A stretch of 64,000 nucleotides of DNA. It comes from an uncultured archaeon. Lineage in GTDB: Archaea > Asgardarchaeota > Lokiarchaeia > Sigyniarchaeales > SOKP01. Numbering within the stretch: position 1 is the first letter of the stretch; the number at the start of each line of letters is the position of its first letter. Below, in pieces: positions 1 to 64,000 of this stretch. Location of the stretch: NCBI GenBank assembly GCA_964632315.1, contig CAZWEM010000004.1, forward strand, positions 32,001 to 96,000, given 5' to 3'. A program made the translations under genes and the position numbers. A model generated the notes under the pieces. It was not told the DNA's origin. It was given only the letters and a program-made list of their open reading frames with translations, and ran no database searches.

Positions 1-776
1 CTAGAAATGAGCTTCACGTACCAGCTCTTTTAGAAATACTTAAGATCCCCTATAGTGGTTCTGGTCCACAATGTTTAGCATTTTGTTATGATAAGTCATT
101 GATTAGAGGCATAGCGAAAGAATTGGATATTCCTGTTCCTGAAGCATTGTTCATAAAACCAGAAGATAATGTTATTGACTTACCACTATATTTCCCAGCA
201 ATAGTTAAACCAAATTTAGGAGATTCTAGTTTTGGAATAACGCAAAGAAGTGTAGTGAATAATGGTGAACAGTTATTAAGTGCAATAAGAGAAATTAGAG
301 AAAAATTTGGATATGATCATCCGATATTGGTGGAGCAGTTCTTAACAGGCAAGGATTTAACAATTGGAATAATTGGTAACCCTCCAGATAATTATCTCGT
401 GCTACCAACATTAGAAGAGGATTATTCAAATTTACCTCCAGAATTACCACGAATATGTGGTTATGAAGCAAAATGGCAACCGGATTCACCGTATTGGAAC
501 CTTAGTTCCATCAAAGCTGAGCTTCCAGAGGATGTAGCTTTAAAGATTGAAAGCTGTTCACTAAAGTTATTTGAGAGATTAGAGTGCAGAGATTATGTTA
601 GATTTGATTGGAGATTAGATAAGGATGGGAACCCAAAATTACTTGAAGTGAATCCAAATCCAGGATGGTGTTGGGATGGTCATCTAGCAAAAATGGCAAA
701 ATTTGATGGCCTTAATTATCAGCAAATGCTGGAGAGAATTTTAAATACTGCTGAAAAACGAATTGGAATTACATAA
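1..776 (+). CDS. D-alanine--D-alanine ligase-family ATP-grasp protein (5' truncated by window edge)
   Basis: Frame is open from nt 3 (RNELHVPALLEILKIPYSGSGPQCLAFCYDKSLIRG...), upstream of the called TTG at 99. Ddl-type motifs: IVKP..GDSSFGI, LVEQF, RFDWR, LLEVNPNPG. Confidence 0.8.
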   Translation, partial: RNELHVPALLEILKIPYSGSGPQCLAFCYDKSLIRGIAKELDIPVPEALFIKPEDNVIDLPLYFPAIVKPNLGDSSFGITQRSVVNNGEQLLSAIREIREKFGYDHPILVEQFLTGKDLTIGIIGNPPDNYLVLPTLEEDYSNLPPELPRICGYEAKWQPDSPYWNLSSIKAELPEDVALKIESCSLKLFERLECRDYVRFDWRLDKDGNPKLLEVNPNPGWCWDGHLAKMAKFDGLNYQQMLERILNTAEKRIGIT

Positions 777-798
777 CTAAACTAAAGGGAAATATCGC

Positions 799-2016
799 AT
801 GCAATCCGTAGGAGACGACGAGGATAAAAAAAGAAGAGATGAGGAAGATCTAGAATACCTTACTTCTTATATTCGTCATCTTGAGAATAGGATAAAAATC
901 ATTGAAAGTGATAATCAATATTTACGAGTTGAGACCGCTAGAATAAATGATGATTTACGTTCACTTAAAAAAGAATTAGATAGCCTTGTTGAAACACCCT
1001 TGTTAACGGGAACGGTTATAGATGTTTTGGATGAAAACTCAGAAAGATTGATCGTTAGAGCATCAACTAATGTTGAATATGTGGTAAAAGCAATTGAAAA
1101 AATCAGAAAAAATAAAATAATTCCTGGAACAAACGTAGCATTAAATCAAAGATCATTTAGTGTGGTTGATATTTTACCTACTAACATAGATCCTTATGTT
1201 AAGGGCATGGAGCTCATGGATACGCCCCCAGATGTGTCATATCAAGATGTAGGGGGATTAGAAGAGCAGATCCAGGAGATTAGAGAAGCAGTAGAATTGC
1301 CTTTACTAAAACCCGAATTATTCAAAAAGATTGGGATAGATCCTCCTAAGGGAGCATTATTTTATGGTCCTCCTGGCACTGGAAAAACTTTATTAGCTAA
1401 AGCAGTTGCTCACGAGACACAATCGACGTTCATTAGAGTGATCGGTTCAGAATTAGTCCAGAAATTTATTGGGGAAGGTGCTCGAATAATTAGAGAAATC
1501 TTTACTTTAGCAAAGAAGAAAGCACCCACAATATTATTCGTAGATGAATTGGATGCAATTGGAACGGTTAGAATGGAAGATGCTACATCAGGTGATCGTG
1601 AGGTTAATAGAACTTTAATGCAATTGTTGAGTGAATTAGATGGATTCGATAATAGAGGCGATGTGAAATTCATTGGAGCAACAAATCGAGTTGACATTCT
1701 TGATCCTGCTATCTTACGACCAGGTAGATTTGATAGATTGATTGAGTTTCCTCTACCTAATGAGATTGCTAGGGAAGCGATATTTAAAATTCATATGAGA
1801 ACTCTAAATATGGAGGAAAATATAAATGTAAACCAATATGTCAAACTTGCAGAGGGTGGAACAGGTTCAGATATTAAAGCGATTTGTACTGAGGCAGGAA
1901 TGTATGCCATTAGAAGAAATGAATATACAATAACTAATGGAGACTTTTTAAACGCGATTAAAAAAGTTCTGCATAAAGAACTTGCTGAAGAAGAAAGATT
2001 TGATCTGTTTATCTGA
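799..2016 (+). CDS. pan: Proteasome-activating nucleotidase (AAA+ ATPase)
   Basis: N-terminal coiled coil and OB domain, DVGGLEEQIQEIREAVELPL, Walker A GPPGTGKT, pore loop KFIGEG, Walker B FVDELD, SRH LDPAILRPGRFDR. Confidence 0.95.
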   Translation: MQSVGDDEDKKRRDEEDLEYLTSYIRHLENRIKIIESDNQYLRVETARINDDLRSLKKELDSLVETPLLTGTVIDVLDENSERLIVRASTNVEYVVKAIEKIRKNKIIPGTNVALNQRSFSVVDILPTNIDPYVKGMELMDTPPDVSYQDVGGLEEQIQEIREAVELPLLKPELFKKIGIDPPKGALFYGPPGTGKTLLAKAVAHETQSTFIRVIGSELVQKFIGEGARIIREIFTLAKKKAPTILFVDELDAIGTVRMEDATSGDREVNRTLMQLLSELDGFDNRGDVKFIGATNRVDILDPAILRPGRFDRLIEFPLPNEIAREAIFKIHMRTLNMEENINVNQYVKLAEGGTGSDIKAICTEAGMYAIRRNEYTITNGDFLNAIKKVLHKELAEEERFDLFI

Positions 2017-2579
2017 TTATTTTACTTTTTTTCTTTTCAATAAATCCCATCTTTTTGTTATGGGAAAATTACCACCACTGACTGATTTTACTTGTTCTAC
2101 AGAAATAAAAGCCTTAGGATTATTCACATGAACTAATTCTAATATTTTAGGGAGATTTTTTCTTTTAATCACAAGTAAAACTATTCGTACTAATCCTTTA
2201 GATCCTTCGGCTGTCATGGTTGTAATACTATATCCCTGTTCATTCAAGAGATTGATCAATTTTTCAGGATTTTCCCTAATAATTAACTGTAAGCTCAATA
2301 ATCCTAACGATATTTTTCCTTCAACAATTAAACCCATATAATTTCCCATCGCAAAACCTCCAGCATAAGCGATATAGTATATAAAATTAGTTAAATTAGA
2401 AAAAATCTGGCTCATTGCTACTAACCAAATTAAGATTTCACAAAACCCAACAATCGGGGCCAAAAGTTTACGACCTTGAGAAATAAAAACTATTCTTAAG
2501 GTTCCAAGGGTGACATCTGAGACTCTAAAAAAAAAATTAGCACTGGAAGTAGAATTAATGAAAATATTTCATTGACCAT
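2017..2579 (-). CDS. DUF2179/DUF5698-type small membrane protein, frameshifted in an A10 run (ORF track shows only 2017-2463)
   Basis: ATG at 2579 gives MVNEIFSLILLPVLIFF; after the A10 run (2527-2536) the downstream frame reads RVSDVTLGTLRIVFISQGRKLLAPIVGFCE, the family N-terminal motif. Also YAGGFAMGNYMG and PKAFI. Span is 563 nt, one short of a multiple of 3. Confidence 0.75.
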
Positions 2580-2685
2580 AATCTCTATGAATTAATCTAG
2601 ATGATAATAATTGTTTTAATATTAATATCTAATTTAAAGTAGACGGATTTTATCTAATTTACTATCTGTTCGACTAGTATCTAGA

Positions 2686-3345
2686 TCACTTATAGTACAT
2701 CATTAATTTTGAAATGTCGATTGGACCTTTAATGTTAATTAAACTCACTAGATTATCATCTAAAGGTTTAATTAACTTTTCTACGGATACATAATTTATT
2801 GTCCAGTTTTTGTCAATTAGGTTTAATAATCCATAATTTTCATTCGTTAAAATTTCTTTAGCTCGATTTAAACCTTTCGCAACGGGATAGATGGCGAAGT
2901 AAGGCTCTAAAAAACCATTTTCCCATCGAGGTATTGTACACTCGTAATTTTCGGATTGTTTTATCATAGATTTGATGACCTCTGCTTTAATTAGAGGCAT
3001 ATCACAAGACAAGACATATGCTTTTTCGAATCCATGTTTGTTTAGATGTTTGAATCCGGAATAAATCCCTAGCATTGGTTTAAATATTTTAGGATGTTTG
3101 AAAAATTCTCGATCATCAACTATAAATTTAATATCTTCAGGGAAATCGATGATATCTCTATATTCATTTATCTGTTCATGAGAATGAGCCACCAAGAATA
3201 AATCTTCATCAATTTTAGATAATGTTTCAATCTGATGTAAGATCAATGGTTTTCCAAGTATATTTATAACAGCCTTCTCAACTCCGAACCGAGTACTTTT
3301 ACCTCCAATGAGAATCAGAATAGCTAGTTTTTTTCGAGTTTCCAT
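2686..3345 (-). CDS. mobA: Molybdenum cofactor guanylyltransferase
   Basis: ILIGGKSTRFGVEKA, VLSCDMPLI, LEPYFAIY, INIKGPID. Confidence 0.85.
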   Translation of the reverse strand: METRKKLAILILIGGKSTRFGVEKAVINILGKPLILHQIETLSKIDEDLFLVAHSHEQINEYRDIIDFPEDIKFIVDDREFFKHPKIFKPMLGIYSGFKHLNKHGFEKAYVLSCDMPLIKAEVIKSMIKQSENYECTIPRWENGFLEPYFAIYPVAKGLNRAKEILTNENYGLLNLIDKNWTINYVSVEKLIKPLDDNLVSLINIKGPIDISKLMMYYK

Positions 3346-3549
3346 AAGAATCCGAGTAAAAATTTTTATTTCTTAGTAATAGCTAATCAAGTTCATATAT
3401 AAGCTTTTCTTAAATAAACAGATATTAAGTTAGAGATTAACAAGAGATTATTGTAATGATTTAAATCTATGATAAGAAATAAATTAAATTTAAATTTTAA
3501 CATGGTTTTTATCATAATTATTTAAAGAAATAGTGTTTGAATAATCTTA

Positions 3550-4851
3550 ATGAATCTACCACTATTAATTTTCCTTTTCGGCATTTTTGTAATTATTTTA
3601 ATAAGCTATTCATCGAAGAAAATTGATTTTGTGGCAGTTTCACTAATGGGATGTTTTATCGCGGGATTTATTACAGGGTTAATTTATGGATTAGATCTTA
3701 GTTTTTTTATTTCAAAAATAGAATTTGAAGCTATTATCGTAATCTTAAGCATGAGCATTATTACTAAAATTGCGCAAGATTCAAATATCCTTGAATATAT
3801 CGCAGTTAAATTATTTAAAGTATCGAAAGGGAATAGAACTATTTTCTTCTACTTGATTTGCATAATAACTGTGCTTTTAGCGGCAATAATTAGTGATATG
3901 GTTGTGGTACTAATATTAGGACCAGTTGTCATAAGACTTTGTAGGTTTTTAAATACTCGAGCCGGCACATACTTGCTTGGAATGACAATATGTATTAATA
4001 TAGGCTCAATTATTACACCTTTTTCATCCGGAGAAAACATTATTATTTCCACCTACTTCAATCTAGATACATTGTATTTTATTACGTATTATTGGGGATT
4101 TTCTTTTTTCCTCTTATTTATTACCATATTTTTAATTAATAGATGGCACCTGAGAAAAGAACCAGAGATCCTAGAAGAGCAAAAAAAATTTGTACTTGAA
4201 TTAGTGGATGCAAGTATCATGATTAAAAGTAAGAAAATGTTTTACCTCAACAGTATCTTTATAATAATTACAATTTCTCTTTTTGCTATTTTACCCTTTT
4301 TATATCTCACTGCTGGAGTTGCAGCTTTCGCCCTCATCCTTCTAAATAAAAAATTTACCAAGAAAAGAACAGGAGATTTATTTAAAAATATTGAATGGGA
4401 GATAATTTTCTTCTTTATATCTTTATACGTAGTAATTGCGTGCTTGCTTGAAGCGGGATTTGATGAGATTTTCAAAAACATTCCATTTCAACTTTTAAGT
4501 CCTTTCATATTAAGCTTGGTGATACTTGTTCTTGTAAGTCTTATATCAGGTTTTGTTGCAAATACACCTACAGCATTGATTTTTATTCCCATTATCGACC
4601 TACTAATTCAAAGTTTTCATTTTCCTTCAGTACCATTATTCTTTGCTTTTATTATTGCTATTAATATTGGCGGAAATCTAATACCTCAAGGAGCAGCATG
4701 TGATATGATGACATTAAAAATAGCACAGAATAATGCCGTGGAAAATTTAGATTATAAACGGTTGTTAAAAGTAGGAGCAACATTTGCTATACTTCACACA
4801 AGTTTGTCTATAATTTACTTATTTTTTTTAAGTTTATTAACTGGATTTTAA
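3550..4851 (+). CDS. ArsB/NhaD/SLC13 (IT superfamily) ion or anion permease
   Basis: About 11-12 hydrophobic helices; repeated NIGSIITPFSSGEN and NIGGNLIPQGAAC motifs; SGFVANTP. Confidence 0.8.
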   Translation: MNLPLLIFLFGIFVIILISYSSKKIDFVAVSLMGCFIAGFITGLIYGLDLSFFISKIEFEAIIVILSMSIITKIAQDSNILEYIAVKLFKVSKGNRTIFFYLICIITVLLAAIISDMVVVLILGPVVIRLCRFLNTRAGTYLLGMTICINIGSIITPFSSGENIIISTYFNLDTLYFITYYWGFSFFLLFITIFLINRWHLRKEPEILEEQKKFVLELVDASIMIKSKKMFYLNSIFIIITISLFAILPFLYLTAGVAAFALILLNKKFTKKRTGDLFKNIEWEIIFFFISLYVVIACLLEAGFDEIFKNIPFQLLSPFILSLVILVLVSLISGFVANTPTALIFIPIIDLLIQSFHFPSVPLFFAFIIAINIGGNLIPQGAACDMMTLKIAQNNAVENLDYKRLLKVGATFAILHTSLSIIYLFFLSLLTGF

Positions 4852-4856
4852 GAAAT

Positions 4857-5966
4857 TCATGTTCTAAAATAATCTATAAGGGTGAATATGAATTCAATAA
4901 CAAATACAAAAGTAAGAAGAATTTCTAAGTATAAGAGATATCCTTCATTTTTATTCGTTTGAGCAGTGTTATAAATATCTCCTATAGTTTCGAGGCGTTG
5001 CCTAATGCTTGTAATCCAATGCTTAAGTTGAAACAATTCTGAGAGATCGACATAGATTTGAGCTAAATAGTAATTTCCAATTAATTTTGAAACGTTTTCT
5101 ACTTTATCTAAAATAAACGTTAAATCATATTTTATTCTCAATAATTTCCCTACTTTTTTACTTATTCTTCTGAGAAGTAAAGGTCCAGTAAAATAAATCA
5201 TGCGAATATCTTCTTCAGCGATATTTAATCTCTTGTCTAATAATTTATCTAATACCCGCAATTCTAACAACTGATAATTGGTAATTTCCGTCACTAATAT
5301 TACATCTTCGTAATCTAGGTTAGGATCGAAGATTATTCCACGGTCAAAATCCATAATAACTAAATCATTTTTCAAAAATGAAAAAGGATTGGTTAAGGTT
5401 TCATTTATTTGAGTCTCATGTAGATTTAAATCGGGATTTTCTCCCATCAATAAACAAGCTATATATTCCTTATTAGCCTCAACAAATTCTGAAGGATTAA
5501 TATCATTGGTTATACAATATAATGTATATTTTTCATACTCAAATTCACTTGGAGTAAAATCGGGTTCTTCAATATAATCTTTAATTTGCTGAAAAGTCCT
5601 TTCATTTTGAAATTTCAAATATTCATCGATATTATAATCTTTTCCATCAATGGAAAATTTGATCCTACTTATGGTATGAAGCTTGTTTAATGGAAGTTCA
5701 TTAAACGTGATTCGAGCGATTAATGAAATTACGCCATCTTCATATAATTTTATCTGAAGATCTACTTTATTTATAAATTCTGATTCAGCTAATATCTCTT
5801 GTTGAAAGTCTAATCTTAAACATTCGGGAAAATCTAAGTAAGAAGGGGTATTTTTTGTTTTTATAATTTTTTTATCAGGAATACCAGGAAAAATGAAACT
5901 CGCTTCTTTAAGATAGATTTTTCTTCCAACATCAGTTAAACTCATGAATATTACTTCCCCATTCAA
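4857..5966 (-). CDS. Uncharacterised protein, RMD1/DUF155-like helical region with a C-terminal TM helix
   Basis: LLELRVLDKLLD...YLAQIY...W..SIRQRLE followed by LEILLTFVFVIEF; resemblance recalled from memory. Confidence 0.45.
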   Translation of the reverse strand: MNGEVIFMSLTDVGRKIYLKEASFIFPGIPDKKIIKTKNTPSYLDFPECLRLDFQQEILAESEFINKVDLQIKLYEDGVISLIARITFNELPLNKLHTISRIKFSIDGKDYNIDEYLKFQNERTFQQIKDYIEEPDFTPSEFEYEKYTLYCITNDINPSEFVEANKEYIACLLMGENPDLNLHETQINETLTNPFSFLKNDLVIMDFDRGIIFDPNLDYEDVILVTEITNYQLLELRVLDKLLDKRLNIAEEDIRMIYFTGPLLLRRISKKVGKLLRIKYDLTFILDKVENVSKLIGNYYLAQIYVDLSELFQLKHWITSIRQRLETIGDIYNTAQTNKNEGYLLYLEILLTFVFVIEFIFTLIDYFRT

Positions 5967-5976
5967 CTTAGCTCTC

Positions 5977-7170
5977 TCATTTTTCTTTTATTTTCTTATA
6001 TAAAGGAGATATTTTCCTCAATCTTTTAATTACTAAAGGAATGTGTTTTAGAAAATAATCTACTTCTTCTTCGGTGGTGAATCTCCCTAACGAAACTCTA
6101 AGAGAACCATGGGCATCTTGAGGGTTTAATCCTATTGCAAGTAAAACATGAGAAGGATCCAATGATTTAGAAGAGCATGCTGAACCTGTAGAGGTTCCAA
6201 TGCCCATTGCATCTAAATCTAACACAATCGACTCGCCTTCAACATATTTAAATCCCAGATTTATATTGTTGGGCAAACGAGAAGTAGGATGCCCATTTAA
6301 ATAGCTTTCATCTATATTATGCAATATAGTTTTGATGATCTTATCTCGTAATTTTGTTTCTCTTACAATTTCCTCTGGCATCTCATTTTTAGCTATTTCA
6401 GCAGCCTTAGCGAATGCGGCAATTGCAGGAACGTTCATAGTGCTGGGCCTTAAGTCTCTCTCATGCCCTCCGCCATGCATTATTGGTTCAAGTATCTTAC
6501 CCCATCCCTCACGATTGCCTTTATTTCTTGTATATAGCATGCCAACTCCCTTTGGACCGTAGAGTTTGTGAGCAGATGCTGATAATAGGTCGATATGTAA
6601 TTCTTCTACATTTATAGGGATCTTTCCAACGGCTTGAACAGCATCTGTATGGAAGATCACATCATATTTTTTTGCAATACGCCCAATATCTCTAATAGGT
6701 TCAATAGTCCCGATCTCGTTGTTCGCAAACATAATACTTATTAAGATAGTGTTATCTGTAATGGATTCTTCAAGAAGTTTGAGGTCGATTAAACCTTGAT
6801 TATCTACGGGCAAATATGTAACTTTGAATCCTTGTTTTTCTAAAAATTCGCAAGTTTTTTCTACAGCATGATGTTCAATTGCAGTTGAAATAATGTGATT
6901 TCCACGTTTTTTATGTTTATTAGCAACTCCAAGAATAGCAAGATTATCTGCTTCAGTTCCAGATGATGTAAAAATAATATCATCTCTGGGGGCACCAATC
7001 AAAGAAGCGATGGTTCGCCTAGATTTAAGTAGTGTTTTTGCTGCTTTTTGGCCTATATCATGTAGACTTGAAGAATTTCCATAATTTTCTCTCATTTGAA
7101 GGCCAAACTCTTCAATCACTCTAGGATCCATGGGTGTGGTTGCGGCATAATCCAAGTAAACATACTTCAT
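5977..7170 (-). CDS. iscS: Cysteine desulfurase (IscS/NifS type)
   Basis: YLDYAATTP, FTSSGTEADN, HTDAVQA, PLP lysine SAHKLYGPKG, catalytic Cys loop STGSACSS. Confidence 0.95.
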   Translation of the reverse strand: MKYVYLDYAATTPMDPRVIEEFGLQMRENYGNSSSLHDIGQKAAKTLLKSRRTIASLIGAPRDDIIFTSSGTEADNLAILGVANKHKKRGNHIISTAIEHHAVEKTCEFLEKQGFKVTYLPVDNQGLIDLKLLEESITDNTILISIMFANNEIGTIEPIRDIGRIAKKYDVIFHTDAVQAVGKIPINVEELHIDLLSASAHKLYGPKGVGMLYTRNKGNREGWGKILEPIMHGGGHERDLRPSTMNVPAIAAFAKAAEIAKNEMPEEIVRETKLRDKIIKTILHNIDESYLNGHPTSRLPNNINLGFKYVEGESIVLDLDAMGIGTSTGSACSSKSLDPSHVLLAIGLNPQDAHGSLRVSLGRFTTEEEVDYFLKHIPLVIKRLRKISPLYKKIKEK

Positions 7171-7301
7171 TGTATTATCAAATCAATGTGCATTTCTTAA
7201 TAATGAATAAGAATATAATTAAAATTATTAGAATTTTGATCGAATAAGTAATTTTTCAAACTCAATTCATTCTAATTTAAAGCGATTGTGTATAAAAATT
7301 A

Positions 7302-7607
7302 AGAGCAAAAAATTCTTGGCTGACGTGTACCGCATCATGGACCTTAAAAGCGGCAACAGACTGGATTTTAGGAATACGACCAGAATATCATGGATTAAAA
7401 ATTGATCCGTGTACTCCAAAATCATGGGATAATTTTCGAGTTAGACGTCATTTTAGGGATAAAATTTACGATATAGAAGTTCAAAATCCCAATAATATCT
7501 CAAAAGGAGTAAGAAAAATAATTATTGATAAAGTTAGTCAAGATAGCAATCTTATCCATGTATCTAATCATAAAAAGAAATATAAGGTTCTAGTAATTAT
7601 GGGTTAA
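7302..7607 (+). pseudogene. C-terminal remnant (about 100 aa) of a GH94 cellobiose/chitobiose phosphorylase
   Basis: Frame without a usable start reads RAKNSWLTCTASWTLKAATDWILGIRPEYHGLKIDPCTPKSWDNFRVRRHFRDKIYDIEVQNPNNISKGV...VLVIMG*, matching the GH94 C-terminus (AKNSWLTGTAxW...ILGIRP...GL.IDPC.P..W). An in-frame TAA at 7293-7295 precedes it. Confidence 0.8.
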
Positions 7608-7688
7608 ATTTTTGATATCTTTCTAAAATAAAATCTCTTTCTTTCACATAGAATTTTTAAAAATGAAGAAATATACTTCAAAATTAGT

Positions 7689-8219
7689 ATGCCGAAGAAT
7701 GTCTTTAAAATTTTTATTATCGGTACAAAAAATTCCGGATTACAACAATTAATAGATTATGAAATGAGCGATGGGTTTTTTTTAGATGCGAGTCATATTT
7801 CCGGTGTTGATTTAGCCACAAAAATGATTCAAGTGAACAAGAAGACTTGGATGTTACAATGTTGGATAGTTGATATAGACAAGATTTTTGGACGATTACA
7901 CGATTTATATCCTCGCTATTTAAGAGGAACCCATGGAGCGATTTTAATAGTGAATCTCGGAGATTTAAATAGTTTAAATAAGTTAGAGGAGTGGATCTCT
8001 CTTATTAGAGAGAATCCTAAGAAAATACCCATCTTAATAGTAGGGGATCGTCCTAAAGTGAAACAGAACAGACAAATTTCTGAACGAGAAGGTATTCAGT
8101 TTGCAAAGGAGCACGGATTAGCAGGTTATATGGAAATTGATAGTTATAGTGAATTCAATACATCGAGTATGTTCGAAAGAATTACGAGTTTAATTTTAAA
8201 ACATGAAGATAACCTCTAA
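7689..8219 (+). CDS. Rab-like small GTPase-fold protein with degenerate G motifs (probable pseudo-GTPase)
   Basis: Rab-like segments FKIFIIG, GVDLATKMIQV, YLRGTHGAILIV, IPILIVG, FAKEHGL..YME. G1 is GTKNSGLQQ, G3 is CWIVD, G4 is GDRPK. Confidence 0.75.
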   Translation: MPKNVFKIFIIGTKNSGLQQLIDYEMSDGFFLDASHISGVDLATKMIQVNKKTWMLQCWIVDIDKIFGRLHDLYPRYLRGTHGAILIVNLGDLNSLNKLEEWISLIRENPKKIPILIVGDRPKVKQNRQISEREGIQFAKEHGLAGYMEIDSYSEFNTSSMFERITSLILKHEDNL

Positions 8220-8315
8220 TCTCACAAGAAGTTAAGTGAAGATTTAAATATACACGATCTCAAATTATTATTATTCAGAAAAGTAGATCGTAAAACATGA
8301 AGAGGTTCTTCTAAA

Positions 8316-8879
8316 ATGAGTTTTTCTATACTTTGGGGGATAACTGGAACTGGTTATTTAATTGAGGAATCCATTAACTTGATGAAAGAATTACAGGAAA
8401 ACTATGATATCAAAATAACCGTTATGCTATCAAAAGAAGGCGCTGTGGTGGTTAAATGGTATAAACAATGGTTGCATCTCACTGAAGTCATCAGTCGGGT
8501 TTCTGTGGAAAAAACACCAAATAATCCTTTCTATGCTGGACCTTTACAAATTGGCAAATATGACTTCTTTATCACTTGTCCAGTATCTGCAAATAGCGTC
8601 GCTAAAATTGTAAATGGAATCGCCGACACTTTAATAACTAATTGTATAGCACAAGCAATTAAGGGAGGAGTAATTTGTTATATTCTACCATCGGATCAAG
8701 ATTTAGAACCAATTACAACTAATCGACCAGATGGAAGTCCTTTAGTGCTGAAAATTCGAGATATTGAGATCGAAAACGTTAACAAGCTTCGAAAGATGGA
8801 AGGGATTCATGTAATCTCGGATTTTAAAGAGATCAAGGATCTAATCATAAAAAAATACCAAGAAACAGCTAAAAGTTAA
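8316..8879 (+). CDS. afpA: Archaeal flavoprotein (AfpA/DmrX-like, HFCD family)
   Basis: ILWGITGTG, YDFFITCPVSANSVAKIVNGIADTLITN, ILPSD. Confidence 0.75.
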   Translation: MSFSILWGITGTGYLIEESINLMKELQENYDIKITVMLSKEGAVVVKWYKQWLHLTEVISRVSVEKTPNNPFYAGPLQIGKYDFFITCPVSANSVAKIVNGIADTLITNCIAQAIKGGVICYILPSDQDLEPITTNRPDGSPLVLKIRDIEIENVNKLRKMEGIHVISDFKEIKDLIIKKYQETAKS

Positions 8880-9316
8880 GCTTCATAAAGCACTGGTTTA
8901 ATTGCCCCTTGAGGACACGAAAGCTCACATTTTAAACAACCTTGGCACTTAGCAATTTCTTTGAATTTATACCGAATTCCTTCTCTTTCTCCTGCTTCTG
9001 TTTTAACAATATCCTTATAAAATAAGTTTTTTGGACAGAACTTGCCATTATTCTCTAAACATTCTTCACACATAGTACATTTTTCGTGATCTATTTTAAT
9101 ACTAATAATTTGATCTGGAGTGGTTATTGAAGTTACCTCAATTGCATTTCTCGGGCATACTTGCACGCAATTTAAACATGCCCTACACTTAGTATAATCT
9201 ACTCTCCGGATGCCATGTTCAAAATAAATCGCATGAGCTTTACAAGCACGATAACATCGCTCACATCGCATGCATTGTTCTTGATTTATCTGAACCGGTA
9301 CGAATTTTTCTCTCAT
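8876..9316 (-). CDS. Polyferredoxin (four CxxCxxC-type 4Fe-4S motifs)
   Basis: CMRCERCYRAC, CRACLNCVQVCP, CTMCEEC...CP, CQGCLKCELSCP. Confidence 0.9.
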   Translation of the reverse strand: MREKFVPVQINQEQCMRCERCYRACKAHAIYFEHGIRRVDYTKCRACLNCVQVCPRNAIEVTSITTPDQIISIKIDHEKCTMCEECLENNGKFCPKNLFYKDIVKTEAGEREGIRYKFKEIAKCQGCLKCELSCPQGAIKPVLYEA

Positions 9317-9493
9317 AGTATTTCTACATTTTTTTAATTTTGCTATAAGCTCAATTAATCAAAATTATATTTAATATTAAAATTGATGATTATGAAATAT
9401 CAAAATTAACGCCTTTTAGCTTTCATATCTGTTTAAACTCAAGAAGTAGGAATTACAGACAAAAATCAGTATTATAAAAATTAATTAAAAAAA

Positions 9494-10285
9494 TTATTGA
9501 AAATATTGTGTATATTGTTTTTTAGGCCCTGCTGGTAATTGTTGTTGTTGGTATTGTTGAGCTTTTTCAGCAAGTTCCAACATTTTTGCCTTGATTTCCT
9601 TTCCTTCCTCGATCAATTTTGATGTTTCGATATTAAGTCCATATATCTTATTTAAGACCTCTATTATTGCTGCACCGGCCTCAGGAGTAGGAATTTCAAG
9701 TACAGGTGTAAATAGCGCATAAGCTTGTAAATGATTGGCTAGTGCTTCATTCAAGATTGTTGCTTCTGGACCTACAATGATACCTTTTTCGACTTTTTTA
9801 ATACCATATCCTTCTAATCTTTCTATCATATGAGCTTCGGCAGCATAATACACTGGATAATCATCAATAACCCCTCTTTGAGGAATACCTTGAAATATTA
9901 CGACTTCTTTTGCTCTAACGTCTTCTGATAACGCCCAGTTATTTATTGTTTTACTTAAATCGTTATAAGCCGTGGCAACTTGGAAGGGGACTTCTGCTAT
10001 CCCCACAATCAAGTTATTTTTAGGTGAATAATAAAGCCTAAAAGGATGCTTTAAAACGCCTTCATAAAACACGCTAATTGGAGGCAAATATTCACTTGTA
10101 ATGAATCCAATTTCCTTTATATCAGGTATTTGATCAATTAAAGCATTTGAAACAATTGGTCCAATCAAGCCTATACCCGCGAATCCTAAAATTAAAGTAG
10201 CTCCAGGCTTAATTTCTGTAGTTAAATCTGTTATAACAAGAGTACTTCTCTTTCCTTTCTCACATACATATTCTTTCTTTACCAT
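9494..10285 (-). CDS. PAC2-family proteasome assembly chaperone homolog
   Basis: LILGFAGIGLIG, PPISVF...HPFRLY, PTPEAGAAIIEVL, LIEEGKEI; C-terminus YFQ. Confidence 0.85.
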   Translation of the reverse strand: MVKKEYVCEKGKRSTLVITDLTTEIKPGATLILGFAGIGLIGPIVSNALIDQIPDIKEIGFITSEYLPPISVFYEGVLKHPFRLYYSPKNNLIVGIAEVPFQVATAYNDLSKTINNWALSEDVRAKEVVIFQGIPQRGVIDDYPVYYAAEAHMIERLEGYGIKKVEKGIIVGPEATILNEALANHLQAYALFTPVLEIPTPEAGAAIIEVLNKIYGLNIETSKLIEEGKEIKAKMLELAEKAQQYQQQQLPAGPKKQYTQYFQ

Positions 10286-10504
10286 TTATATCACTAAATA
10301 ACTCTTTTAACTGTGATTATTCTCGATTTATAATTATATTGAATATAAAAATAGATTATTAAAACTGATCTATTATGAATATTTAATGATCAAATTGATT
10401 TAAGCTTGATCTGAAATAGTAGTTAAAAATTCCTATAAATGATTAAATAAACTATTAAAAATTCAAAGGATTATAATATCTTAAAATAGAATTAAACTCG
10501 GAAC

Positions 10505-11299
10505 ATGCTTTTAGAAATAGAACACGTATCGATACCCACAGATGATCAAAAAAGGATGATTATCGATGATGTCTCCTTTGGGGTTAAAGAGGGGTCAATT
10601 CATGCGATAATAGGACCTAACGGTTCGGGAAAATCTACCTTAGCTTATGCAATTATGGGAATTGAAAACTACATTATCTCGAACGGAAAGATTAAGTTTG
10701 ATGGCAATGATATTTCTCAGAAAAGTGTTACAGAAAGAGCGAAACTGGGTATTACTCTAGCGTGGCAGGAACCGGCAAGGATTGATGGTCTATCAGTGTT
10801 TCAATATGTTTCATTAGGAATTAAGGATAGAAAGAATCTAAAGGAAAAAGTGACCGAAGCTTTAGAAATCGTCAATTTAGAACCTAATTTGTATCTGAAT
10901 CGGTTTATCGATGAATCTCTAAGTGGAGGAGAACGTAAACGAATCGAATTAGCGGCATCTATTGCAATGAAACCAAGATTGATCATACTTGATGAACCAG
11001 ATTCTGGTTTAGATGTAATTATTGTTGAGGATTTTTTGAATATATTCAATAGAATTAAGGAACTAGATATGACCATCCTATTGATAACACATAGAGAGGA
11101 TATCGGGATGGTTGCAGATTACGGAACATTATTATGGAGAGGAACACATCTGCTGACTGATGAGTTCCCTAAAGTGATGCTTCAATACTGTAAAAAAGCA
11201 GGGCTGAAAGATTTTTGCAAAAGAGCACTATTTAAAAATGGGAGTAAGTGCTTTGACGATGATTATATTGAAAGAATTTTTAGAGAGGAGGGAGTATAA
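10505..11299 (+). CDS. sufC: SufC-type ABC ATPase (SmsC-like)
   Basis: GPNGSGKST, LAWQEP, LSGGERKRIELA, ILDEPDSGLD, ITH. Overlaps the sufB-like gene by 1 nt; Cys-containing C-terminal tail. Confidence 0.9.
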   Translation: MLLEIEHVSIPTDDQKRMIIDDVSFGVKEGSIHAIIGPNGSGKSTLAYAIMGIENYIISNGKIKFDGNDISQKSVTERAKLGITLAWQEPARIDGLSVFQYVSLGIKDRKNLKEKVTEALEIVNLEPNLYLNRFIDESLSGGERKRIELAASIAMKPRLIILDEPDSGLDVIIVEDFLNIFNRIKELDMTILLITHREDIGMVADYGTLLWRGTHLLTDEFPKVMLQYCKKAGLKDFCKRALFKNGSKCFDDDYIERIFREEGV

Positions 11300-12258
11300 T
11301 GGTCAATTCTCAGTATCCCGAAGACATCTTGCAGAGTTTAGAAGATTATAATATCGATATCCGTGAGTTTTTACCAGGACATGGAAAAGGAGCAAAATTA
11401 TTACTGGATTTCAATAAAATATCCGGAATTGATCAAGTAGAAGGAATCATTTTAAAAGGAAGAGAAATCGAGAATGGAATCATTGCTGATATAATAATCA
11501 AGGAGGGTACTTCTCATGAAGAACCAATCCATTTATGTTTTGGAGTTAATAAGCAAACGGGTATTCAAGAAATTTTTCCAAGGATTATCTGTGAGGATAA
11601 CGCTAGTGTAAAAGTCCAAGCTCATTGTAGCTTTCCTAAAGCTGATGGATTAATTCATAAAATGTTTGGTCACTTTTATATTGGCAAAAATTGTAATTTC
11701 GAATATAGTGAAACCCATTATCATGGTGAGAAAAGCGGTGCTTTAGTAGCTCCTGTTGCTTACATGTATGTTGGAGAAAATAGTGTCTTTGAAAATAATT
11801 TTACCTTGACTAAAGGTACACCTGGTAAAGTAAAAATCATGATTGATATCTATGCAATGAAGAATAGTGTTATAAGATCTACCTTAAAAGCATTTGGAAA
11901 AAATAAGGAGGATTCTATACGTATCAGAGATTCCGTATTTCTTGAAGGAGAGAATGCCAGAAGTGTTATTAAAATGAAGGCTGCTGCTAGAGATGGAGGA
12001 GAAGTATTGATGTATGGTGTTACAGAGGGAAATGCTCCACATTGCAATGGACATGTTGAATGTAATGAAATAGTTTTAGGAAAAGGCTCGATTTGTCGAG
12101 CTCGACCCTTTATTAGAGCGACAGATCCTACTTCGAGTGTATCCCATGAAGCATCATTAGGAAGATTTCCTCAAAAATGGTTGGATGAATTAAGAGCAAA
12201 AGGCTTATCAGAGCAAGAAGCAACAGATGTTCTAATCCAAGCCATGCTTCGAGATTAA
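11299..12258 (+). CDS. sufB: SufB/SufD-family Fe-S scaffold (SmsB-like)
   Basis: PIHLCFG, AHCSFP, ETHYHG, GHVECNEI, VSHEASLG, LRAKGLSEQEA; short archaeal-type beta-helix protein. Confidence 0.85.
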   Translation: MVNSQYPEDILQSLEDYNIDIREFLPGHGKGAKLLLDFNKISGIDQVEGIILKGREIENGIIADIIIKEGTSHEEPIHLCFGVNKQTGIQEIFPRIICEDNASVKVQAHCSFPKADGLIHKMFGHFYIGKNCNFEYSETHYHGEKSGALVAPVAYMYVGENSVFENNFTLTKGTPGKVKIMIDIYAMKNSVIRSTLKAFGKNKEDSIRIRDSVFLEGENARSVIKMKAAARDGGEVLMYGVTEGNAPHCNGHVECNEIVLGKGSICRARPFIRATDPTSSVSHEASLGRFPQKWLDELRAKGLSEQEATDVLIQAMLRD

Positions 12259-12274
12259 AATATAGTAAAAAAAG

Positions 12275-12802
12275 TTGAAAATTATGGCAAAGATCAAAAT
12301 AAAAAAGGGAGATGACGCTCCAAGATTTAAATTGGAGTCTTATAATGCAGGAACTATTGATCTCGATCAGCTTATTGGTTCCCAGAAAATTGTATTAATC
12401 TTTTCTAGATATTTTGGATGTCCTATATGCCAATTAGATTTAGAGACTCTCCTTAAGAGTGTTGATGATATTGAAAAAAAGAATGCCAAAATTCTGTATA
12501 TCACTCAATCAGGTGAAAAAATCGCTAAAAAATTTATAGAAGAGAAAAATATGACCTTCCCAGTTATTCCATCGTCTAAAGACGAATTATATGCTCAATA
12601 TGGTTTAGGAAGATTTTCAGCTGCCGCTGCAGCAAAAGTACTGAGCAGAGGGAAACAGGCTAAAAAAGCGGGTTATGAGCATGGGGAATATGAAGGTTAT
12701 GAAATGCAGTGTCCTGGACAATTTGTCATTGATACTGAGGGAAAAATCATACACGCCAAGATGGATTGGTTAGATGTTCCCGAAATCCTACAAGTTTTAT
12801 AA
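12275..12802 (+). CDS. AhpC/TSA (peroxiredoxin-like, PRXL2-type) redoxin
   Basis: GDDAPRFKL, FSRYFGCPICQ (CxxC), LYAQYGL, QCPGQFVIDTEG. Confidence 0.85.
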   Translation: MKIMAKIKIKKGDDAPRFKLESYNAGTIDLDQLIGSQKIVLIFSRYFGCPICQLDLETLLKSVDDIEKKNAKILYITQSGEKIAKKFIEEKNMTFPVIPSSKDELYAQYGLGRFSAAAAAKVLSRGKQAKKAGYEHGEYEGYEMQCPGQFVIDTEGKIIHAKMDWLDVPEILQVL

Positions 12803-12826
12803 AATGATAAATATTCATGAGAAAAG

Positions 12827-13453
12827 ATGAAAGAGTCAACAAAATACAATTCATATCGATTTGTCGGCACCATCAACATAGATGAAATTATGCCTTGGTT
12901 CGATTTTGATAAAGGAGAGCCTTGGGATGAGAGTGAAGTGCCTTGGGTTTTAGAAGATAAAGTAAGGAGAGAAATTTTACTTCGATTAGCACACTTGGGA
13001 CCTAAAAATTTAGAAGAAATACATGCTTTAATCAATTTTTCACCAAAGCCTTTAATAATCCGATCAGATGAATATATTCCATCAATAAAGTATCAATGGG
13101 AGAGAGAGGTTATCCAAAATCATCTAATGAACTTAGAATGGTATGGTTTAATCAAGCACACCGAAAATCGATATGAAGTGACCTTTCCTGTTTTTTCAAT
13201 GGAAGATTTAGAACATTTAGATAAATTTATTATCAAATTTGCAAATTCTTGGCTTAACGTCGTTAAAGAAATCAAAAAAGATTTCGATCAAGAAAAAATA
13301 AATCTTGGAATTTTGATTGAAAAAACTGTAGAGAAACTCTATTTGATGCTTAAAAGTCAAGGATTTCTGCCTGATATTCCAAATATAAAGCTTTTGTGGG
13401 CTGAAGAACTCCGGAAAATCAAATTTGAAGAATGGTTAAGTAAGAATTTTTAG
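12827..13453 (+). CDS. Winged-helix (ArsR-like) domain protein
   Basis: VRREILLRL..GPK...EI and HLMNLEWYGLIKHTENRYEV resemble a wHTH with an insertion. Confidence 0.5.
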   Translation: MKESTKYNSYRFVGTINIDEIMPWFDFDKGEPWDESEVPWVLEDKVRREILLRLAHLGPKNLEEIHALINFSPKPLIIRSDEYIPSIKYQWEREVIQNHLMNLEWYGLIKHTENRYEVTFPVFSMEDLEHLDKFIIKFANSWLNVVKEIKKDFDQEKINLGILIEKTVEKLYLMLKSQGFLPDIPNIKLLWAEELRKIKFEEWLSKNF

Positions 13454-13495
13454 ATTATCATATATCAATAGAAACATAGTAATTTTTTTTATCTC

Positions 13496-14341
13496 TTATT
13501 TCAAAATCAGATTTATCGCTACATAAATAATCCATGCTTGAATATTTATTGTTAATATCCACTCAACAAGAGGGTTTAAATCGGTTAATAGGAGTAATAG
13601 AAAGTTAAGACCAGTAGCAAAACCAATTACCACATGAAGAAAAGTGTAATGCCCACTTTTTAACATTAAGCCGCTATATAAGCAGATATAGACCACAGAA
13701 CCTATAAAACCAGTGAAAGCAACAATTGAATGAAAAATTTGGAAAAATTCAGGATTAAGTGGATCTGGCAATATCGCTACAAGAGCAATACATAGGGATG
13801 TTATGATCGCGATGGAAGTGGCGATTCTTCTTAAAAAGTCATTAATCCCTCTCAAAGTTTTCTCAAGATATAAAATAAACGGAATGGATAGTGAACCTCC
13901 AATTACAAATCCTATTGAAAAAAGTGTTCTAGCTGTTCCTTCCCCCAAAGAACTTACAGTATCGAAAAAAGGGTTATAACCCGGTGTAATGATTGCTGCC
14001 ACTATAATTATGATCAAATTTATCACTACGCCAATGAGTCCAAAATAGCATTCTATTTTTGAAAGGTACATATCAGTAAAATACATTATACGTTCTGAAG
14101 GAATCGACTCAGAAAGTACAGATATCTTATTAATTACACCTTTCACGCCCCTAAGCGCCTTTGTTAATGACTCGACTTTTAATTTTTCAAAAAGTTCGCT
14201 GATGTCTCCCTCTAAAGTCACTATACCATTAGAGACTGAAGTTCGAAGTCTAGAAAGTTCTTTATTCTTATTTTTTTTTAATTTAGAATCGAGATTTTCC
14301 TTAATCTCTTGATCTGTCTTGCCCATTTTATCTTGTTCCAC
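13496..14341 (-). CDS. BON domain fused to a DUF998-like membrane domain
   Basis: TDQEIKENL...VSNGIVTLEG...VKGVINKI (BON), then PGYNPFFDTVSSLG and about 6 TM helices with FHSIVA (DUF998-like). Confidence 0.7.
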   Translation of the reverse strand: MEQDKMGKTDQEIKENLDSKLKKNKNKELSRLRTSVSNGIVTLEGDISELFEKLKVESLTKALRGVKGVINKISVLSESIPSERIMYFTDMYLSKIECYFGLIGVVINLIIIIVAAIITPGYNPFFDTVSSLGEGTARTLFSIGFVIGGSLSIPFILYLEKTLRGINDFLRRIATSIAIITSLCIALVAILPDPLNPEFFQIFHSIVAFTGFIGSVVYICLYSGLMLKSGHYTFLHVVIGFATGLNFLLLLLTDLNPLVEWILTINIQAWIIYVAINLILK

Positions 14342-14531
14342 TTTTTAATTAACTAAAAATTTGAAATTCTTCATCAATAAAGAATTTTATGACCATATTA
14401 TGAGAATGACACGCAGATATCACTTAATTTCAAAAGAAAAAATCTTATCTTCTCTATATATATGTAGATATTTCTCTAAAATTATCGAGATATCTACAAC
14501 TTAAAGGATAAGGTACTCAAATTTTTAAGGA

Positions 14532-14810
14532 ATGGTCATGTTATCATCTAATTTTGGAGATCAAGAGCCTGTTCTCAACTTAAATAGTTTATTCGAAGAT
14601 AAAGTTATAGGACAAGAATTAAAAGAAAAGGTCGATAAATTACAAAAGAAAGATGTGGGGGATAATTTAATATTACTTAATGAAATCAAAGAGATACTTC
14701 ATAACTGCACGCATTTAACTCCCGAACAAAAATTAATGTACTGTCAGTCGCAAAGATATTTCATGAAACTTTATTTACGAGAGGTAAATAAAGAAATGGT
14801 TCGAGATTAA
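14532..14810 (+). CDS. Hypothetical protein
   Basis: 92-aa ORF with ATG start; overlaps the convergent ORF by 4 nt; no motif recognised. Confidence 0.5.
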   Translation: MVMLSSNFGDQEPVLNLNSLFEDKVIGQELKEKVDKLQKKDVGDNLILLNEIKEILHNCTHLTPEQKLMYCQSQRYFMKLYLREVNKEMVRD

Positions 14811-15163
14811 AAATAGCCAATATGACCAATATTATTTCCCTCTGCATCCAAAGCGTATATTAAACCCATACTCAAATTCTCTTTTTCATCGGTAGCGGTT
14901 TTTGGTTTTACAACATTTTTAATTGTTTCAAGCTTTAAAATGAAAGTGCCACCACATTTCTTACATTTAATATATATCTTTTTTATACTTTTTTTGTCGT
15001 CTTCAGATTCTTCCATTTTAAAAGGTTCAAGGAGTTTGATGTCTTTATTATCGCAATTCTTAAGGAAACATTGATCTAATGAAATTTTTTCCATACCTCT
15101 ACGAGCTAAAGAAATATACGCAAAACTAGGAATTTCTTGCCATAGATTTTCGTTATTGTTCAT
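14807..15163 (-). CDS. Hypothetical protein with a putative Zn site
   Basis: CFLKNC and CKKC cysteine pairs. Confidence 0.6.
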   Translation of the reverse strand: MNNNENLWQEIPSFAYISLARRGMEKISLDQCFLKNCDNKDIKLLEPFKMEESEDDKKSIKKIYIKCKKCGGTFILKLETIKNVVKPKTATDEKENLSMGLIYALDAEGNNIGHIGYF

Positions 15164-15254
15164 GATGAATGCAAATATGAGGAGTTATTAATTTTTTATT
15201 ATTATTTTTCAGAAAAAAGATTAATTAATATCACAATTTTTGATTATATAGAAA

Positions 15255-15560
15255 ATGTCTGTGAAGAAACAAATCTCAAAAGATGATTTAGAAAATCTAT
15301 CAAAATTAGCAATGTTAAATTTATCTGATGAAGAAAAAGAGAAATTAATTCCACAATTAAACGAGATAATTAAATATTTCAAAAAATTGAATGATTTAGA
15401 TACAAAGAATATCCAACCAATAACGCATCCAATTGAAGGTTTAAAGAACGTATTTCGAAAGGATGTTCCTAAGGAATCGCTTTCCACTGAAGAAGCTCTC
15501 AAAAACGCGCAACATAAAAAAGAGGGATATTTTAAAGCTCCAAGAATCTTAAAAGAATAA
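15255..15560 (+). CDS. gatC: Asp/Glu-tRNA amidotransferase subunit C
   Basis: ISKDDLENLSKLAMLNLS, LDTKNIQP, NVFRKD, LKNA...GYFKAPRI. Confidence 0.92.
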   Translation: MSVKKQISKDDLENLSKLAMLNLSDEEKEKLIPQLNEIIKYFKKLNDLDTKNIQPITHPIEGLKNVFRKDVPKESLSTEEALKNAQHKKEGYFKAPRILKE

Positions 15561-15563
15561 ATC

Positions 15564-16565
15564 TCATTCTTTATACTCTCTTGTAAGGAATTCTATTGCT
15601 TCTTCCATATCTTTGAGTGCTTTTTTCCTCTCTTTTCGACTGAGGTTATAAAAATCTTCACTTAAATTTGTACCGATCTTTTCCGTTTGAGCAATGGGTT
15701 TGAATTTTTTATAAACCAAAGCATTAATATAACGCTCATAATGACCAAATGCTTTGTTTAGATCTGGTGAATCTTTAATTTTATCCCATAATTCCAGGGT
15801 TTCCAAAGATCGTAAGCCAATATCGATTCTGAACCAACTAATTGGAAAAAGTATTTCTCGTTTAATTCCATATTCAATTAATTTTATGTTATCTTCATCA
15901 ATGTAGAATTCTGGCAATTGATCTCTACTAAAAACAATATTATCACTTAAAATATACAAGTTAGCAGCATTACTGGAAGTACATACCACACCTACCGCAA
16001 ACCCTTTAGCTAATCTTAATTTATTTATTAGATCCTCTAATTTTGATCCCTTAATGTGTAAATTATGCATTTTAACTCCTTGAAATTCAACTTTGATTTT
16101 CTTGATCCCTTTATCATCATAAATTATTGCAGGAAAGAGATTTTTTTCTCTAGTTACTTTATGTGCTTCCATTAGTTTATTAATGATGGGATAATCTAAA
16201 TTTAATCCAGGGATGACCGTAGTATTGGCATTTAAAAAGGCGTCAACTTCAAAATCCGCTATTCCATAAAAAATTTTCTGGTTATTAATGATTTGGTAAA
16301 TGATGTTTATAATCGCGTCAGTTAGAGCTTCTGGATCTTCTCGAATGGAGTCATATTCAGTTGTAGTAAATGTATCGATTTGATCTTCAAGCCCCTTCTC
16401 TTCATAAAATGCTGCCCAAGACATCTCAGTGTAAATATTTCCTTCATTATAAAAATTATGCTGATTATCAATGCTGATAATTGATTTAGAGCCTCCTATT
16501 TCCACACCCTTTTTTGTTCCAGCAGCTAATAAGCTTTTTGGAGGATCAAAAAATTCTATCGACAA
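15564..16565 (-). CDS. Hypothetical soluble protein (333 aa)
   Basis: Long ORF with genome-typical composition; no motif recognised. Confidence 0.65.
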   Translation of the reverse strand: MSIEFFDPPKSLLAAGTKKGVEIGGSKSIISIDNQHNFYNEGNIYTEMSWAAFYEEKGLEDQIDTFTTTEYDSIREDPEALTDAIINIIYQIINNQKIFYGIADFEVDAFLNANTTVIPGLNLDYPIINKLMEAHKVTREKNLFPAIIYDDKGIKKIKVEFQGVKMHNLHIKGSKLEDLINKLRLAKGFAVGVVCTSSNAANLYILSDNIVFSRDQLPEFYIDEDNIKLIEYGIKREILFPISWFRIDIGLRSLETLELWDKIKDSPDLNKAFGHYERYINALVYKKFKPIAQTEKIGTNLSEDFYNLSRKERKKALKDMEEAIEFLTREYKE

Positions 16566-16657
16566 TTGATGATAACCTTGATTTATTTCAATACTCTATT
16601 AATAATAGATTCGATTTAATATAAAAAATTAGTGAAAGAGATAAGAAATACAGATTT

Positions 16658-19270
16658 TTATACATTTTTTATTGGTAATTGTATCGTAAATGTTGAACCT
16701 TTATTTTTACCGGGAGATTCTGCTTTTAATTGACCATTATGTAAACGAACAATTTCATGGGCTATATGAAGGCCTAAGCCAGTACTACCTAAGTCAATGC
16801 CTACTTTTCTTTCTTGAATATTAGCGATTTTAGTAAATTTTTTGAACAATTCTTGAATCTCATCTTTAGATAATCCTATTCCAGAATCCCGTATGGATAT
16901 TTCTGCTATACTATCTAATTTCTTCAAACTTAACCATATCTGACCATTAGGAAAAGTGTATTTTATTGAATTTGTCAATATATTTGTCAATACCAATTCT
17001 ATTCTAGAAACGTCAATCATAAGATTCAATTCTGTTGGTAAATCTAATTCTATCACTTGATTTTTTTTCTTTATTAAATAACTCAGTTCGTTAACACACT
17101 TTTTTATAATCTCGCATAAATTAGCTGTTTCTAATTCTAGTTTAAACATTTTTGATTCGATTTTAGACACATCAAGCAAATCATCCACGAGTTTTTTTAA
17201 TCTTTTTGTTCCAGTAAATGCCATTTCAAGGAGCTCAAGCTCTTCACTTCTAAATCTATCCCGATATAAGGTATTTAATAATTGGTAAGCCCCGTATACA
17301 GTGGTTATGGGTGTTTTCAATTCGTGAGAGGCCCTATCAATGAAATCTTTTCTCATTTCATCAAGTTCTTTTAACTTTTGTTCTGCTTCCTTTTTTTCAG
17401 ATATATCATGACCCATCACAATTATAAATACGTCATCTCCAATGGTCATTAATGAAGATTCAATATTCGCCCAGATATGAGAGTCATCTTTTCTTTTTAA
17501 TTGTACATCCACCGGAGGTAATGATTCTCCTTGTCCAATTTTACCAAGTCTTTCAAGCAATAAGGGTAATTGTTCTTTCTTTACAACAAGTAATTTACTA
17601 TACTTCTTCCCTAATATCTCATCTCGTTTAAAGCCAATTAATCTTTCTACAGCAGGATTACATTCTTTAATGCTTCCCTTTTTATCTATTAAAATAATAC
17701 CAAAGGGAGCGTTCTCAAAAAGAAATCTATATTTTTCTTCTGATTCTGTTAATCTCTGCCTTGCTTCTTTTTTCTCAGTTATGTCTAAAAAGGATACCAA
17801 ATATGCTGGTTTTTCTTCATATATAATCTTCTTGTAATAAACTTCTAACCATATGACTTTTCCAGATTTCTTGATAGCTCTTGCTTCATATGAACGAATA
17901 CCATTTTTAAAATAGTCGTCAGCTGTGGTAGCTAATTCTATTATCATTTTTTTATCTGAAGGATGGATTGTTTTAAAAAATTCACCAGGTTTCCATCTCT
18001 TTAACTCCTCTTCAGAATATTCTAATAGATTTGCTAAAATGTGGTTAATGTACTTGATTTTTTCATCCTGAATTATACAAATACCCAAAAGTGATTGTTC
18101 AGCAATAGTTCGGAATTTCATTTCTGATTCTTCAACTTTTTCTTGAGCTTTTTTCATTTCAGTAATATCATGAATAATGCTCCTAATGCCGACTATTTCT
18201 GCATCTTTTATTATGGGACTTGCAAATACACTAGTGTCTATGTATGACCCATCTTTTTTTCTTAATCTAATTAATTCGGGTCCTACTTGTTCTCCTTTAT
18301 ATAACTTCTTTAGATAAATTAACACATCATCCTTTTCTTCTGGATGAAGAAAATCAAAAACAGTCAACCCTTTAACAAAATCTTCATGTGAGTATCCAAA
18401 TACCTTAGAAGCTACCAAATTAGTATATGATAAGTTATAATTCAAGTCCAATTCGAATATCACTTCGGGTAGCGTGTTTGCTAAGTCCCGATATCGTTGT
18501 TGGGATTCTTTTAATTTATTTTCATTTTTAATGCGGTCTGTGATATCTCTAGATACCGTCATCACTAGTTGATTTCCTTCCTCATCTTGGAATCTCCTAC
18601 CAGTTGTTTCAAACCAAATATAATGCCCATTCTTATCTCTGATTCTCGCGATTATCCTTCCCTCCCCATATTTCAAAACATCTCTAAAGGCATCAATAAC
18701 GAGATTTACGTCTTGAGGATGCAGTAGATCTATTGGATTAATTTTAAGTAATTCGTCTTCTTCATATCCCATCTTTTTTTTATGAATTGGTGCATTGACA
18801 TATTCAATACGAAAATCTGGATTCAAAACTGTGATCAAATCACTAACACTTTCAGAATAGATTTGGTATCTCTTTTGTGAATTTCTTAGTTTTATTTCCA
18901 ATTTTTTGTTTAAAGTGAATTCTTCTAAAAATACTTGTAAGTAGAGAGATTTATCGATTTGGATTGGAGAGATCGTGAATTTTAACCATTTAGTATCCGA
19001 TCCCATATTAAATCGTACCTCTTTTGGACCAAAAGAAGAATTAATCCTATTTAATTTGAGTTTCTCAAAAATTTCTTTAATGTTATCATTAGAAAATGGT
19101 GGAATTTCAGTTATTGTTTTATTTTTTACCAATTTTGTTTTTAAACCAAGAATTTGCTCGACTGCAGTATTTATATTGACAATTTTAGAATTTGAGTCTA
19201 ATAAAATGATTGAAATTGGAGAATTTTTGGCAAATAAAATGTAATCATCAATAGAAATATTGTTGTTCAT
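16658..19270 (-). CDS. Cytoplasmic multi-PAS sensor histidine kinase (about 5 PAS/PAC + HisKA + HATPase)
   Basis: Repeated HPxD...W.E...DITE PAS-PAC units; H-box ASHELKTP; N-box NILTNSIKYT; DSGIGL; GTGLGL. Confidence 0.92.
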   Translation of the reverse strand: MNNNISIDDYILFAKNSPISIILLDSNSKIVNINTAVEQILGLKTKLVKNKTITEIPPFSNDNIKEIFEKLKLNRINSSFGPKEVRFNMGSDTKWLKFTISPIQIDKSLYLQVFLEEFTLNKKLEIKLRNSQKRYQIYSESVSDLITVLNPDFRIEYVNAPIHKKKMGYEEDELLKINPIDLLHPQDVNLVIDAFRDVLKYGEGRIIARIRDKNGHYIWFETTGRRFQDEEGNQLVMTVSRDITDRIKNENKLKESQQRYRDLANTLPEVIFELDLNYNLSYTNLVASKVFGYSHEDFVKGLTVFDFLHPEEKDDVLIYLKKLYKGEQVGPELIRLRKKDGSYIDTSVFASPIIKDAEIVGIRSIIHDITEMKKAQEKVEESEMKFRTIAEQSLLGICIIQDEKIKYINHILANLLEYSEEELKRWKPGEFFKTIHPSDKKMIIELATTADDYFKNGIRSYEARAIKKSGKVIWLEVYYKKIIYEEKPAYLVSFLDITEKKEARQRLTESEEKYRFLFENAPFGIILIDKKGSIKECNPAVERLIGFKRDEILGKKYSKLLVVKKEQLPLLLERLGKIGQGESLPPVDVQLKRKDDSHIWANIESSLMTIGDDVFIIVMGHDISEKKEAEQKLKELDEMRKDFIDRASHELKTPITTVYGAYQLLNTLYRDRFRSEELELLEMAFTGTKRLKKLVDDLLDVSKIESKMFKLELETANLCEIIKKCVNELSYLIKKKNQVIELDLPTELNLMIDVSRIELVLTNILTNSIKYTFPNGQIWLSLKKLDSIAEISIRDSGIGLSKDEIQELFKKFTKIANIQERKVGIDLGSTGLGLHIAHEIVRLHNGQLKAESPGKNKGSTFTIQLPIKNV

Positions 19271-19398
19271 ACTAAATCCTATAGGTTGTGCGAGAGATTG
19301 ATGAAAAATCTTTATGTTTAACTACTAATATAAGAATAGAATTTCTATTTAACATTTTCTCATTATTCAAAAGAATATTATATGCCAATGAATTATAT

Positions 19399-20964
19399 CT
19401 AAGATCTTTTTCTGCGAAATTCAGAATATTTTATGAGTATCTCCAAACAACTGGTAGTATAATCCCATAACTCAAATATCGGAATATCATAAGAAATAAA
19501 TTTCTGAAACCATGGATAACGATAAGGGAATGGTCCAGCATAAAAAACGGGTATGGAATATTTTTGCATGAGCCTTATAATGGGCTTTAAGACGGAACGA
19601 TCAATCAAATGTTTCACATTCTTAACATCTTCACTTATTTCCATTCCAGAAGATTCCATAGTACTAATTACATCATCAAAATCAAATACTCCATATACTA
19701 TTACTGCATCAATTTCATTTGATTTCATTAAAATTTTCGGAAATTTATAAAACAAATTCGTAAAATTCACATCGAACGTTACATCTATGGGATTATCCGA
19801 ACTCCCAGTATTGGGTACTAATTGTGAGAACTCGTGAATTAACTCCTTTGAAAAGCGTGGAACTTTTAGTCCGGATAGTTCTGCTCTTTTAACTATGAGA
19901 CTATTAGCTCCACCTGAATCTGAGATAATTCCAATCCTATTTCCCTTTAAAAAAACATTAAATTTCTGAGCAAAAGAGAGAGTCCTCAGGAAAAATAAAA
20001 AATCCATGATGGAATTGGTTGAAATAATTCCAGTTTCCTTAAATACCGCATCCAATATTTTTTGATCTCCCCCCATCGATCCCGTATGACTCATTATTGA
20101 ACGTTTTGCCGCTTCTGTCCCGCCAGCGTAAATCGCAACAATTGGTTTGTAGGGAGTTATCTTTTTAGCTAAAGTAATAAATTGCTTACCACGCTTTATT
20201 TCTTCAATATAGAGACCAATTACCCCAGTTTGAGGATCATCTTTTAAATATTCCAAAATATCTACAAGATCTATATTTCTCTCATTACCGACAGAAATGG
20301 ACTTACTAATTTTAACCCCATATTCTTTTGCATGCCAAAATGTTTGCGCAGCAATGGTTCCAGATTGACTAATAAGAGATATATTTCCCTTGTCAGGAAT
20401 CGCATATGGCCAGAAGGTATTAAGATAAGCATCTGGTTTTTCTGGATATCCATACCATCCATTATAGAATCCTAAACAATTTGGTCCAATAAATCGCATT
20501 CCATATTTTTTAGCAATTTCATCAATTTGTCTTGAAAGCTTTTTTCCTTCCAAACCACTTTCACGAAATCCTCCAGAGGTTATTAAAAGATACTTAACTC
20601 CTTTTTCTCCACATTCTTCCATTACTTGGGGCACCACCCTAGGTGGTAGGATTAAGAATGCCAAATCAGGGACAATAGGAACATCCATAATTGACTTGTA
20701 AGCTTTAAATCCCTGGACACTTTCTAATCGAGGATGGATGGGAAAAAGATTTTCTTCAAAACCCTTCCCAGAAATTATGTTTCTGAACTGCATTGACCCC
20801 ATAGTATTCATTAAATCATTATTTGCTCCAAAGATTGCTATGCTTTTTGGATTTAAGATTGCTTCCACAAAGTGATCAGGTCTTTTGTTAGTTTCACTCA
20901 ATTTTTTAGCCGAAAAGGTTAAATTATTTTTGAATATAGAAAATTGAATGTAAAAATATCCCAA
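19399..20964 (-). CDS. acdA: ADP-forming acyl/acetyl-CoA synthetase alpha subunit (true start probably TTG at 20901)
   Basis: LNPKSIAIFGA, ITSGGFRE, IGPNCLG, ISQSG, SVGNE, phospho-His motif SHTGSMGG, SDSGG, NPIDVT. Confidence 0.85.
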   Translation of the reverse strand: MGYFYIQFSIFKNNLTFSAKKLSETNKRPDHFVEAILNPKSIAIFGANNDLMNTMGSMQFRNIISGKGFEENLFPIHPRLESVQGFKAYKSIMDVPIVPDLAFLILPPRVVPQVMEECGEKGVKYLLITSGGFRESGLEGKKLSRQIDEIAKKYGMRFIGPNCLGFYNGWYGYPEKPDAYLNTFWPYAIPDKGNISLISQSGTIAAQTFWHAKEYGVKISKSISVGNERNIDLVDILEYLKDDPQTGVIGLYIEEIKRGKQFITLAKKITPYKPIVAIYAGGTEAAKRSIMSHTGSMGGDQKILDAVFKETGIISTNSIMDFLFFLRTLSFAQKFNVFLKGNRIGIISDSGGANSLIVKRAELSGLKVPRFSKELIHEFSQLVPNTGSSDNPIDVTFDVNFTNLFYKFPKILMKSNEIDAVIVYGVFDFDDVISTMESSGMEISEDVKNVKHLIDRSVLKPIIRLMQKYSIPVFYAGPFPYRYPWFQKFISYDIPIFELWDYTTSCLEILIKYSEFRRKRS

Positions 20965-21012
20965 TAGTTATGAAGTTTCTCTTGATTTAAATGAAAGAAT
21001 TTAAAAAAATTT

Positions 21013-21531
21013 CTATTTTTTACCAGTTGAACCAAATCCACCTAAGCCCCTTTCAGAATTAGGTAGTTCAGTGGTTTCAATAGCTTCATATTCATGCATT
21101 TTAGACAAGATAATTTGGCAGATACGATCTCCTTTATGAAGAATCACATCATTGTTAGATAAGTTTACCACGATAGCCATCCATTCATTTCTATACCCTG
21201 AATCAATTGTTCCGGGTGTATTGACTATTGAAATGCCTTCCCATAATGCTAACCCACTCCTTGGTACTACTTTAAAATAATAACCATTTGGAATTGCGGT
21301 CGCAAAACCCAGTGGACAACCCACTCTTTCTAAAGGTCTAAGAGTATAAGATTCAGAGTCAATATCAACAAGCTTTTTCTCTCCTTCCCCTTTTAAAATT
21401 TTTTTAAAACCCATAATTCGAGCATCTGCACCTGCATCTCCAGATTTTGAAGGAATAGGTATTTTAGTCCCTTTTCTTAAAACCTTAAATTGAACCTCAA
21501 GCATCTTCGCATTTTTATTCATGCTAATCAA
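21013..21531 (-). CDS. dut: Trimeric dUTP diphosphatase
   Basis: All five motifs: AGAD, PRSGLA, GTIDSGYR, GDRICQ, RGLGGFGSTG. Confidence 0.95.
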   Translation of the reverse strand: MISMNKNAKMLEVQFKVLRKGTKIPIPSKSGDAGADARIMGFKKILKGEGEKKLVDIDSESYTLRPLERVGCPLGFATAIPNGYYFKVVPRSGLALWEGISIVNTPGTIDSGYRNEWMAIVVNLSNNDVILHKGDRICQIILSKMHEYEAIETTELPNSERGLGGFGSTGKK

Positions 21532-21639
21532 GTTAATTTAGAATATATTTTAAAAAAGAATTATTATTAAGGATTAATTATAGGGGTTTAAGGATTAATA
21601 TTCAATAAACTAAAATTAATAAAAAATAGTGAAGCATTA

Positions 21640-22095
21640 TTGCTTGTAGTAGATCGATACGATCCTCGAATAGATAAAGACGATTTAAAAGAAATTTTTG
21701 AGGATTTCATTGAAAATAAAGCATATTTCTTTTCGCACTGGCAAAAGTTCCAAGAAGAAACCAACAAGAGATCACTCGACCTTCAGTATAGAAATTCGAT
21801 GATCGTTGCTAAAGAAGAAGGTAAAATCGTGGGCTGGGGAACTTATACAATTTTTCGAGATTATTTAGGTAATGAGAGAGTTTTAATTCATCAAGTTTTG
21901 ACCAGAAAAGAAGATTCTTATAAAAAAGGAATAGAAGAAAAAATAATACGTGAACTTCAATTATATGTAAAGAAAACTCTAAAAATAGATAAGACTTACT
22001 TTATCTGTCCAGATTCTGATGGTGCATTAAGAAGTATTTTCATGAAATTAGGGTTTAAAAAATCTCAACATGTATGGTACGAGGGATCTATATAA
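21640..22095 (+). CDS. GNAT-fold acetyltransferase-like protein
   Basis: MIVAKEEGKIVGW, YKKGIEEKII (motif A-like), IFMKLGF. Confidence 0.7.
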   Translation: MLVVDRYDPRIDKDDLKEIFEDFIENKAYFFSHWQKFQEETNKRSLDLQYRNSMIVAKEEGKIVGWGTYTIFRDYLGNERVLIHQVLTRKEDSYKKGIEEKIIRELQLYVKKTLKIDKTYFICPDSDGALRSIFMKLGFKKSQHVWYEGSI

Positions 22096-22120
22096 TTTCT
22101 AACAATAAAGGAGTCTTAAA

Positions 22121-22840
22121 TTGTCTGACTTAGAGAGGATTTTAAAAGAAGTCGATGAATTGAGAAAGTCAAAAAATTATGTAAAAGCAATAGATTTGCT
22201 AGAAAATGCATATAAAGAAGAAAAATCTTCAAACCAATTACATACCTCATTAGTTGAACTTTTATTTGAATTTGGAAACCAGCAAAATGATGAATTAGTA
22301 GCAAACTACAATGATGCAGTTTTAATTTTTAAAAGAATCACCGAAGTAGAACCTAAAAATTATCGGGCTCATTATAACCTTGGAATTGCATTTCAAAACT
22401 TAAATCAATTGGATAAAGCATTAGAAGCTTTTCAAACTGCAATTGACCTTAAACCCGATTATTATTTTTGTTATTATAATATTGGATTGGTACTTGAGGA
22501 CAAAAATGATTTAGGTAATGCAATCGAGTATTATGAAAAGGCATTAAAAATCGAGCCAAATTTTAGGTATGCAAAACAAGCAATATCGGAGTTAAGAGAA
22601 TTAATTGGTAGGCACTCTAAATTTGAAAATTTTGATCAATTAAAATCTTTAATGTTGATGTCAAACAAAGTTAGGATCGATTTGATCCAAGAAATCCTGA
22701 AAATTACCAAGTCGGAACTGATTGCTTTGTTGACAAAATGGGGTGAAAAATTTAATTTTAATTTAGATGGTGATTATCTTATCATTAACAAAGAGACTTT
22801 AAACGATCTATTTAATGAACTAGAAAATGAGAGTTTTTAA
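22121..22840 (+). CDS. TPR protein with a C-terminal winged-helix-like domain
   Basis: Canonical TPRs (AHYNLGIAF...A...F..AIDLKP; YYNIGLVL...YEKALKIEPN), then LKSLMLMSNKVRIDLIQEIL...FNLDGDYLII. Confidence 0.8.
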   Translation: MSDLERILKEVDELRKSKNYVKAIDLLENAYKEEKSSNQLHTSLVELLFEFGNQQNDELVANYNDAVLIFKRITEVEPKNYRAHYNLGIAFQNLNQLDKALEAFQTAIDLKPDYYFCYYNIGLVLEDKNDLGNAIEYYEKALKIEPNFRYAKQAISELRELIGRHSKFENFDQLKSLMLMSNKVRIDLIQEILKITKSELIALLTKWGEKFNFNLDGDYLIINKETLNDLFNELENESF

Positions 22841-22966
22841 TCAATTTATTATTAATAGGGCTGAAATTTTAACAAATCAAAATTGATTTATCTCTTTAAT
22901 TTCAGTATAATTTGATTTGTATCATACAATTAAAAATAAAAAAAATAATTTTAAACTTAATATAGA

Positions 22967-23182
22967 CTAACGCTCTATTTGGAAGTTTACTTGCATTCTC
23001 ACTCTATAAATGAGTTTGTCTTGATCTTCCTTTACTTTCACGTCGCTTTCAACAATTTGGATATTCCTAATGCCACGAAGCGTTTTTTTCGCTTCTTCAT
23101 AACCGGCACGGACTGCTTCAGCCCAATTTTTCTCACTGGTTGCCACCAGTTGGATACTTTTATATACTGGCATATCATTCAT
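22967..23182 (-). CDS. Dodecin-family flavin-binding protein
   Basis: VYKSIQLVATSEKNWAEAV...AKKTLRGI...YRVRMQVNF. Confidence 0.9.
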   Translation of the reverse strand: MNDMPVYKSIQLVATSEKNWAEAVRAGYEEAKKTLRGIRNIQIVESDVKVKEDQDKLIYRVRMQVNFQIER

Positions 23183-23471
23183 CTCTGTTTTTTTCTTTTA
23201 AGATTTCGGTAGTATATAATGTTATCACTTATGAATTTAAATTTTTCGAAGAATAATAATAAAAGATATTCTAATTAGGGATTTTAGAAATAAATTGACC
23301 TAAAAATATCGATAAATTTATTAAAAGTCGAAAACATCTATTGTTTTTTAATAATTGAGTTTTTTAATAATATACCAACAAAACCAGTTATAATTAATAA
23401 AAAGTACTTCAGATCATTTAAAAATATAGTTTGAAAAAAATAAAATAAATAAAATGTTGAAATGGTTGAAT

Positions 23472-24797
23472 TTAAGCATCCAGATTTTCAATTAAGATAG
23501 CTACTCCTTGTCCACCACCACAACACGCATTAGCAACGCCATACTTGGCATTCTTATCTTTTAATATGCGTGCTAGAGTCCCCGTTAAACGTACCATTGT
23601 AGAACCTAATGGGTGACCAATAGCCGTTGAACCGCCCATAACATTAACCTTTTCTTCTGGAATATTGAAATGCTTCATGCAATTCAAGGTAACAACACAG
23701 AAGGCCTCATTTATTTCCCAATAGGAGATATCATCTGCAGTCAATCCCGCATGTTTCAAAGCCATTTCCGTTGCAGGAACAGGTCCTCGGCCCATCACGG
23801 AGGGATCAACGCCCGCAATACCAATGCTAACTATTTTTGCCATAGGGTTCAAACCTCTCTTTTCAGCTTCCTTACTTTCCATCAATAGCATTGCGGTTGC
23901 GCCGGCATTTAACGGAGATGAATTTCCCGCAGTGATTACACCTTCTGCTTGCCTTTCTTCATATCCAGGTTTTCCACTTTCTCGATCTCTATATCCTTGT
24001 CGACCACCTATATCTACTCCGCGAATATTCTCCTTTAAATAGTAAGGCTTTGATAATCTTCGCAACTTGGATACTTGTTCTAACGTTGATTTTCTTGGAG
24101 CTTGATCTTCATCAATTAATACCCTTTCTTCCACATTTCCCTCTACATGTCCTTCGATTGGAATTATTTCTCCTTTGAACCATCCCGCTTCAGTGTTATC
24201 AACTGCTAGATTGTGACTTCGAACCCCAAATTTATCTAAATCTTCTTTAGTGAAATCGGGGGTCTCTTGTTCATATAATTTTTGAGCTGTTTGTAACATA
24301 TTGATAGTAGTCATTAGATCATATTGAGGGCGGTAAAATTCATCTTTCTTGTTAATCATACCAAGGTATGGTCTTGTCCAATCATTTTGCATGGGAATAC
24401 GGGTCATATGTTCCACTCCTGTTGCCAAGCCACACTTAGTATATCCCGTCATAATTTCTAAAGCAAGAAATTGAGCACCAGCACCAGCTGACCCACATTG
24501 TCTATCAATAAAAAAAGCAGGAGTTTTTACAGGAAAATCAGCCATAAAGATTGGAAGTCTTCCACCGTATGTCCATTGTTCATAAACACCCATCGCACTA
24601 CCTACGGAATAATCATCTACATCCTCTTTTGTGATTCCTTTATCTGCTAGTTTCGCATCAAAAAATTTCATGATCAATCTCGATAAGAGTTCATCTCCAC
24701 GTTGGTCTCCAAAGACATCTCGCTCGGGTTGTTTTGGGCGACTTCGTGAAAAGGCAGTTCTAGCATAATCAATTAACCAAACTTCTTTTGTTTCCAT
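23472..24797 (-). CDS. Acetyl-CoA C-acyltransferase (thiolase)
   Basis: RQCGS catalytic Cys, TAGNSSPLNAGA, EINEAF, GHPLG, CCGGGQG. Confidence 0.93.
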   Translation of the reverse strand: METKEVWLIDYARTAFSRSRPKQPERDVFGDQRGDELLSRLIMKFFDAKLADKGITKEDVDDYSVGSAMGVYEQWTYGGRLPIFMADFPVKTPAFFIDRQCGSAGAGAQFLALEIMTGYTKCGLATGVEHMTRIPMQNDWTRPYLGMINKKDEFYRPQYDLMTTINMLQTAQKLYEQETPDFTKEDLDKFGVRSHNLAVDNTEAGWFKGEIIPIEGHVEGNVEERVLIDEDQAPRKSTLEQVSKLRRLSKPYYLKENIRGVDIGGRQGYRDRESGKPGYEERQAEGVITAGNSSPLNAGATAMLLMESKEAEKRGLNPMAKIVSIGIAGVDPSVMGRGPVPATEMALKHAGLTADDISYWEINEAFCVVTLNCMKHFNIPEEKVNVMGGSTAIGHPLGSTMVRLTGTLARILKDKNAKYGVANACCGGGQGVAILIENLDA

Positions 24798-24985
24798 TTT
24801 TTTTTCTTCCTCCTAATTTATTACTAATTTTTGATAATAATTTAGGGTATTAAAATTTGATATTAAACTTTTTGATAATAGGGTGTTTACATACGTAAAA
24901 TCTACTAATCAATATGAAAATCCAATTTGTCAATTTTGATAAAACTATTCGATATTGTTAAGATTATATTAGAATCATTTTTATA

Positions 24986-25417
24986 ATGGGAAATTTTAAA
25001 AAAATTATGTCTGGTAAAAGTGAGAAAATCCCCTTGATATCAATAATTGCGGGAAGTACATCTGATAAAGAAGTTTATGAAAAAGCAGAAAAAGTTTTAA
25101 ATGAAAATGGAATAAATTATGATTTACAAATAATTTCTGCTCATAGAAACCCAAAGGAACTTGATGAGTACATAAAAAATAGTCACTCTTTAATATACAT
25201 CGCAGTTGCAGGACTTTCTGCTGCTTTACCCGGAGTTATAGCATCTAAAACGGATAAAGTAGTTATTGGAGTGCCTGTTAGTGCTAAATTAGGAGGCCTT
25301 GATGCCCTATTATCCATAGTTCAAATGCCTCCTGGAGTGCCTGTTGCATGTGTAGGGATTGATAGAGGAGATAATGCCGCATATCTCGCAATAAGACTTC
25401 TCAAATTGTTAAAATAA
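24986..25417 (+). CDS. purE: AIR carboxylase / N5-CAIR mutase
   Basis: [43 protein letters not shown]. Confidence 0.95.
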
Positions 25418-25431
25418 GAGGTGAACATATA

Positions 25432-26136
25432 ATGAGCGATGAATTGGTAGAATTGGGTAAAAAAAACGCTGCATATCGAGCTGTGGAGGAAAATGTGCAA
25501 AATGAAATGATTCTAGGGATAGGGAGTGGTTCTACTGTAGTTTATGCAGTTGAAAAGTTAAAGATGTTGATTTCAGAAAAAAAATTTTCAGTAAAATGTA
25601 TACCCACCTCTTTTCAATCATATCAGTTGATTGTCGAGAATGGATTAAACTTAGGATCGTTAGATCAATATCCAATAATTGATCTAGATCTGGATGGGGC
25701 AGATGAAATCGACGAAGACCTTAACCTCATTAAAGGAGGGGGAGGATGTTTAGTACAAGAAAAAATTGTTGCTTCAAACTCTAAAAGGCTTGTAATAATC
25801 GCCGATTTCCGTAAAAAATCTAAGAGTTTAGGCGAGAATTGGAAGAAAGGGGTTCCGATTGAAGTAATTCCTTTAGCATATGTTCCAATTCTTGAAAAGC
25901 TGAAAAAATTAGGAGCTAATCCTATATTGCGGATGGCGAAAGCAAAAGCGGGCCCACTAATAACAGATAACGGTAATTTCATAATCGATGCCGATTTTGG
26001 GATTATCGAATCTCCTAATGAGATAAATGATAGTATCTTGAAAATTCCAGGGGTGGTAGACACGGGATTATTTATTGGGATGGCTGAAAAAGCATATATA
26101 GGACAAAAGGATAGCACTGTATTAGTATTGGAATGA
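25432..26136 (+). CDS. rpiA: Ribose-5-phosphate isomerase A
   Basis: GIGSGST, DGADE, IKGGGG..QEKIV, TDNGN, PGVVDTGLF. Confidence 0.96.
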   Translation: MSDELVELGKKNAAYRAVEENVQNEMILGIGSGSTVVYAVEKLKMLISEKKFSVKCIPTSFQSYQLIVENGLNLGSLDQYPIIDLDLDGADEIDEDLNLIKGGGGCLVQEKIVASNSKRLVIIADFRKKSKSLGENWKKGVPIEVIPLAYVPILEKLKKLGANPILRMAKAKAGPLITDNGNFIIDADFGIIESPNEINDSILKIPGVVDTGLFIGMAEKAYIGQKDSTVLVLE

Positions 26137-26158
26137 TTCTAAAGTATAAGAAACGACT

Positions 26159-26776
26159 ATGAAAAAAGTAGCATTAGCAGTTCATGCAAATAATAACTTT
26201 AGTCTTGAAATTATCAATAATTTGCATGGTCTTGATTTTATCCATGTAGATGTTGCTGATGGTAAGTTTACTGAAGTAAGAAATTTAGATTTAGATGTTT
26301 TCAGAACTATCAAATCAATGACTGATACTTCTCTAATTGCACATATGATGGTACGGACCCCATTAAAATTTTTGGATAAGATTTCTGATTTTGTAGAAAT
26401 TTACACTTTTCATGTTGAAGTCGCAAACGAGATAGAGTCTATCATAACTGAAATAAGAAAAAGAAAAAAATTGGTAGGCATCGCCATCAATCCAAACACC
26501 CCAATTTCAAAAGTAATACCTTATTTGGATGAAATTGATTTAGTATTAGTCATGTCAGTATATCCAGGTAAATCTGGTCAAAAATTTATTGTAGATACAG
26601 TTCAAAAAGTACAACACTTATCAGCTTATCAACAGAGTCATGAATTTTTAATCGATGTTGATGGGGGAATTAATGTTGAAAATTCCAAACTACTCAAGGC
26701 AGACATTGTAAGTAGTACTAGTAGTATACTTAATGCGCCTGATCCAAATTTAATTATTAAGTTATTAAAAAATTGA
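26159..26776 (+). CDS. rpe: Ribulose-phosphate 3-epimerase
   Basis: IHVDVADG, AHMMV, TFHVE, AINPNTP, VMSVYPG..GQKF, VDGGIN. Confidence 0.9.
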   Translation: MKKVALAVHANNNFSLEIINNLHGLDFIHVDVADGKFTEVRNLDLDVFRTIKSMTDTSLIAHMMVRTPLKFLDKISDFVEIYTFHVEVANEIESIITEIRKRKKLVGIAINPNTPISKVIPYLDEIDLVLVMSVYPGKSGQKFIVDTVQKVQHLSAYQQSHEFLIDVDGGINVENSKLLKADIVSSTSSILNAPDPNLIIKLLKN

Positions 26777-26799
26777 AATTAAAAAGAAATTAAAAAAAA

Positions 26800-29700
26800 T
26801 TATTTTTTTGGTGTAAATTCTAAGGATTTCCCACAACTAGGGCAAAATTTCGTATTAAGTCGTATTGAATGACCACAATATGGGCAATAGAGAATATTTT
26901 TTTGAGCCCCTTCATCAGAAGATTCATGATCACTAGAAATTGAATGAGAAGAATCATAGTTTTGCCATGCTTGCTCTTGAAAAGCAGCGCGTTTCTTTCT
27001 TCTATGTCTAACGGAATATATTATAACGGAAATTACTATTAATGCTATGACACTGATGATTATAATTAAAAGTAGGGGATCAAACTGAGTTCCTTGTTGT
27101 ATAGAAAGGATTATTACGAAATCATCAGTTCCTCCATCACTATCAAATATAGTTAATACAAAAATGGATAAATATCCCTCTCCTGTGTTAAAGTCGTAAG
27201 TAGAAGCAGTAGAAATAGACTTTATTCCTGTTATCGACGAATATTGCATGTTATAAGGAATTGAGAATGATCCGATATGTGTATTTGCCGCAAGATTGTA
27301 ACCTAATTCAACTGTAGGGAAAGTGCTTGGATAGATAAGCATAATGTAATTATCAGGGGTAATTGAAACAGCAAACAAGTTGACCGAAATTCGCATTTTT
27401 TGAGAATTGGAATCTTCGTATGAAACTGAATCAAGAGCAGTAATGTTAAAATCAAATCTATCGTCTTGAGTGGTTGTGATCACATAAGTGCTATTGACAT
27501 CATGAGTTTCATCTAAAGTGTATTGTTGACCATTAACGGTAAAGGTTGATTTAGCCTCATCAAATTTTGGTGGATGATTGATAATTTGAGATAATACTCT
27601 TTCTGAGTTTGGATTAGTATAATTGCTATTTGGATCACTTGGAAGAATATACGCTAATAAATATCCTGAGGGGTCATTTGAAGTTGGAATGAATGTGCTT
27701 GAATAGTGAGCTCCGAAATTGCTCATTGAGAGAGTTTTATTGATGGTTTGTTTAGTATTATAATACGAATAGGTATAAATTGCCATGTATGTTGATGAGT
27801 CGTAATTCGACGCATCTAGCTCCGCATCAATGATGATGGGGTCAGAACCTGATCTTGTTGCAGAACTAGTTATATTCAACGAATTAATCTGTGGTACAGC
27901 AGAAGAATTATAATATAATACTTTTGAACTCTTGGAGTAAGTTGTACCTCCAATAGTTATACTCACATTGATATCATAAGGCATATAGGAGTAAGAGCTC
28001 GTTGGTAATGAAAAGGTTTCGTTATAAGCGATCCCATTATAAAGTGAAGCCATCAATATTTCTTCATTATAGCCCAAATGATTAATGGATACGTTTAATC
28101 GTGATTGAAGGATACTTGAGGAAATACGTGAATTAGTTATTTGATCAAAAGCATAAACAGAGATATTCACATTGGAATCAGTAGTTCGCTCCGATTCTAT
28201 GTCAAGGTTTAATGAAACATCGTCTTTTTTCAAGAAATAGTCCATAAGGTTCGAAACCAATCTCGAATGGTCATTAATAAAATCTTGATCATCATATAAT
28301 GCATTTAACCAATTTAGATCTCCAAACGCTACAAAGCGTCCCTTATCCGTACTCCTTCCATCAAAGGCAGAAGCTACGCATTTTCCATCTATGGTTGCAA
28401 TAGCTTGTACATCACCTGATCGTGAAAAGGTATTACCATACGCCCAGCCAAATCCATTAACACCACCAAAGATCTCTGGGGAATTGAAATTAGATACGTT
28501 TATGATCTGATATGATGCACCCACTCCTAACCAATTTTCATTTATGATGGTTTCCTGATTCACTTGAAGATCCAAACCAAGTTGAGAGAAGAGTGAATTG
28601 ATATTCTGGATACATAAATCATTATGTCTAGTTCCCAAGAACAATATGTTTCCTCCACTATCAAAATAGCTTTTAAGATTTTTCATTTCTAATTGATTAT
28701 AAGGTAAAATTGGATTTTGTAGAATGACGAGATCATATTGAAAAAGACGTTCCTCAGTGAGAATAGAATTATCAGAATCTGCATTGTAATTAGGGGTCCA
28801 ATATTCAGCTAAATAATCAATAGATATGTTCAAATCGGTTATAGCCTTCATTGAATCATAAAATCCCACCTGATAAAAGGAGATGTCTGGGAACCAATCA
28901 TTTAAACCATGATAAGAATCCATTAATATTTTATATTCTGGAAACCTTACATCAATAGAAACTTCAACAGAATCATATAACACGCTTCCACTGGTAATAT
29001 TAAGAGTAAAGGTTCTTTTACCAGGTGAAGCATTTTTTTCAATAATTACGTCAACAGAAACAAAAGAAACATCATCATTAGAAAATATCACTTCTGATTT
29101 ATCCAAAGAAATCTTTACGCCATCTAATTTGTTAGGTACTCCAATATCTATCGTTTGGGCTTTCCCTGAAAGGAGAGTTAAATTGAATGCTTGGTGATCA
29201 CCTGGAAAATTTAATAGATCGAATGGTTTGACTGGTAAGGTATTAGGAGAAATTGAAGCAATTTCATTGACATCCCCATAGGTTGCATTAACCGTCATGA
29301 GAAAATTGAGAGATGCAGTTACATTTAAAATTCCTGCTCCATCTTTTAAGTATTCGTAAGATCCATTAACTTGCTTGTTAGCTCCTTTAATCAGCGCAAT
29401 TCTTCCCGTTTCTGGTGTCATTGTTGGAAAAGCATCCAGTAAGACAGCTAAAGCTCCTGAAACAAATGGGCAAGCCATACTGGTTCCACTTAGAGGAATA
29501 TAATCGAAATTACTGGGATAATCAAAATAATCACCAATGAATCTTTTTTCATCAGATAAGACCGAGTTGGGAGCTTCAGTAGAAATAATATTTACACCGG
29601 GTGCTATTATATCAGGATATCCAAGATAACTTAGAGATGGCCCCCAACTACTGAAAGGTGCTAATTTGTTATTTTGATCAAAAGCTCCAACTGATATCAC

Positions 29701-30792
29701 ATCAACACCAGATGCTGGACTTCCTCCTGTAAAATAATCCGGCCCAGAATTTCCAGCTGAAGCAACTAATAATACACCATAATTTTTAGCCGCATTGCTT
29801 ATTGTTAAAGTCATTGGGTCTTCTGCATCGGGAGTGCCCCCTCCAAAACTCATTGAGATTATATCTGCTTCTGCTCCTCCGCTCGCTACAGGTGTAACGG
29901 CCCAATCAATGGCACTTATTATGTCTCCTTCCGCTAAGCCAGAATAGTTACCTGCCCTTGCATTTATTAGGGAAACTCCAGGAGCAACTCCGTGATATTT
30001 CCCTGAAGAAGCTTCACCATCTCCGGCAATTATACCTGCGACATGAGTACCATGACCATAATCATCGTTAACTTTATTAGAAGCTTCTCCAGAGACAAAA
30101 CTTCTACTTAAAACCACGTTGTAATCTGAATGGTTATAAATTCCCGTATCCACAACGGCAACTCTTACTCCAGATCCATCATAGTTCAGATTATTTGCGC
30201 TAATCGCTGGTATCCACCAGTTCGGATAATTATTTGGATTTAAAGAACTCGAACTAGGTAGTTCATTATTAATATAAGGGGCTTCATATATGGTAGAAAT
30301 ATATATCTTTTTGACTCCTTGGACCTCATTTTTAGTCTGGTACATCTCAACTAAATCAGATAAAGAAATCGATAAAAATAAACCAGGAATGATGTTATAG
30401 TTGTTAAGAAGCGTATAATCACTTAGAAACGAATTTATTATTGCGATTCTTTCTGATTTTTCAATATAATCGTCAAATAAGACTATCACCTTTATTTTCT
30501 GTGAATAATGGTTTTCAATATAGGTATTATTTGATAAAATCTGACTTAATTTATTATCAAACAATCCATTTTGACTTTTAAATTCAACATTCACACGATT
30601 TGTATCATTTTCTGTCATTATGGATGATAACCCTGTTAATAAGCTTGAATCAAATATTAAATCATCATCTGATTTTGCATTGCTTCCAGTTGTTCCAAAA
30701 TTTATAGCAATAGGGATAGATAGGAAGCAAGCAACGATGTATATGAGAAATACAGTTTTTTTATCAAATTTAAAGATTTTCATAGGTATCAC
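26800..30792 (-). CDS. Membrane-anchored S8 subtilase (propeptide, catalytic domain, Ig-like and GIFT/GATase-like domains, TM helix, C-terminal double zinc ribbon); site-1-protease-like architecture
   Basis: Triad VVDTG / GHGTHVAG / SGTSMACP with oxyanion SAGNSG; KILMDSYH...YDLVIL...GGNILFLG...GRFVAFGD domain; TM LLLIIIISVIALIVISVIIY then RHRRKKR; CPYCG...CPSCG. Confidence 0.9.
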   Translation of the reverse strand: MIPMKIFKFDKKTVFLIYIVACFLSIPIAINFGTTGSNAKSDDDLIFDSSLLTGLSSIMTENDTNRVNVEFKSQNGLFDNKLSQILSNNTYIENHYSQKIKVIVLFDDYIEKSERIAIINSFLSDYTLLNNYNIIPGLFLSISLSDLVEMYQTKNEVQGVKKIYISTIYEAPYINNELPSSSSLNPNNYPNWWIPAISANNLNYDGSGVRVAVVDTGIYNHSDYNVVLSRSFVSGEASNKVNDDYGHGTHVAGIIAGDGEASSGKYHGVAPGVSLINARAGNYSGLAEGDIISAIDWAVTPVASGGAEADIISMSFGGGTPDAEDPMTLTISNAAKNYGVLLVASAGNSGPDYFTGGSPASGVDVISVGAFDQNNKLAPFSSWGPSLSYLGYPDIIAPGVNIISTEAPNSVLSDEKRFIGDYFDYPSNFDYIPLSGTSMACPFVSGALAVLLDAFPTMTPETGRIALIKGANKQVNGSYEYLKDGAGILNVTASLNFLMTVNATYGDVNEIASISPNTLPVKPFDLLNFPGDHQAFNLTLLSGKAQTIDIGVPNKLDGVKISLDKSEVIFSNDDVSFVSVDVIIEKNASPGKRTFTLNITSGSVLYDSVEVSIDVRFPEYKILMDSYHGLNDWFPDISFYQVGFYDSMKAITDLNISIDYLAEYWTPNYNADSDNSILTEERLFQYDLVILQNPILPYNQLEMKNLKSYFDSGGNILFLGTRHNDLCIQNINSLFSQLGLDLQVNQETIINENWLGVGASYQIINVSNFNSPEIFGGVNGFGWAYGNTFSRSGDVQAIATIDGKCVASAFDGRSTDKGRFVAFGDLNWLNALYDDQDFINDHSRLVSNLMDYFLKKDDVSLNLDIESERTTDSNVNISVYAFDQITNSRISSSILQSRLNVSINHLGYNEEILMASLYNGIAYNETFSLPTSSYSYMPYDINVSITIGGTTYSKSSKVLYYNSSAVPQINSLNITSSATRSGSDPIIIDAELDASNYDSSTYMAIYTYSYYNTKQTINKTLSMSNFGAHYSSTFIPTSNDPSGYLLAYILPSDPNSNYTNPNSERVLSQIINHPPKFDEAKSTFTVNGQQYTLDETHDVNSTYVITTTQDDRFDFNITALDSVSYEDSNSQKMRISVNLFAVSITPDNYIMLIYPSTFPTVELGYNLAANTHIGSFSIPYNMQYSSITGIKSISTASTYDFNTGEGYLSIFVLTIFDSDGGTDDFVIILSIQQGTQFDPLLLIIIISVIALIVISVIIYSVRHRRKKRAAFQEQAWQNYDSSHSISSDHESSDEGAQKNILYCPYCGHSIRLNTKFCPSCGKSLEFTPKK

Positions 30793-30925
30793 TTACCATC
30801 ATGTATATTTATTTATTATTTTAACACCTAAAAAACCAAAATTTTTTTTAATTTTTGTTTATTACTTTTCTTACGGTTTCAAAATTAGCATTAAAGGAGA
30901 TAGAAAAAAAAAAATAAGAAATACT

Positions 30926-31061
30926 GGGCCTGTGGATTAGTCGCAGTTCGAGTTCTCGTTTTGATAGAAATCGAGCGAATATCGTTCGCTTGGCATGCGA
31001 AAGGCCGGGGGTTCAATGAACCGCGGGATTTACCCGTACTATGAAAATCCCCCCAGGTCCA
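30926..31061 (+). tRNA. tRNA-Ala(GGC) with two non-canonical introns (D-arm about 30947-30980; T-loop about 31018-31047)
   Basis: Acceptor GGGCCTG/CAGGTCC-A with the G3:U70 Ala determinant; anticodon stem TTCGC/GCGAA with loop TT-GGC-AT (anticodon 30992-30994); variable loop AGGCC; T-stem GGGGG/CCCCC; two hairpin insertions with BHB-like junctions. CCA is not encoded. Confidence 0.9.
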
Positions 31062-31094
31062 CTATTTTTATCATTAAATCAAAGAAAATTGCGA

Positions 31095-31877
31095 TTATAA
31101 ATCTCTAATATAAGACTTTCCATCCATCTAAGCTAATTCAGTATCAAGCATAAACTGAACAAAAGGATTAACCTTTAGATCCCATTTCCTAAAAGTTCTA
31201 ATAGCGTTATAAAAATTAGTTATAGATTCTAAATCCTTTTTTACTAATATATTATTGATTTGAATCAATAAATCCTCGGGCTTATCTCTAACCTCTGAAA
31301 GCACCCTCAAAAACCATTTATGATATAGATAAAGGACTTCATTATGGGCCAAGATTAATCTTCCACCTTATAAAATTAAATCTGAGATAGCTGTCGTGAG
31401 TAAATACAGATTATTCAACTTAATTGCCTCTTGGCAATACCAATAAGCAACTTGAAACTGTGAATAGAATTTTTTTATATTTTCGGATTGCTCGGTTTTT
31501 TGATATACGGGGATCATATTGAGTATTCATTCTAATTCAGGAATCATTGAATATGCTATATACGCATCTTTAAACGCTTCTCTTGCAGGTTCAGAACCTC
31601 TTTCAGCAACAGTTCTTAGGAAATCAAGATTTACTACTTTACCATCAATATATCCACCCTCATAATTACAAGCATATTTATTAAAATATCCGAAATTATT
31701 TCGTTTTCTTCTCTTCTGATATTCTTCATCTGTTGCAATTAGAATTACATCAATATCTGAACTAATTCGGTCATATCCTTTAACAATTGATCCCCCAATA
31801 ATTAACCCAATGAATTTAGGATCAGTTCTAATAATTTCTGTAAACCTTTCAATTGCTTTTTTATGATGTGGTCTCAT
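31095..31877 (-). pseudogene. Nucleotidyltransferase (Pol-beta superfamily) pseudogene with three in-frame stops
   Basis: GGSIVKG...SDIDV motif. One frame runs through TGA (31527-29), TAA (31368-70) and TAG (31128-30) to a final TAA at 31095, joining ORF-track pieces 31527-31877 and 31128-31352. Confidence 0.8.
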
Positions 31878-32173
31878 CTGTAATCAATTACTATTGTCCC
31901 AAGTACAATTAATATTTTATGAAATTCAATACATATTACCTTAGAAATATCGAGGTATATATAAAAAGACGTGAAAGCGGAATTTCACGAACTTTAACTA
32001 TATTAACTGTAATTAAGCCTTAACTATATAATTTTAGGGCAGTTTTAACAATTATCGAAAAAAGTTATTCATAGAAATCTAAAGTTTTGGTTTGTAAGCA
32101 TCAATTTTTTAATAGTTTTTTACCGTGAAATGTTTTTTAATCTCCAAACGTTATTTATATTAAACTTACTTCT

Positions 32174-34457
32174 ATGGGTGTAGCTAATTCCACGACTAAA
32201 ATTAACTAGTGTCAAACTCAAGGATTTTGCACCCATAATCTTGGTAATGCTTTTACTCTTTGTTAGTATCGCATGCGCAACTATGTTAATCCCCTCTTAT
32301 TCTGCTGTTAAAGAGGAGTTTGAAGTACCAGAATCTTTACTTGCCATCCCTGATGCGCTTTTTGTATTAATTAGTGCTTTTTTTTCTTTAATATGGGGAT
32401 ATTATACGGATCGAATAGATAGAACAAAAGTTATAATGGCTGGAGCCTTTTCCTGGACTTTTGGCATGCTATTGACTGCTTTTTCATTAAATTATCTCAT
32501 GCTAATTAGTTCTCGAATGTTAAGTGGAGCGGGGCTTGGATGCGTTCTTCCAGTAGGGTATTCAATAATTGCAGATGCAATTCCTCCAGATGAAAGATCC
32601 GGATGGTTTGGAATCTTAGCTATACTTAGCTCAATATCCAACGGAGTAGGTCAAGCACTTTCTTCCTTTATAGGTCCCATTCTTGGTTGGCGATTTCCCT
32701 TTTTATTGCTCTCGGGAATAAGTATCTTTATAGTATTCTTCCTTTTTTTTATAAAAATCCCCAAACGAGGCGCAAGCGAGGACGAACTGTTAGATTTAAC
32801 AGAATTAAATTTAGAGTATAGTTATAGAATTGCTAAAAAAGATCTCTCAAAAATAATTAAAAAAAGAACTAATCGGTATCTAATAGCACAGAATTTCTTT
32901 TCGATTATTCCAGGGACTATAATTATATATTTTTTAACTTCAATGTTAAATTTACACTACTTAAATGAACTTCCTTCAGAAATTAGGCTTCAAACAGCAA
33001 CTATATTAGCAGGTATTTTAGGAATAGGCTATATTTTGGGAAATTTAATACTCTCTCGTTTAGGGGATATTCTCTATCGCAAAAACAAAAAAAATAGAAC
33101 TAGGTTAGCAACGATTTGTTTAATTTTATCAGTACCTTTCTTTATAGTTACTCTTTTAATGGTTAAACCTGTACATGTGAGCACATTAGATATCACTTAT
33201 CCTGATCCAATTGCAACATCGGAGATTACTAAATACATATTTACAACTATATTAGGTATTTTCTCTAAGTATCCGAATTTCATTTTTTATTTCATATTCG
33301 GTTTAGTGGGTACCATTTTAAGTGCGGGTCCAGTTTCAAATCGAAATGCAGTAATGATTGATATTAATTTACCCGAGCACCGAGGAACCTCGGTATCATT
33401 TCTTAATTTATCAGAACAGGTTGGAAAGGGTTTAACTTTACTTATTTCATATTTTTTAATCACATTATTGGGAAGTATATATAACATGATGATGTTTTCA
33501 GCATTTTTATGGATCCCCGCAATAGTTTTTTGGATCTTCGCCAATAAAACTGTTGGTAAGGATATATCATTGAAATCAATGTTACTTTCTGAAAGAATGC
33601 AGGTAGGATTGATTGATTATATATTCGAGTTAGAAATCCAGATGGATCGAGCAATACAAAAAATCCAAGATTCTAAGTATTACTTATACAGTAACCCAGC
33701 AAAATTTGATAAATTAGTTGGAGAAGCCATAAGGATATTCAGTAAAATAGAACGTGCGAGTGAATTCAGGAGTATTACCAACATTATTGAAAAAGCTAAA
33801 GAACTTAATGTTAAAGCTTCAGCTATTAAAAAAATGGCAAAACAAATTTTTAAAATTATAAAGGAAGAAAATGATATTTCAAATCAAGAAAGAGAGTTAC
33901 TTGAACAAGATTTAAAACAAATAGAGTTAATGATTAGTGAGGGTGAAAAAAGTACTTTTGGTCAATTACAAATATATTATGAAGATGCTTACTTAAAAAT
34001 CATAGAAGCACGCCTCCTTCGGAAGACAGATATCTCCCAAAGTTTTGGTAAGATATTAGAAGCAATTAAAATCTATGAGAGGGTCAAGAACCTTTTAAAT
34101 GAAAGAATTGATGAGACATTGGATGAGTCTAAATTTACAGAAGAAGACAAAAGGGTATTAGAAAAGGAAAAAGCTTTATATAATAAAAGCTCTAATGCCC
34201 TTCTGGCTACGGAGAAGCTAAAAAGTGAGTTTGAGGAAATAATGACTCAACTTAAAGAAAAAGGAATTCAGGAAGAGGATTTAATCAGAATAACTGAACT
34301 TACAAATGAATATAGTCTAGATTTCAATAAAATATTAATGGAAACATTTGGTGAAGAAGTCAAAATAAAAAAAGAGTTCATTAAAATTATAGATAAAATT
34401 GACAAGATTTTTGAGGAATATGATAAGTGGCAAGAAACCGATTTAACTGTTTTTTAA
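32174..34457 (+). CDS. MFS transporter (spinster-like) fused to a long helical C-terminal domain; start at TTG 32241, or at ATG 32174 with a frameshift
   Basis: MFS motif A WGYYTDRIDRTK, IIADAIPPDERS, second-half LGDILYRK, PEHRGT; about 280 aa charged helical tail. Confidence 0.85.
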
Positions 34458-34476
34458 ATTTAAACTAAAGTATTAT

Positions 34477-34782
34477 TTAATTATTTCCGAACTCACCAAG
34501 CAATATTTCTTTAAAATGGACTTTTTCCTCAATTGGGAGATTCTGAGCGTTTTTTCCTCGACTGCAATAATTATCTGGCCCTGGAACATTAGAAAAAAGG
34601 TTTACAAGGATTAACAAGCAATTTCTTAATTCAGATGAATTAATTCGCTCTTCTGAGAAACAACTCATAACTCGTATTAATAACTTACTTAGATACAGGC
34701 TTTTCTTGTCTCTATCCTCAATTTCTTTAGTACAGACTTTGCTATTATAGAATTCTAAAACTTGACTCACGCAATCCATCAA
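34477..34782 (-). CDS. Hypothetical protein
   Basis: 101-aa ORF; no motif recognised. Confidence 0.55.
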   Translation of the reverse strand: MMDCVSQVLEFYNSKVCTKEIEDRDKKSLYLSKLLIRVMSCFSEERINSSELRNCLLILVNLFSNVPGPDNYCSRGKNAQNLPIEEKVHFKEILLGEFGNN

Positions 34783-34997
34783 TAGAGACCTCGATTCGGT
34801 TATTAACCTGATAACCCTAAAAATTTATATTTCCTAAAAGTAACCTTCTTTCTAACTATACATGATATTTCAAATATAAAAATATATTTGAGGAGAACCC
34901 AAAAGACTAGTCTAAAATCTTAATACTAAATTTTCTATTTAATAAAAGACATATTTAGATTATAAAATAAAATTTAGAATAATCCAATAAAAAAATC

Positions 34998-35552
34998 TTA
35001 AAGTTCTACTTCAATACTTTGGACAAAGCTATCAATAGTTTGCTCAAGATCAACAAGATCTTCTACTTCTTTAATATCTGAACTTGCGAGCTTACCAAGA
35101 AACTCTTTGAGTAATTTTTCTTTGTGTTTATCATGAGGAAATATCAAACTACTTCTATAATGCTCATAATCAAGTATATTAGTAAAAATTAGGAATAATA
35201 TCTCAATATGACTATATTCAATTAATCCACGTAGCTTTTCTTTAGAGATAAGCGTTTTTGTATGGTCCTTATAAAAACCAGAAAGATCATTGTAGTAATT
35301 TGTTATACGAGCAACATTATCTAACTGTATTGCTAAAGCAGATTGGTTAATTGGGCTTCCTTCATCCTTGTACATTATATCAAAATAACTATTGATAAAA
35401 TCTTTTAACTTTTGGAGCTTTTGCTGAAACACGCGGGTTTTAACAATTCGCTCGAACATGGGACTCTCTTTATGCGTGTAGAACTTTAATTCGAATTTTA
35501 AGATCGCCAAAATATCCAAAAAAAGCTCACGAATATCTATTTCTTCCTCCAT
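34998..35552 (-). CDS. Hypothetical helical protein
   Basis: 184-aa ORF, codirectional with its neighbours. Confidence 0.65.
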   Translation of the reverse strand: MEEEIDIRELFLDILAILKFELKFYTHKESPMFERIVKTRVFQQKLQKLKDFINSYFDIMYKDEGSPINQSALAIQLDNVARITNYYNDLSGFYKDHTKTLISKEKLRGLIEYSHIEILFLIFTNILDYEHYRSSLIFPHDKHKEKLLKEFLGKLASSDIKEVEDLVDLEQTIDSFVQSIEVEL

Positions 35553-35602
35553 AGCAATTAAAAATAAATCATTAAGATTTTAAAAATTTTTTATTTTCCT
35601 AA

Positions 35603-36613
35603 TTAAAATTGTAATGGAAATCTATTACCAACATTTAAAGTATCTGGAGGCTCGTTGGGAATCTGAAGTTCCTTTCTTTTAATCATTCTTCTGTAAAGAA
35701 TGGCTTTTATGTGTATTTTCAATATTCTTACTGGACTACGTAATAAAAAATCTAAGTCTATTTGGGAAGATTTCCTGAATTTCATGAATTTAGACAAAAA
35801 TTTTTGAGCTTTTTCGATTTTATGCGGTTTTTCAAAGGCGATAAATCTATCAATGACTTTGATAAGAGGAGCTGTGTCTCCAAAGCAATAAAAATTTGAA
35901 GCTCTTAAAGACCATTTAATTGCCTCTAGTTGATACTTCATTGGATTTAATTTCTCTATTGGTCCAATTATAATTGAAAAAAAGGAGATCACAAGATTCA
36001 TTACCATACTACGAAAGATTTCCTTTATTGAAACCTTTATTTTAGGTTTGATATCTCCTCTGAGATCTTTACCATAGAGGATGGTACTATTTTGAATAAC
36101 ATTTCCTAACACTATGTTCCTAGGAGCAAATATCGCGGAAAATAATCTATTTACTCGAAAGATTTTATAAAATGTTGCCTGTTCCCAAAATTTTTGTTTA
36201 GTTAGAAAATGGCTTACAAACATTCCGGTTGTTTGTTGCAATACTAACATTATAGAATGAAATAAGTTAGACCGTAATTCTCTAAAATTATGTTTAATCT
36301 CTAGTGCGATAAAATATTTCTCGATTTCTCGAATATGTGAATTTGTAACTCGATCTTTAAAGATAAATAATAGATCACAATCAGATACCGGTGCATTTTC
36401 CTCACCCCTTCTCTGACTTCCAAAAATAATTAATGATATAATTTTGTTAATACCGATTTCCTTATTTATTAAATTTACGATATCTTTAATGTAATTTCTA
36501 GATTTCTCATTAATACCTTCTAAATTTGACGAAATCGTTTTTTTAATATATTCATTTTCTTGGTTGGTATCTGATTCAATCATTCTATTTTTCAAAATTT
36601 TAATTTTAAGCAT
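35603..36613 (-). CDS. Nucleotidyltransferase-domain protein (Pol-beta/MNT superfamily) with a C-terminal helical region
   Basis: IIFGSQRRG...SDCDLLFI (GS...DxD motif). Confidence 0.75.
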   Translation of the reverse strand: MLKIKILKNRMIESDTNQENEYIKKTISSNLEGINEKSRNYIKDIVNLINKEIGINKIISLIIFGSQRRGEENAPVSDCDLLFIFKDRVTNSHIREIEKYFIALEIKHNFRELRSNLFHSIMLVLQQTTGMFVSHFLTKQKFWEQATFYKIFRVNRLFSAIFAPRNIVLGNVIQNSTILYGKDLRGDIKPKIKVSIKEIFRSMVMNLVISFFSIIIGPIEKLNPMKYQLEAIKWSLRASNFYCFGDTAPLIKVIDRFIAFEKPHKIEKAQKFLSKFMKFRKSSQIDLDFLLRSPVRILKIHIKAILYRRMIKRKELQIPNEPPDTLNVGNRFPLQF

Positions 36614-36695
36614 TCCAAGTTAACTTATAATTCATATTAATTAATTGATATTTAATTACTTAGAAGATAAGTGTTTATCTTTGGATTTGTATTTT

Positions 36696-37487
36696 TTATC
36701 TAAAATATGAATCTGGACCTTTATCGTTATCAATTCCCCTCATCAAATGCTCGGCTTGTTGTTTATATTTTTCGACAACTTCTTCCATTTCCTCAATTTT
36801 CTTGTCGAGTTCTTTAAAATTCATGTTAATGCTAAAATACTCTTTTATTAAACTTACTAATGCCTTGGAGGAACGCGGATCTAAACTCATCATTGGTAAG
36901 GGGAGCGTTTCTGCTAATAAACACACTCCGGGAGCAAATCCTTTAGCACCTGCCCACGCAGGTAGAATTCCATTAGCACCTGCTATCACTCCTGTTTCCA
37001 TTAATTTTGTGTTCTTTATTTTTAAAAAGGTTTTAACTAAATTTTCATCAGTCCCACATATGTGCACATTTGGGGGATCGCGAATTCTTTCTGTCACTAA
37101 CGCACCAGTGCTTACATACATTTTTACTTTATCATGAGTGATTTTCTGCATTTCCTCACAAAAAAGTTGAGAAAATTCAAAAACCCCTGTTGATGTCTGA
37201 GGTTGATAATTTGCAGTTAAAAAGAAAAAATCATAATCATCTTTTTGATCATTAGATTTATAATACACTTTCGCCATCGGAATTTCTAAATCCCCCTTCT
37301 CAACATTCGATTTGGGGGGGAAATCATAGGATATAATATTTAGAAACTCTTCTGCTTTTACTGAATCTTTAATAGAACTAACAGCTAATTTGGCTACTAG
37401 AGCTATTCCTGGCCATCCAATCAGCACGATAGAATGTTTAATCTCGTCGGGATTTAATTCAAATTTTTTAATAAATTCTATTTTCAT
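36696..37487 (-). CDS. PAC2-family proteasome assembly chaperone homolog (second paralog)
   Basis: LIGWPGIALVAKLA, DFPP, QP, IAGANGIL, CLLAET, DPRSSKAL; C-terminus YFR. Confidence 0.85.
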   Translation of the reverse strand: MKIEFIKKFELNPDEIKHSIVLIGWPGIALVAKLAVSSIKDSVKAEEFLNIISYDFPPKSNVEKGDLEIPMAKVYYKSNDQKDDYDFFFLTANYQPQTSTGVFEFSQLFCEEMQKITHDKVKMYVSTGALVTERIRDPPNVHICGTDENLVKTFLKIKNTKLMETGVIAGANGILPAWAGAKGFAPGVCLLAETLPLPMMSLDPRSSKALVSLIKEYFSINMNFKELDKKIEEMEEVVEKYKQQAEHLMRGIDNDKGPDSYFR

Positions 37488-37501
37488 TTAACTTCACCTA
37501 T

Positions 37502-38521
37502 TTACACTTCAAAGTTCAATTTTTCACCGCAATTAGGACAAAAGTTTAGCTTAAATTCCATATAATTTCCACAAAATGGACAATAGATTCCTTTATCGCT
37601 AATTTGAGGTTCTTTTAAAGATCTATTCATCGGAGAGTATCTTATATGAGGTTCTGCAGTTATTCCATAACTTAATTGATTTTTAACATACGCTGAAGTA
37701 AAAACCGGAGTAAGCAAGCATATAAAAAGGGGTTCTAGTAAGAGAGGGATTAAATTTTGAGCTATTCCATACAAGATAAGAAGATCGAGTCTTCTTGATG
37801 AAGGATTGTACCAACTCGTTAGTGTCAATGAATTTACGGGCCAAGCAAAACTAAAAATAAACTGATATATGAAATTGATTATATATGTGATTAGAGAACT
37901 TATTACTAAAACTCCTATTATCCTCCAAAATGCTCCTTTAGAATATGCACGAGCACTTTTTAATGGATTTTCGTTATCTTTTAACTGATAAGTATATATT
38001 GAGAAAATAAAAAATCCGAAAATGATTATTGATACTATAAAAAGGGTGAATATTCCAAGGGGAATTCCTAAACCAAGTAAAAGCAAGATTGGAATCATTT
38101 TTTTATTAAACGCCCCTTTAATTTCTTCTCGGAGTGAAGTATCTTGATAATTGTAATACTTAAACAAGAAAGCAGCCACAGCACATAATCCTAATACTGT
38201 AAAAATGTTAGAGATTAATAACTCCAAAACAATTAATCCTAATGAAGACATTAAATAATTCATCATTAATTGTAGGGCTTCAGGAGTTATTGATGAGGGA
38301 TCGGAATTTAAAATCGGCGCAATGCGAACCTCTAATACGCTTAAATCCCATCGTAGGTCAACTAGTAAGATCTCCCTTAAAATGATGGAGATTATAAAAA
38401 ATAAACCAATTGGTATGATAATCGATTTGTAGGTCTTCATAAATAACGAAAAACCATCTGATATTAAATTACCATAACTTTTATGTGCAATTCTGTGCAA
38501 TTCTACTGGATCTTTTGACAT
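37502..38521 (-). CDS. Polytopic membrane protein with a C-terminal double zinc ribbon
   Basis: About 6 TM segments, LKSARAYSKGAFWRI, terminal CPFCG...CPNCG. Confidence 0.75.
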   Translation of the reverse strand: MSKDPVELHRIAHKSYGNLISDGFSLFMKTYKSIIIPIGLFFIISIILREILLVDLRWDLSVLEVRIAPILNSDPSSITPEALQLMMNYLMSSLGLIVLELLISNIFTVLGLCAVAAFLFKYYNYQDTSLREEIKGAFNKKMIPILLLLGLGIPLGIFTLFIVSIIIFGFFIFSIYTYQLKDNENPLKSARAYSKGAFWRIIGVLVISSLITYIINFIYQFIFSFAWPVNSLTLTSWYNPSSRRLDLLILYGIAQNLIPLLLEPLFICLLTPVFTSAYVKNQLSYGITAEPHIRYSPMNRSLKEPQISDKGIYCPFCGNYMEFKLNFCPNCGEKLNFEV

Positions 38522-38660
38522 AAATCTTAATATTTTTTAAATTATTTAAATCTAATAAAATATAATAAAAAATATAATTATAATCTTTCTTTCATTAGCT
38601 GTAGATGAGAATTTTATCCATAAAAAAGTAAATTCTCCGTAAAATTTAGCGATCTCACTC

Positions 38661-40577
38661 ATGTATTCCCAAAAACCTTCAAGTAGGCAAATTCCCGGAA
38701 TAATCTCTTACATGGATTTATTTTCAACCCAAAAATTGGCTTATTCTATCTTCTTTACTACTCCGGGATTAATTGCTTTACTATCAATGATGCTAAATGC
38801 AATCTTTACTGGGATATGGAATTTTATTTACCTTTTTGTAACATTTTCTTCATTTTTAACCATAACTGGATTGGGAGCAATATTAGCTATTTATTATTAC
38901 TCAAAAAAGGCTCCTATTTTAGGTAGACCTCCAAAAGGTTGGGCTTTACAGATGAATGCATTTATCACGGGAATAATGGGGATATCGCTCTTAATTGGAC
39001 AAATTTTAACTATAGTTCTTCGATTAACCACGTTCCAGGATGCCTTGTTCATGTTAGGGACTGTAATTGCCTATATTATAGCATACGTAATATATTTTTC
39101 TTTTACTACCGTTGGTACTTACGGGACATTGATACTTTCACTAATCCAACCAATCACAGGAATCTTTCTCTATGGCTTTCTTACAGCTCAAATTTCAATC
39201 TTATTCTTTATAAGAGCTGTCATTTTTTTCTGCTCATGCGCGTTTATATTCGCAATACCCTATGCTCGGAGTATGGCAAGAGTAAGTAATATCTACCGAG
39301 AACTCACAGGTATCGGAGGATACCCATTTATAAGAGCTTTTGTCCTTTCAATGATGACCGATGGTAATGATGATCTTGTTGAGGAATTTTTTGATAAAAT
39401 AGGAATTGAGTCTGAAGTAAAAATCCAATATATTTTTATTAGATCTAAAAAGAATAATAAACTAAAAAGCATGTTTATTGTCCCAAATGTTCATTTTGGA
39501 CCGTTTAAGACATGTGGATCATCAGATCTACCAGCTCACATCTATCATAATTTTTTAGATATACCTGGAACAACAGTTTATCACACTACAAATGATCACT
39601 CCCAAAATCTAACCACTCAACGAGAGGTAAATAAAATTATTACTCAAATACAAGAGGATGTTAAAGATATAGAAAACAATCCTAATGTTATTTGGATAGC
39701 AGAAATTAACACTTTGATTCGTAAAATGTCAAATTCAGCTAAAGTAATTGGTACTAAAATAGGGGATATACCAATAATCTATTTAACACGACATCCCCTT
39801 CCATCAGATGATATACAATATGAGATTGGAGAGACAATAAGACAAGATGCCAAATCAAAGGGCTTTAGTGATGTGATTATAATAGATTCTCATAATTCGA
39901 TAATAGATGACGAGCACTTAATCAGAATGGGATCATTGGAGTCGAAGGATCTAATCAAAGTAGCAAGTAACTTTTTTAAAGCATTAAATAACGAAGAAGA
40001 AGTCAGCCAAAATCCAGTTCTATATGGTGTAGCAAAAGATCCTTTGGTGGAATTTTCAGAAAAGGATGGAATTGGCCCAGGAGGCTTGGTTGTTCATCTT
40101 TTTAAAAATGCTATCACTGGTCAGAAGACAGCAATGATTCATTTTGATGCAAATAATGCTTTTGTCGATATCAGATCTTATATCTTAAATACTCTGCAAA
40201 ATAGGGGAATTGAAAGGGGGGAAATAACCACTAGTGATGCTCATATAGTTGCCAGAAAATTTACTAAGCGAGGTTATTCTCCGATTGGAGAGAAAATAAA
40301 ATTAGACTACATTTTGAATAAACTTGATATATTATTAGCCGAAGCTGAAAGAAACTTAGAACCCGTAGATTTCACATATCGTGATTCGATAGTCAAAAAT
40401 GTTAGGATTTGGGGAGATCCTAAATATTTTGATGTTATAATGCGAACTTTGCAGGAATGCATTCGAATATCTCAACGTTTGCTGACGTTTGGTTTAATCG
40501 CACCAACTTTGATATCCTTAATTATTTTGATTTTCTTTTATAATGTTGAACTCCCGGATATTTTCAACCTCTTTTAA
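38661..40577 (+). CDS. DUF2070-family archaeal membrane protein
   Basis: N-terminal TMs, then PNVHFGPF..GSSDLP, H..DHSQN, DSHN, DANN, TSDAH, and a C-terminal TM. Confidence 0.85.
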   Translation: MYSQKPSSRQIPGIISYMDLFSTQKLAYSIFFTTPGLIALLSMMLNAIFTGIWNFIYLFVTFSSFLTITGLGAILAIYYYSKKAPILGRPPKGWALQMNAFITGIMGISLLIGQILTIVLRLTTFQDALFMLGTVIAYIIAYVIYFSFTTVGTYGTLILSLIQPITGIFLYGFLTAQISILFFIRAVIFFCSCAFIFAIPYARSMARVSNIYRELTGIGGYPFIRAFVLSMMTDGNDDLVEEFFDKIGIESEVKIQYIFIRSKKNNKLKSMFIVPNVHFGPFKTCGSSDLPAHIYHNFLDIPGTTVYHTTNDHSQNLTTQREVNKIITQIQEDVKDIENNPNVIWIAEINTLIRKMSNSAKVIGTKIGDIPIIYLTRHPLPSDDIQYEIGETIRQDAKSKGFSDVIIIDSHNSIIDDEHLIRMGSLESKDLIKVASNFFKALNNEEEVSQNPVLYGVAKDPLVEFSEKDGIGPGGLVVHLFKNAITGQKTAMIHFDANNAFVDIRSYILNTLQNRGIERGEITTSDAHIVARKFTKRGYSPIGEKIKLDYILNKLDILLAEAERNLEPVDFTYRDSIVKNVRIWGDPKYFDVIMRTLQECIRISQRLLTFGLIAPTLISLIILIFFYNVELPDIFNLF

Positions 40578-40678
40578 TCTCAATAAATATGATCTACATA
40601 ATACGACGATATTATGGAGATTCATATAATAATCTGAACCTATTTTTTATATAAATTCTTTTCAAAACGGTCAAATAC

Positions 40679-41212
40679 ATGCTTAGATCGGAATTAGACA
40701 GACTCTGTAAAGTTAGCTTGATCGGCCAACCTGCCGTAGGAAAAACAACCATGTTGAAACTTCTTTCACAAAATGTAATTGATCGAATTTACCTTCCAAC
40801 ACATGGTTTGGATTTAAAAACTGTTAAGTTTGACAAATACATACTGAAGATATGGGACTTTGGTGGTCAAGGGGCATATTTCAAGTGTTCTCGTGATCAT
40901 CTATTGGGTTCTGACTTGCTTTTTGTAGTAACTGATTCATCACCCAGAAATGTATTAAATTCGAGGGAATTGATTAATTACGCAACACATTTCATAGGTA
41001 AAGATTGCCCCATAGTTGCAATTGCTAATAAGCAAGATTTGGTTAAGAAAGATGGGCGGATGACTCCTGATAGGGTTGAAGATTTATTACAAGTCAAAAC
41101 TATTGGACTTACTGCTATTGATCCAGAAGAGAGAATGAGGTTAGTCGAGATAATTAGAAAAGAATTGAACCATATAGCAATTAGGAGGAGACTTAAAGAA
41201 GTTGAACTTTAA
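40679..41212 (+). CDS. Small GTPase, Arf-like (Asgard type)
   Basis: G1 GQPAVGKTT, G2 YLPTHG, G3 IWDFGGQ, G4 ANKQD, G5-like TAID. Confidence 0.92.
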   Translation: MLRSELDRLCKVSLIGQPAVGKTTMLKLLSQNVIDRIYLPTHGLDLKTVKFDKYILKIWDFGGQGAYFKCSRDHLLGSDLLFVVTDSSPRNVLNSRELINYATHFIGKDCPIVAIANKQDLVKKDGRMTPDRVEDLLQVKTIGLTAIDPEERMRLVEIIRKELNHIAIRRRLKEVEL

Positions 41213-41756
41213 TGAAAATGAAATCTTGAGTGCTGCACTCATAGGCTTCGATATGATAGATGGCCCATTCTTAAAATGGAAAAAACCTTTTACTCAAGCT
41301 CAAGATATAATTGATTTAAATGACTTTGCAATGAATTTTTATTTAGCATTTAGAGGAGGAAATGCTGGTAAAAAGCCACGTGCGATTCTATATGACGATT
41401 TCTATATTGTTGCATTTCCTAAGGATTTAGAGTTATGTTGCTTGTTCATGAAACCACAGGGGATAGAAAACAATATCAAGCAATTAAATAAAATAGCATA
41501 TCGTATTATTGATGAAATGGAAGTGGATGATGCTAAAGAAATTGATGATAGTAATTCTTCAGATGAGGAATTTGAAGAAATAGAACGTTTGATTTTAAAT
41601 TTACTTAATGAAACTGAAATGTCCACCCCAGAATTAAGAAGATATTTCAAATTGAGCAATGCTGAAATTTGGAAGTTAATGTCTAATCTCGAAAATAATG
41701 AAAAAGTCAAAAGAACCGATAAGAAAGGACGAGCAGTTTATTGGACTGCAAATTAA
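41202..41756 (+). CDS. Longin/uDENN-like N-terminal domain + acidic linker + C-terminal winged helix
   Basis: N-terminal AALIGFDMIDGPFL (FD..GP hairpin); acidic linker DDAKEIDDSNSSDEEFEE; wHTH ILNLL..EMSTPELRRYF...IWKLMSNLE..EKVKR...GRAVYW. Confidence 0.65.
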   Translation: MNFNENEILSAALIGFDMIDGPFLKWKKPFTQAQDIIDLNDFAMNFYLAFRGGNAGKKPRAILYDDFYIVAFPKDLELCCLFMKPQGIENNIKQLNKIAYRIIDEMEVDDAKEIDDSNSSDEEFEEIERLILNLLNETEMSTPELRRYFKLSNAEIWKLMSNLENNEKVKRTDKKGRAVYWTAN

Positions 41757-41774
41757 ATAATTTAATCCTATTTT

Positions 41775-42584
41775 TTAACGTCTTCTATGGTCCCAATCCT
41801 TTTCTTTTGTGAACAATCTTGAAAACATGATATAACAAATATCTGGAAGGCTTTTATCTTCATTATGAATCGTGATAAACCTTAGAACGTGATTTATCAA
41901 GAAAATGGCTATAAATTCGGCGTGATAGCTGCTCATTTTATTTAAATTCTTTCCTGAAAAATCAATATCGAGCCCACTTTCTTTATTCCATATAATTTCA
42001 ACAAAGAATTCGGGGAAGAATTCTCTTTTAATCCTCCACCCTTCAGTAGTGATCCAAACTTTACCTCCGATAAAATTCGATAATTCATCTTTATCATCTT
42101 CCTTGAGAAATTTAAAAGGTTCATCCCTTTGTACTAAGACTTTTTCCATTAATTCTGTTTTTTTGTTATACTCTTTCTCAAAAGGTTCTTCTCCTTTAAT
42201 CAACCTTTCGATAAGATCAAAGATAATTCCAATAAATGTAGCGCTGTCTTCTCCCGGAACCCAAGTAGCATGTTTACCTGAAAAGTAAAATTTAAATTCC
42301 GCTTCCACCCCATCGCCAAATTCATCTCCAAAGTAAGAATATGCCATATGTATGTTGACATCAGGAAACATTTCGATAGTGATCGTCCAATCTTCATTAA
42401 ATCCAATAGTTCCTAACTTGCCTCCTAAATATGACTTCACTAACTGCTTCAATTCTCCCATATCTATCTTAGTAAATAGTGAAAATTTCGCATTACTGGT
42501 ATCCTCAAGCTCTTTTTCATGAGGTCCTCTCACGCCAGTAGCATCAATTTGGCCAATAGTCCAATAATTTATTCCTTCTTTCAT
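41775..42584 (-). CDS. Uncharacterised protein with two tandem DUF3786-like domains
   Basis: Repeats WTITIEMFPDVNIHM...FYFSG and WRIKREFFPEFFVEI...IDFSG. Confidence 0.55.
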   Translation of the reverse strand: MKEGINYWTIGQIDATGVRGPHEKELEDTSNAKFSLFTKIDMGELKQLVKSYLGGKLGTIGFNEDWTITIEMFPDVNIHMAYSYFGDEFGDGVEAEFKFYFSGKHATWVPGEDSATFIGIIFDLIERLIKGEEPFEKEYNKKTELMEKVLVQRDEPFKFLKEDDKDELSNFIGGKVWITTEGWRIKREFFPEFFVEIIWNKESGLDIDFSGKNLNKMSSYHAEFIAIFLINHVLRFITIHNEDKSLPDICYIMFSRLFTKEKDWDHRRR

Positions 42585-42615
42585 TTATAATCATCTAGAT
42601 AGTCAAGATTTAATT

Positions 42616-43947
42616 TTAATTTGTATAATCATCCTTTTTTTTGAATTTACCTATAAAAAATCCTTTAGTATTGTGAACTGAAGGAAAAAGTCGTCCAGTT
42701 CCTTCAATAAACTTATCATTAATCTTATAACTATTCGATATCCATTCTGGAAGAGACAATGGATCTAATTTATCAAAGAATTTGAGAATTTGCAATTCCC
42801 CTTCTTCTGCATATAAACTACAAGTCGAATATACTAAAATACCATTTGGTTTTAAAAATTGTATTCCAGAATTTAGTAATTTAGTCTGAAGAACAAGATT
42901 TTGCTTTAAAAAGTTAGAATTTTGACGCCATTTCAATTCGGGGTTACTAAGTAAGGTTCCACTTCCAGTACAAGGAGCATCGATCAAGATACGATCAAAC
43001 TTTACATGCGGTCTTATTGGTGGTATAATGTTGTCAGAATTCAAGATAAAAACGGAAAGGGCATGATTTTTTTGGAGGAAGGTGTTCATTTGGGCAGTTC
43101 TTTTGTGAGAAAAATCACTTGCGATTATTTTAGATTCATTGTTTGTAAATTGAGCTAATAATGTTGTTTTAATTCCTGGTGCAGCACAATAATCGTTAAG
43201 TATTTCGCCTTTTTCTGATCCTAATACGCTCGCTACGGTAATAGACGCCTTATCAGCTAATATTATTTTACTAGATTTATACCAATGACTACTAATTATT
43301 TTATTCTTGTTTTCTAATAATGTATTAAATATGAATGAAAAATGTTTGTCAGGAAACACTTTAATCTTATTATCCTTCAACTTATCTAATATTTTATTTT
43401 GTTCTTCATTATTTTTTATACGTAAAGTGTTGAAGAAGAAAGAAAATAAATCTTTTTTAGGATCATATCTATTCATATGCATCAAATTTGCTTCTAACAG
43501 TGCTTCCCTCATAAATGGCTTTAAAAGATTAATCAAAAAAGTAGGGTAAGCGCAATTTAAACTGAATTTTTCAATTCTTGGTCTCCTTGCAAGAGATTTT
43601 TTATAAGAAAAACGTTTAAGTTTCGAAACAAATCTTAAATCTCGAGAGTTAATCTTAATTTCATCAGAGATATCATCGATTGAAGCCTTTTCTTCGTGAT
43701 AACGAAAAATAATGTATAAATATTTAGCAGTAGTAAGTGAATTGATTACTGAAAAGCTCTTATCATAATTGGTTAATTTTTTAAGTATAAAATTTAACCG
43801 ATTCCAGTATCGTATAATTTCTATATAATAATGGATTACAAATGAGTCTGTTCTGTCGATATCCTCCTTAATTCCCGATTTTCCCTCTACGAATTGGGAT
43901 AATAGATTGATTAAATTACCAACTTGAAATCCTATTCTATTGTTCAT
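42616..43947 (-). CDS. RsmB/NOP2/NSUN-family RNA m5C methyltransferase
   Basis: DYCAAPGIKT, ILIDAPCTGSG, VYSTCS, GFFI. Confidence 0.92.
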   Translation of the reverse strand: MNNRIGFQVGNLINLLSQFVEGKSGIKEDIDRTDSFVIHYYIEIIRYWNRLNFILKKLTNYDKSFSVINSLTTAKYLYIIFRYHEEKASIDDISDEIKINSRDLRFVSKLKRFSYKKSLARRPRIEKFSLNCAYPTFLINLLKPFMREALLEANLMHMNRYDPKKDLFSFFFNTLRIKNNEEQNKILDKLKDNKIKVFPDKHFSFIFNTLLENKNKIISSHWYKSSKIILADKASITVASVLGSEKGEILNDYCAAPGIKTTLLAQFTNNESKIIASDFSHKRTAQMNTFLQKNHALSVFILNSDNIIPPIRPHVKFDRILIDAPCTGSGTLLSNPELKWRQNSNFLKQNLVLQTKLLNSGIQFLKPNGILVYSTCSLYAEEGELQILKFFDKLDPLSLPEWISNSYKINDKFIEGTGRLFPSVHNTKGFFIGKFKKKDDYTN

Positions 43948-44093
43948 TTATTCACTTTCTTGAAAATCCGATATTAATTAAATGATAATTAATCAAAAGA
44001 AATTAGACTTATGATAAATCGCTATAATTTTAAGAGGAAATTAAGAGGATTTTTAAAAAATTAGTAATTTGGACATTTTAAATTCCATTCAAA

Positions 44094-44621
44094 TCACATT
44101 TCTAACCTTACTTTTATTATGGTGAATAAAAGAATTCCTAAAGATGCTAAAATTACTTCAGAAATAAACACTTGTATAAAAGTTATCCAAATCGGTGCAG
44201 ATGCCATAAAATATATAAGTATTGCCACATAGAGCGAGATAATGATTGCGTATAACACGCCACCGAGATACTTTAAAACTATTTTGTTTCGAAATATAAT
44301 TATGCAATATAACGCGGGCACATTTACTATTGTGCTTAAGAGGTCAAAAGGTACAAACGGGGAAGATAAATTTACAAAGAACACTCCAATCACCTTTCCA
44401 AGCATACCTTCCATCGGAAAAAGGAGACACATGCCTACAATTAATTCAGCTACTCGAAATTGTATTCCGTAAAAATTGATTGGCTGAAACACATAACCTA
44501 ACGCCACATAAAGTGCTGCTGTTATCGCTGTAAGGGCTACTTTTAAGCTTAAACTTCTATTCTCTATAAATGTTCCTCGGGGCACCTGACTTTCTTCATT
44601 TTTTTCGTCATTCAAATTCAA
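44094..44621 (-). CDS. queT: QueT-family ECF S component (preQ0/preQ1 transporter)
   Basis: AITAALYVAL...YGIQFRVAE...G.FFVNL.SPF...D, VFISE. Confidence 0.8.
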   Translation of the reverse strand: MNLNDEKNEESQVPRGTFIENRSLSLKVALTAITAALYVALGYVFQPINFYGIQFRVAELIVGMCLLFPMEGMLGKVIGVFFVNLSSPFVPFDLLSTIVNVPALYCIIIFRNKIVLKYLGGVLYAIIISLYVAILIYFMASAPIWITFIQVFISEVILASLGILLFTIIKVRLEM

Positions 44622-44767
44622 TTACTTCCGTTAATTAATAAATTATGTTATACAGGACAAGTAATAATAATTTGTCTTATTTCCAGCTTAACAAAGTTTT
44701 CCCTTCTTTTTAACCAAAGAAAAAAAAAGAATTAAAATAAAAATAAACAAAAAAAAAGAATTAAATC

Positions 44768-45598
44768 CTATTTTCTTTTTTTCATGATGTATATTATTCC
44801 TATCGTTGTCGCTCCTAATAAAATGGGAATTTCAAAACCAGGAATGGCTGGAAGTGTGGGCAATTCTATGGAGAATTCATAAATTGTAGTATCGTTAGCT
44901 ACTACCTTATATCCAATCCAAGCTCCATATGTCGTATCCCATGTCCATGTTTCTGTGCAATTATGATAATACGCAAATAACTCAAGGGTAGGTAAAACTC
45001 CAATGTCACCTTGTTCGGCACTATGAACTACAGTATTATCTACATTTTGCCATTTTGGTGCCCAGACAATTTCAGCAAGATAATTTGCAACAGGAGTAGG
45101 TAATTGGGCAAAATAGGCCGCAGCATTCTGAATCGTAACGTTACTTGTTCCAAAAGTGAGAAAATTTACGATTTGTGTAATATTATTAGGATCGTATAAC
45201 GCATAGACCATATCGCCTTCAGAATCGGGTGTTTCACTGAATGAACCAGTAGTCCATAACCAATTACTCGTATTATATGATGCTGCATCATATATTCCCA
45301 AAAAATAAGCAGTTAAATCGAGGCTATAGCTAAGATTTACACTATTCACTATTGATTTCCTTTTTGCTCCTACTTCAAGAGCTCCCACTCCAAAGGATGT
45401 TTCTAATACGTCTGTGTAATTTTCTCCAAAAACAATCTCTAAACTACCATCATTAGCTGTTCTTACAACCAAAACTTTTTCATTACCTGGCGCTCCATGA
45501 AATGTATATGTTCCTACTTGAGGTGTAGCTGCTGGTGTTAAAGATAACGCAATTGTCAAGAGTACGAATAAGGAGAGAATACTTTTAGTATATTTCAT
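44768..45598 (-). CDS. Secreted surface protein with a PGF/Loki-CTERM-type sorting tail
   Basis: N-terminal signal peptide; several N-x-S/T sequons; C-terminal IPGFEIPILLGATTIGIIYIMKKRK. Confidence 0.8.
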   Translation of the reverse strand: MKYTKSILSLFVLLTIALSLTPAATPQVGTYTFHGAPGNEKVLVVRTANDGSLEIVFGENYTDVLETSFGVGALEVGAKRKSIVNSVNLSYSLDLTAYFLGIYDAASYNTSNWLWTTGSFSETPDSEGDMVYALYDPNNITQIVNFLTFGTSNVTIQNAAAYFAQLPTPVANYLAEIVWAPKWQNVDNTVVHSAEQGDIGVLPTLELFAYYHNCTETWTWDTTYGAWIGYKVVANDTTIYEFSIELPTLPAIPGFEIPILLGATTIGIIYIMKKRK

Positions 45599-45770
45599 CT
45601 TAAATCCTCTTTTTGTTTTGTTATGAATGATTTCTGAATTAATTATTATTTAGCAAATTTCTTTATAAAGATTTCTAAATTATCGTAGCATTATGTATTA
45701 AAGGTTATAAAGGAAAAAAAAGATATTATCATATTGTTTTAATTAAAAAATTCATCTTTTTAAAATTATC

Positions 45771-46547
45771 ATGGAATATTTTTCTATAAAAAAAGATATC
45801 GACATTGCATATGAAATAAGTGGTAATAATGCTGGACCAAAAATGATTTTAATCCATGGACTTTTCTTGAACGCTGATTGCTGGAAGTTTCAATTGGAGG
45901 AATTTGAAAAAGATTTCAATATTCTACGTTTTGATTTGAGAGGTCATGGAAGAACAACCAAACCAAAAAAGAGATTTACGATTAGAAATTATGTAGATGA
46001 TATGAAAGAATTGATTGATCATTTGGGGTGGACAGAAGAGTTATACATCGTTGGTCATTCATTAGGTGGTATGATAGCATTAGTTTATACCCTTGAAAAC
46101 CCATCTCAAGTAAAAAAGTTAGTAGTTGCTGATAGTTTTTGTTTTATCAGCCAAGAGGCCATAACAGATGTTCTGGGAAGGGTAAACAATAACAAGATAG
46201 AAAATTTTGCAATTGGAATTAGCGTGAGGGGCCTCATTCCCTATGACGAAGAAGTAGCTCAATTTGTAGCTAAATTAGTGACTGATCACATGACAAAAAA
46301 GGATTGCTTGACTGCTACTGCAGCCTCAGCTGGTTTTAATATATGTGAAAATCTAAAAAATTTACAGCAACCAACTCTAATTTTAGTTGGTAAAAAAGAC
46401 ATCACTACTCCAGTTTGGGCTAGCGAGATGATACATGAATGGTTACCTAATTCTGAATTAATAATTATTCCCGAAGCAGGTCATTTAACCATATTAGACC
46501 ATCCTAAAGAATTTAATGAACTGGTACTAAATTTTTGGAAAAAATAA
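45771..46547 (+). CDS. Alpha/beta hydrolase (3-oxoadipate enol-lactonase-like)
   Basis: LIHG, DLRGHG, nucleophile GHSLGG, GKKD, AGH. Confidence 0.9.
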   Translation: MEYFSIKKDIDIAYEISGNNAGPKMILIHGLFLNADCWKFQLEEFEKDFNILRFDLRGHGRTTKPKKRFTIRNYVDDMKELIDHLGWTEELYIVGHSLGGMIALVYTLENPSQVKKLVVADSFCFISQEAITDVLGRVNNNKIENFAIGISVRGLIPYDEEVAQFVAKLVTDHMTKKDCLTATAASAGFNICENLKNLQQPTLILVGKKDITTPVWASEMIHEWLPNSELIIIPEAGHLTILDHPKEFNELVLNFWKK

Positions 46548-46559
46548 ATTAAAAAAAAA

Positions 46560-47582
46560 TTAAGATCCCCATTTAATTACTCCTGCATTCCAAGCCCATC
46601 CAATTCCAGCTGCGGTAAGTACTACAATATTTCCATTCTTGATTTTCCCAGATTTTATTCCATAATCTAATGAGATTATTCCATCATTTTGACCATTATG
46701 TCCTATCTCTTCTAAGTAAGTTGCTTGTTTGTATGGGTCTACCCCTACAGCCTTTGCAACATATTCATAAGCGCTTCTTTTCATGTGAAGCAATCCCAAA
46801 TAATCTATGTCCTTTTGAGTGTATCCTGATCTCGCTAATGCATCGTTAATGACTTTCACAAAAGAATCCATCGAATATGCATCTAATCTTTCTTTTAAAC
46901 CTTCAGGGTCGGGAACATCCAGATAAATTCTTTCCTTATCAATTGCTTCATGAGATATTGGTTCAACGGTTCCACCTGCGGGAACATAGACATCGTCAGC
47001 AAAACGACCGTCAGAAATAACTGATATTCCTAAAATTTCATTAACTTTACTATCAGCTTTAATAATTCCTGCTACTCCACTAGCAGCTAAACTCGTCATG
47101 AACCTAGATCTTTCATTTTTATAGTTAATTAGATCTGTATTTCGATAACCACTTGCCACTAAAATACGGTTGACTTCAGGTCGAATTTGAATTAAAGCTT
47201 TTGCGAGTAGCATTCCTACTAAAAACGTTCCGCAACGCTGGTTTATATCAAAAGCCCATGCAGAAAGAGGATTTCCTAAAAGTTTTTGTAATTTAATGCC
47301 ATATGTCATCATAGGCCTCTCTGCATATACTTCACCCGCCCAGATGATTATATCAATATCCTCTGGCTTTAAGTTTGCTCTTTCAAGTGCTTCAAAACTA
47401 GCATTTGCACCCATAGCAACCGTGTGATCTTTTGGTCCCGGAACTGATTTACTCATTAATCCGAATTTTTCTTCAATAATATTTTTTGGTATCCCCGTTT
47501 CTTGCGCTATATATTCACTTGTATGCCTTTTTTGAGGAATATATACCCCCCAAGATTCCAATCCTACGTGACGATATTCCAT
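46560..47582 (-). CDS. FabH-like 3-oxoacyl synthase III family protein
   Basis: DINQRCG catalytic Cys, LLHMKRS His, IGHNGQND, AAGIGWAW. Confidence 0.85.
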   Translation of the reverse strand: MEYRHVGLESWGVYIPQKRHTSEYIAQETGIPKNIIEEKFGLMSKSVPGPKDHTVAMGANASFEALERANLKPEDIDIIIWAGEVYAERPMMTYGIKLQKLLGNPLSAWAFDINQRCGTFLVGMLLAKALIQIRPEVNRILVASGYRNTDLINYKNERSRFMTSLAASGVAGIIKADSKVNEILGISVISDGRFADDVYVPAGGTVEPISHEAIDKERIYLDVPDPEGLKERLDAYSMDSFVKVINDALARSGYTQKDIDYLGLLHMKRSAYEYVAKAVGVDPYKQATYLEEIGHNGQNDGIISLDYGIKSGKIKNGNIVVLTAAGIGWAWNAGVIKWGS

Positions 47583-47590
47583 ATTAATTT

Positions 47591-49144
47591 TTACTCCAAT
47601 TCTCTTTTTAAAATTTTACCTGTTGCACTTGTGGGTAATGAATCTCTTATTTCATAATATTTTGGCACTTTATATTTTCCCAATCTCTCGGTCAAGTATT
47701 CGCGTATTTCTTCAACCTTTAATTCTTTTCCTGGTTTTAATGTAAGAAAAGCTTTTCCAACTTCCCCCCATTTCTCATCAGGAACACCAATAACAGCTGC
47801 TAAATCGATTGCTGGATGTTTGAATAGAATTTCTTCGATTTCGACGGGATAGACATTCTCTCCACCACTAATATACATTTCCTTTCGCCGACCAACTATA
47901 TAATAAAATCCATCTTCATCTTGCATAACCAAATCACCCGTATGGACCCAGCCATCTGGTTCAATAGTTTTTTTAGTTTCTTCTGGTTCATCCCAATACC
48001 CACTAAAAATATGAGGTCCTCTTAATAATAATTCCCCTACCTCTCCTTGATTAACAATTTTATTCGTTTCTGTATTGATTATTCTGGTATCACAATGAAA
48101 TACAGGTAAACCTACTGAGGTAGGTTTTTCTTTAATATATTCTTCAGGAAGATAAAAATTATTTGGACCGACTTCTGTTAGACCATAACCCATCTTAAAA
48201 AAGTTCCCTTTTTCCCAATAAGGTTCCATTATCGCTACTGGACATGGAGCACCACCTGAAATAAAGACTCGCACTGAATTGAAATTCGACTTACCAAATT
48301 GCGGGAGATTCGTCATCATGTGAAACATAGTAGGAACTCCAATCACTATGGTGCATTTCTCTTCCTCAATTATTTTCAACGTCTCCTTAGGGTCAAAATC
48401 ACCCATCAAAATCGTCTTAGCACCTAAATGGTAAAAAGGAACTAGCAAGACATTCCAGCCACCAGTATGAAATAAAGGAAACATTAAGGGTTGCACATCA
48501 TCAGATCTTAAACCCCACGAAACAATAGTGTTTATTGAATTCCAGAAGAGTAATCTATGAGGAAGTACAGCACCTTTTGGAAGCCCCGTAGTTCCTCCAG
48601 TAAAAAGAATTAAATGTGGATCTTCAGACTTTAATTTAGGACGATCAACATTCGTAGATGACTCTTTTCTCATTAAATTCGTTGTATTCGGATCATCCGT
48701 TAAATTACTTTCCCCCATTAAGAGATTAGTTCGAATCAAATCCAAGTTTTTTATTTCTAAGACTTTTTCTAGTAATTTTTCCTCATAGAAAAATACTGAA
48801 GGGCTTGTTTTTTGTATCAAGTAATCCAATTCATTTAAAGATAATCTTATATTGAACGGAACAAGGATTGCACCAATCTTAGCAGTCGCTAAAAATAGAT
48901 CCACGCATTCAATGCGATTAGAAGAAAACATTCCAACTCTATCACCTTTAGAAATGCCTTCATTCAGTAAAACCCGAGCTAACTGATTTGCCCTGAAATT
49001 CAACTCTTCATAAGAATAACGCTTATTTGATATGTTGTCAAAAATAGCCTCCTTTTTAGGGGCTAGTAACGCTCTTCTTCCTGCCCAATCCCCAATCCAA
49101 GAAAAATCTCGATCAAAGTCTGTATCTCGTGCCTTAAACGTCAT
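47591..49144 (-). CDS. AMP-forming acyl-CoA synthetase
   Basis: FTGGTTGLPKG, PLFHTGG, GYGLTE, HTGD, GRRKEMYISGGENVYP, SATGKILK. Confidence 0.93.
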   Translation of the reverse strand: MTFKARDTDFDRDFSWIGDWAGRRALLAPKKEAIFDNISNKRYSYEELNFRANQLARVLLNEGISKGDRVGMFSSNRIECVDLFLATAKIGAILVPFNIRLSLNELDYLIQKTSPSVFFYEEKLLEKVLEIKNLDLIRTNLLMGESNLTDDPNTTNLMRKESSTNVDRPKLKSEDPHLILFTGGTTGLPKGAVLPHRLLFWNSINTIVSWGLRSDDVQPLMFPLFHTGGWNVLLVPFYHLGAKTILMGDFDPKETLKIIEEEKCTIVIGVPTMFHMMTNLPQFGKSNFNSVRVFISGGAPCPVAIMEPYWEKGNFFKMGYGLTEVGPNNFYLPEEYIKEKPTSVGLPVFHCDTRIINTETNKIVNQGEVGELLLRGPHIFSGYWDEPEETKKTIEPDGWVHTGDLVMQDEDGFYYIVGRRKEMYISGGENVYPVEIEEILFKHPAIDLAAVIGVPDEKWGEVGKAFLTLKPGKELKVEEIREYLTERLGKYKVPKYYEIRDSLPTSATGKILKRELE

Positions 49145-49153
49145 ATTAGCACC

Positions 49154-50374
49154 TCAAACTGCCCTGTATATTGGCCATTTTCTCCACACATATGCAAACA
49201 AGATTTCAATCCATAAGAACCATAGCACGAACGGAGTGGGATTCATTCTCCAGTAATTGGTGGTGTCTCCAAACAAGAGAGGTGAGAACACGTAGTATGC
49301 AAGAAAGCTTAGAGTTCCGATGACGATGACTAAAATAAGTCTAAATAGAAAATTCTTCCATTGTGAATATTTCTTAGGCCAATTATCAAAAAACAGTGAA
49401 ACCAAGACAACAGCACATATGAGGAAAATAGCCAAGGTTATGCTCATCATATACCATCCCTTATATCTTGTCACCGCATCTGGAGGTGTCCCACCGATCG
49501 CTATGAAAAAAGGATCGAAAATATACTGGGCGATTTGTGGACCAATTAGACTGAAAACTAACCCTAATACAGTACAAGATACGAATGCTATCATTCCTAT
49601 AAAGGGTTGCTTTCGCCCTAATTTGCTCCAAGGCCAATATTCAAAAACCATCAAGGTGAGAAGGGAAAAGAAGATCAACCATTGAGTCCATCCTAGCGAA
49701 AAAGCATAACTAGGAAAATGAGTAACCGGTTGAACGGCATCAGCTTCAGTAGAAGCAAACCGATTACCAGCAGGTATGAAAAGTAAAAACCAAACTAAGA
49801 GTGTTATAGCGTTTCCTATTAACCAAATAATTATACCCCGTTTCGGTTGTTTTATTTTGAAGAAAGGCCAATACATCGTCCCTGCAACCCATAAAACAGC
49901 AAACGAAAAGCAGGATCCACTTAATGCTCCAAAAATAGATGCCCCAAGATACCAACTAATATATTCACTAAAGGGCCCTGTGGTTTCAGTTCCGTAAAAT
50001 GAATTAAATAATGGAAGAAAAACCAGTGTAAATAAGAGAATTATCCCTGCATTAATAATTGTTCCCACCACACCAACCTTCCAAGGGGTTCGGAACCAAT
50101 TATAATATGGCCAATTCTCAAACCAGATTGCCCATACTACTCCAATTAATCCAAAACCTCCAATTACAGTTGCCCATGCTGTTACCTCCATCTCTTGACT
50201 GGGTAACGGATTATGCCACCGTGGATCAAAGAAAATTAGCCACGTCACAAAACTAATAGCAAATACGATCAATATTGAATACAATCCAGCTAAAGGCTGC
50301 TTGAATCGAGCCATTACAATTAAAGGAGCTTCCTCAGAACTAGGAATTCCTACTTTTTCTCCAGCTAAAGCCAT
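49154..50374 (-). CDS. 10-TM membrane protein built of five ~80-aa repeats, putative permease
   Basis: Five WP motifs (FENWP, TMYWP, FEYWP, FDNWP, WRKWP), each repeat opening with a KQPxxG-like motif. Confidence 0.7.
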   Translation of the reverse strand: MALAGEKVGIPSSEEAPLIVMARFKQPLAGLYSILIVFAISFVTWLIFFDPRWHNPLPSQEMEVTAWATVIGGFGLIGVVWAIWFENWPYYNWFRTPWKVGVVGTIINAGIILLFTLVFLPLFNSFYGTETTGPFSEYISWYLGASIFGALSGSCFSFAVLWVAGTMYWPFFKIKQPKRGIIIWLIGNAITLLVWFLLFIPAGNRFASTEADAVQPVTHFPSYAFSLGWTQWLIFFSLLTLMVFEYWPWSKLGRKQPFIGMIAFVSCTVLGLVFSLIGPQIAQYIFDPFFIAIGGTPPDAVTRYKGWYMMSITLAIFLICAVVLVSLFFDNWPKKYSQWKNFLFRLILVIVIGTLSFLAYYVFSPLLFGDTTNYWRMNPTPFVLWFLWIEILFAYVWRKWPIYRAV

Positions 50375-50560
50375 TTTTTTTACCTTTGTTCTTTTAATTT
50401 ATGTTTTAATTTGATTCAAATTATTTAATAATTAACATTTACAGTGTTCTAGTTTAAAAACATTTTTAAAGGGGAAAATAGATTGTTTTTTAAATTTTTA
50501 AATATTAGTCTTAACTAATAAGCTATTTAATATTTAATTTATTAAATAAGGGAGAGTAAG

Positions 50561-50905
50561 ATGCCTTCAGAAAAAGAACTTGAGTATTTCATCAAACAAT
50601 CAAAACTTAGTGATCAGGAATTAAAGGAATTTCTCAAAGCAAGTGAAAATATGAATCCAAAATTAGATCACAGTTTAGCCTATCGAATAATGATGAGTGA
50701 GATTCGGAGAGATCTGTTAAAATATATTGGAAATGAAATACGAGACATTGAGGATATGCAAAAGGAATTTCAATTAGATCGAGATCAACTTGAGTATCAT
50801 CTATCCATGTTAAGACAAGGACTATATGTAATCGCATCTAACAGCAAGTGGAAAGCTACTCCAAGAGGACTTGGATTTTTAGCTAATGCTATAATGGGAG
50901 AATAA
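50561..50905 (+). CDS. ArsR-like winged-helix protein
   Basis: IRRDLLKYI...LEYHLSMLRQG...WKATPRG. Confidence 0.7.
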   Translation: MPSEKELEYFIKQSKLSDQELKEFLKASENMNPKLDHSLAYRIMMSEIRRDLLKYIGNEIRDIEDMQKEFQLDRDQLEYHLSMLRQGLYVIASNSKWKATPRGLGFLANAIMGE

Positions 50906-50908
50906 GTA

Positions 50909-51649
50909 GTGGAGGTGAAAAATATTCAAAAAGCAAAAGTAAAAATAATTTATGATGATTTAGATGGAGCGGAAATCGGATTTCTTAAATCTTTTGGTTT
51001 TTCTGCTCTAATTGAAATTGAAGATAAAAAAATTTTATTTGATGCGGGTACTAAGGAAGATGTATTAAAGAACAATCTTTCTGCATCAAAAGTTTCTCCA
51101 AGTCAAATTGATGCCGTTATCCTCAGTCATAACCATTATGATCATGCAAATGGGCTTTCAGCTATTACACGAGAGAATCTGAGTGTTCCCGTCTACGTTC
51201 ATAAATATTGGAATAACCCAGTCCGACATATAGGCGAACCGGTTCCTCCAAAAAATATAAGAATGATTCAAGAAGGGAAAAAACTTGATGAATTAGGTGC
51301 TCCAATTTACGTGACAAATTGTTATCAATCACAAGACTATGGAGGGATTTACGAACAAGCTTGTTATATTGATGCAGGGGATTCTTTTATCTTGGTCTGT
51401 GGTTGTTCACATCCAGGATTGAATGTTTTTTTAGATGATAGAGCAAATTTAGACATATCAATTAAAAAGCCATTGCATATTATGGGAGGATTTCATGGAT
51501 TTAAGTTTGATGACGAAAAAGTTAAGCAGTTAAATCCTTACATTAAATCTATAGTCATTTTTCATTGTACAAGAAACATCAAGACGTTTCAATCACAATT
51601 TCATGATAAATGCACGATAGGCATTGTTGGAAAATCCTATAATTTCTAA
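50909..51649 (+). CDS. Metallo-beta-lactamase-fold hydrolase (COG1237-like)
   Basis: GFSALIE, ILFDAG, SHNHYDHANG, GCSHPG, GGFH, HCT. Confidence 0.88.
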   Translation: MEVKNIQKAKVKIIYDDLDGAEIGFLKSFGFSALIEIEDKKILFDAGTKEDVLKNNLSASKVSPSQIDAVILSHNHYDHANGLSAITRENLSVPVYVHKYWNNPVRHIGEPVPPKNIRMIQEGKKLDELGAPIYVTNCYQSQDYGGIYEQACYIDAGDSFILVCGCSHPGLNVFLDDRANLDISIKKPLHIMGGFHGFKFDDEKVKQLNPYIKSIVIFHCTRNIKTFQSQFHDKCTIGIVGKSYNF

Positions 51650-51657
51650 ATTATCAT

Positions 51658-52542
51658 TTAAATTTGCATTTCTTGGTCGTTAAATTTCCACGACTTCAAA
51701 ATTGATTCTGCTTCACTCATCAAATTTTCGATAAATTCACTTAAAGGTTTAATTTCTTTTTGAAAAGTTATTGCAGGAGATGGAACCCTTGTACCTTTCA
51801 AAGAAAAATGATAAAGAGATTTATGATATTCTTTACTCAATACATTAGTGTGTAGCCATTGTTCTTTCATGATGGGTAGTAAAGGGCTTTCTTTCGTTGT
51901 CAATATGGCAGTCCCTAAACATACGGCATCTGCACCCATTGCTAAAACCCCTAAGAATCCTCTCGCATCTCCAATACCACCCGCAGCGATAAGGGGAATC
52001 TTTAACATTCTTTTTGCTATTGTTAAATTTATTAAGGTTGTATGTTGATAAGGATTCTTAAATCCTGCGGCTTCCATCCCAATGATAGTAATCGCATCTA
52101 CTCCATTTTTTTCAGCAGATAAAGCGTGACGAATCAAGGCACATTTATGAAACCAATGACATCCCGCTTCTTTAACCCTTTTTCCGATGAAATTTGCTTG
52201 AAATGCAGATGTGGTTATTATATTAATTCCTTGATCGATAGCTACTTCTATATATTTTAAATAATCTTCTTGCGAAAGTTTATTATGAACGCTAGAGACT
52301 TCTGGAGGAACTACCGTTATATTAATACCAAATGGTTTATCTGTCAGTTGTTTCATCTTTATTAAAGTTGCCTTGAATCCTTGGAGATCATAATTCATTG
52401 CTGTAATTATTCCTAAACCGCCAGCATTCGAAAATGCAGCAGCTAATTCAATTGAATTCAATCGGGCGAATGCTGCCATTATTAAGGGAAATTTAGTTTT
52501 AGTTAAATTAGTTATCTTAGTATTCCAAATCAAATGAATCAA
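51658..52542 (-). CDS. Nitronate monooxygenase / FabK-like flavin oxidoreductase
   Basis: AAFSNAGGLG, TDKPFGINI, GMEAAG, IAAGGIGDARG, MGADAVCLGT. Confidence 0.85.
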   Translation of the reverse strand: MIHLIWNTKITNLTKTKFPLIMAAFARLNSIELAAAFSNAGGLGIITAMNYDLQGFKATLIKMKQLTDKPFGINITVVPPEVSSVHNKLSQEDYLKYIEVAIDQGINIITTSAFQANFIGKRVKEAGCHWFHKCALIRHALSAEKNGVDAITIIGMEAAGFKNPYQHTTLINLTIAKRMLKIPLIAAGGIGDARGFLGVLAMGADAVCLGTAILTTKESPLLPIMKEQWLHTNVLSKEYHKSLYHFSLKGTRVPSPAITFQKEIKPLSEFIENLMSEAESILKSWKFNDQEMQI

Positions 52543-52565
52543 CTCAATATTATCAATAGCGATAA

Positions 52566-53420
52566 TTATATTCCTAAAAATTTTTGAGCATTTTCACCTA
52601 AAATGGCTTTTTTAAAGCCATCAGATATCTCCAAGCTGTGTATTGCGGGAAGGATATTGTTCCAATGAATTAAAGGATGATCGGATGCAAATAGTACTTT
52701 ATGAGTGATGTTATAACTTACATAAGCGTCCCATGGGAAATAAGAATATAATTCATAATGAGCTGAAATATCAATATATACATTGGGATGCCTTAAAACC
52801 ACGGAATATGCTTCCCAAAACCAAGGAACTGCCATATGACCAATTACGATTTTAAGATCCTCATGGCGCATTGCTACTTCGTCGATTAGAAGTGGATGTC
52901 CATATTTTGCTACTGAACCAGCTGTTGATACTTGGTGTCCCCCATGAGTCCATAAGGGAATGTCTAGATCTATCAGTTTTTTCCATATAGGTTCATACTT
53001 TTTATCTGAAATGTCAATTTTCTGAACTGGAGGGACTAGTTTCAATCCTCTTAGACCTAGTGATGAAATGGCATATTCAAGTTGATCTACTGCCTCATTA
53101 GAGGGCATATCAATTCCCGCAAAACCAATTAATCTATCTGGATACTTTTCTACGAAATTAGCAATATCTTCATTAGTCACTAAAACAATATCATAGGCAG
53201 TTTTAGCATTGAAACTTACTATAACTATCTTGTCAATGTTAAACTTATCCATTAATTCGATATATTGATCAATTGAAACGTTTGCTGTGAGATTTTTTAG
53301 CATTTTATGCATGAATCTTTTTTTGTGGGGATCTAAACTCCACATAGCATCAGCAATTTTTTTTAAATCATCCCATGTTGCTTCCTTACAGAAAGGATGC
53401 ACGTGCATATCAATTATCAT
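52566..53420 (-). CDS. Amidohydrolase_2-family metal-dependent hydrolase
   Basis: IIDMHVH, YPDRLIGF, GLKL, HGG, IGHM, NVYIDIS, LFASDHP, ILGENA. Confidence 0.88.
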   Translation of the reverse strand: MIIDMHVHPFCKEATWDDLKKIADAMWSLDPHKKRFMHKMLKNLTANVSIDQYIELMDKFNIDKIVIVSFNAKTAYDIVLVTNEDIANFVEKYPDRLIGFAGIDMPSNEAVDQLEYAISSLGLRGLKLVPPVQKIDISDKKYEPIWKKLIDLDIPLWTHGGHQVSTAGSVAKYGHPLLIDEVAMRHEDLKIVIGHMAVPWFWEAYSVVLRHPNVYIDISAHYELYSYFPWDAYVSYNITHKVLFASDHPLIHWNNILPAIHSLEISDGFKKAILGENAQKFLGI

Positions 53421-53477
53421 TATAAATGAACCATTTAACTAAATGTCATTGAGAATTAATCAAAAGAAGAGGAGAAG

Positions 53478-54815
53478 TTATAAAAAATTATAGATGGTTT
53501 TTTGATGAGTGATAAAATCAATCATAGTACTATTATGCTTCCAATACTCTAAATCTACCATAAAACCTTCAGAAAGCTGTGAAATTGATGTATTGAAATT
53601 ATCGAATCTTTTAGTTGGACCGAGAGCCATTGCGTTCCGTACTGTTTCCCTGATTACCCACACCCCGAGCGGAACAAGATATCCTCCACGTACTTCGCGA
53701 AATATAAGGACTCTTGCTTGTCTTTTTATGTTATAGAGATATTCGCAAACCTCCTTCCTTGCCGCATAATAAGCTCCAGTGATATTACTGGCATACTTCT
53801 TTCTTCCTTCATATGGTTCAAAATCAGTCATAATTTGGGGTTTAACTTCCCGGTTATCACCATTTAACGAGAGATTCCATAAAGTATTTGGCGCCCAGCA
53901 CTCGGACATCTCAAACATGAATTTCCCGGGGAATAATAAAATACGGAAGTGATTATCAAGATAATCTCCCTCAAACATTCTATAGTCATTAATTTCTGGA
54001 AATTTTTTAATTTCTTTAATTAATGCTTTTGAAATGATATCGTCTACCGCTGTAATAGTCCATCTTGTTGGTACCAGTCTTCGATTATCTTTTTGTCCTA
54101 AAAGTCCTGCAGAAAACACTCTCTTTATTGTTGATTGTGGAACATGTCCCTTGAAATATAGATATTCAGAAACTGCTTGAGCGGCTTTTAAATCAGTATC
54201 TGAAACACAATACTCCACTTTTGGATGGACTTTTACGTTTTCAGTGATTCTTATCTTTTCTGTCATTCCTGTTGGGCCGAGTGGGGGTGCGTGATTATCC
54301 ATCATCATCCTCAAGTTCATTTTAGCTAATTTGGTTTCAGTATCGACTGGTCTTGCGGCCATTGATAGTTCTTGAGAAGTTTCAAGTAACTTTTGAACTT
54401 TAAGAGGGGGAGAATTTTTCTGATTATTTGCTAGTTGAGCTATTTTAACGTTAGTAACAAAATTGTTTCTTACTAAACTACTCCGATATTTTACAATTTC
54501 TTCTAAACCTTTTCCAAACCATAATTCTGGAGCATCAAGTATATAGTAGTCATTAAGATTCAAATCAAGCTTGAACTCTTGAAACGGTACTAAAGGTCCT
54601 AAATATACATTGGGATAATTAAAATGCCCTACAAAAAATCCGGGAGGACTTGCACCAAAGATCTCAACATCACGCTTGGTTTTCTCAAATTCAAATGGTA
54701 CTAATGATTTCATTATCGATTGCTTGAGAAGTATGGGGCAACTTTCCTTACCACACAATAATCTTGATCCCTTGCATCGAAGGCATACATTGCCTCCTAC
54801 ATTAGGTTTAACCAC
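53478..54815 (-). CDS. nreA: Archaeal Nre DNA repair protein
   Basis: CLRCKG..LCG..C, SPPGFFVG..YPNV..GPL, RRLVPTRWTITAVDD, GAYYAAR, PLGVWVIRE; C-terminal PIP box QKTIYNF. Confidence 0.92.
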   Translation of the reverse strand: MVKPNVGGNVCLRCKGSRLLCGKESCPILLKQSIMKSLVPFEFEKTKRDVEIFGASPPGFFVGHFNYPNVYLGPLVPFQEFKLDLNLNDYYILDAPELWFGKGLEEIVKYRSSLVRNNFVTNVKIAQLANNQKNSPPLKVQKLLETSQELSMAARPVDTETKLAKMNLRMMMDNHAPPLGPTGMTEKIRITENVKVHPKVEYCVSDTDLKAAQAVSEYLYFKGHVPQSTIKRVFSAGLLGQKDNRRLVPTRWTITAVDDIISKALIKEIKKFPEINDYRMFEGDYLDNHFRILLFPGKFMFEMSECWAPNTLWNLSLNGDNREVKPQIMTDFEPYEGRKKYASNITGAYYAARKEVCEYLYNIKRQARVLIFREVRGGYLVPLGVWVIRETVRNAMALGPTKRFDNFNTSISQLSEGFMVDLEYWKHNSTMIDFITHQKTIYNFL

Positions 54816-54943
54816 TTATCCTTCGCAACGCTTATGTAGTAATCTTTATTGAATTAAAGTTGTACAATTATATAAAATTAAGAAGAGTATAAATTTTTAA
54901 TATTTATAGTAAATTAATCGACAATTATTTAAATACAAATAAC

Positions 54944-55387
54944 TTATTCGAGTATGAGTTCTGTTGTAACTTTTGATTTTACTGAATTCGCGATGATACA
55001 ATTTTCTATGGATTTTTCTACAACCCTTTTTGCTTTCTTCTCAAATTTTGAGTCTGTTAATTGAAGATAGAATTTTTCACGAATTTCCGTGATCACAGTT
55101 CGATCCACGCCTTCTATTTCAACTGAATCTGCGATGGCTGTCGATTCTATACGATATTTCTCGATTTTCAAATTAGAATTTTGTGCAATATGAAGAAAGG
55201 TGGTAGACAAGCAAATACTTGCTGCTGCCACAAAAAGGTGCTCAGGAGACCAATAACCCGCGAATCCTCCTCGATTCTCTGGAGTGGTTGCAATGATTTC
55301 AGGAAATCCCCCTGAGGTGAGTCTTACCATTCGCTTATAGGGGACTTCTTGTTTTTCCCATTGGACTTGGATATTGTATTCCCACAT
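54944..55387 (-). CDS. OsmC-family protein
   Basis: WSPEHLFVAAASICL, CIIANSV. Confidence 0.85.
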   Translation of the reverse strand: MWEYNIQVQWEKQEVPYKRMVRLTSGGFPEIIATTPENRGGFAGYWSPEHLFVAAASICLSTTFLHIAQNSNLKIEKYRIESTAIADSVEIEGVDRTVITEIREKFYLQLTDSKFEKKAKRVVEKSIENCIIANSVKSKVTTELILE

Positions 55388-55601
55388 AGACAGACAGTGA
55401 GTTTTTTTTTCTAATTATATATTATACATAAAAAATGATCTTTTTCACAAAAATTCGAACTTTTCTTTAAAAACATATATCACTTAAGCTGACAATGAAT
55501 AATCTCACTTAAAAAGTTAACAATTATAGATTAAAGAAAGATGAGAATTATAAGCATTTAGAAACATTTGAAAAGACCCCTATTATAAATCATTTTCATT
55601 A

Positions 55602-55627
55602 ATAATGCATCTTAAGCTTTGCATTAT
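55602..55627. promoter_or_regulatory. Perfect 8-bp inverted repeat (ATAATGCA-N10-TGCATTAT), candidate operator
   Basis: Lies in the divergent intergenic region, about 72 nt upstream of the SIR2-TPR start; no function shown. Confidence 0.35.
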
Positions 55628-55699
55628 GACCATTTAAGTCTTTCATTTTGAAATATTTAGATCAATAATTTTATTACTATCTAACATTGATCTTTAATA

Positions 55700-58045
55700 A
55701 TGAAAAAAGTGGATTTAGACCTTACCGCTATCTTAAATAATGACCCCTTAACTTTTTTAGTAGGGGCTGGATGTTCAGTAGACACTCCTTCTTGTCTTCC
55801 TGCTGGTAGAACCATGATGGATGCGATAATTGAACACGTATCGAATAGAGACGATGGTAATCAGCTTAAAAAGTTGGAGGAACTAAGATTCGAATCTTTA
55901 GTAGAAATCGTCCGAGATAACTTAGATCCCGAATTGATAACTATTGATTATTATCTTCAGTGTGATAAACCTAATCTTCAGCATTTTTTTCTCGCACAGA
56001 TGATTAAAGCGGGAAATTTCGTTATGACAACCAATTTTGACTTGTTAATAGAGCATGCACTGCTGAATTTAGGAACACCTATTGAAAAAATAAAACTCGC
56101 AATTTCTAAAGCTGATTTTGAAAATTATAAAGATCCAAAAAGTTTACACGATGATGGTTTTCACGTTCTTTATAAAATTCACGGATCTGGTAAAAATTTG
56201 ATCACGAATGAATCCACAAAAGAAAGCTTGATTGCTACCATTCAAGCATTTGGCTCGAATAAAGAAGGAATGAGCGTATTTCAAGTCGAACCTTTTAAGC
56301 GAGCATTATTTGAAAACATTTCTAAAGGTCGCACGTTGGTTATAATGGGTTATTCTGGCAGTGATGATTTTGATGTCGTCCCGACACTTAAAGTTTTACC
56401 TGAATTGAAATCTGTAATCTGGGCTGATCATAGCTCTTCACAAGAACCAAGAGTATTTGAAATAGAGAGTTCTGATAAGCAGAGTAAAAAGAAAGTAGAT
56501 CAAATATTGACTGAAATTAAAGAGGTAGGAAATGTATCGGAAGTATATAAAGTTGAGATCAACACGACGCAATTTGTTAAGATGTCTTTATCTAACGATT
56601 TTCCAATTTCAAGCTCTGATTTTGAACTAACTCCTCAACAATGGTTAAATGAAAAGGTAGAAGTAGATGACGAAAGCATAAGGTTCTTGATACCACAGCA
56701 ATTATATTATGATTATAATCATTATGAAGATTCTTTAAGATGTGCAACTCAACTTAGAGACTTTGCTCTTAAAAGTAAAAGGCGTTTACTTGAAGTTCGA
56801 GCAAGGCTCTTGGAGGGAAAAGTACTAGTTTCCTTAGGAGAACATAAAAAAGCGCTTAGTATATTTTTAGATACTCTCAAAATGGCAAAATCACTAAATA
56901 GTGATGAATGGTTGGCAGCATCTTTCAATAGTATTGCTACGGTGTATAATGAACAAGCAAATTATACTGAAGCTCTATCTTATTACCAAAAAGCATTACC
57001 TATTTTTCAATCACTTGGAGATTCACATGAAGTATCAATAGTGTTAAGGAACATGAGTTCAATGCTTAAAAATTTAAATAGGAACTCTGAAGCATTGCAA
57101 TACTCACTTAAAGCCCTTGAAATTTCTGAAAGCGTGGGAAAATTATCGGACAGAGGGGACATCTTGATGATTATAGGAATGGTTGAAGTTAGTATGGGGA
57201 AAATTGAAAATGCAATAAGACACTATGAAGAATCCTTGATGATTAATAAGCAACTTCACGATTATGATGCAGTTATTAGTAATTTAATTGTTTTAGGAGA
57301 TCTTATGATTAAATTAGGAAACTTTAATAAAGCTTTGAGTTATTTAAATGAAGCTCTTAATTTATCTGAAAAGTTTGGGGAGTTGTCCAAGAAAGCTGCA
57401 GCTTTAAATAACCTGGGGTTGTTGTATACTAATCTTTCTAATTTTACAGAAGCAACTGAAAATTTGATCAATGCTCGAGATTTGGCTAAAAAAATTGGTG
57501 ATTCTCTCGTAGAGGCAAATAGTTCAGTAAATTTAGGTCTTGTATACTATTATCAAGGGAAACAAGATGATGCTCTAAAAATATGGGAAAGATCTCTCAA
57601 AATATACGAAAAAACTGGATATCTATATGGAAAAGCAAGTACTTTAATTAATATGGGAGATGTGTATTATCAAAAAGGCAAATATAAAAAAAGTTTTCAA
57701 TTACTTATCGAATCTTTAGAAATTGGGAAGAGTTCTGGCGATTTGTCGTTACAATCAAATTCTCTCCAGAAATTAGGGATGGTATTACAAGACCAGAAAG
57801 ACTTTAAAGGTGCGACTCAACTTTACAATCAGGGATTACAATTAAGTAGACAAATCGGTGATCTAGTTGGAACTGCTAGTTTCATTAATAATTTAGGCAC
57901 TGTTGACTTTTATAGTAAAAATTATGAATCTGCCTTGCAGAAATATAATGAGGCCCTAACGATCCTAAACCAAATAGGGCTTAGACATATTCCGCTTGCC
58001 CAGACAATCTTAAATAATATTGAACACATTAAACTAGTGAAATAG
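55700..58045 (+). CDS. SIR2-like (SIR2_2) domain fused to about 11 TPR repeats
   Basis: FLVGAGCS, LP, MTTNFDLLIE, YKIHGS, MGYSGSDDFD; then ~40-aa TPR units (A..LNNLG..Y...A). Confidence 0.88.
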   Translation: MKKVDLDLTAILNNDPLTFLVGAGCSVDTPSCLPAGRTMMDAIIEHVSNRDDGNQLKKLEELRFESLVEIVRDNLDPELITIDYYLQCDKPNLQHFFLAQMIKAGNFVMTTNFDLLIEHALLNLGTPIEKIKLAISKADFENYKDPKSLHDDGFHVLYKIHGSGKNLITNESTKESLIATIQAFGSNKEGMSVFQVEPFKRALFENISKGRTLVIMGYSGSDDFDVVPTLKVLPELKSVIWADHSSSQEPRVFEIESSDKQSKKKVDQILTEIKEVGNVSEVYKVEINTTQFVKMSLSNDFPISSSDFELTPQQWLNEKVEVDDESIRFLIPQQLYYDYNHYEDSLRCATQLRDFALKSKRRLLEVRARLLEGKVLVSLGEHKKALSIFLDTLKMAKSLNSDEWLAASFNSIATVYNEQANYTEALSYYQKALPIFQSLGDSHEVSIVLRNMSSMLKNLNRNSEALQYSLKALEISESVGKLSDRGDILMIIGMVEVSMGKIENAIRHYEESLMINKQLHDYDAVISNLIVLGDLMIKLGNFNKALSYLNEALNLSEKFGELSKKAAALNNLGLLYTNLSNFTEATENLINARDLAKKIGDSLVEANSSVNLGLVYYYQGKQDDALKIWERSLKIYEKTGYLYGKASTLINMGDVYYQKGKYKKSFQLLIESLEIGKSSGDLSLQSNSLQKLGMVLQDQKDFKGATQLYNQGLQLSRQIGDLVGTASFINNLGTVDFYSKNYESALQKYNEALTILNQIGLRHIPLAQTILNNIEHIKLVK

Positions 58046-58102
58046 TGTTTTATCATCTAATAAAAATCATAATTTAATTCGTTAAAAAAGTTGAACTAGT
58101 TT

Positions 58103-58957
58103 ATGGATTCGAGAGAAATATATAAAAAGTTAGAAATTGATTTTGGATTGGCATTTTGTTATGATGATTGGTCAGAGATGGATTTCAATGAGTTTATTAG
58201 CGATAATTTTAAAAAACGCTATATGGGGGTTCTCCTTGACAATTCCAATGAAATTACGAAAGTTTTTACAGCTGTTTTCCCATCTGATTTGATTCTCAAT
58301 AAAATACTGGAATTGAATTCCCGAAATAGCCTGTTGTTTACACATCATCCTATGGTATGGGATCTTACAAAAGAAAGAGTATTTCAAGATATCAATGCAA
58401 AATTATTACCAAAACTAAAGGCAAAGGAGATCTCGATTTATACACTTCATGTTCCCTTAGATAAGAATGGCGATTATTCAACAACAGTAAATTTAGCAAA
58501 AAAACTGGAAATTGACATAGAAGGAGAATTTTACAATTATCGTGGAGTTAAAGTAGGAATATACGGGCAAACTGGTGCTACAACACCTGAAGATTTGAAT
58601 TTGAAATTAACTAATGTTGTGGGGCATAAGACAAAGTTATGGAAGTATGGATCAGATCTAATAGAAAATCAAAGAGTTGCCCTTATAGCAGGAGGAGGAA
58701 ATGAAATTGAAATCATTCAAGAAATAATGGAACTTGGAATCAATACACATGTAACTGGCGTGGTTGCCATCAATAATTATAGTAAGAATACTCATAAATT
58801 TGAAAAAGAAAACAGGATTAACTTGATCGGGGGAACACATTATTCCACAGAGAAGTTCGCTTGCATTGCTTTATGTGAATATTTCGAAAATCTAGGTTTA
58901 AATTGTGAATTTATTGAAGACCACCCTTGTATGGCAGATTTAGAAGTTTTAATATAA
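58103..58957 (+). CDS. NIF3-like dinuclear metal centre protein
   Basis: FTHHP, HVPLD, IAGGG, GTHYSTEK. Confidence 0.85.
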   Translation: MDSREIYKKLEIDFGLAFCYDDWSEMDFNEFISDNFKKRYMGVLLDNSNEITKVFTAVFPSDLILNKILELNSRNSLLFTHHPMVWDLTKERVFQDINAKLLPKLKAKEISIYTLHVPLDKNGDYSTTVNLAKKLEIDIEGEFYNYRGVKVGIYGQTGATTPEDLNLKLTNVVGHKTKLWKYGSDLIENQRVALIAGGGNEIEIIQEIMELGINTHVTGVVAINNYSKNTHKFEKENRINLIGGTHYSTEKFACIALCEYFENLGLNCEFIEDHPCMADLEVLI

Positions 58958-58964
58958 ATTTTCT

Positions 58965-59396
58965 TTAATACCTTAATACTCCAGTTTGGGCAATCATTTT
59001 CCATTCATTATTAATCTTGGTATAAATTTTGCACGTTCTTCCCTTCCAATGATTTTTATTTCCTTGTTTATCGTTCCATAGAGTGTCAATATCCACTACA
59101 GCAAATGCTCCATCCATTTCTTTAGAAATCGCTATCTTCTGAATTACTCTATGATTTTGTATCAACTCATGTGTATCAAAAAGATCCAACCAGCCTTTTC
59201 TCCAGCGATCATAATTATATCTCCCCCAATCTATTACCCAGTCCATTGGATCATGCGATTGGGGTGATTTAGGCCAAGGCCAAACCATATCATGGTGGAA
59301 CACCGTCATTAAAAGGTCAACATCCTTATTATCCCAAGCTTTGGTTTCTCTATCAATTATTTCCTTTATTTCAGTAATAACTTTTTCTTTTGACAT
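58965..59396 (-). CDS. NTF2/SnoaL-like protein
   Basis: AWDNKDVDLLMTVFHHD...GRTCKIYTKINNEWKM. Confidence 0.75.
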   Translation of the reverse strand: MSKEKVITEIKEIIDRETKAWDNKDVDLLMTVFHHDMVWPWPKSPQSHDPMDWVIDWGRYNYDRWRKGWLDLFDTHELIQNHRVIQKIAISKEMDGAFAVVDIDTLWNDKQGNKNHWKGRTCKIYTKINNEWKMIAQTGVLRY

Positions 59397-59516
59397 GAAT
59401 TGTGCTCTGATAATTATTTTAAGAAGACTAATAACAGCAAAATCGCATTTTGTATATATGTCCCATATTTGTAAAAAATATAAATATTTTTTAATAAAAT
59501 CTTAGACCATATATTC

Positions 59517-60281
59517 ATGATAAATCAAATATTTCAAGTTGAGTTAGATCCATTAAGCCAACTTTCGGGATTATTAGCATTTATCTCTTTAATTGTCGCA
59601 TGGTTCTATGGAGCATTAATTTTAATTAAAGCAGTTCAGCTTAAATATAAGACGTTTTATTACCTCTTTTTAGCGGTTACTTTCACGATGTCTCCTTGGT
59701 ATCCTAGCGGTATTGGGTATGTATATTGGGTAATTACCTCTGAGGCTTTACCGTATACTACTTACATATTATTAGGTACATTAGGAGTTCCAATTGCTCT
59801 CTTCTCATGGTTTCAAATATATATTCCGGGATTACATCCAAAAGCAAAAAAACCCTTATTGATAACAACAACCATTCTTTCAATTGCCTTTTATATTTAC
59901 GTAATATACTTCTTATTTTTAGCTCCTGGTGCACCTATAATAGAGTTAATTGCATTAAGACCTACTGCCGTCGATACTGAATACAAAGTTTATGCTTTAA
60001 TTTTTCTTGCTTATTCACTACTAATTAGTACGGTGACTGGTAATGACTTCTCCATAAATTCAATAAAAAATGAAGATAAACTTCTCAAATGGAAAGGAAT
60101 ATTCCTAATTTTATCATTTAACTTGTATGCAATTGGGGCAATAGGTGATGGATTTTTACCCTTAACACCGGTGACCTTGATCATTTTTCGAATTTTTATG
60201 GTATTATCAAGTACTTTCTATTATATCGGATTCATTCTGCCAAGATGGATGAGAAAACTCCTTTCAATTAATGAATCCTAA
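59517..60281 (+). CDS. Seven-TM membrane protein of unknown function
   Basis: About 7 hydrophobic segments; ends YIGFILPRW. Confidence 0.7.
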   Translation: MINQIFQVELDPLSQLSGLLAFISLIVAWFYGALILIKAVQLKYKTFYYLFLAVTFTMSPWYPSGIGYVYWVITSEALPYTTYILLGTLGVPIALFSWFQIYIPGLHPKAKKPLLITTTILSIAFYIYVIYFLFLAPGAPIIELIALRPTAVDTEYKVYALIFLAYSLLISTVTGNDFSINSIKNEDKLLKWKGIFLILSFNLYAIGAIGDGFLPLTPVTLIIFRIFMVLSSTFYYIGFILPRWMRKLLSINES

Positions 60282-60356
60282 CTTTATTTTTTCCTTAAAT
60301 TTCAATTGATTCTTATTAGGCTTTTTTGATTTATTGGAAAGTTCAATTTAATAATT

Positions 60357-60899
60357 TCAATTTAAAAATTCCTTAAAAAGCCGATTTACTCCATTAAAGA
60401 GTAGTGGAAGAGCTATTATTATAGCTACAAGAGTAAAACCAACTGTGGGGATAACTAAGATGAAAATCCCGAAAATCATCGTTATTAAACCTATTATCAG
60501 TAATATATATCGGTATTCTTTGCTATAATCATAGTTCATCGATCCTACATATAACATTGCTAATCCAATAAGAAGAATTACGAGTCCAAGCAATCGGATA
60601 ACAAATACTGCAGTAGCAATTGGATCAATTGATAAACTAACAATGATAATAATTCCAATAATTAATTCAAATACGCCGATTAAATATTTTACAACTAGAT
60701 TTGTTCCCTCGAGATTAATATCTGATTTTGTATTAAATATTTGAGTGGCCCCTATAAAAATCATCAGAATTGCCAAAATGACCAAAATTAAAATAATTGT
60801 AGCAGTAGAGTAGACTAAGAGGATGATAGAAAGGACAATAATTATTATGCCAGAAATGATGTTAAAGTTTTTCGAACTTAAAAAAACCATAAAAATCAA
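60357..60899 (-). CDS. HdeD/DUF308-family membrane protein
   Basis: Six TM helices in repeated G-I-I-I-x-P units. Confidence 0.7.
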   Translation of the reverse strand: MIFMVFLSSKNFNIISGIIIIVLSIILLVYSTATIILILVILAILMIFIGATQIFNTKSDINLEGTNLVVKYLIGVFELIIGIIIIVSLSIDPIATAVFVIRLLGLVILLIGLAMLYVGSMNYDYSKEYRYILLIIGLITMIFGIFILVIPTVGFTLVAIIIALPLLFNGVNRLFKEFLN

Positions 60900-60939
60900 T
60901 AAAAAATTTAATTTTAAAATTATATATATTTTAATGAAA

Positions 60940-61620
60940 TCACGAATCTATTTGAACATTTTGTATTTCGGGTCTTAATTTTTGTCTTTCAGCGAGTTTT
61001 AGAGAGAGTTCTTTCTTAAAATCAGATAATTCATTATGTATTTTCATGATTTCTCTATTTCGATCTATTAATTCTTTTTCTGCTTTCTTGAGATCTTTAC
61101 TTAGCCTAAGATATGCTTCCTTAGCCTTGTCAATTTTTTCTTTAGCAGCTGAAGACTTAAACAAGTTAATGTAAGTTTCTTGCTTTTTAGCGAGATTTTC
61201 TCTTATTTTTGCTACTTTCAACCTATTATTAACCAATTTTAATCCGTTTTCTGCGATCTCTATCTCTACTTTTGCAATTTTTTTATGATTTTCTGCTATA
61301 TTTTTTTGCATTTCCGATTCTCGTTCATTGAATTTTGCATGATTTAATTCAATTCCTAAACCTTTTTCTGAATAGCCTAATTCTTCTTTGATTTCAATTT
61401 TTTTTTCAATATACTTTTTAGTTTTCTGATGGAGTTTATCTTTTATTTGGGCTAATTCATATTCACTTTTTACGAGATCTTCTCGAATTTTAGCCCTTTT
61501 AATCTCCTGTTTAACCGCCTTTTTCAGTTCTTTAGCAATGATTTTTTCTGTCTTGGCTAATTCAAACTCATTTTGGGAGACTTTCTCTAATTTTTTTATT
61601 TCTTCCATTATTTTAACCAC
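60940..61620 (-). CDS. All-helical coiled-coil protein
   Basis: K/E-rich heptads across about 215 aa. Confidence 0.7.
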   Translation of the reverse strand: MVKIMEEIKKLEKVSQNEFELAKTEKIIAKELKKAVKQEIKRAKIREDLVKSEYELAQIKDKLHQKTKKYIEKKIEIKEELGYSEKGLGIELNHAKFNERESEMQKNIAENHKKIAKVEIEIAENGLKLVNNRLKVAKIRENLAKKQETYINLFKSSAAKEKIDKAKEAYLRLSKDLKKAEKELIDRNREIMKIHNELSDFKKELSLKLAERQKLRPEIQNVQIDS

Positions 61621-61716
61621 TCAACTATGTAGATGTTAAGATTTCAAAATCTATTCTAGATTGGTAAGCTTTTAAATGTTTGCGCATTATTTTAAAAACA
61701 AATCATAATACAAAAA

Positions 61717-62799
61717 TTGGTTTTAAAGATTCCAAAAAATATTTTCAAAATTAAAAAAAAACAAAAAATTGGAGAACCTCCGGGAACTTTAATATATACT
61801 GGAAAAATAAGGAGACAAAAATCGAAGTTAAGAATTATTACTTATACCAAAGATGATTTTGAGATTAAAGAGATAGAAGATCTTAAAATTGAGTCAAATA
61901 TGTTAGAAAAGAATAAGAACAACTGGATGAATGTTACCGGATTAGCTAATGTGGATTTAATAGAAAATATTGGGAATCTATTTGACCTACATCCACTTGT
62001 ACTCGAGGATATTCTAAATACTCTACAAAGACCAAAATTAGAAGAATTTGAAAAATATATTTTCATAGTCCTTAAAAATCTATTATGGAATGAAGAAAGA
62101 GGAGAATTTGATCAAGAACAAATTAGTCTTATATTAGGGGAGAATTTTGTGTTATCTTTTCAAGAGGAAGAATCAGATATTTTTCAGCCAATAATTGATA
62201 GGATAAAGATTCCAAAGGGAAAAGTTCGTACGATGGAGGCTGATTATTTACTCTATGCTTTAGTTGATTTAATTGTTGATAATTACTTTATTGTTATGGA
62301 ATACATTAGTGAGAAAATAGAAAATATTGAAGATGAACTCGTTAGTGAACCAGAAGTAGAAACTCTGAGGAAAATATATCGAATAAAAAGAACGATCATA
62401 GATCTAAGAAAATTTGTATGGCCTCTTAGAGAATTAGTAAATAAATTGCAGCGTGAACAATCAAAGTTGATATCTTTTTCACTTCAGATTTACATCAGAG
62501 ATGTATATGATCATATTTTTAGAATTACAGAGACGATAGATAATTATCGTGAAATTATATTTGGAATGCTCGATATGTATCTTTCGAGTGTTAGCAACAA
62601 AATGAATGATATCATGAAGGTTTTAACGATAATATCAACGGTTTTCATACCATTATCATTTCTTGCTGGATTTTATGGTATGAATTTTCCAAACATGCCG
62701 GAATTTTCATATCCTTTCTCATATCAAATTTTGATATTTGTAATGATAGGTATATTTGTTATAATGATATTGTATTTTAAAAGCAGAAAATGGATTTAG
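61717..62799 (+). CDS. corA: Magnesium/cobalt transporter CorA
   Basis: GEPPGTL, LHPLVLEDIL..QRPKLE, MNDIMKVLTI, GMNF signature, MPE. Confidence 0.96.
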   Translation: MVLKIPKNIFKIKKKQKIGEPPGTLIYTGKIRRQKSKLRIITYTKDDFEIKEIEDLKIESNMLEKNKNNWMNVTGLANVDLIENIGNLFDLHPLVLEDILNTLQRPKLEEFEKYIFIVLKNLLWNEERGEFDQEQISLILGENFVLSFQEEESDIFQPIIDRIKIPKGKVRTMEADYLLYALVDLIVDNYFIVMEYISEKIENIEDELVSEPEVETLRKIYRIKRTIIDLRKFVWPLRELVNKLQREQSKLISFSLQIYIRDVYDHIFRITETIDNYREIIFGMLDMYLSSVSNKMNDIMKVLTIISTVFIPLSFLAGFYGMNFPNMPEFSYPFSYQILIFVMIGIFVIMILYFKSRKWI

Positions 62800-62811
62800 T
62801 GATTTAATAAG

Positions 62812-63453
62812 ATGGGAACAGAAAACTTTATCGTATATATAAACATTTTAATCTCCTCAGCAGTTTTAATTTTTATTATCTGGGATCATCTTAAGGATGA
62901 TCGTTTATTAACAAAACAAGTAAAAGAATTTTATACCGATATTGAAATGTTAATCTACACCTATATTCAAGTAAAATACTATAATATTATTGAAAAGAAA
63001 GAAATCGAAGTTTCTGACGTAAGTGCGTTAAATAAAACACGAAATCGCGATATAATTCAAAAGTCTTATCTTAAAACTAAGATTAGCCACAATTTCGAAG
63101 CTTATGGTAATTACATTGGTCTAACGATAGATGATGAAGAAAAGCTTTATTTAAATAACACGATTTATGTTTTATCTTTTGATGGACTTCTAAAAAACAG
63201 GATCTTCGAAGATAATTCTTTGGTTGAGATCATAAAATCTTATGTCGACATCCAAATTGAAGAGATATCAGAAATTAATAAATACTTAACGAGTTTAAGA
63301 TTCTATTGGAATAAAAATTATAAAAAACTTTTTTTCAGACCGAAACTAGTTCAGCAACTTAATTTCAATGATTTACTGGGGTCTTCTATTCCTTTAGAAA
63401 AGAGGCGAGGTAGAATAATAGCTAAATTTAAAAAAAAAAGTATTGAGCGCTAA
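62812..63453 (+). CDS. Hypothetical protein with an N-terminal TM anchor
   Basis: IVYINILISSAVLIFIIW followed by a soluble domain. Confidence 0.6.
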   Translation: MGTENFIVYINILISSAVLIFIIWDHLKDDRLLTKQVKEFYTDIEMLIYTYIQVKYYNIIEKKEIEVSDVSALNKTRNRDIIQKSYLKTKISHNFEAYGNYIGLTIDDEEKLYLNNTIYVLSFDGLLKNRIFEDNSLVEIIKSYVDIQIEEISEINKYLTSLRFYWNKNYKKLFFRPKLVQQLNFNDLLGSSIPLEKRRGRIIAKFKKKSIER

Positions 63454-63455
63454 GA

Positions 63456-64000
63456 TTAACTTACCTGTTCTATTAGCGTTGGAGTACGAATATCGATATT
63501 GTGTCTATTACAAACGTCCAATACTGCTTTATGTAATTCTGAGTCAATATAAGGGAGATTCTTTATATCAGAAATAAAAACATATAATGTATATTGAACA
63601 GCATAATTTTGGAATTCTGTTATCCAAACATATGGTTTAGGATCATTTAAAACTTGTGATACACTTTCTGGTACTTCTAATAGGGCTTTTTCAATCTTTA
63701 TTCTATCTTCTTTAAAGCTTGGGGTAATTGAAACACTTCTTCTAATAATTTTATCTTTTCCTAAATCTATAATCTCCGAATTCATTAATTGTTGATTAGG
63801 TACGGAGATTTGTATTTTATCTAGAGTAATCATAATGGTATAAATTAATTTTATTTCAGTAATATCCGCAATTTGATCGTTAAAAATTATTCTGTCTCCG
63901 ACGGAAAACGGTTTACTTACCATAATAATTATACCAGCGATCATATTTCCGATTGTACTCATAGAAGCAAAACCAATAACTGTTCCCCCCATAACAGTGA
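63456..64000 (-). CDS. mscS: Small-conductance mechanosensitive channel (5' end probably outside window)
   Basis: GFAS..IGNMIAGI...KPFSVGDRI, ISVPN, DPKPYV, IDIRTP. Confidence 0.88.
   Translation of the reverse strand, partial: TVMGGTVIGFASMSTIGNMIAGIIIMVSKPFSVGDRIIFNDQIADITEIKLIYTIMITLDKIQISVPNQQLMNSEIIDLGKDKIIRRSVSITPSFKEDRIKIEKALLEVPESVSQVLNDPKPYVWITEFQNYAVQYTLYVFISDIKNLPYIDSELHKAVLDVCNRHNIDIRTPTLIEQVS

Follow-up and report, generated by a model that had tools for sequence, protein, structure and literature searches.

An Asgard archaeal membrane-anchored subtilase whose predicted three-domain head matches that of eukaryotic site-1 protease

Site-1 protease (S1P, also known as SKI-1 or MBTPS1), a Golgi enzyme of eukaryotes, initiates SREBP and ATF6 signalling, and many secretory-pathway proteins are processed by it. 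Its prodomain undergoes staged autoprocessing, and the enzyme cleaves after R-x-(hydrophobic)-x motifs, acting on membrane-bound transcription factors ahead of S2P. Its structure (PDB 8UW8, 8UWC, 9CSD) has been described as an S8 protease domain combined with a P-like and a GIFT domain, the last being unique to S1P among proprotein convertases (PMC11231238); its cofactor SPRING and its substrates SREBP and ATF6 are eukaryotic (PMC11231238). GIFT domains also occur in IFT52 (PDB 5FMR, 5FMS), which is cytosolic, and in OST48/DDOST (PDB 6S7T, 8B6L), a non-catalytic oligosaccharyltransferase subunit, neither of them fused to a protease. On the prokaryotic side, Tk-SP of Thermococcus kodakarensis (PDB 3AFG, 9UES) is a secreted, soluble S8 enzyme with an N-terminal propeptide and a beta-jelly-roll after the catalytic domain, while the AprX-type proteases of Bacillota are proteins of about 440 aa without post-catalytic domains or membrane anchor. 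We found no paper that describes the Asgard family presented here, or that takes up the origin of S1P in connection with Asgard archaea, with MBTPS1 or with GIFT domains.

Here we analyse a 64,000-nucleotide stretch of Asgard archaeal DNA (the window), in which we put at roughly 0.7 the probability that the product of one gene is an active subtilase anchored at the cell surface as a type-I membrane protein, that it belongs to an Asgard-only family, and that its head is homologous to that of S1P as one collinear unit, judging from sequence comparison and structure prediction. The gene is a single uninterrupted ORF on the minus strand (window:26800-30792, 1330 codons and 1330 aa when counted from GTG, stop codon at 26800-26802). 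Its database twin, P0002, measures 1327 aa, which makes the ATG at 30783-30781, encoding M4, the probable true start. The neighbouring genes are housekeeping genes (thiolase, PurE, RpiA, Rpe and an MFS transporter).

The protein runs from a signal or anchor segment through a propeptide, an S8 subtilase domain, a beta-sandwich, a GIFT domain, an Ig-like stalk and a transmembrane (TM) helix to a basic stop-transfer and a zinc ribbon, all features lying on the minus strand. Hydropathy marks two hydrophobic segments only, the first of which (residues about 12-34, with residues about 14-33 at 30694..30753) would be a signal peptide or signal anchor. The propeptide region that follows (residues about 40-190, 30223..30675) is placed by alignment to the ProN of Tk-SP from residue 96 onwards and by a weak PF18237 match, and presumably acts as an intramolecular chaperone and inhibitor, as the propeptides of other subtilases do. 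The S8 catalytic domain (residues 195-495, 29308..30210) is matched by Pfam Peptidase_S8 (PF00082) over residues 206-474 with an E-value of 1.7e-50. Its catalytic residues D215 (30148-30150), H247 (30052-30054) and S438 (29479-29481) and the oxyanion N348 (29749-29751) are invariant across 40 relatives, and the same D/H/N/S set is intact in S1P. With these residues intact and no ABC-transporter gene next door, a reading of the protein as catalytically dead was rejected.

Behind the protease lies a beta-sandwich (residues about 505-625, 28918..29280), delimited by AF2 models and by VIA-align co-alignment with S1P, where it takes the position of the 'P-like' subdomain; it is followed by a GIFT domain of GATase1-like alpha/beta fold (residues about 626-860, 28213..28917), identified by PF23355 and by fold matches. 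The stalk consists of beta-sandwich (Ig/MG-like) domains (residues 861-1239, 27076..28212), modelled by AF2 at a pLDDT of mostly 85-95 and finding only generic multi-Ig structural matches. Next come the TM helix (residues 1240-1261, 27010..27075, hydropathy peak 3.6), the basic stop-transfer RHRRKKR directly after it (residues 1262-1268, 26989..27009) and, at the cytosolic C-terminus, a C4 zinc ribbon (C1303, C1306, C1317 and C1320, 26833..26886) contained in a Pfam Zn_Ribbon_1 match (PF13240, residues 1302-1324, E 7e-7). Among 164 full-length relatives the TM helix is found in 159, basic residues behind it in 158 and the zinc ribbon in 143; within this genome, unrelated membrane proteins also carry such a ribbon.

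A preliminary description of the locus had given much the same architecture, and each motif that it quoted can be located in the ORF, at the end of the catalytic domain and in the beta-sandwich (GAGILNV 485-491, ASISPNTLP 512-520, NLTLLSG 537-543) as well as at the start of the GIFT domain and within it (KILMDSYH 621-628, YDLVIL 686-691, GGNILFLG 713-720, GRFVAFGD 818-825), with the domain order and the D/H/S triad confirmed. Its "double zinc ribbon" should be corrected to a single one, the tail having one set of four cysteines, and its view of the ribbon as an archaeal addition agrees with the family counts and with the ribbons on unrelated proteins. Of the S1P motifs that it had cited, GHGKLDL, ASLSP, VNVTILNG and GRIVLYGDSN align to their archaeal counterparts by HMMER, but the human protein reads RVLWDQYH, not RILWDQYH.

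Judged by its sequence, the topology of the protein is that of S1P: type I, with a signal at the N-terminus, a single TM helix close to the C-terminal end and a basic cytosolic tail, which is short in S1P and longer here. The likeness extends to the three domains of the head, whose sequence profiles and predicted shapes both match S1P. An Asgard head profile aligned by hhalign with 14 metazoan S1Ps gave a probability of 100% and an E-value of 8e-53 over 586 collinear columns, running from subtilase residues 194-853 to S1P residues 196-870 and crossing both domain junctions, at about 23% identity. (The S1P sequences were gathered with a 47-residue S1P stretch as query, which returned metazoan S1Ps only.) A profile of the diverse family (A3) found human MBTPS1 (8uw8_A) in the PDB with an E-value of 2.7e-11, as a single match from profile positions 2-349 to S1P 461-855, passing through the beta-sandwich and the GIFT domain. 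The single sequence and a narrow profile of close orthologs (A1, both over residues 480-1240) retrieved IFT52 only from the PDB, S1P being absent. Likewise, eukaryotic S1P was absent from the best 150 matches of the A2 search of 1.84 billion representatives, and sheep S1P residues 481-900 as a single query found no match in this genome.

The predicted structure leads to the same protein. In a Foldseek search with an AF2 model of the head, built without templates (pLDDT 87.8), the S1P chains 9csd_A and 8uw8_A occupied ranks 1-2 (E 2e-36, TM 0.59/0.59, about 760 columns), the next match being Vpr at a TMq of 0.39; within the PDB, only S1P chains span all three domains, from S8 through beta-sandwich to GIFT. 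A model of residues 480-1240 had returned mostly multi-Ig chains because it included the stalk, a problem solved by modelling the head alone. VIA-align superposed 582 residues of the head on S1P (Z 42.9, rmsd 5.0 A), versus only 310-323 residues on Tk-SP, and since this superposition takes in all three domains at once, the model suggests that their packing against one another is that of S1P. The profile and fold comparisons that the preliminary description had in mind for the post-catalytic region thus both lead to S1P (by hhalign, and at Foldseek rank 1 for the whole head), with the same order of domains by profile and by fold and packing.

The post-catalytic domains were also compared singly. 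The beta-sandwich aligned to S1P residues 464-673 with an hhalign probability of 86.7% (E 4e-6), and at fold level it superposes on S1P jointly with the other two head domains; S1P was absent from the PDB matches of a profile restricted to the beta-sandwich (A4), the best of which were beta-sandwich domains of GH123 enzymes, and Pfam PF23094 (MBTPS1_3rd) had zero matches in this genome. For the GIFT domain the best Pfam match is PF23355, the GIFT model of IFT52 and OST48 (32.9 bits versus a cut-off of 27.2 with residues 630-880 scanned alone). Its best fold matches, over residues about 619-857, are IFT52 and OST48 (Z 20.6 and 18, about 200 residues, rmsd 3.1-3.6), with S1P at Z 17.4. The supposedly S1P-specific GIFT model PF23090 (MBTPS1_4th) found no match in this genome at E <= 1 and matched 10 of 34 diverse relatives at E <= 0.01; it also matches generic GIFT proteins that have no protease and is therefore not specific to S1P.

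The family of detected relatives is restricted to Asgard archaea and widespread among them. Among the full-coverage matches listed from the 1.84 billion representatives, all were S8 proteins, either about 1200-1380 aa long or fragments of such proteins, and every named one was Asgard; a genome-locus search placed 80 of 80 loci in Asgard or archaeal MAGs. The beta-sandwich profile matches 173 of the 201 genomes of the phylum (80 of the 85 of good quality), across which the family forms deep paralogous clades.

S1P and the Asgard protein also differ. The latter adds a stalk of about 380 residues, a stretch much shorter in S1P, and the cytosolic zinc ribbon; the S1P-specific Pfam models miss it; and the prodomains have no detectable relation, the N-terminal regions of the family showing no significant likeness to that of S1P (MBTP1_N; hhalign probability 0.3%, E 0.19). 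By score, the S8 domain alone is closer to Tk-SP, AprX and subtilisins than to S1P. Tk-SP is its best match (171 bits for the single sequence, Z 45, 35% identity), and the family S8 profile gave 334 bits for Tk-SP and 220-253 for subtilisins in the PDB, S1P reaching 223 only with its GIFT stretch included. Likewise, an S8 HMM scored the own family at 313-440 bits, AprX at 247-309 and S1P at 164-173. Outside the family, no short S8 protein comes closer than the AprX-type proteases (35-42% identity, 142-176 bits), which share the same unresolved S8-tree backbone. Conversely, when the S8 domain of S1P was searched against this genome it gave no reciprocal-best signal, scoring 62.8 bits with another S8 gene and 58.8 with the subtilase. 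Assignment to the Tk-SP-like class of secreted soluble enzymes was nonetheless rejected, given the added GIFT domain, stalk, TM anchor and zinc ribbon.

The trees permit a close kinship with S1P but do not demand it. In the S8 tree, built with metazoan S1P only and few outgroups, S1P sits on a branch of 2.64 joined to the unresolved backbone. In this phylogeny, of the kind that the preliminary description called for, an approximately unbiased (AU) test did not reject S1P and the family as one clade (p 0.27). In a GIFT tree of metazoan S1P and Asgard domains, with IFT52 and OST48 left out, S1P and 31 of 33 Asgard S8-linked GIFT domains formed a clade (UFboot 97, SH-aLRT 78); a tree with S1P outside, uniting the Asgard domains with two GIFT-only proteins, was as likely as the ML tree (AU p 0.58), and a more distant placement of S1P was kept as well (p 0.35). 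In all, the AU tests on both trees rejected none of the alternatives tested. The proposal that the protein is an "ortholog or ancestor" of S1P therefore goes further than the S8 scores, the long S1P branch and the AU tests allow.

We regard vertical descent of eukaryotic S1P from an Asgard surface protease as an even bet. Perhaps an archaeal Tk-SP- or AprX-type subtilase, by then equipped with a C-terminal beta-sandwich, gained its GIFT domain inside the Asgard lineage, in a fusion independent of the one that gave rise to S1P; the likeness would then be purely architectural. The affinity of the S8 domain to Tk-SP and AprX rather than S1P fits such a convergence, as do the beta-jelly-roll of Tk-SP, partly alignable with the model, three further GIFT-carrying genes in this genome, the higher A3 score of the Asgard GIFT domain for IFT52 (69 bits) than for S1P (46 bits), and the general nature of the GIFT motifs ILxDxxH and GxGRxxxxGD, which are present in IFT52 alignments too; nor do the AU tests force S1P beside the family. 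Still, we consider it unlikely, as one profile-profile alignment passes collinearly through both junctions, three domains superpose together in a template-free model, and the ML GIFT tree unites the two S8-linked groups. Moreover, neither the matches listed nor the 15 other GIFT proteins examined, all of which lack an S8 domain, added a further S8-GIFT fusion to those of S1P and the Asgard family.

Transfer of an S1P gene from a eukaryote into Asgard archaea would likewise explain an architecture common to S1P and this family alone, and the trees allow either direction. It is very improbable, however, considering the phylum-wide spread with deep paralogous clades, the short branches of the family S8 domains beside prokaryotic AprX and Tk-SP types (versus 2.6-3.4 for S1P), and the stalk and zinc ribbon that S1P lacks. 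In a three-domain tree of the family and S1P, furthermore, S1P attaches at a deep internal branch, not in a shallow clade, with no affinity to the Heimdall-labelled sequence. The shared three-domain ancestor that we infer would place the S1P body plan before eukaryotes, as profiles and models suggest.

For the archaeal protein itself, we propose that it would be exported by the Sec pathway through its N-terminal hydrophobic segment and, like other subtilases, would fold with the aid of a propeptide that autoprocessing then removes. The GIFT domain may pack on protease loops like its S1P counterpart, which holds the oxyanion-hole loop steady; the stalk would lift the head above the membrane; and one TM helix with its basic stop-transfer would anchor the whole, leaving the zinc ribbon in the cytosol. 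The protein may be glycosylated (22 NxS/T sequons), and its most likely targets are proteins, secreted or in the membrane, that it would cleave at the cell surface, the topological equivalent of the Golgi lumen.

Whether it could also do the work of S1P is another matter. A functional equivalent would cleave a regulator tethered in the membrane at site 1, for release by an M50 (S2P) protease of the same cell, in a two-step cascade predating eukaryotes, and the S1P-like head, an active site facing away from the cytosol as in S1P and two M50 genes in this genome are in keeping with that. We find it very doubtful: the M50 genes lie on other contigs (C13, C51), and M50 genes occur in all 14 of 14 control genomes, so their presence says nothing specific about an S2P pathway. 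The neighbours are housekeeping genes, no candidate substrate was identified, and no SPRING, SREBP or ATF6 context is known for the Asgard protein, these partners being eukaryotic. The suggestion that it starts regulated intramembrane proteolysis accordingly stands without support, although the M50 genes that were to be sought do exist. Equally doubtful is the combined scenario in which S1P descended vertically from an Asgard protease that already made the first cut in membrane-tethered regulators later released by an M50 site-2 protease; if both parts were true, eukaryotes would have inherited from the archaeal host the two-step cascade of regulated intramembrane proteolysis that operates in their secretory pathway.

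A member of the family in the cultured Candidatus Lokiarchaeum ossiferum (WP_371801978.1) makes the question testable at the bench, and the family may serve as a simpler, SPRING-free model of GIFT control over a subtilase. Should the two heads be convergent, they would be a notable case of one three-domain solution arising twice. Spread Asgard-wide, with an S1P-like head that is anchored alike on the side of the membrane that corresponds topologically, the family is a candidate new 'eukaryotic signature protein', one that would provide S1P with an archaeal root.

The putative membrane-anchored subtilase gene at 26800-30792 on the minus strand of the window is a single open frame of 1330 codons if a GTG is taken as start; since a database protein of 100% identity has 1327 aa, translation probably begins at the ATG at 30783. 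The protein has only two hydrophobic segments (residues ~12-34 and 1240-1261), the second directly followed by RHRRKKR, and every one of its 22 NxS/T sequons is N-terminal of the TM helix. Pfam places Peptidase_S8 at residues 206-474 (E 1.7e-50), a zinc ribbon at 1302-1324 and, when residues 630-880 are scanned alone, a GIFT domain (PF23355, 32.9 bits vs a cut-off of 27.2), with weaker matches to OST48_N, ABC_transp_aux and DUF2194 in the GIFT region. All motifs quoted in the preliminary description were found in the frame in the order given there; the ribbon, which it had called double, has four cysteines (1303, 1306, 1317 and 1320) and is therefore single. Flanking genes (thiolase, PurE, RpiA, Rpe and an MFS transporter) offer no functional context.

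Site-1 protease (S1P; MBTPS1/SKI-1) is classed in reviews as a pyrolysin-like type-I membrane subtilase (PMC8551645), and cryo-EM of the human ectodomain has described a prodomain, Peptidase S8, a "P-like" beta-sandwich and a GIFT subdomain (residues 617-998), matching the domain order given in the preliminary description (PMC11231238). In the PDB, S1P was not matched by the single archaeal sequence or by a narrow profile of close orthologues, IFT52 being the sole match. A profile of 34 diverse relatives spanning the beta-sandwich and GIFT domains matched human MBTPS1 (8uw8_A; E 2.7e-11, 46 bits) in a single stretch, profile positions 2-349 to S1P 461-855, in which the S1P motifs quoted in the preliminary description lie opposite their archaeal counterparts; IFT52 outscores MBTPS1 with this profile (69 bits), on the GIFT part only. 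Furthermore, hhalign of the Asgard head (S8 protease, beta-sandwich and GIFT domain) against 14 metazoan S1Ps, retrieved with a 47-residue S1P stretch as query, gave a probability of 100% (E 8e-53) over 586 columns, all collinear, that pair residues 194-853 with S1P 196-870 (25% identity). The beta-sandwich alone falls onto the correct part of S1P by profile alignment (probability 86.7%, E 4e-6); HMMER with the same domain did not find S1P in the PDB. Neither MBTPS1_3rd nor MBTPS1_4th of Pfam has a match in the host genome, and the latter matches 10 of the 34 relatives, yet generic GIFT proteins too. No relationship was detectable between the prodomains of S1P and of the family of Asgard S8-GIFT relatives.

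An AF2 model of the head (residues 150-900, made without templates; pLDDT 87.8, pTM 0.84) returned two S1P entries at the top of a Foldseek search (E 2e-36 and 4.5e-36), with a TM of 0.59 under both normalisations over ~760 columns, followed by Vpr (TMq 0.39). VIA-align superposed 582 S1P residues (190-875) on model residues 40-709 (rmsd 5.0 Å, Z 42.9); the Thermococcus kodakarensis subtilisin-like protease (Tk-SP) reached Z 45, yet with only 310-323 residues aligned. On these comparisons, the three modelled head domains agree with S1P in fold and in order, and their packing is predicted to agree as well. In an AF2 model of residues 480-1240, fold matches to the GIFT domain are IFT52 (Z 20.6), OST48 (Z 18) and S1P (Z 17.4), S1P being the sole match across both beta-sandwich and GIFT; the stalk (residues 861-1239) is built of beta-sandwich domains with generic matches only. 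In model m99b94990827c, OST48 chains (6s7t_G, 6ezn_G) align over ~295 residues (protein residues ~619-960), from GIFT through the beta-sandwich that follows it, yet with an rmsd of 13-15 Å. The second lumenal domain of OST48 may be the counterpart of the domain that opens the stalk.

Full-length relatives number more than 200 (50-86% identity over residues 480-900), and those with names are all Asgard. Among 1.84 billion representatives, the matches listed that cover both beta-sandwich and GIFT are S8 proteins of ~1200-1380 aa or fragments thereof; the named ones come from MAGs labelled Heimdall-, Thor-, Loki-, Hod- and Odin-, and from the cultured Ca. Lokiarchaeum ossiferum. All 80 loci found among 185,579 species genomes belong to Asgard or unnamed archaeal MAGs. 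Within 164 full-length relatives, the TM helix is present in 159, the basic stretch after it in 158, the zinc ribbon in 143 and the triad motifs in 150. Of 201 sampled genomes of the phylum, 48 have a close orthologue (E < 1e-20), most of them from the window's own order; the beta-sandwich profile matches 173 of the 201 (80 of 85 good-quality ones), in ORFs whose range of 660-1480 aa points to several paralogue classes. MAGs that bear Heimdall-, Thor-, Odin- and Hodarchaeota labels in NCBI carry orthologues (P0042, P0095, P0098, P0106) 52-56% identical to the Loki-type protein of the window; since such close orthologues are confined to the window's own order in the GTDB-based sample, the labels given by submitters may be unreliable in some cases. 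Fifteen other GIFT proteins were inspected and none has a protease domain.

We consider a common origin of the three-domain head of S1P and the Asgard family to be the best explanation (probability roughly 0.7-0.75), because the collinear profile match runs through both domain junctions, the predicted packing is common to both, and no other S8-GIFT fusion was found. The alternative, that independent fusions gave rise to the two heads separately, seems unlikely; it draws its plausibility from the single domains, each of which is more like relatives other than S1P. By sequence score, the S8 domain alone is nearer to prokaryotic subtilases than to S1P: the family HMM gives 313-440 bits for the family, 247-309 for AprX of Bacillota and 164-173 for S1P, and in the PDB Tk-SP reaches 334 bits and subtilisins 220-253, with S1P at 223 only when the GIFT stretch is counted. 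Another host contig (at C34:40659-41471, minus strand; L006:973-2340) encodes an S8 subtilase of 456 aa that has a C-terminal TM helix and a KRQRK tail and lacks a GIFT domain; with the S1P catalytic domain as query it scores no worse than the subtilase of the window (sheep S1P, 62.8 vs 58.8 bits).

The trees sampled S1P from Metazoa only and lack IFT52, OST48, Tk-SP and pyrolysin. Among 57 S8 domains (IQ-TREE, LG+C20 PMSF), S1P sits on a branch of 2.64 joined to an unresolved backbone that also bears AprX; forcing S1P and the family into one clade costs 3.9 lnL units and is not rejected (AU p 0.27). In a three-domain tree of the family and S1P, S1P joins a deep internal branch on a branch of 3.4. 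A tree of 66 GIFT domains unites S1P with 31 of 33 Asgard S8-linked domains (UFboot 97 / SH-aLRT 78; SH-aLRT 93 in a quick tree), apart from 22 GIFT-only proteins and three host GIFT proteins. A slightly better tree (AU p 0.58) leaves S1P outside a group made up of the family and two GIFT-only proteins, and a still more remote position is not rejected (AU p 0.35); the placement of S1P is thus not robust. With neither tree firmly grouping S1P and the family, and with S8 alone nearer prokaryotic subtilases, the term ortholog is not warranted, and we give even odds that S1P descends vertically from the Asgard family. No relevant paper joining Asgard with site-1 protease, MBTPS1 or the GIFT domain was found.

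The host also encodes GIFT proteins of 460 aa (C3:47931-48578, minus strand; L094:817-2196) and 422 aa (C13:16484-17161, minus strand; L095:964-2229), each with an N-terminal PF23355 domain (54 and 34 bits), no N-terminal signal-like segment and a charged, possibly coiled-coil C-terminal region, the layout of eukaryotic IFT52. A 629-aa protein (C6:32388-33158, minus strand; L093:853-2739) has an OST48-like topology, with a C-terminal TM helix, an HKRKKK tail and a GIFT region matching DUF4350, ABC_transp_aux, IFT52_GIFT and OST48_N.

The suggested role in regulated intramembrane proteolysis found no support: the M50 genes of the host (C13 and C51) are unlinked to the subtilase gene, and such genes occur in 14 of 14 control genomes. 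Several host membrane proteins of 274-533 aa, otherwise unrelated, share a C-terminal module of TM helix, ~40-aa linker and CPxCG...FCPxCG zinc ribbon, at window 37511-37597 (C4:69511-69597, minus strand), C1:172297-172557, C1:174298-174561, C34:28212-28448 and C27:20176-20535, one C27 protein bearing two ribbons. This module appears to be a generic tail on the cytosolic side of Asgard surface proteins. Judged from its anatomy, the subtilase of the window has the look of a surface endoprotease that is exported, autoprocesses, is carried on a stalk and is probably glycosylated.

Follow-up and report, generated by a model that had tools for sequence, protein, structure and literature searches.

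In the window, that is, the whole 64,000-nt stretch of Lokiarchaeia DNA that was analysed, an Arf-like small GTPase gene and the gene directly behind it are best explained, from their arrangement, as a translationally coupled, self-contained two-gene module. The reading that we tentatively favour, plausible and somewhat short of probable, is that of a GTPase-switched DNA-binding protein tied to a cell-division regulon: the GTPase would cycle between its GTP and GDP forms; the longin-type domain of the partner, with its F-D-x-x-x-G-P hairpin, would by analogy be the docking platform for the adjoining GTPase; the ArsR/MarR-like winged helix of the partner would bind DNA; and the nucleotide state of the GTPase would gate this binding, possibly via displacement of an acidic linker. 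The most likely target would be the dyad that the operon has in its own promoter, which would mean autoregulation, together with the copies upstream of ftsZ1 and ftsZ2. To our knowledge, longin and Roadblock domains are GTPase docking platforms in every characterised case. Within this scheme, we infer the binding of GTPase to longin and of the partner to DNA, as well as the identity of the dyad reader and the direction of regulation. The features of the module, in window positions, are the following:

40596..40627, forward strand: conserved 32-nt upstream element, whose left 20 nt (40597-40616, CATAATACGACGATATTATG) form an imperfect dyad
40645..40656, forward strand: TATA-box-like TTTTATATAAAT, about 28 nt before the ATG, putative core promoter
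40679..41212, forward strand: Arf-like small GTPase gene, 177 aa, ATG start
41183-41188, forward strand: Shine-Dalgarno-like AGGAGG, read from the sequence, within the GTPase gene and 13 nt 5' of the partner TTG
41202..41756, forward strand: partner gene, 184 aa, TTG start, encoding a longin-type domain, an acidic linker and a winged helix-turn-helix (wHTH)
41223..41519, forward strand: longin-type core of the partner, aa 8-106, b-b-a-b-b-b-a, with the GP hairpin at aa 17-22 and K74 at the b4-b5 turn
41520..41561, forward strand: acidic linker, aa 107-120, pLDDT below 50 at 106-119, length and sequence varying in the alignment
41562..41753, forward strand: predicted ArsR/MarR-like wHTH, aa 121-184, pLDDT 81-93

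The first gene is, on its sequence, an Arf-like GTPase. Its product scores 55.9 bits against Pfam Arf (PF00025; cut-off 22.3; E 4.8e-15), the nearest solved relatives being Arl3, Arl2 and Arf1 (E 3.6e-13 to 1e-9), with the solved chains 8oul and 8oun (E 3e-8) weaker than eukaryotic Arl3. Motifs G1 to G5, read from sequence and alignment, are all intact and kept across the family: G1 is GQPAVGKT (aa 16-23), G2 is T41, G3 is WDFGGQ (aa 59-64), G4 is NKQD (aa 117-120) and G5 is TAI (aa 145-147). Just 10 residues (MLRSELDRLC) lie ahead of the first strand. More than 300 homologues were found, every one of them in Asgard archaea, for which an ArfR clade has been described alongside ArfL, Rag and RasL (Vargova et al., bioRxiv 10.1101/2024.02.28.582541).

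The two ORFs share positions 41202-41212, the 11-nt overlap that an earlier note on this DNA had pointed out together with the intact G motifs of the GTPase; both observations hold. The TTG start of the partner is supported by the AGGAGG and by homologues that align from residue 1, the database gene call seemingly beginning at an internal ATG (41253) and giving 167 aa. Over 80 loci, the partner homologues start with ATG in 47, TTG in 30 and GTG in 2; the start lies at -11 nt relative to the GTPase stop in 28 loci, at -4 in 41, at -14 in 3 and at -1 in 4, and the stop/start overlap is kept in 76 of 79. A 204-nt contig of identical sequence from an RNA library spans the gene junction (41054-41257) and two further metatranscriptome contigs extend to 41224; DNA is possible in such libraries, and contigs of this kind cannot prove a transcript.

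The pairing itself, judged by gene order, is far beyond chance, since the GTPase lies directly upstream of the partner in 79 of 80 family loci and in 19 of 19 distant ones, all in independent genomes, the latter going down to 30-35% identity and reaching other classes. Conservation of the pair across genomes, which had been proposed as a check, is thus found; the pair is present almost throughout the family and order to which the window belongs, three closed genomes of the order among them, and comparison of the neighbourhoods revealed no conserved gene besides these two.

The partner opens with MNFNENEILSAALIGFDMIDGPFL, and its N-terminal domain models as a longin/Roadblock-superfamily fold of longin-type topology. 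A first AF2 run with 30 close homologues gave an unusable N-domain (pLDDT 45-60), a defect cured by adding distant homologues: with a 54-sequence alignment, pLDDT rose to 84 and pTM was 0.69. The predicted elements are b1 (8-17), b2 (21-29), a1 (39-51), b3 (61-63), b4 (68-74), b5 (77-83) and a2 (from 89), without an N-terminal helix, a2 being a single long helix (89-117) extending into the acidic linker. All 54 sequences keep the F-D-x-x-x-G-P hairpin without change, the invariant residues including D17, G21, P22, Y47, F50, G53 and P59, and in the model G21-P22 are positioned where b2 begins. In three structure searches, every top match was a longin or Roadblock protein (MglB bound to MglA, LAMTORs, TRAPP, AP/COPI longins, GATOR1 and C9orf72-SMCR8) at Z 7-8.4, the values for COPI, AP, TRAPP and GATOR1 longins being level with those for Roadblock, LAMTOR and MglB; a Z below 8 is middling according to the search tool's own note, and it is the uniform match list that carries the support. 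A longin/profilin-like N-domain, whose failure to appear the earlier note had set as a refutation test, is therefore what the model and its matches point to. The structural alignments begin at residues 1-8 of longin chains and at residues 10-24 of Roadblock chains. A Roadblock/LC7 assignment of the MglB type was rejected, the first strand starting at residue 8 with no preceding helix and Pfam giving no Robl_LC7 match.

At the level of sequence, searches of Pfam and NCBIfam with the window partner found no family for the N-domain, and the partner, for which 515 homologues were found, belongs to no Pfam family. A profile search of PDB sequences with the N-domain gave no match, and an HMMER search run exhaustively over 1.84 billion representatives returned only 29 clusters at 50% identity, all of the partner family, with no bridge to other longins. 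A feature search of the ESM Atlas (best score 0.78), whose matches include a cluster with NPR2 on 19% of its members, provides a lead only.

The partner had been suggested to be proto-GATOR1/DENN-like. Of this suggestion the longin-type fold and the GP hairpin stand, whereas membership in the FLCN/NPRL2 GAP class fails on the arginine finger, the second longin subunit and Pfam. The finger presumably lies at the b4-b5 loop, a placement that we take from general knowledge and from the D-x-x-A-R-G motif of same-genome paralogues. Among 53 sequences, the residue at this turn is Lys in 24 (K74 in the window partner), Arg in 13 and another in 16 (N, E, H, V or D), i.e. Arg or Lys in 37, with RG in a neighbouring family; R51 and R60 of the partner are likewise unconserved. 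Since the FLCN-type finger position is Lys and unconserved, the partner is not filed as an FLCN/NPRL2-type GAP. In addition, neither a second longin subunit nor a DENN domain or equivalent was found, with only the two genes conserved in the neighbourhood and a wHTH as C-terminus, and Pfam Folliculin (PF11704) and NPR2 (PF06218) matched neither the window partner nor any of 10 distant homologues up to an E of 1. Alignment of the partner profile by hhalign with two FLCN-type longin paralogues of the same genome revealed no similarity, and a phmmer search of PDB with one of these (L103), aimed at locating the FLCN arginine, found no match. One partner homologue matches DENND11 at E 0.016. A search of the own genome with PF06218 found nothing, its controls not being recovered either. 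As for the GP motif of the FLCN/NPRL2/SMCR8 GAP longins, G21-P22 corresponds to it; the paper that defines the motif reports it to be peculiar to the pocket that faces the GTPase in the longins of FLCN, NPRL2, SMCR8 and C9orf72 and in some Asgard longins (PMC12290439).

The C-terminus of the partner is, in the AF2 model, an ArsR/MarR-like wHTH, confident over residues 121-183 and preceded by an acidic linker (aa ~107-125). The linker and compact wHTH of the earlier note are thereby confirmed; its parallel with the C-terminal winged helices of NPRL2/3 is not, the domain resembling prokaryotic ArsR/MarR DNA binders instead. The domain models as a three-helix bundle with a beta wing; its best Foldseek matches are ZitR/AdcR, SmtB, HlyU, SqrR and CzrA, and the last three superimpose on it over 58-59 residues at an rmsd of 1.1-1.9 A, with Foldseek E values of about 1e-3 to 1e-2. 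The window wHTH lies under all Pfam and NCBIfam cut-offs (HTH_27, 13.6 vs 22.2; SdpR, 21 vs 100); class-level orthologues clear those of HTH_DeoR (27.6-31.3 vs 21), HTH_5 (23.7-24.9 vs 22) and also HTH_11. In distant relatives, an HhH-like GLGPK module or a poly-Arg tail takes the place of the wHTH, the HhH label resting on GLGPK, with weak Pfam matches (IMS_HHH, E 0.067; Pol X, E 1.1). All of these modules appear to be of nucleic-acid-binding types, which we count for DNA binding; the swapping as such points to a general affinity for polyanions rather than to recognition of a particular sequence.

These domains could also be those of a pure GTPase-regulator module, a doubtful explanation but the best placed of the alternatives. 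The longin-type domain, probably a dimer, would be a GAP or GEF, the winged helix a protein-protein or second catalytic module, and the output would pass through other effectors of the GTPase; the analogy would be with the Roadblock GAP and DUF742/HTH GEF of the actinobacterial conservons, here fused into one chain. Longin/Roadblock platforms do serve as GAPs or GEFs (MglB; FLCN, GATOR1 and C9orf72-SMCR8, PMC8213707), and MfpD is a GAP and MfpC/DUF742 a GEF (PMC11343762, PMC13343842). That the HTH-type protein of these conservons (DUF742) acts as GEF and not as DNA binder (PMC11343762) counts against the reading that we favour, while the invariant GP hairpin and the prevalence of Arg or Lys at the b4-b5 turn, including the RG of the neighbouring family, argue for a regulator. 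Against it stand the Lys of the window protein and the N, E, H, V or D of others at the finger position, the lack of a Pfam match to DUF742, Folliculin or NPR2, the closest wHTH structures, which are DNA-bound repressors, and the HhH-like or poly-Arg replacements, which are easier to reconcile with nucleic-acid binding than with a conserved catalytic module.

The link with cell division comes from the region upstream. In about 60 loci of the family, the spacing between the 32-nt element and the GTPase ATG is constant at ~70-74 nt; at the position of the TATA-box-like stretch, relatives conserve a TTTAAtAAATTCT block, and the operon mRNA is probably leaderless or short-leadered. Having a single site in the 4.45-Mb genome, that of the GTPase-partner locus (39.7 bits vs 13.7 for the next best, which is chance level), the full element was discarded as a regulon probe. 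Its left 20 nt, as a position weight matrix, are the sole version of the dyad to tell ftsZ promoters apart from controls; the right half, an internal negative control, does not do so, and simple regex versions show no genome-wide enrichment (9 found vs 7-8 expected). The best-scoring dyad of the whole genome is that of the operon's own promoter, and a similar one is found at about -75 to -90 in 12 of 19 distant operons. The dyad lies upstream of ftsZ1 in 21 of 29 loci (3.35 sites/kb vs 0.019/kb elsewhere in those loci), and of ftsZ2 in 17 of 20 loci, and it also occurs, at 24.1 bits, in a closed genome of the same order. In 5 genomes without the partner gene, none of 7 ftsZ upstream regions has it. 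The presence of the dyad ahead of both ftsZ genes is what would place the module in a cell-division regulon. This dyad, common to the operon and both ftsZ promoters, and the C-terminal module swapped in distant relatives were unforeseen by the earlier note. Other high-scoring dyads precede a GHMP kinase, small ORFs, an RHH protein, a Xer-type integrase and an Ldh_2 gene, which form no coherent set.

A further explanation, on balance unlikely, is a GTPase-controlled nucleoid or surface tether in cell division, whose C-terminus would bind DNA or another polyanion (e.g. membrane) nonspecifically, while another factor would read the dyad and co-regulate the operon with ftsZ1 and ftsZ2; the GTPase would switch attachment on and off, spatially, by analogy with MglA/MglB or SRbeta/SRX. 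It accommodates the interchangeable C-terminal modules and the cis-element common to both ftsZ promoters, and also the tandem ATATTAC/T repeats before ftsZ1, about 11 nt apart. Tandem repeats at such spacing are typical of RHH-type readers. Moreover, the dyad is conserved independently of C-terminal type: it is kept where the partner has an HhH-like C-terminus (L097-L099) and where the recognition helix of the wHTH differs, which counts against the preferred reading and fits another reader, e.g. the RHH protein with an upstream dyad of its own. A tether sits badly, however, with a wHTH of the sequence-specific repressor type, with a GTPase that, from its alignment, seems to lack a membrane-targeting helix and with the position of the genome's strongest dyad at the module's own promoter, the usual signature of autoregulation. 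Finally, it is highly improbable that the adjacency is merely historical, the two products working independently, one as an orphan Arf-like GTPase and the other as an ordinary small transcription factor whose N-domain senses a ligand: contact between the products is something that we infer, and the 1.4 kb upstream of two short stand-alone N-domain relatives (L100, L101) contain no GTPase gene, but the pair is kept, with its stop/start overlap, in 98 of 99 informative loci while other neighbours change, and the N-domain fold is a canonical small-GTPase platform.

With regard to the GTPase-switched DNA-binding protein, contact between longin and GTPase would be a recurrent theme, since the same genome encodes a longin-GTPase-Roadblock fusion (L102); a complex prediction for the GTPase with partner residues 1-118, GTP and Mg scored 0.13 against a mark of 0.32, and counts neither way. 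In its most far-reaching form, which we consider improbable as it stands, the longin-wHTH protein itself would read the dyad and the GTP/GDP state of its cognate GTPase would directly gate both ftsZ genes and its own operon in Lokiarchaeia. This would be a prokaryotic G-protein-to-DNA pathway on the GP-longin platform later used in the eukaryotic FLCN, GATOR1 and C9orf72 nutrient-signalling GAPs.

Asgard genomes contain dozens of small GTPases and of longin or Roadblock proteins, and according to a structural survey the GTPase genes of the cultured strain MK-D1 are generally not in operons with such partners, which makes cognate pairs hard to predict (PMC10933270). The present module is an exception to this rule, in a partner family invisible to Pfam, and gives an Asgard small GTPase a native partner that can be tested and perhaps an output. 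The pair is suited to biochemistry, as a GP-type longin handling an Arf-like GTPase without a conserved arginine finger, and may offer a direct DNA output of a small GTPase, a mechanism that is not established. Through the cis-element that it has in common with ftsZ1 and ftsZ2 it is linked to cell division, and even mere co-regulation would connect an Arf-like GTPase of Asgard archaea with a cellular process.

Among known systems, MglA-MglB and other GTPase + Roadblock/LC7 operons are likewise two-gene operons of a GTPase and a longin/Roadblock-superfamily platform, MglB being among the best structural matches of the partner (Z 7.4-8.0). Unlike in MglA-MglB, the GTPase is Arf-like, a DNA-binding-type domain is fused, and the platform lacks the Roadblock N-terminal helix, as the alignments to Roadblock chains start past their first helix. 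The actinobacterial conservons (Cvn/Mfp), in which a histidine kinase, a Roadblock protein, a DUF742-HTH protein and an MglA/Ras-like GTPase form one operon, also link a GTPase, a Roadblock/longin platform and an HTH-type domain genetically (PMC11343762, PMC13343842); here, platform and HTH are in one chain, the GTPase is of Arf type and the host is an Asgard archaeon, with no histidine kinase nearby and no DUF742 or Robl_LC7 Pfam match. The same-genome paralogues, L102 and L103 (an FLCN-type longin beside a divergent GTPase), share the GP hairpin and the linkage to an Arf/Rag-like GTPase; they match Pfam Folliculin and carry D-x-x-A-R-G, whereas the window partner has neither the motif nor profile similarity, and has a wHTH. 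The eukaryotic longin GAP complexes differ in turn from the module, which has a single 184-aa partner with K74, an unconserved finger, no DENN, no Folliculin/NPR2 match and no second longin gene nearby, and which combines a prokaryotic operon with a prokaryotic DNA-binding-type wHTH. Nevertheless, as in C9orf72-SMCR8, FLCN-FNIP and GATOR1 (NPRL2-NPRL3), an Arf-/Rag-type GTPase is paired with a longin having a b1-b2 GP hairpin, a motif already noted in Asgard longins (PMC12290439), and the partner matches the longins of GATOR1 and C9orf72-SMCR8 at a structural Z of 6.1-7.7.

The window, AT-rich with a G+C content of about 31-33%, comes from an Asgard (Promethearchaeota) genome whose assembly totals 4.45 Mb in 119 contigs. 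The features in and around the GTPase-partner pair are the following:

38661-40577, + strand: DUF2070 membrane protein of 638 aa (Pfam, 3.5e-93), 101 nt upstream of the pair
40596-40627: 32-nt conserved element, in the 101-nt spacer 5' of the GTPase gene
40679..41212, + strand: GTPase, 177 aa
41202..41756, + strand: partner, 184 aa, TTG start
41775-42584, - strand: convergent gene, 269 aa, no Pfam family

The two ORFs of the pair overlap by 11 nt, and the coordinates of both agree exactly with those of the two-gene module described in the earlier note. An AGGAGG lies 13 nt 5' of the partner's TTG, more than 500 partner homologues align from residue 1, the homologous start codon among 80 related loci is ATG (47), TTG (30) or GTG (2), and in 76 of 79 loci the partner gene begins before the GTPase gene ends, with an overlap of 11, 4, 14 or 1 nt. 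These features together indicate that the 184-aa long form and its translational coupling to the GTPase are real; the database gene call (167 aa) apparently starts at an internal ATG. Near-identical DNA to positions 40300-42000 is found in salt-marsh and marsh sediment metagenomes of several studies, and one RNA-library contig spans the gene junction.

The conserved pairing expected of such a module is borne out. The GTPase gene lies directly upstream of the partner in 79 of 80 genome loci from related species, the sole exception being truncated by a contig end, and the two adjoin in all 19 distant loci, which share no further neighbour. In a phylum-wide search of 400 genomes the partner was present in 122 of the 134 genomes of the window's family, in 17 of 19 from the rest of the order (including three closed ones) and in 7/7 from the rest of the class; beyond the class it is sporadic and the match is confined to the N-domain. 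The DUF2070 gene, the convergent gene and an RsmB/F methyltransferase are conserved near the pair within the family only: the first is next to it, occasionally with one gene between, and is absent at distant loci, and the second (50-74% identity) lies directly 3' in nearly all family loci. For two short solo relatives of the N-domain, the 1.4 kb upstream contain no GTPase gene.

The GTPase is Arf-like with intact G1-G4, as first read: its best family is Pfam Arf (55.9 bits vs a cut-off of 22.3), its closest solved relatives are Arl3, Arl2 and Arf1, and the motifs G1 (GQPAVGKT), G2 (T41), G3 (WDFGGQ), G4 (NKQD) and also G5 (TAI) are all intact, and a family alignment of 35 sequences shows them conserved. 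The chain has only ten residues ahead of its first strand, which makes an amphipathic helix of the Arf type doubtful. Asgard GTPases have been grouped as ArfR, ArfL and Rag (bioRxiv 10.1101/2024.02.28.582541). At two distantly related loci of other classes (L088 and L089), the catalytic Gln of DxxGQ in the cognate GTPase is replaced by His (FDLAGH, WDLAGH).

Searches of Pfam and NCBIfam returned no family over the partner's N-terminal 118 residues, and HMMER, run exhaustively over 1.84 billion representatives, gave only 29 clusters, every one of them the partner's own family. A first AF2 model, built with close homologues only, was poor in this part. Distant homologues were then gathered by whole-genome searches into a 54-sequence alignment, with which the domain was modelled at pLDDT 84 and pTM 0.69 (b1 8-17, b2 21-29, a1 39-51, b3 61-63, b4 68-74, b5 77-83 and a long helix from 89). 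The top matches were longin or Roadblock throughout (Foldseek, exhaustive VIA, a second-look VIA alignment and an ESM-Atlas shape search), including COPI and AP longins, TRAPP, GATOR1, C9orf72-SMCR8, DENND11, LAMTORs, MglB and Asgard Roadblocks; their Z values of 7-8.4 are middling, with longin and Roadblock tied. Because this list is so uniform, membership of the predicted fold in the longin/Roadblock superfamily is well supported, and the longin-class fold proposed earlier holds in the model. The sub-type appears longin-type on grounds of topology, since the domain opens with a strand and its alignments begin at residues 1-8 of longin chains but past the first helix of Roadblock chains.

The F-D-x-x-x-G-P hairpin singled out in the earlier note proved to be the most conserved feature of the family, D17, G21, P22, Y47, F50, G53 and P59 being invariant in 54/54 sequences. 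A 2025 study (PMC12290439) describes the GP motif as a specific mark of the catalytic pocket in longins of FLCN, NPRL2, SMCR8 and C9orf72, and records it for some Asgard longins as well. Two paralogues in the window's own genome match Pfam Folliculin and bear D-x-x-A-R-G:

L102, G000:C54:14067-17240, ORF 1267-2679: fusion of 470 aa (Folliculin, 23.1 bits) with a GP-hairpin longin bearing D-E-N-A-R-G, an Arf/Rag-like GTPase and a C-terminal region that is likely Roadblock
L103, G000:C6:14928-18095, ORF 1300-1950, + strand: FLCN-type longin of 216 aa with an HTLGP hairpin and the motif DSSARGGKQLYAII
L103, ORF 3-1100, - strand: divergently oriented neighbour of 366 aa with a divergent Arf-like GTPase domain

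The partner was not classed as an FLCN/NPRL2-type GAP longin, because the arginine finger that goes with the GP motif lacks conservation here (the b4-b5 turn residue, K74 in the window protein, varies across the family, with K in 24 sequences, R in 13 and some other residue in 16) and profile comparison with both paralogues showed no similarity. The domain may work like a GTPase platform.

As for the C-terminal wHTH, the winged helix stood (residues 121-183, confident AF2 model), and it is not NPRL2/3-like. The closest structures are the MarR/ArsR repressors ZitR/AdcR, SmtB, HlyU, SqrR and CzrA, at an rmsd of 1.1-1.9 A over 58 residues, and the model is of the prokaryotic DNA-binding type. The window's wHTH falls under every HMM cut-off; orthologues at class level exceed the thresholds for HTH_DeoR, HTH_5 and HTH_11. 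In other classes the same N-domain, with the same GTPase upstream, carries a different C-terminus: at L089 and L097-L099 a module of about 70 residues with an IRGLGPKR motif, for which a helix-hairpin-helix (HhH) assignment is weak, and in L088 and the related protein P0265 a run of about ten arginines.

The 32-nt element keeps a constant distance from the GTPase gene in about 60 family loci and occurs once in the genome; its left 20 nt make up an imperfect dyad, CATAATACGACGATATTATG. A TATA-like TTTTATATAAAT is located 5' of the GTPase ATG, at a distance of about 28 nt. With a weight matrix of this dyad, 26 of 29 ftsZ1 upstream regions exceed the 99th percentile of 872 control upstream regions, and in the same test the right half did not set ftsZ1 apart from controls. 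Sites of at least 12.5 bits occur at 3.35/kb upstream of ftsZ1 vs 0.019/kb elsewhere in the same loci. At ftsZ2 the dyad is found at -79 to -90 in 17/20 genomes, abutting a TATA-like box, and one closed genome of the same order has a 24.1-bit site at -85. Moreover, 12 of the 19 distant GTPase-partner operons, including those of a 53% G+C genome and HhH-type loci, have a dyad of at least 12 bits at about -50 to -110, mostly near -75 to -90, and it is absent from all seven ftsZ upstream regions of five genomes without the partner gene. These matrix tests indicate that the operon and both ftsZ genes share a cis-element.

Only one ftsZ is present in the window's genome (C29:25263-26417), as against two in most family genomes, and the second may be unassembled. 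In four genomes of the same genus (G261, G258, G240, G269) the ftsZ1 match contains one in-frame stop, probably from alignment overrunning the true end. In a distant genome of closed quality, ftsZ lies about 8 kb from the pair (G307:C5:307882-308808 and 316647-316994). At five loci of other classes (L167-L170, L174) a small gene that resembles RHH (cdrS-like) genes and ends ...AIRIAVRDLLKNELWE directly precedes ftsZ; the dyad was not found there.

The partner itself is one candidate reader of the dyad, in view of its predicted repressor-type wHTH and of the genome's best site, which lies at the promoter of the operon itself. Against it speaks the retention of the dyad despite changes at the C-terminus, as it is kept where this is HhH-like or where the wHTH recognition helix differs. 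An RHH-type protein is the alternative candidate: tandem repeats at a spacing of about 11 nt, which fit such a reader, precede ftsZ1, and an RHH gene is among those preceded by the other strong sites of the genome:

C15:33430, before a GHMP kinase
C18:17485, before a 115-aa ORF
C38:43223, before an RHH protein
C56:6926, before a Xer-type integrase

The reading considered most likely, and put forward tentatively, is that the longin-type domain of the partner would dock its cognate GTPase, that the C-terminus would bind DNA, with the dyad as probable target, and that the nucleotide state of the GTPase would gate this binding. A pure GAP/GEF module, in which the HTH would be no DNA binder, is unlikely: it has a precedent in DUF742 of conservons, an HTH that does not bind DNA (PMC11343762), but the wHTH, HhH-like and poly-Arg variants are all nucleic-acid or polyanion binders by type, so that their swapping favours a DNA-directed role. 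The same swapping hints that sequence specificity may be dispensable, as in a tether to the nucleoid or a surface that would be non-specific and switched by the GTPase, with another factor co-regulating the operon and ftsZ; this is rather improbable, and the best dyad site being the operon's own promoter fits it less readily than nucleotide-gated binding by the partner. That GTPase and partner, adjacent in 98 of 99 informative loci, are functionally independent is hardly credible.

A structural survey of MK-D1 reported that the GTPases of that strain are generally without operon partners (PMC10933270). In a literature search, no account turned up of an Arf-like GTPase paired with a longin-type platform that is fused to a DNA-binding wHTH. 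This combination appears undescribed, although modules of a small GTPase with Roadblock or longin proteins are already known from MglA/MglB, the conservons and the eukaryotic longin GAPs.
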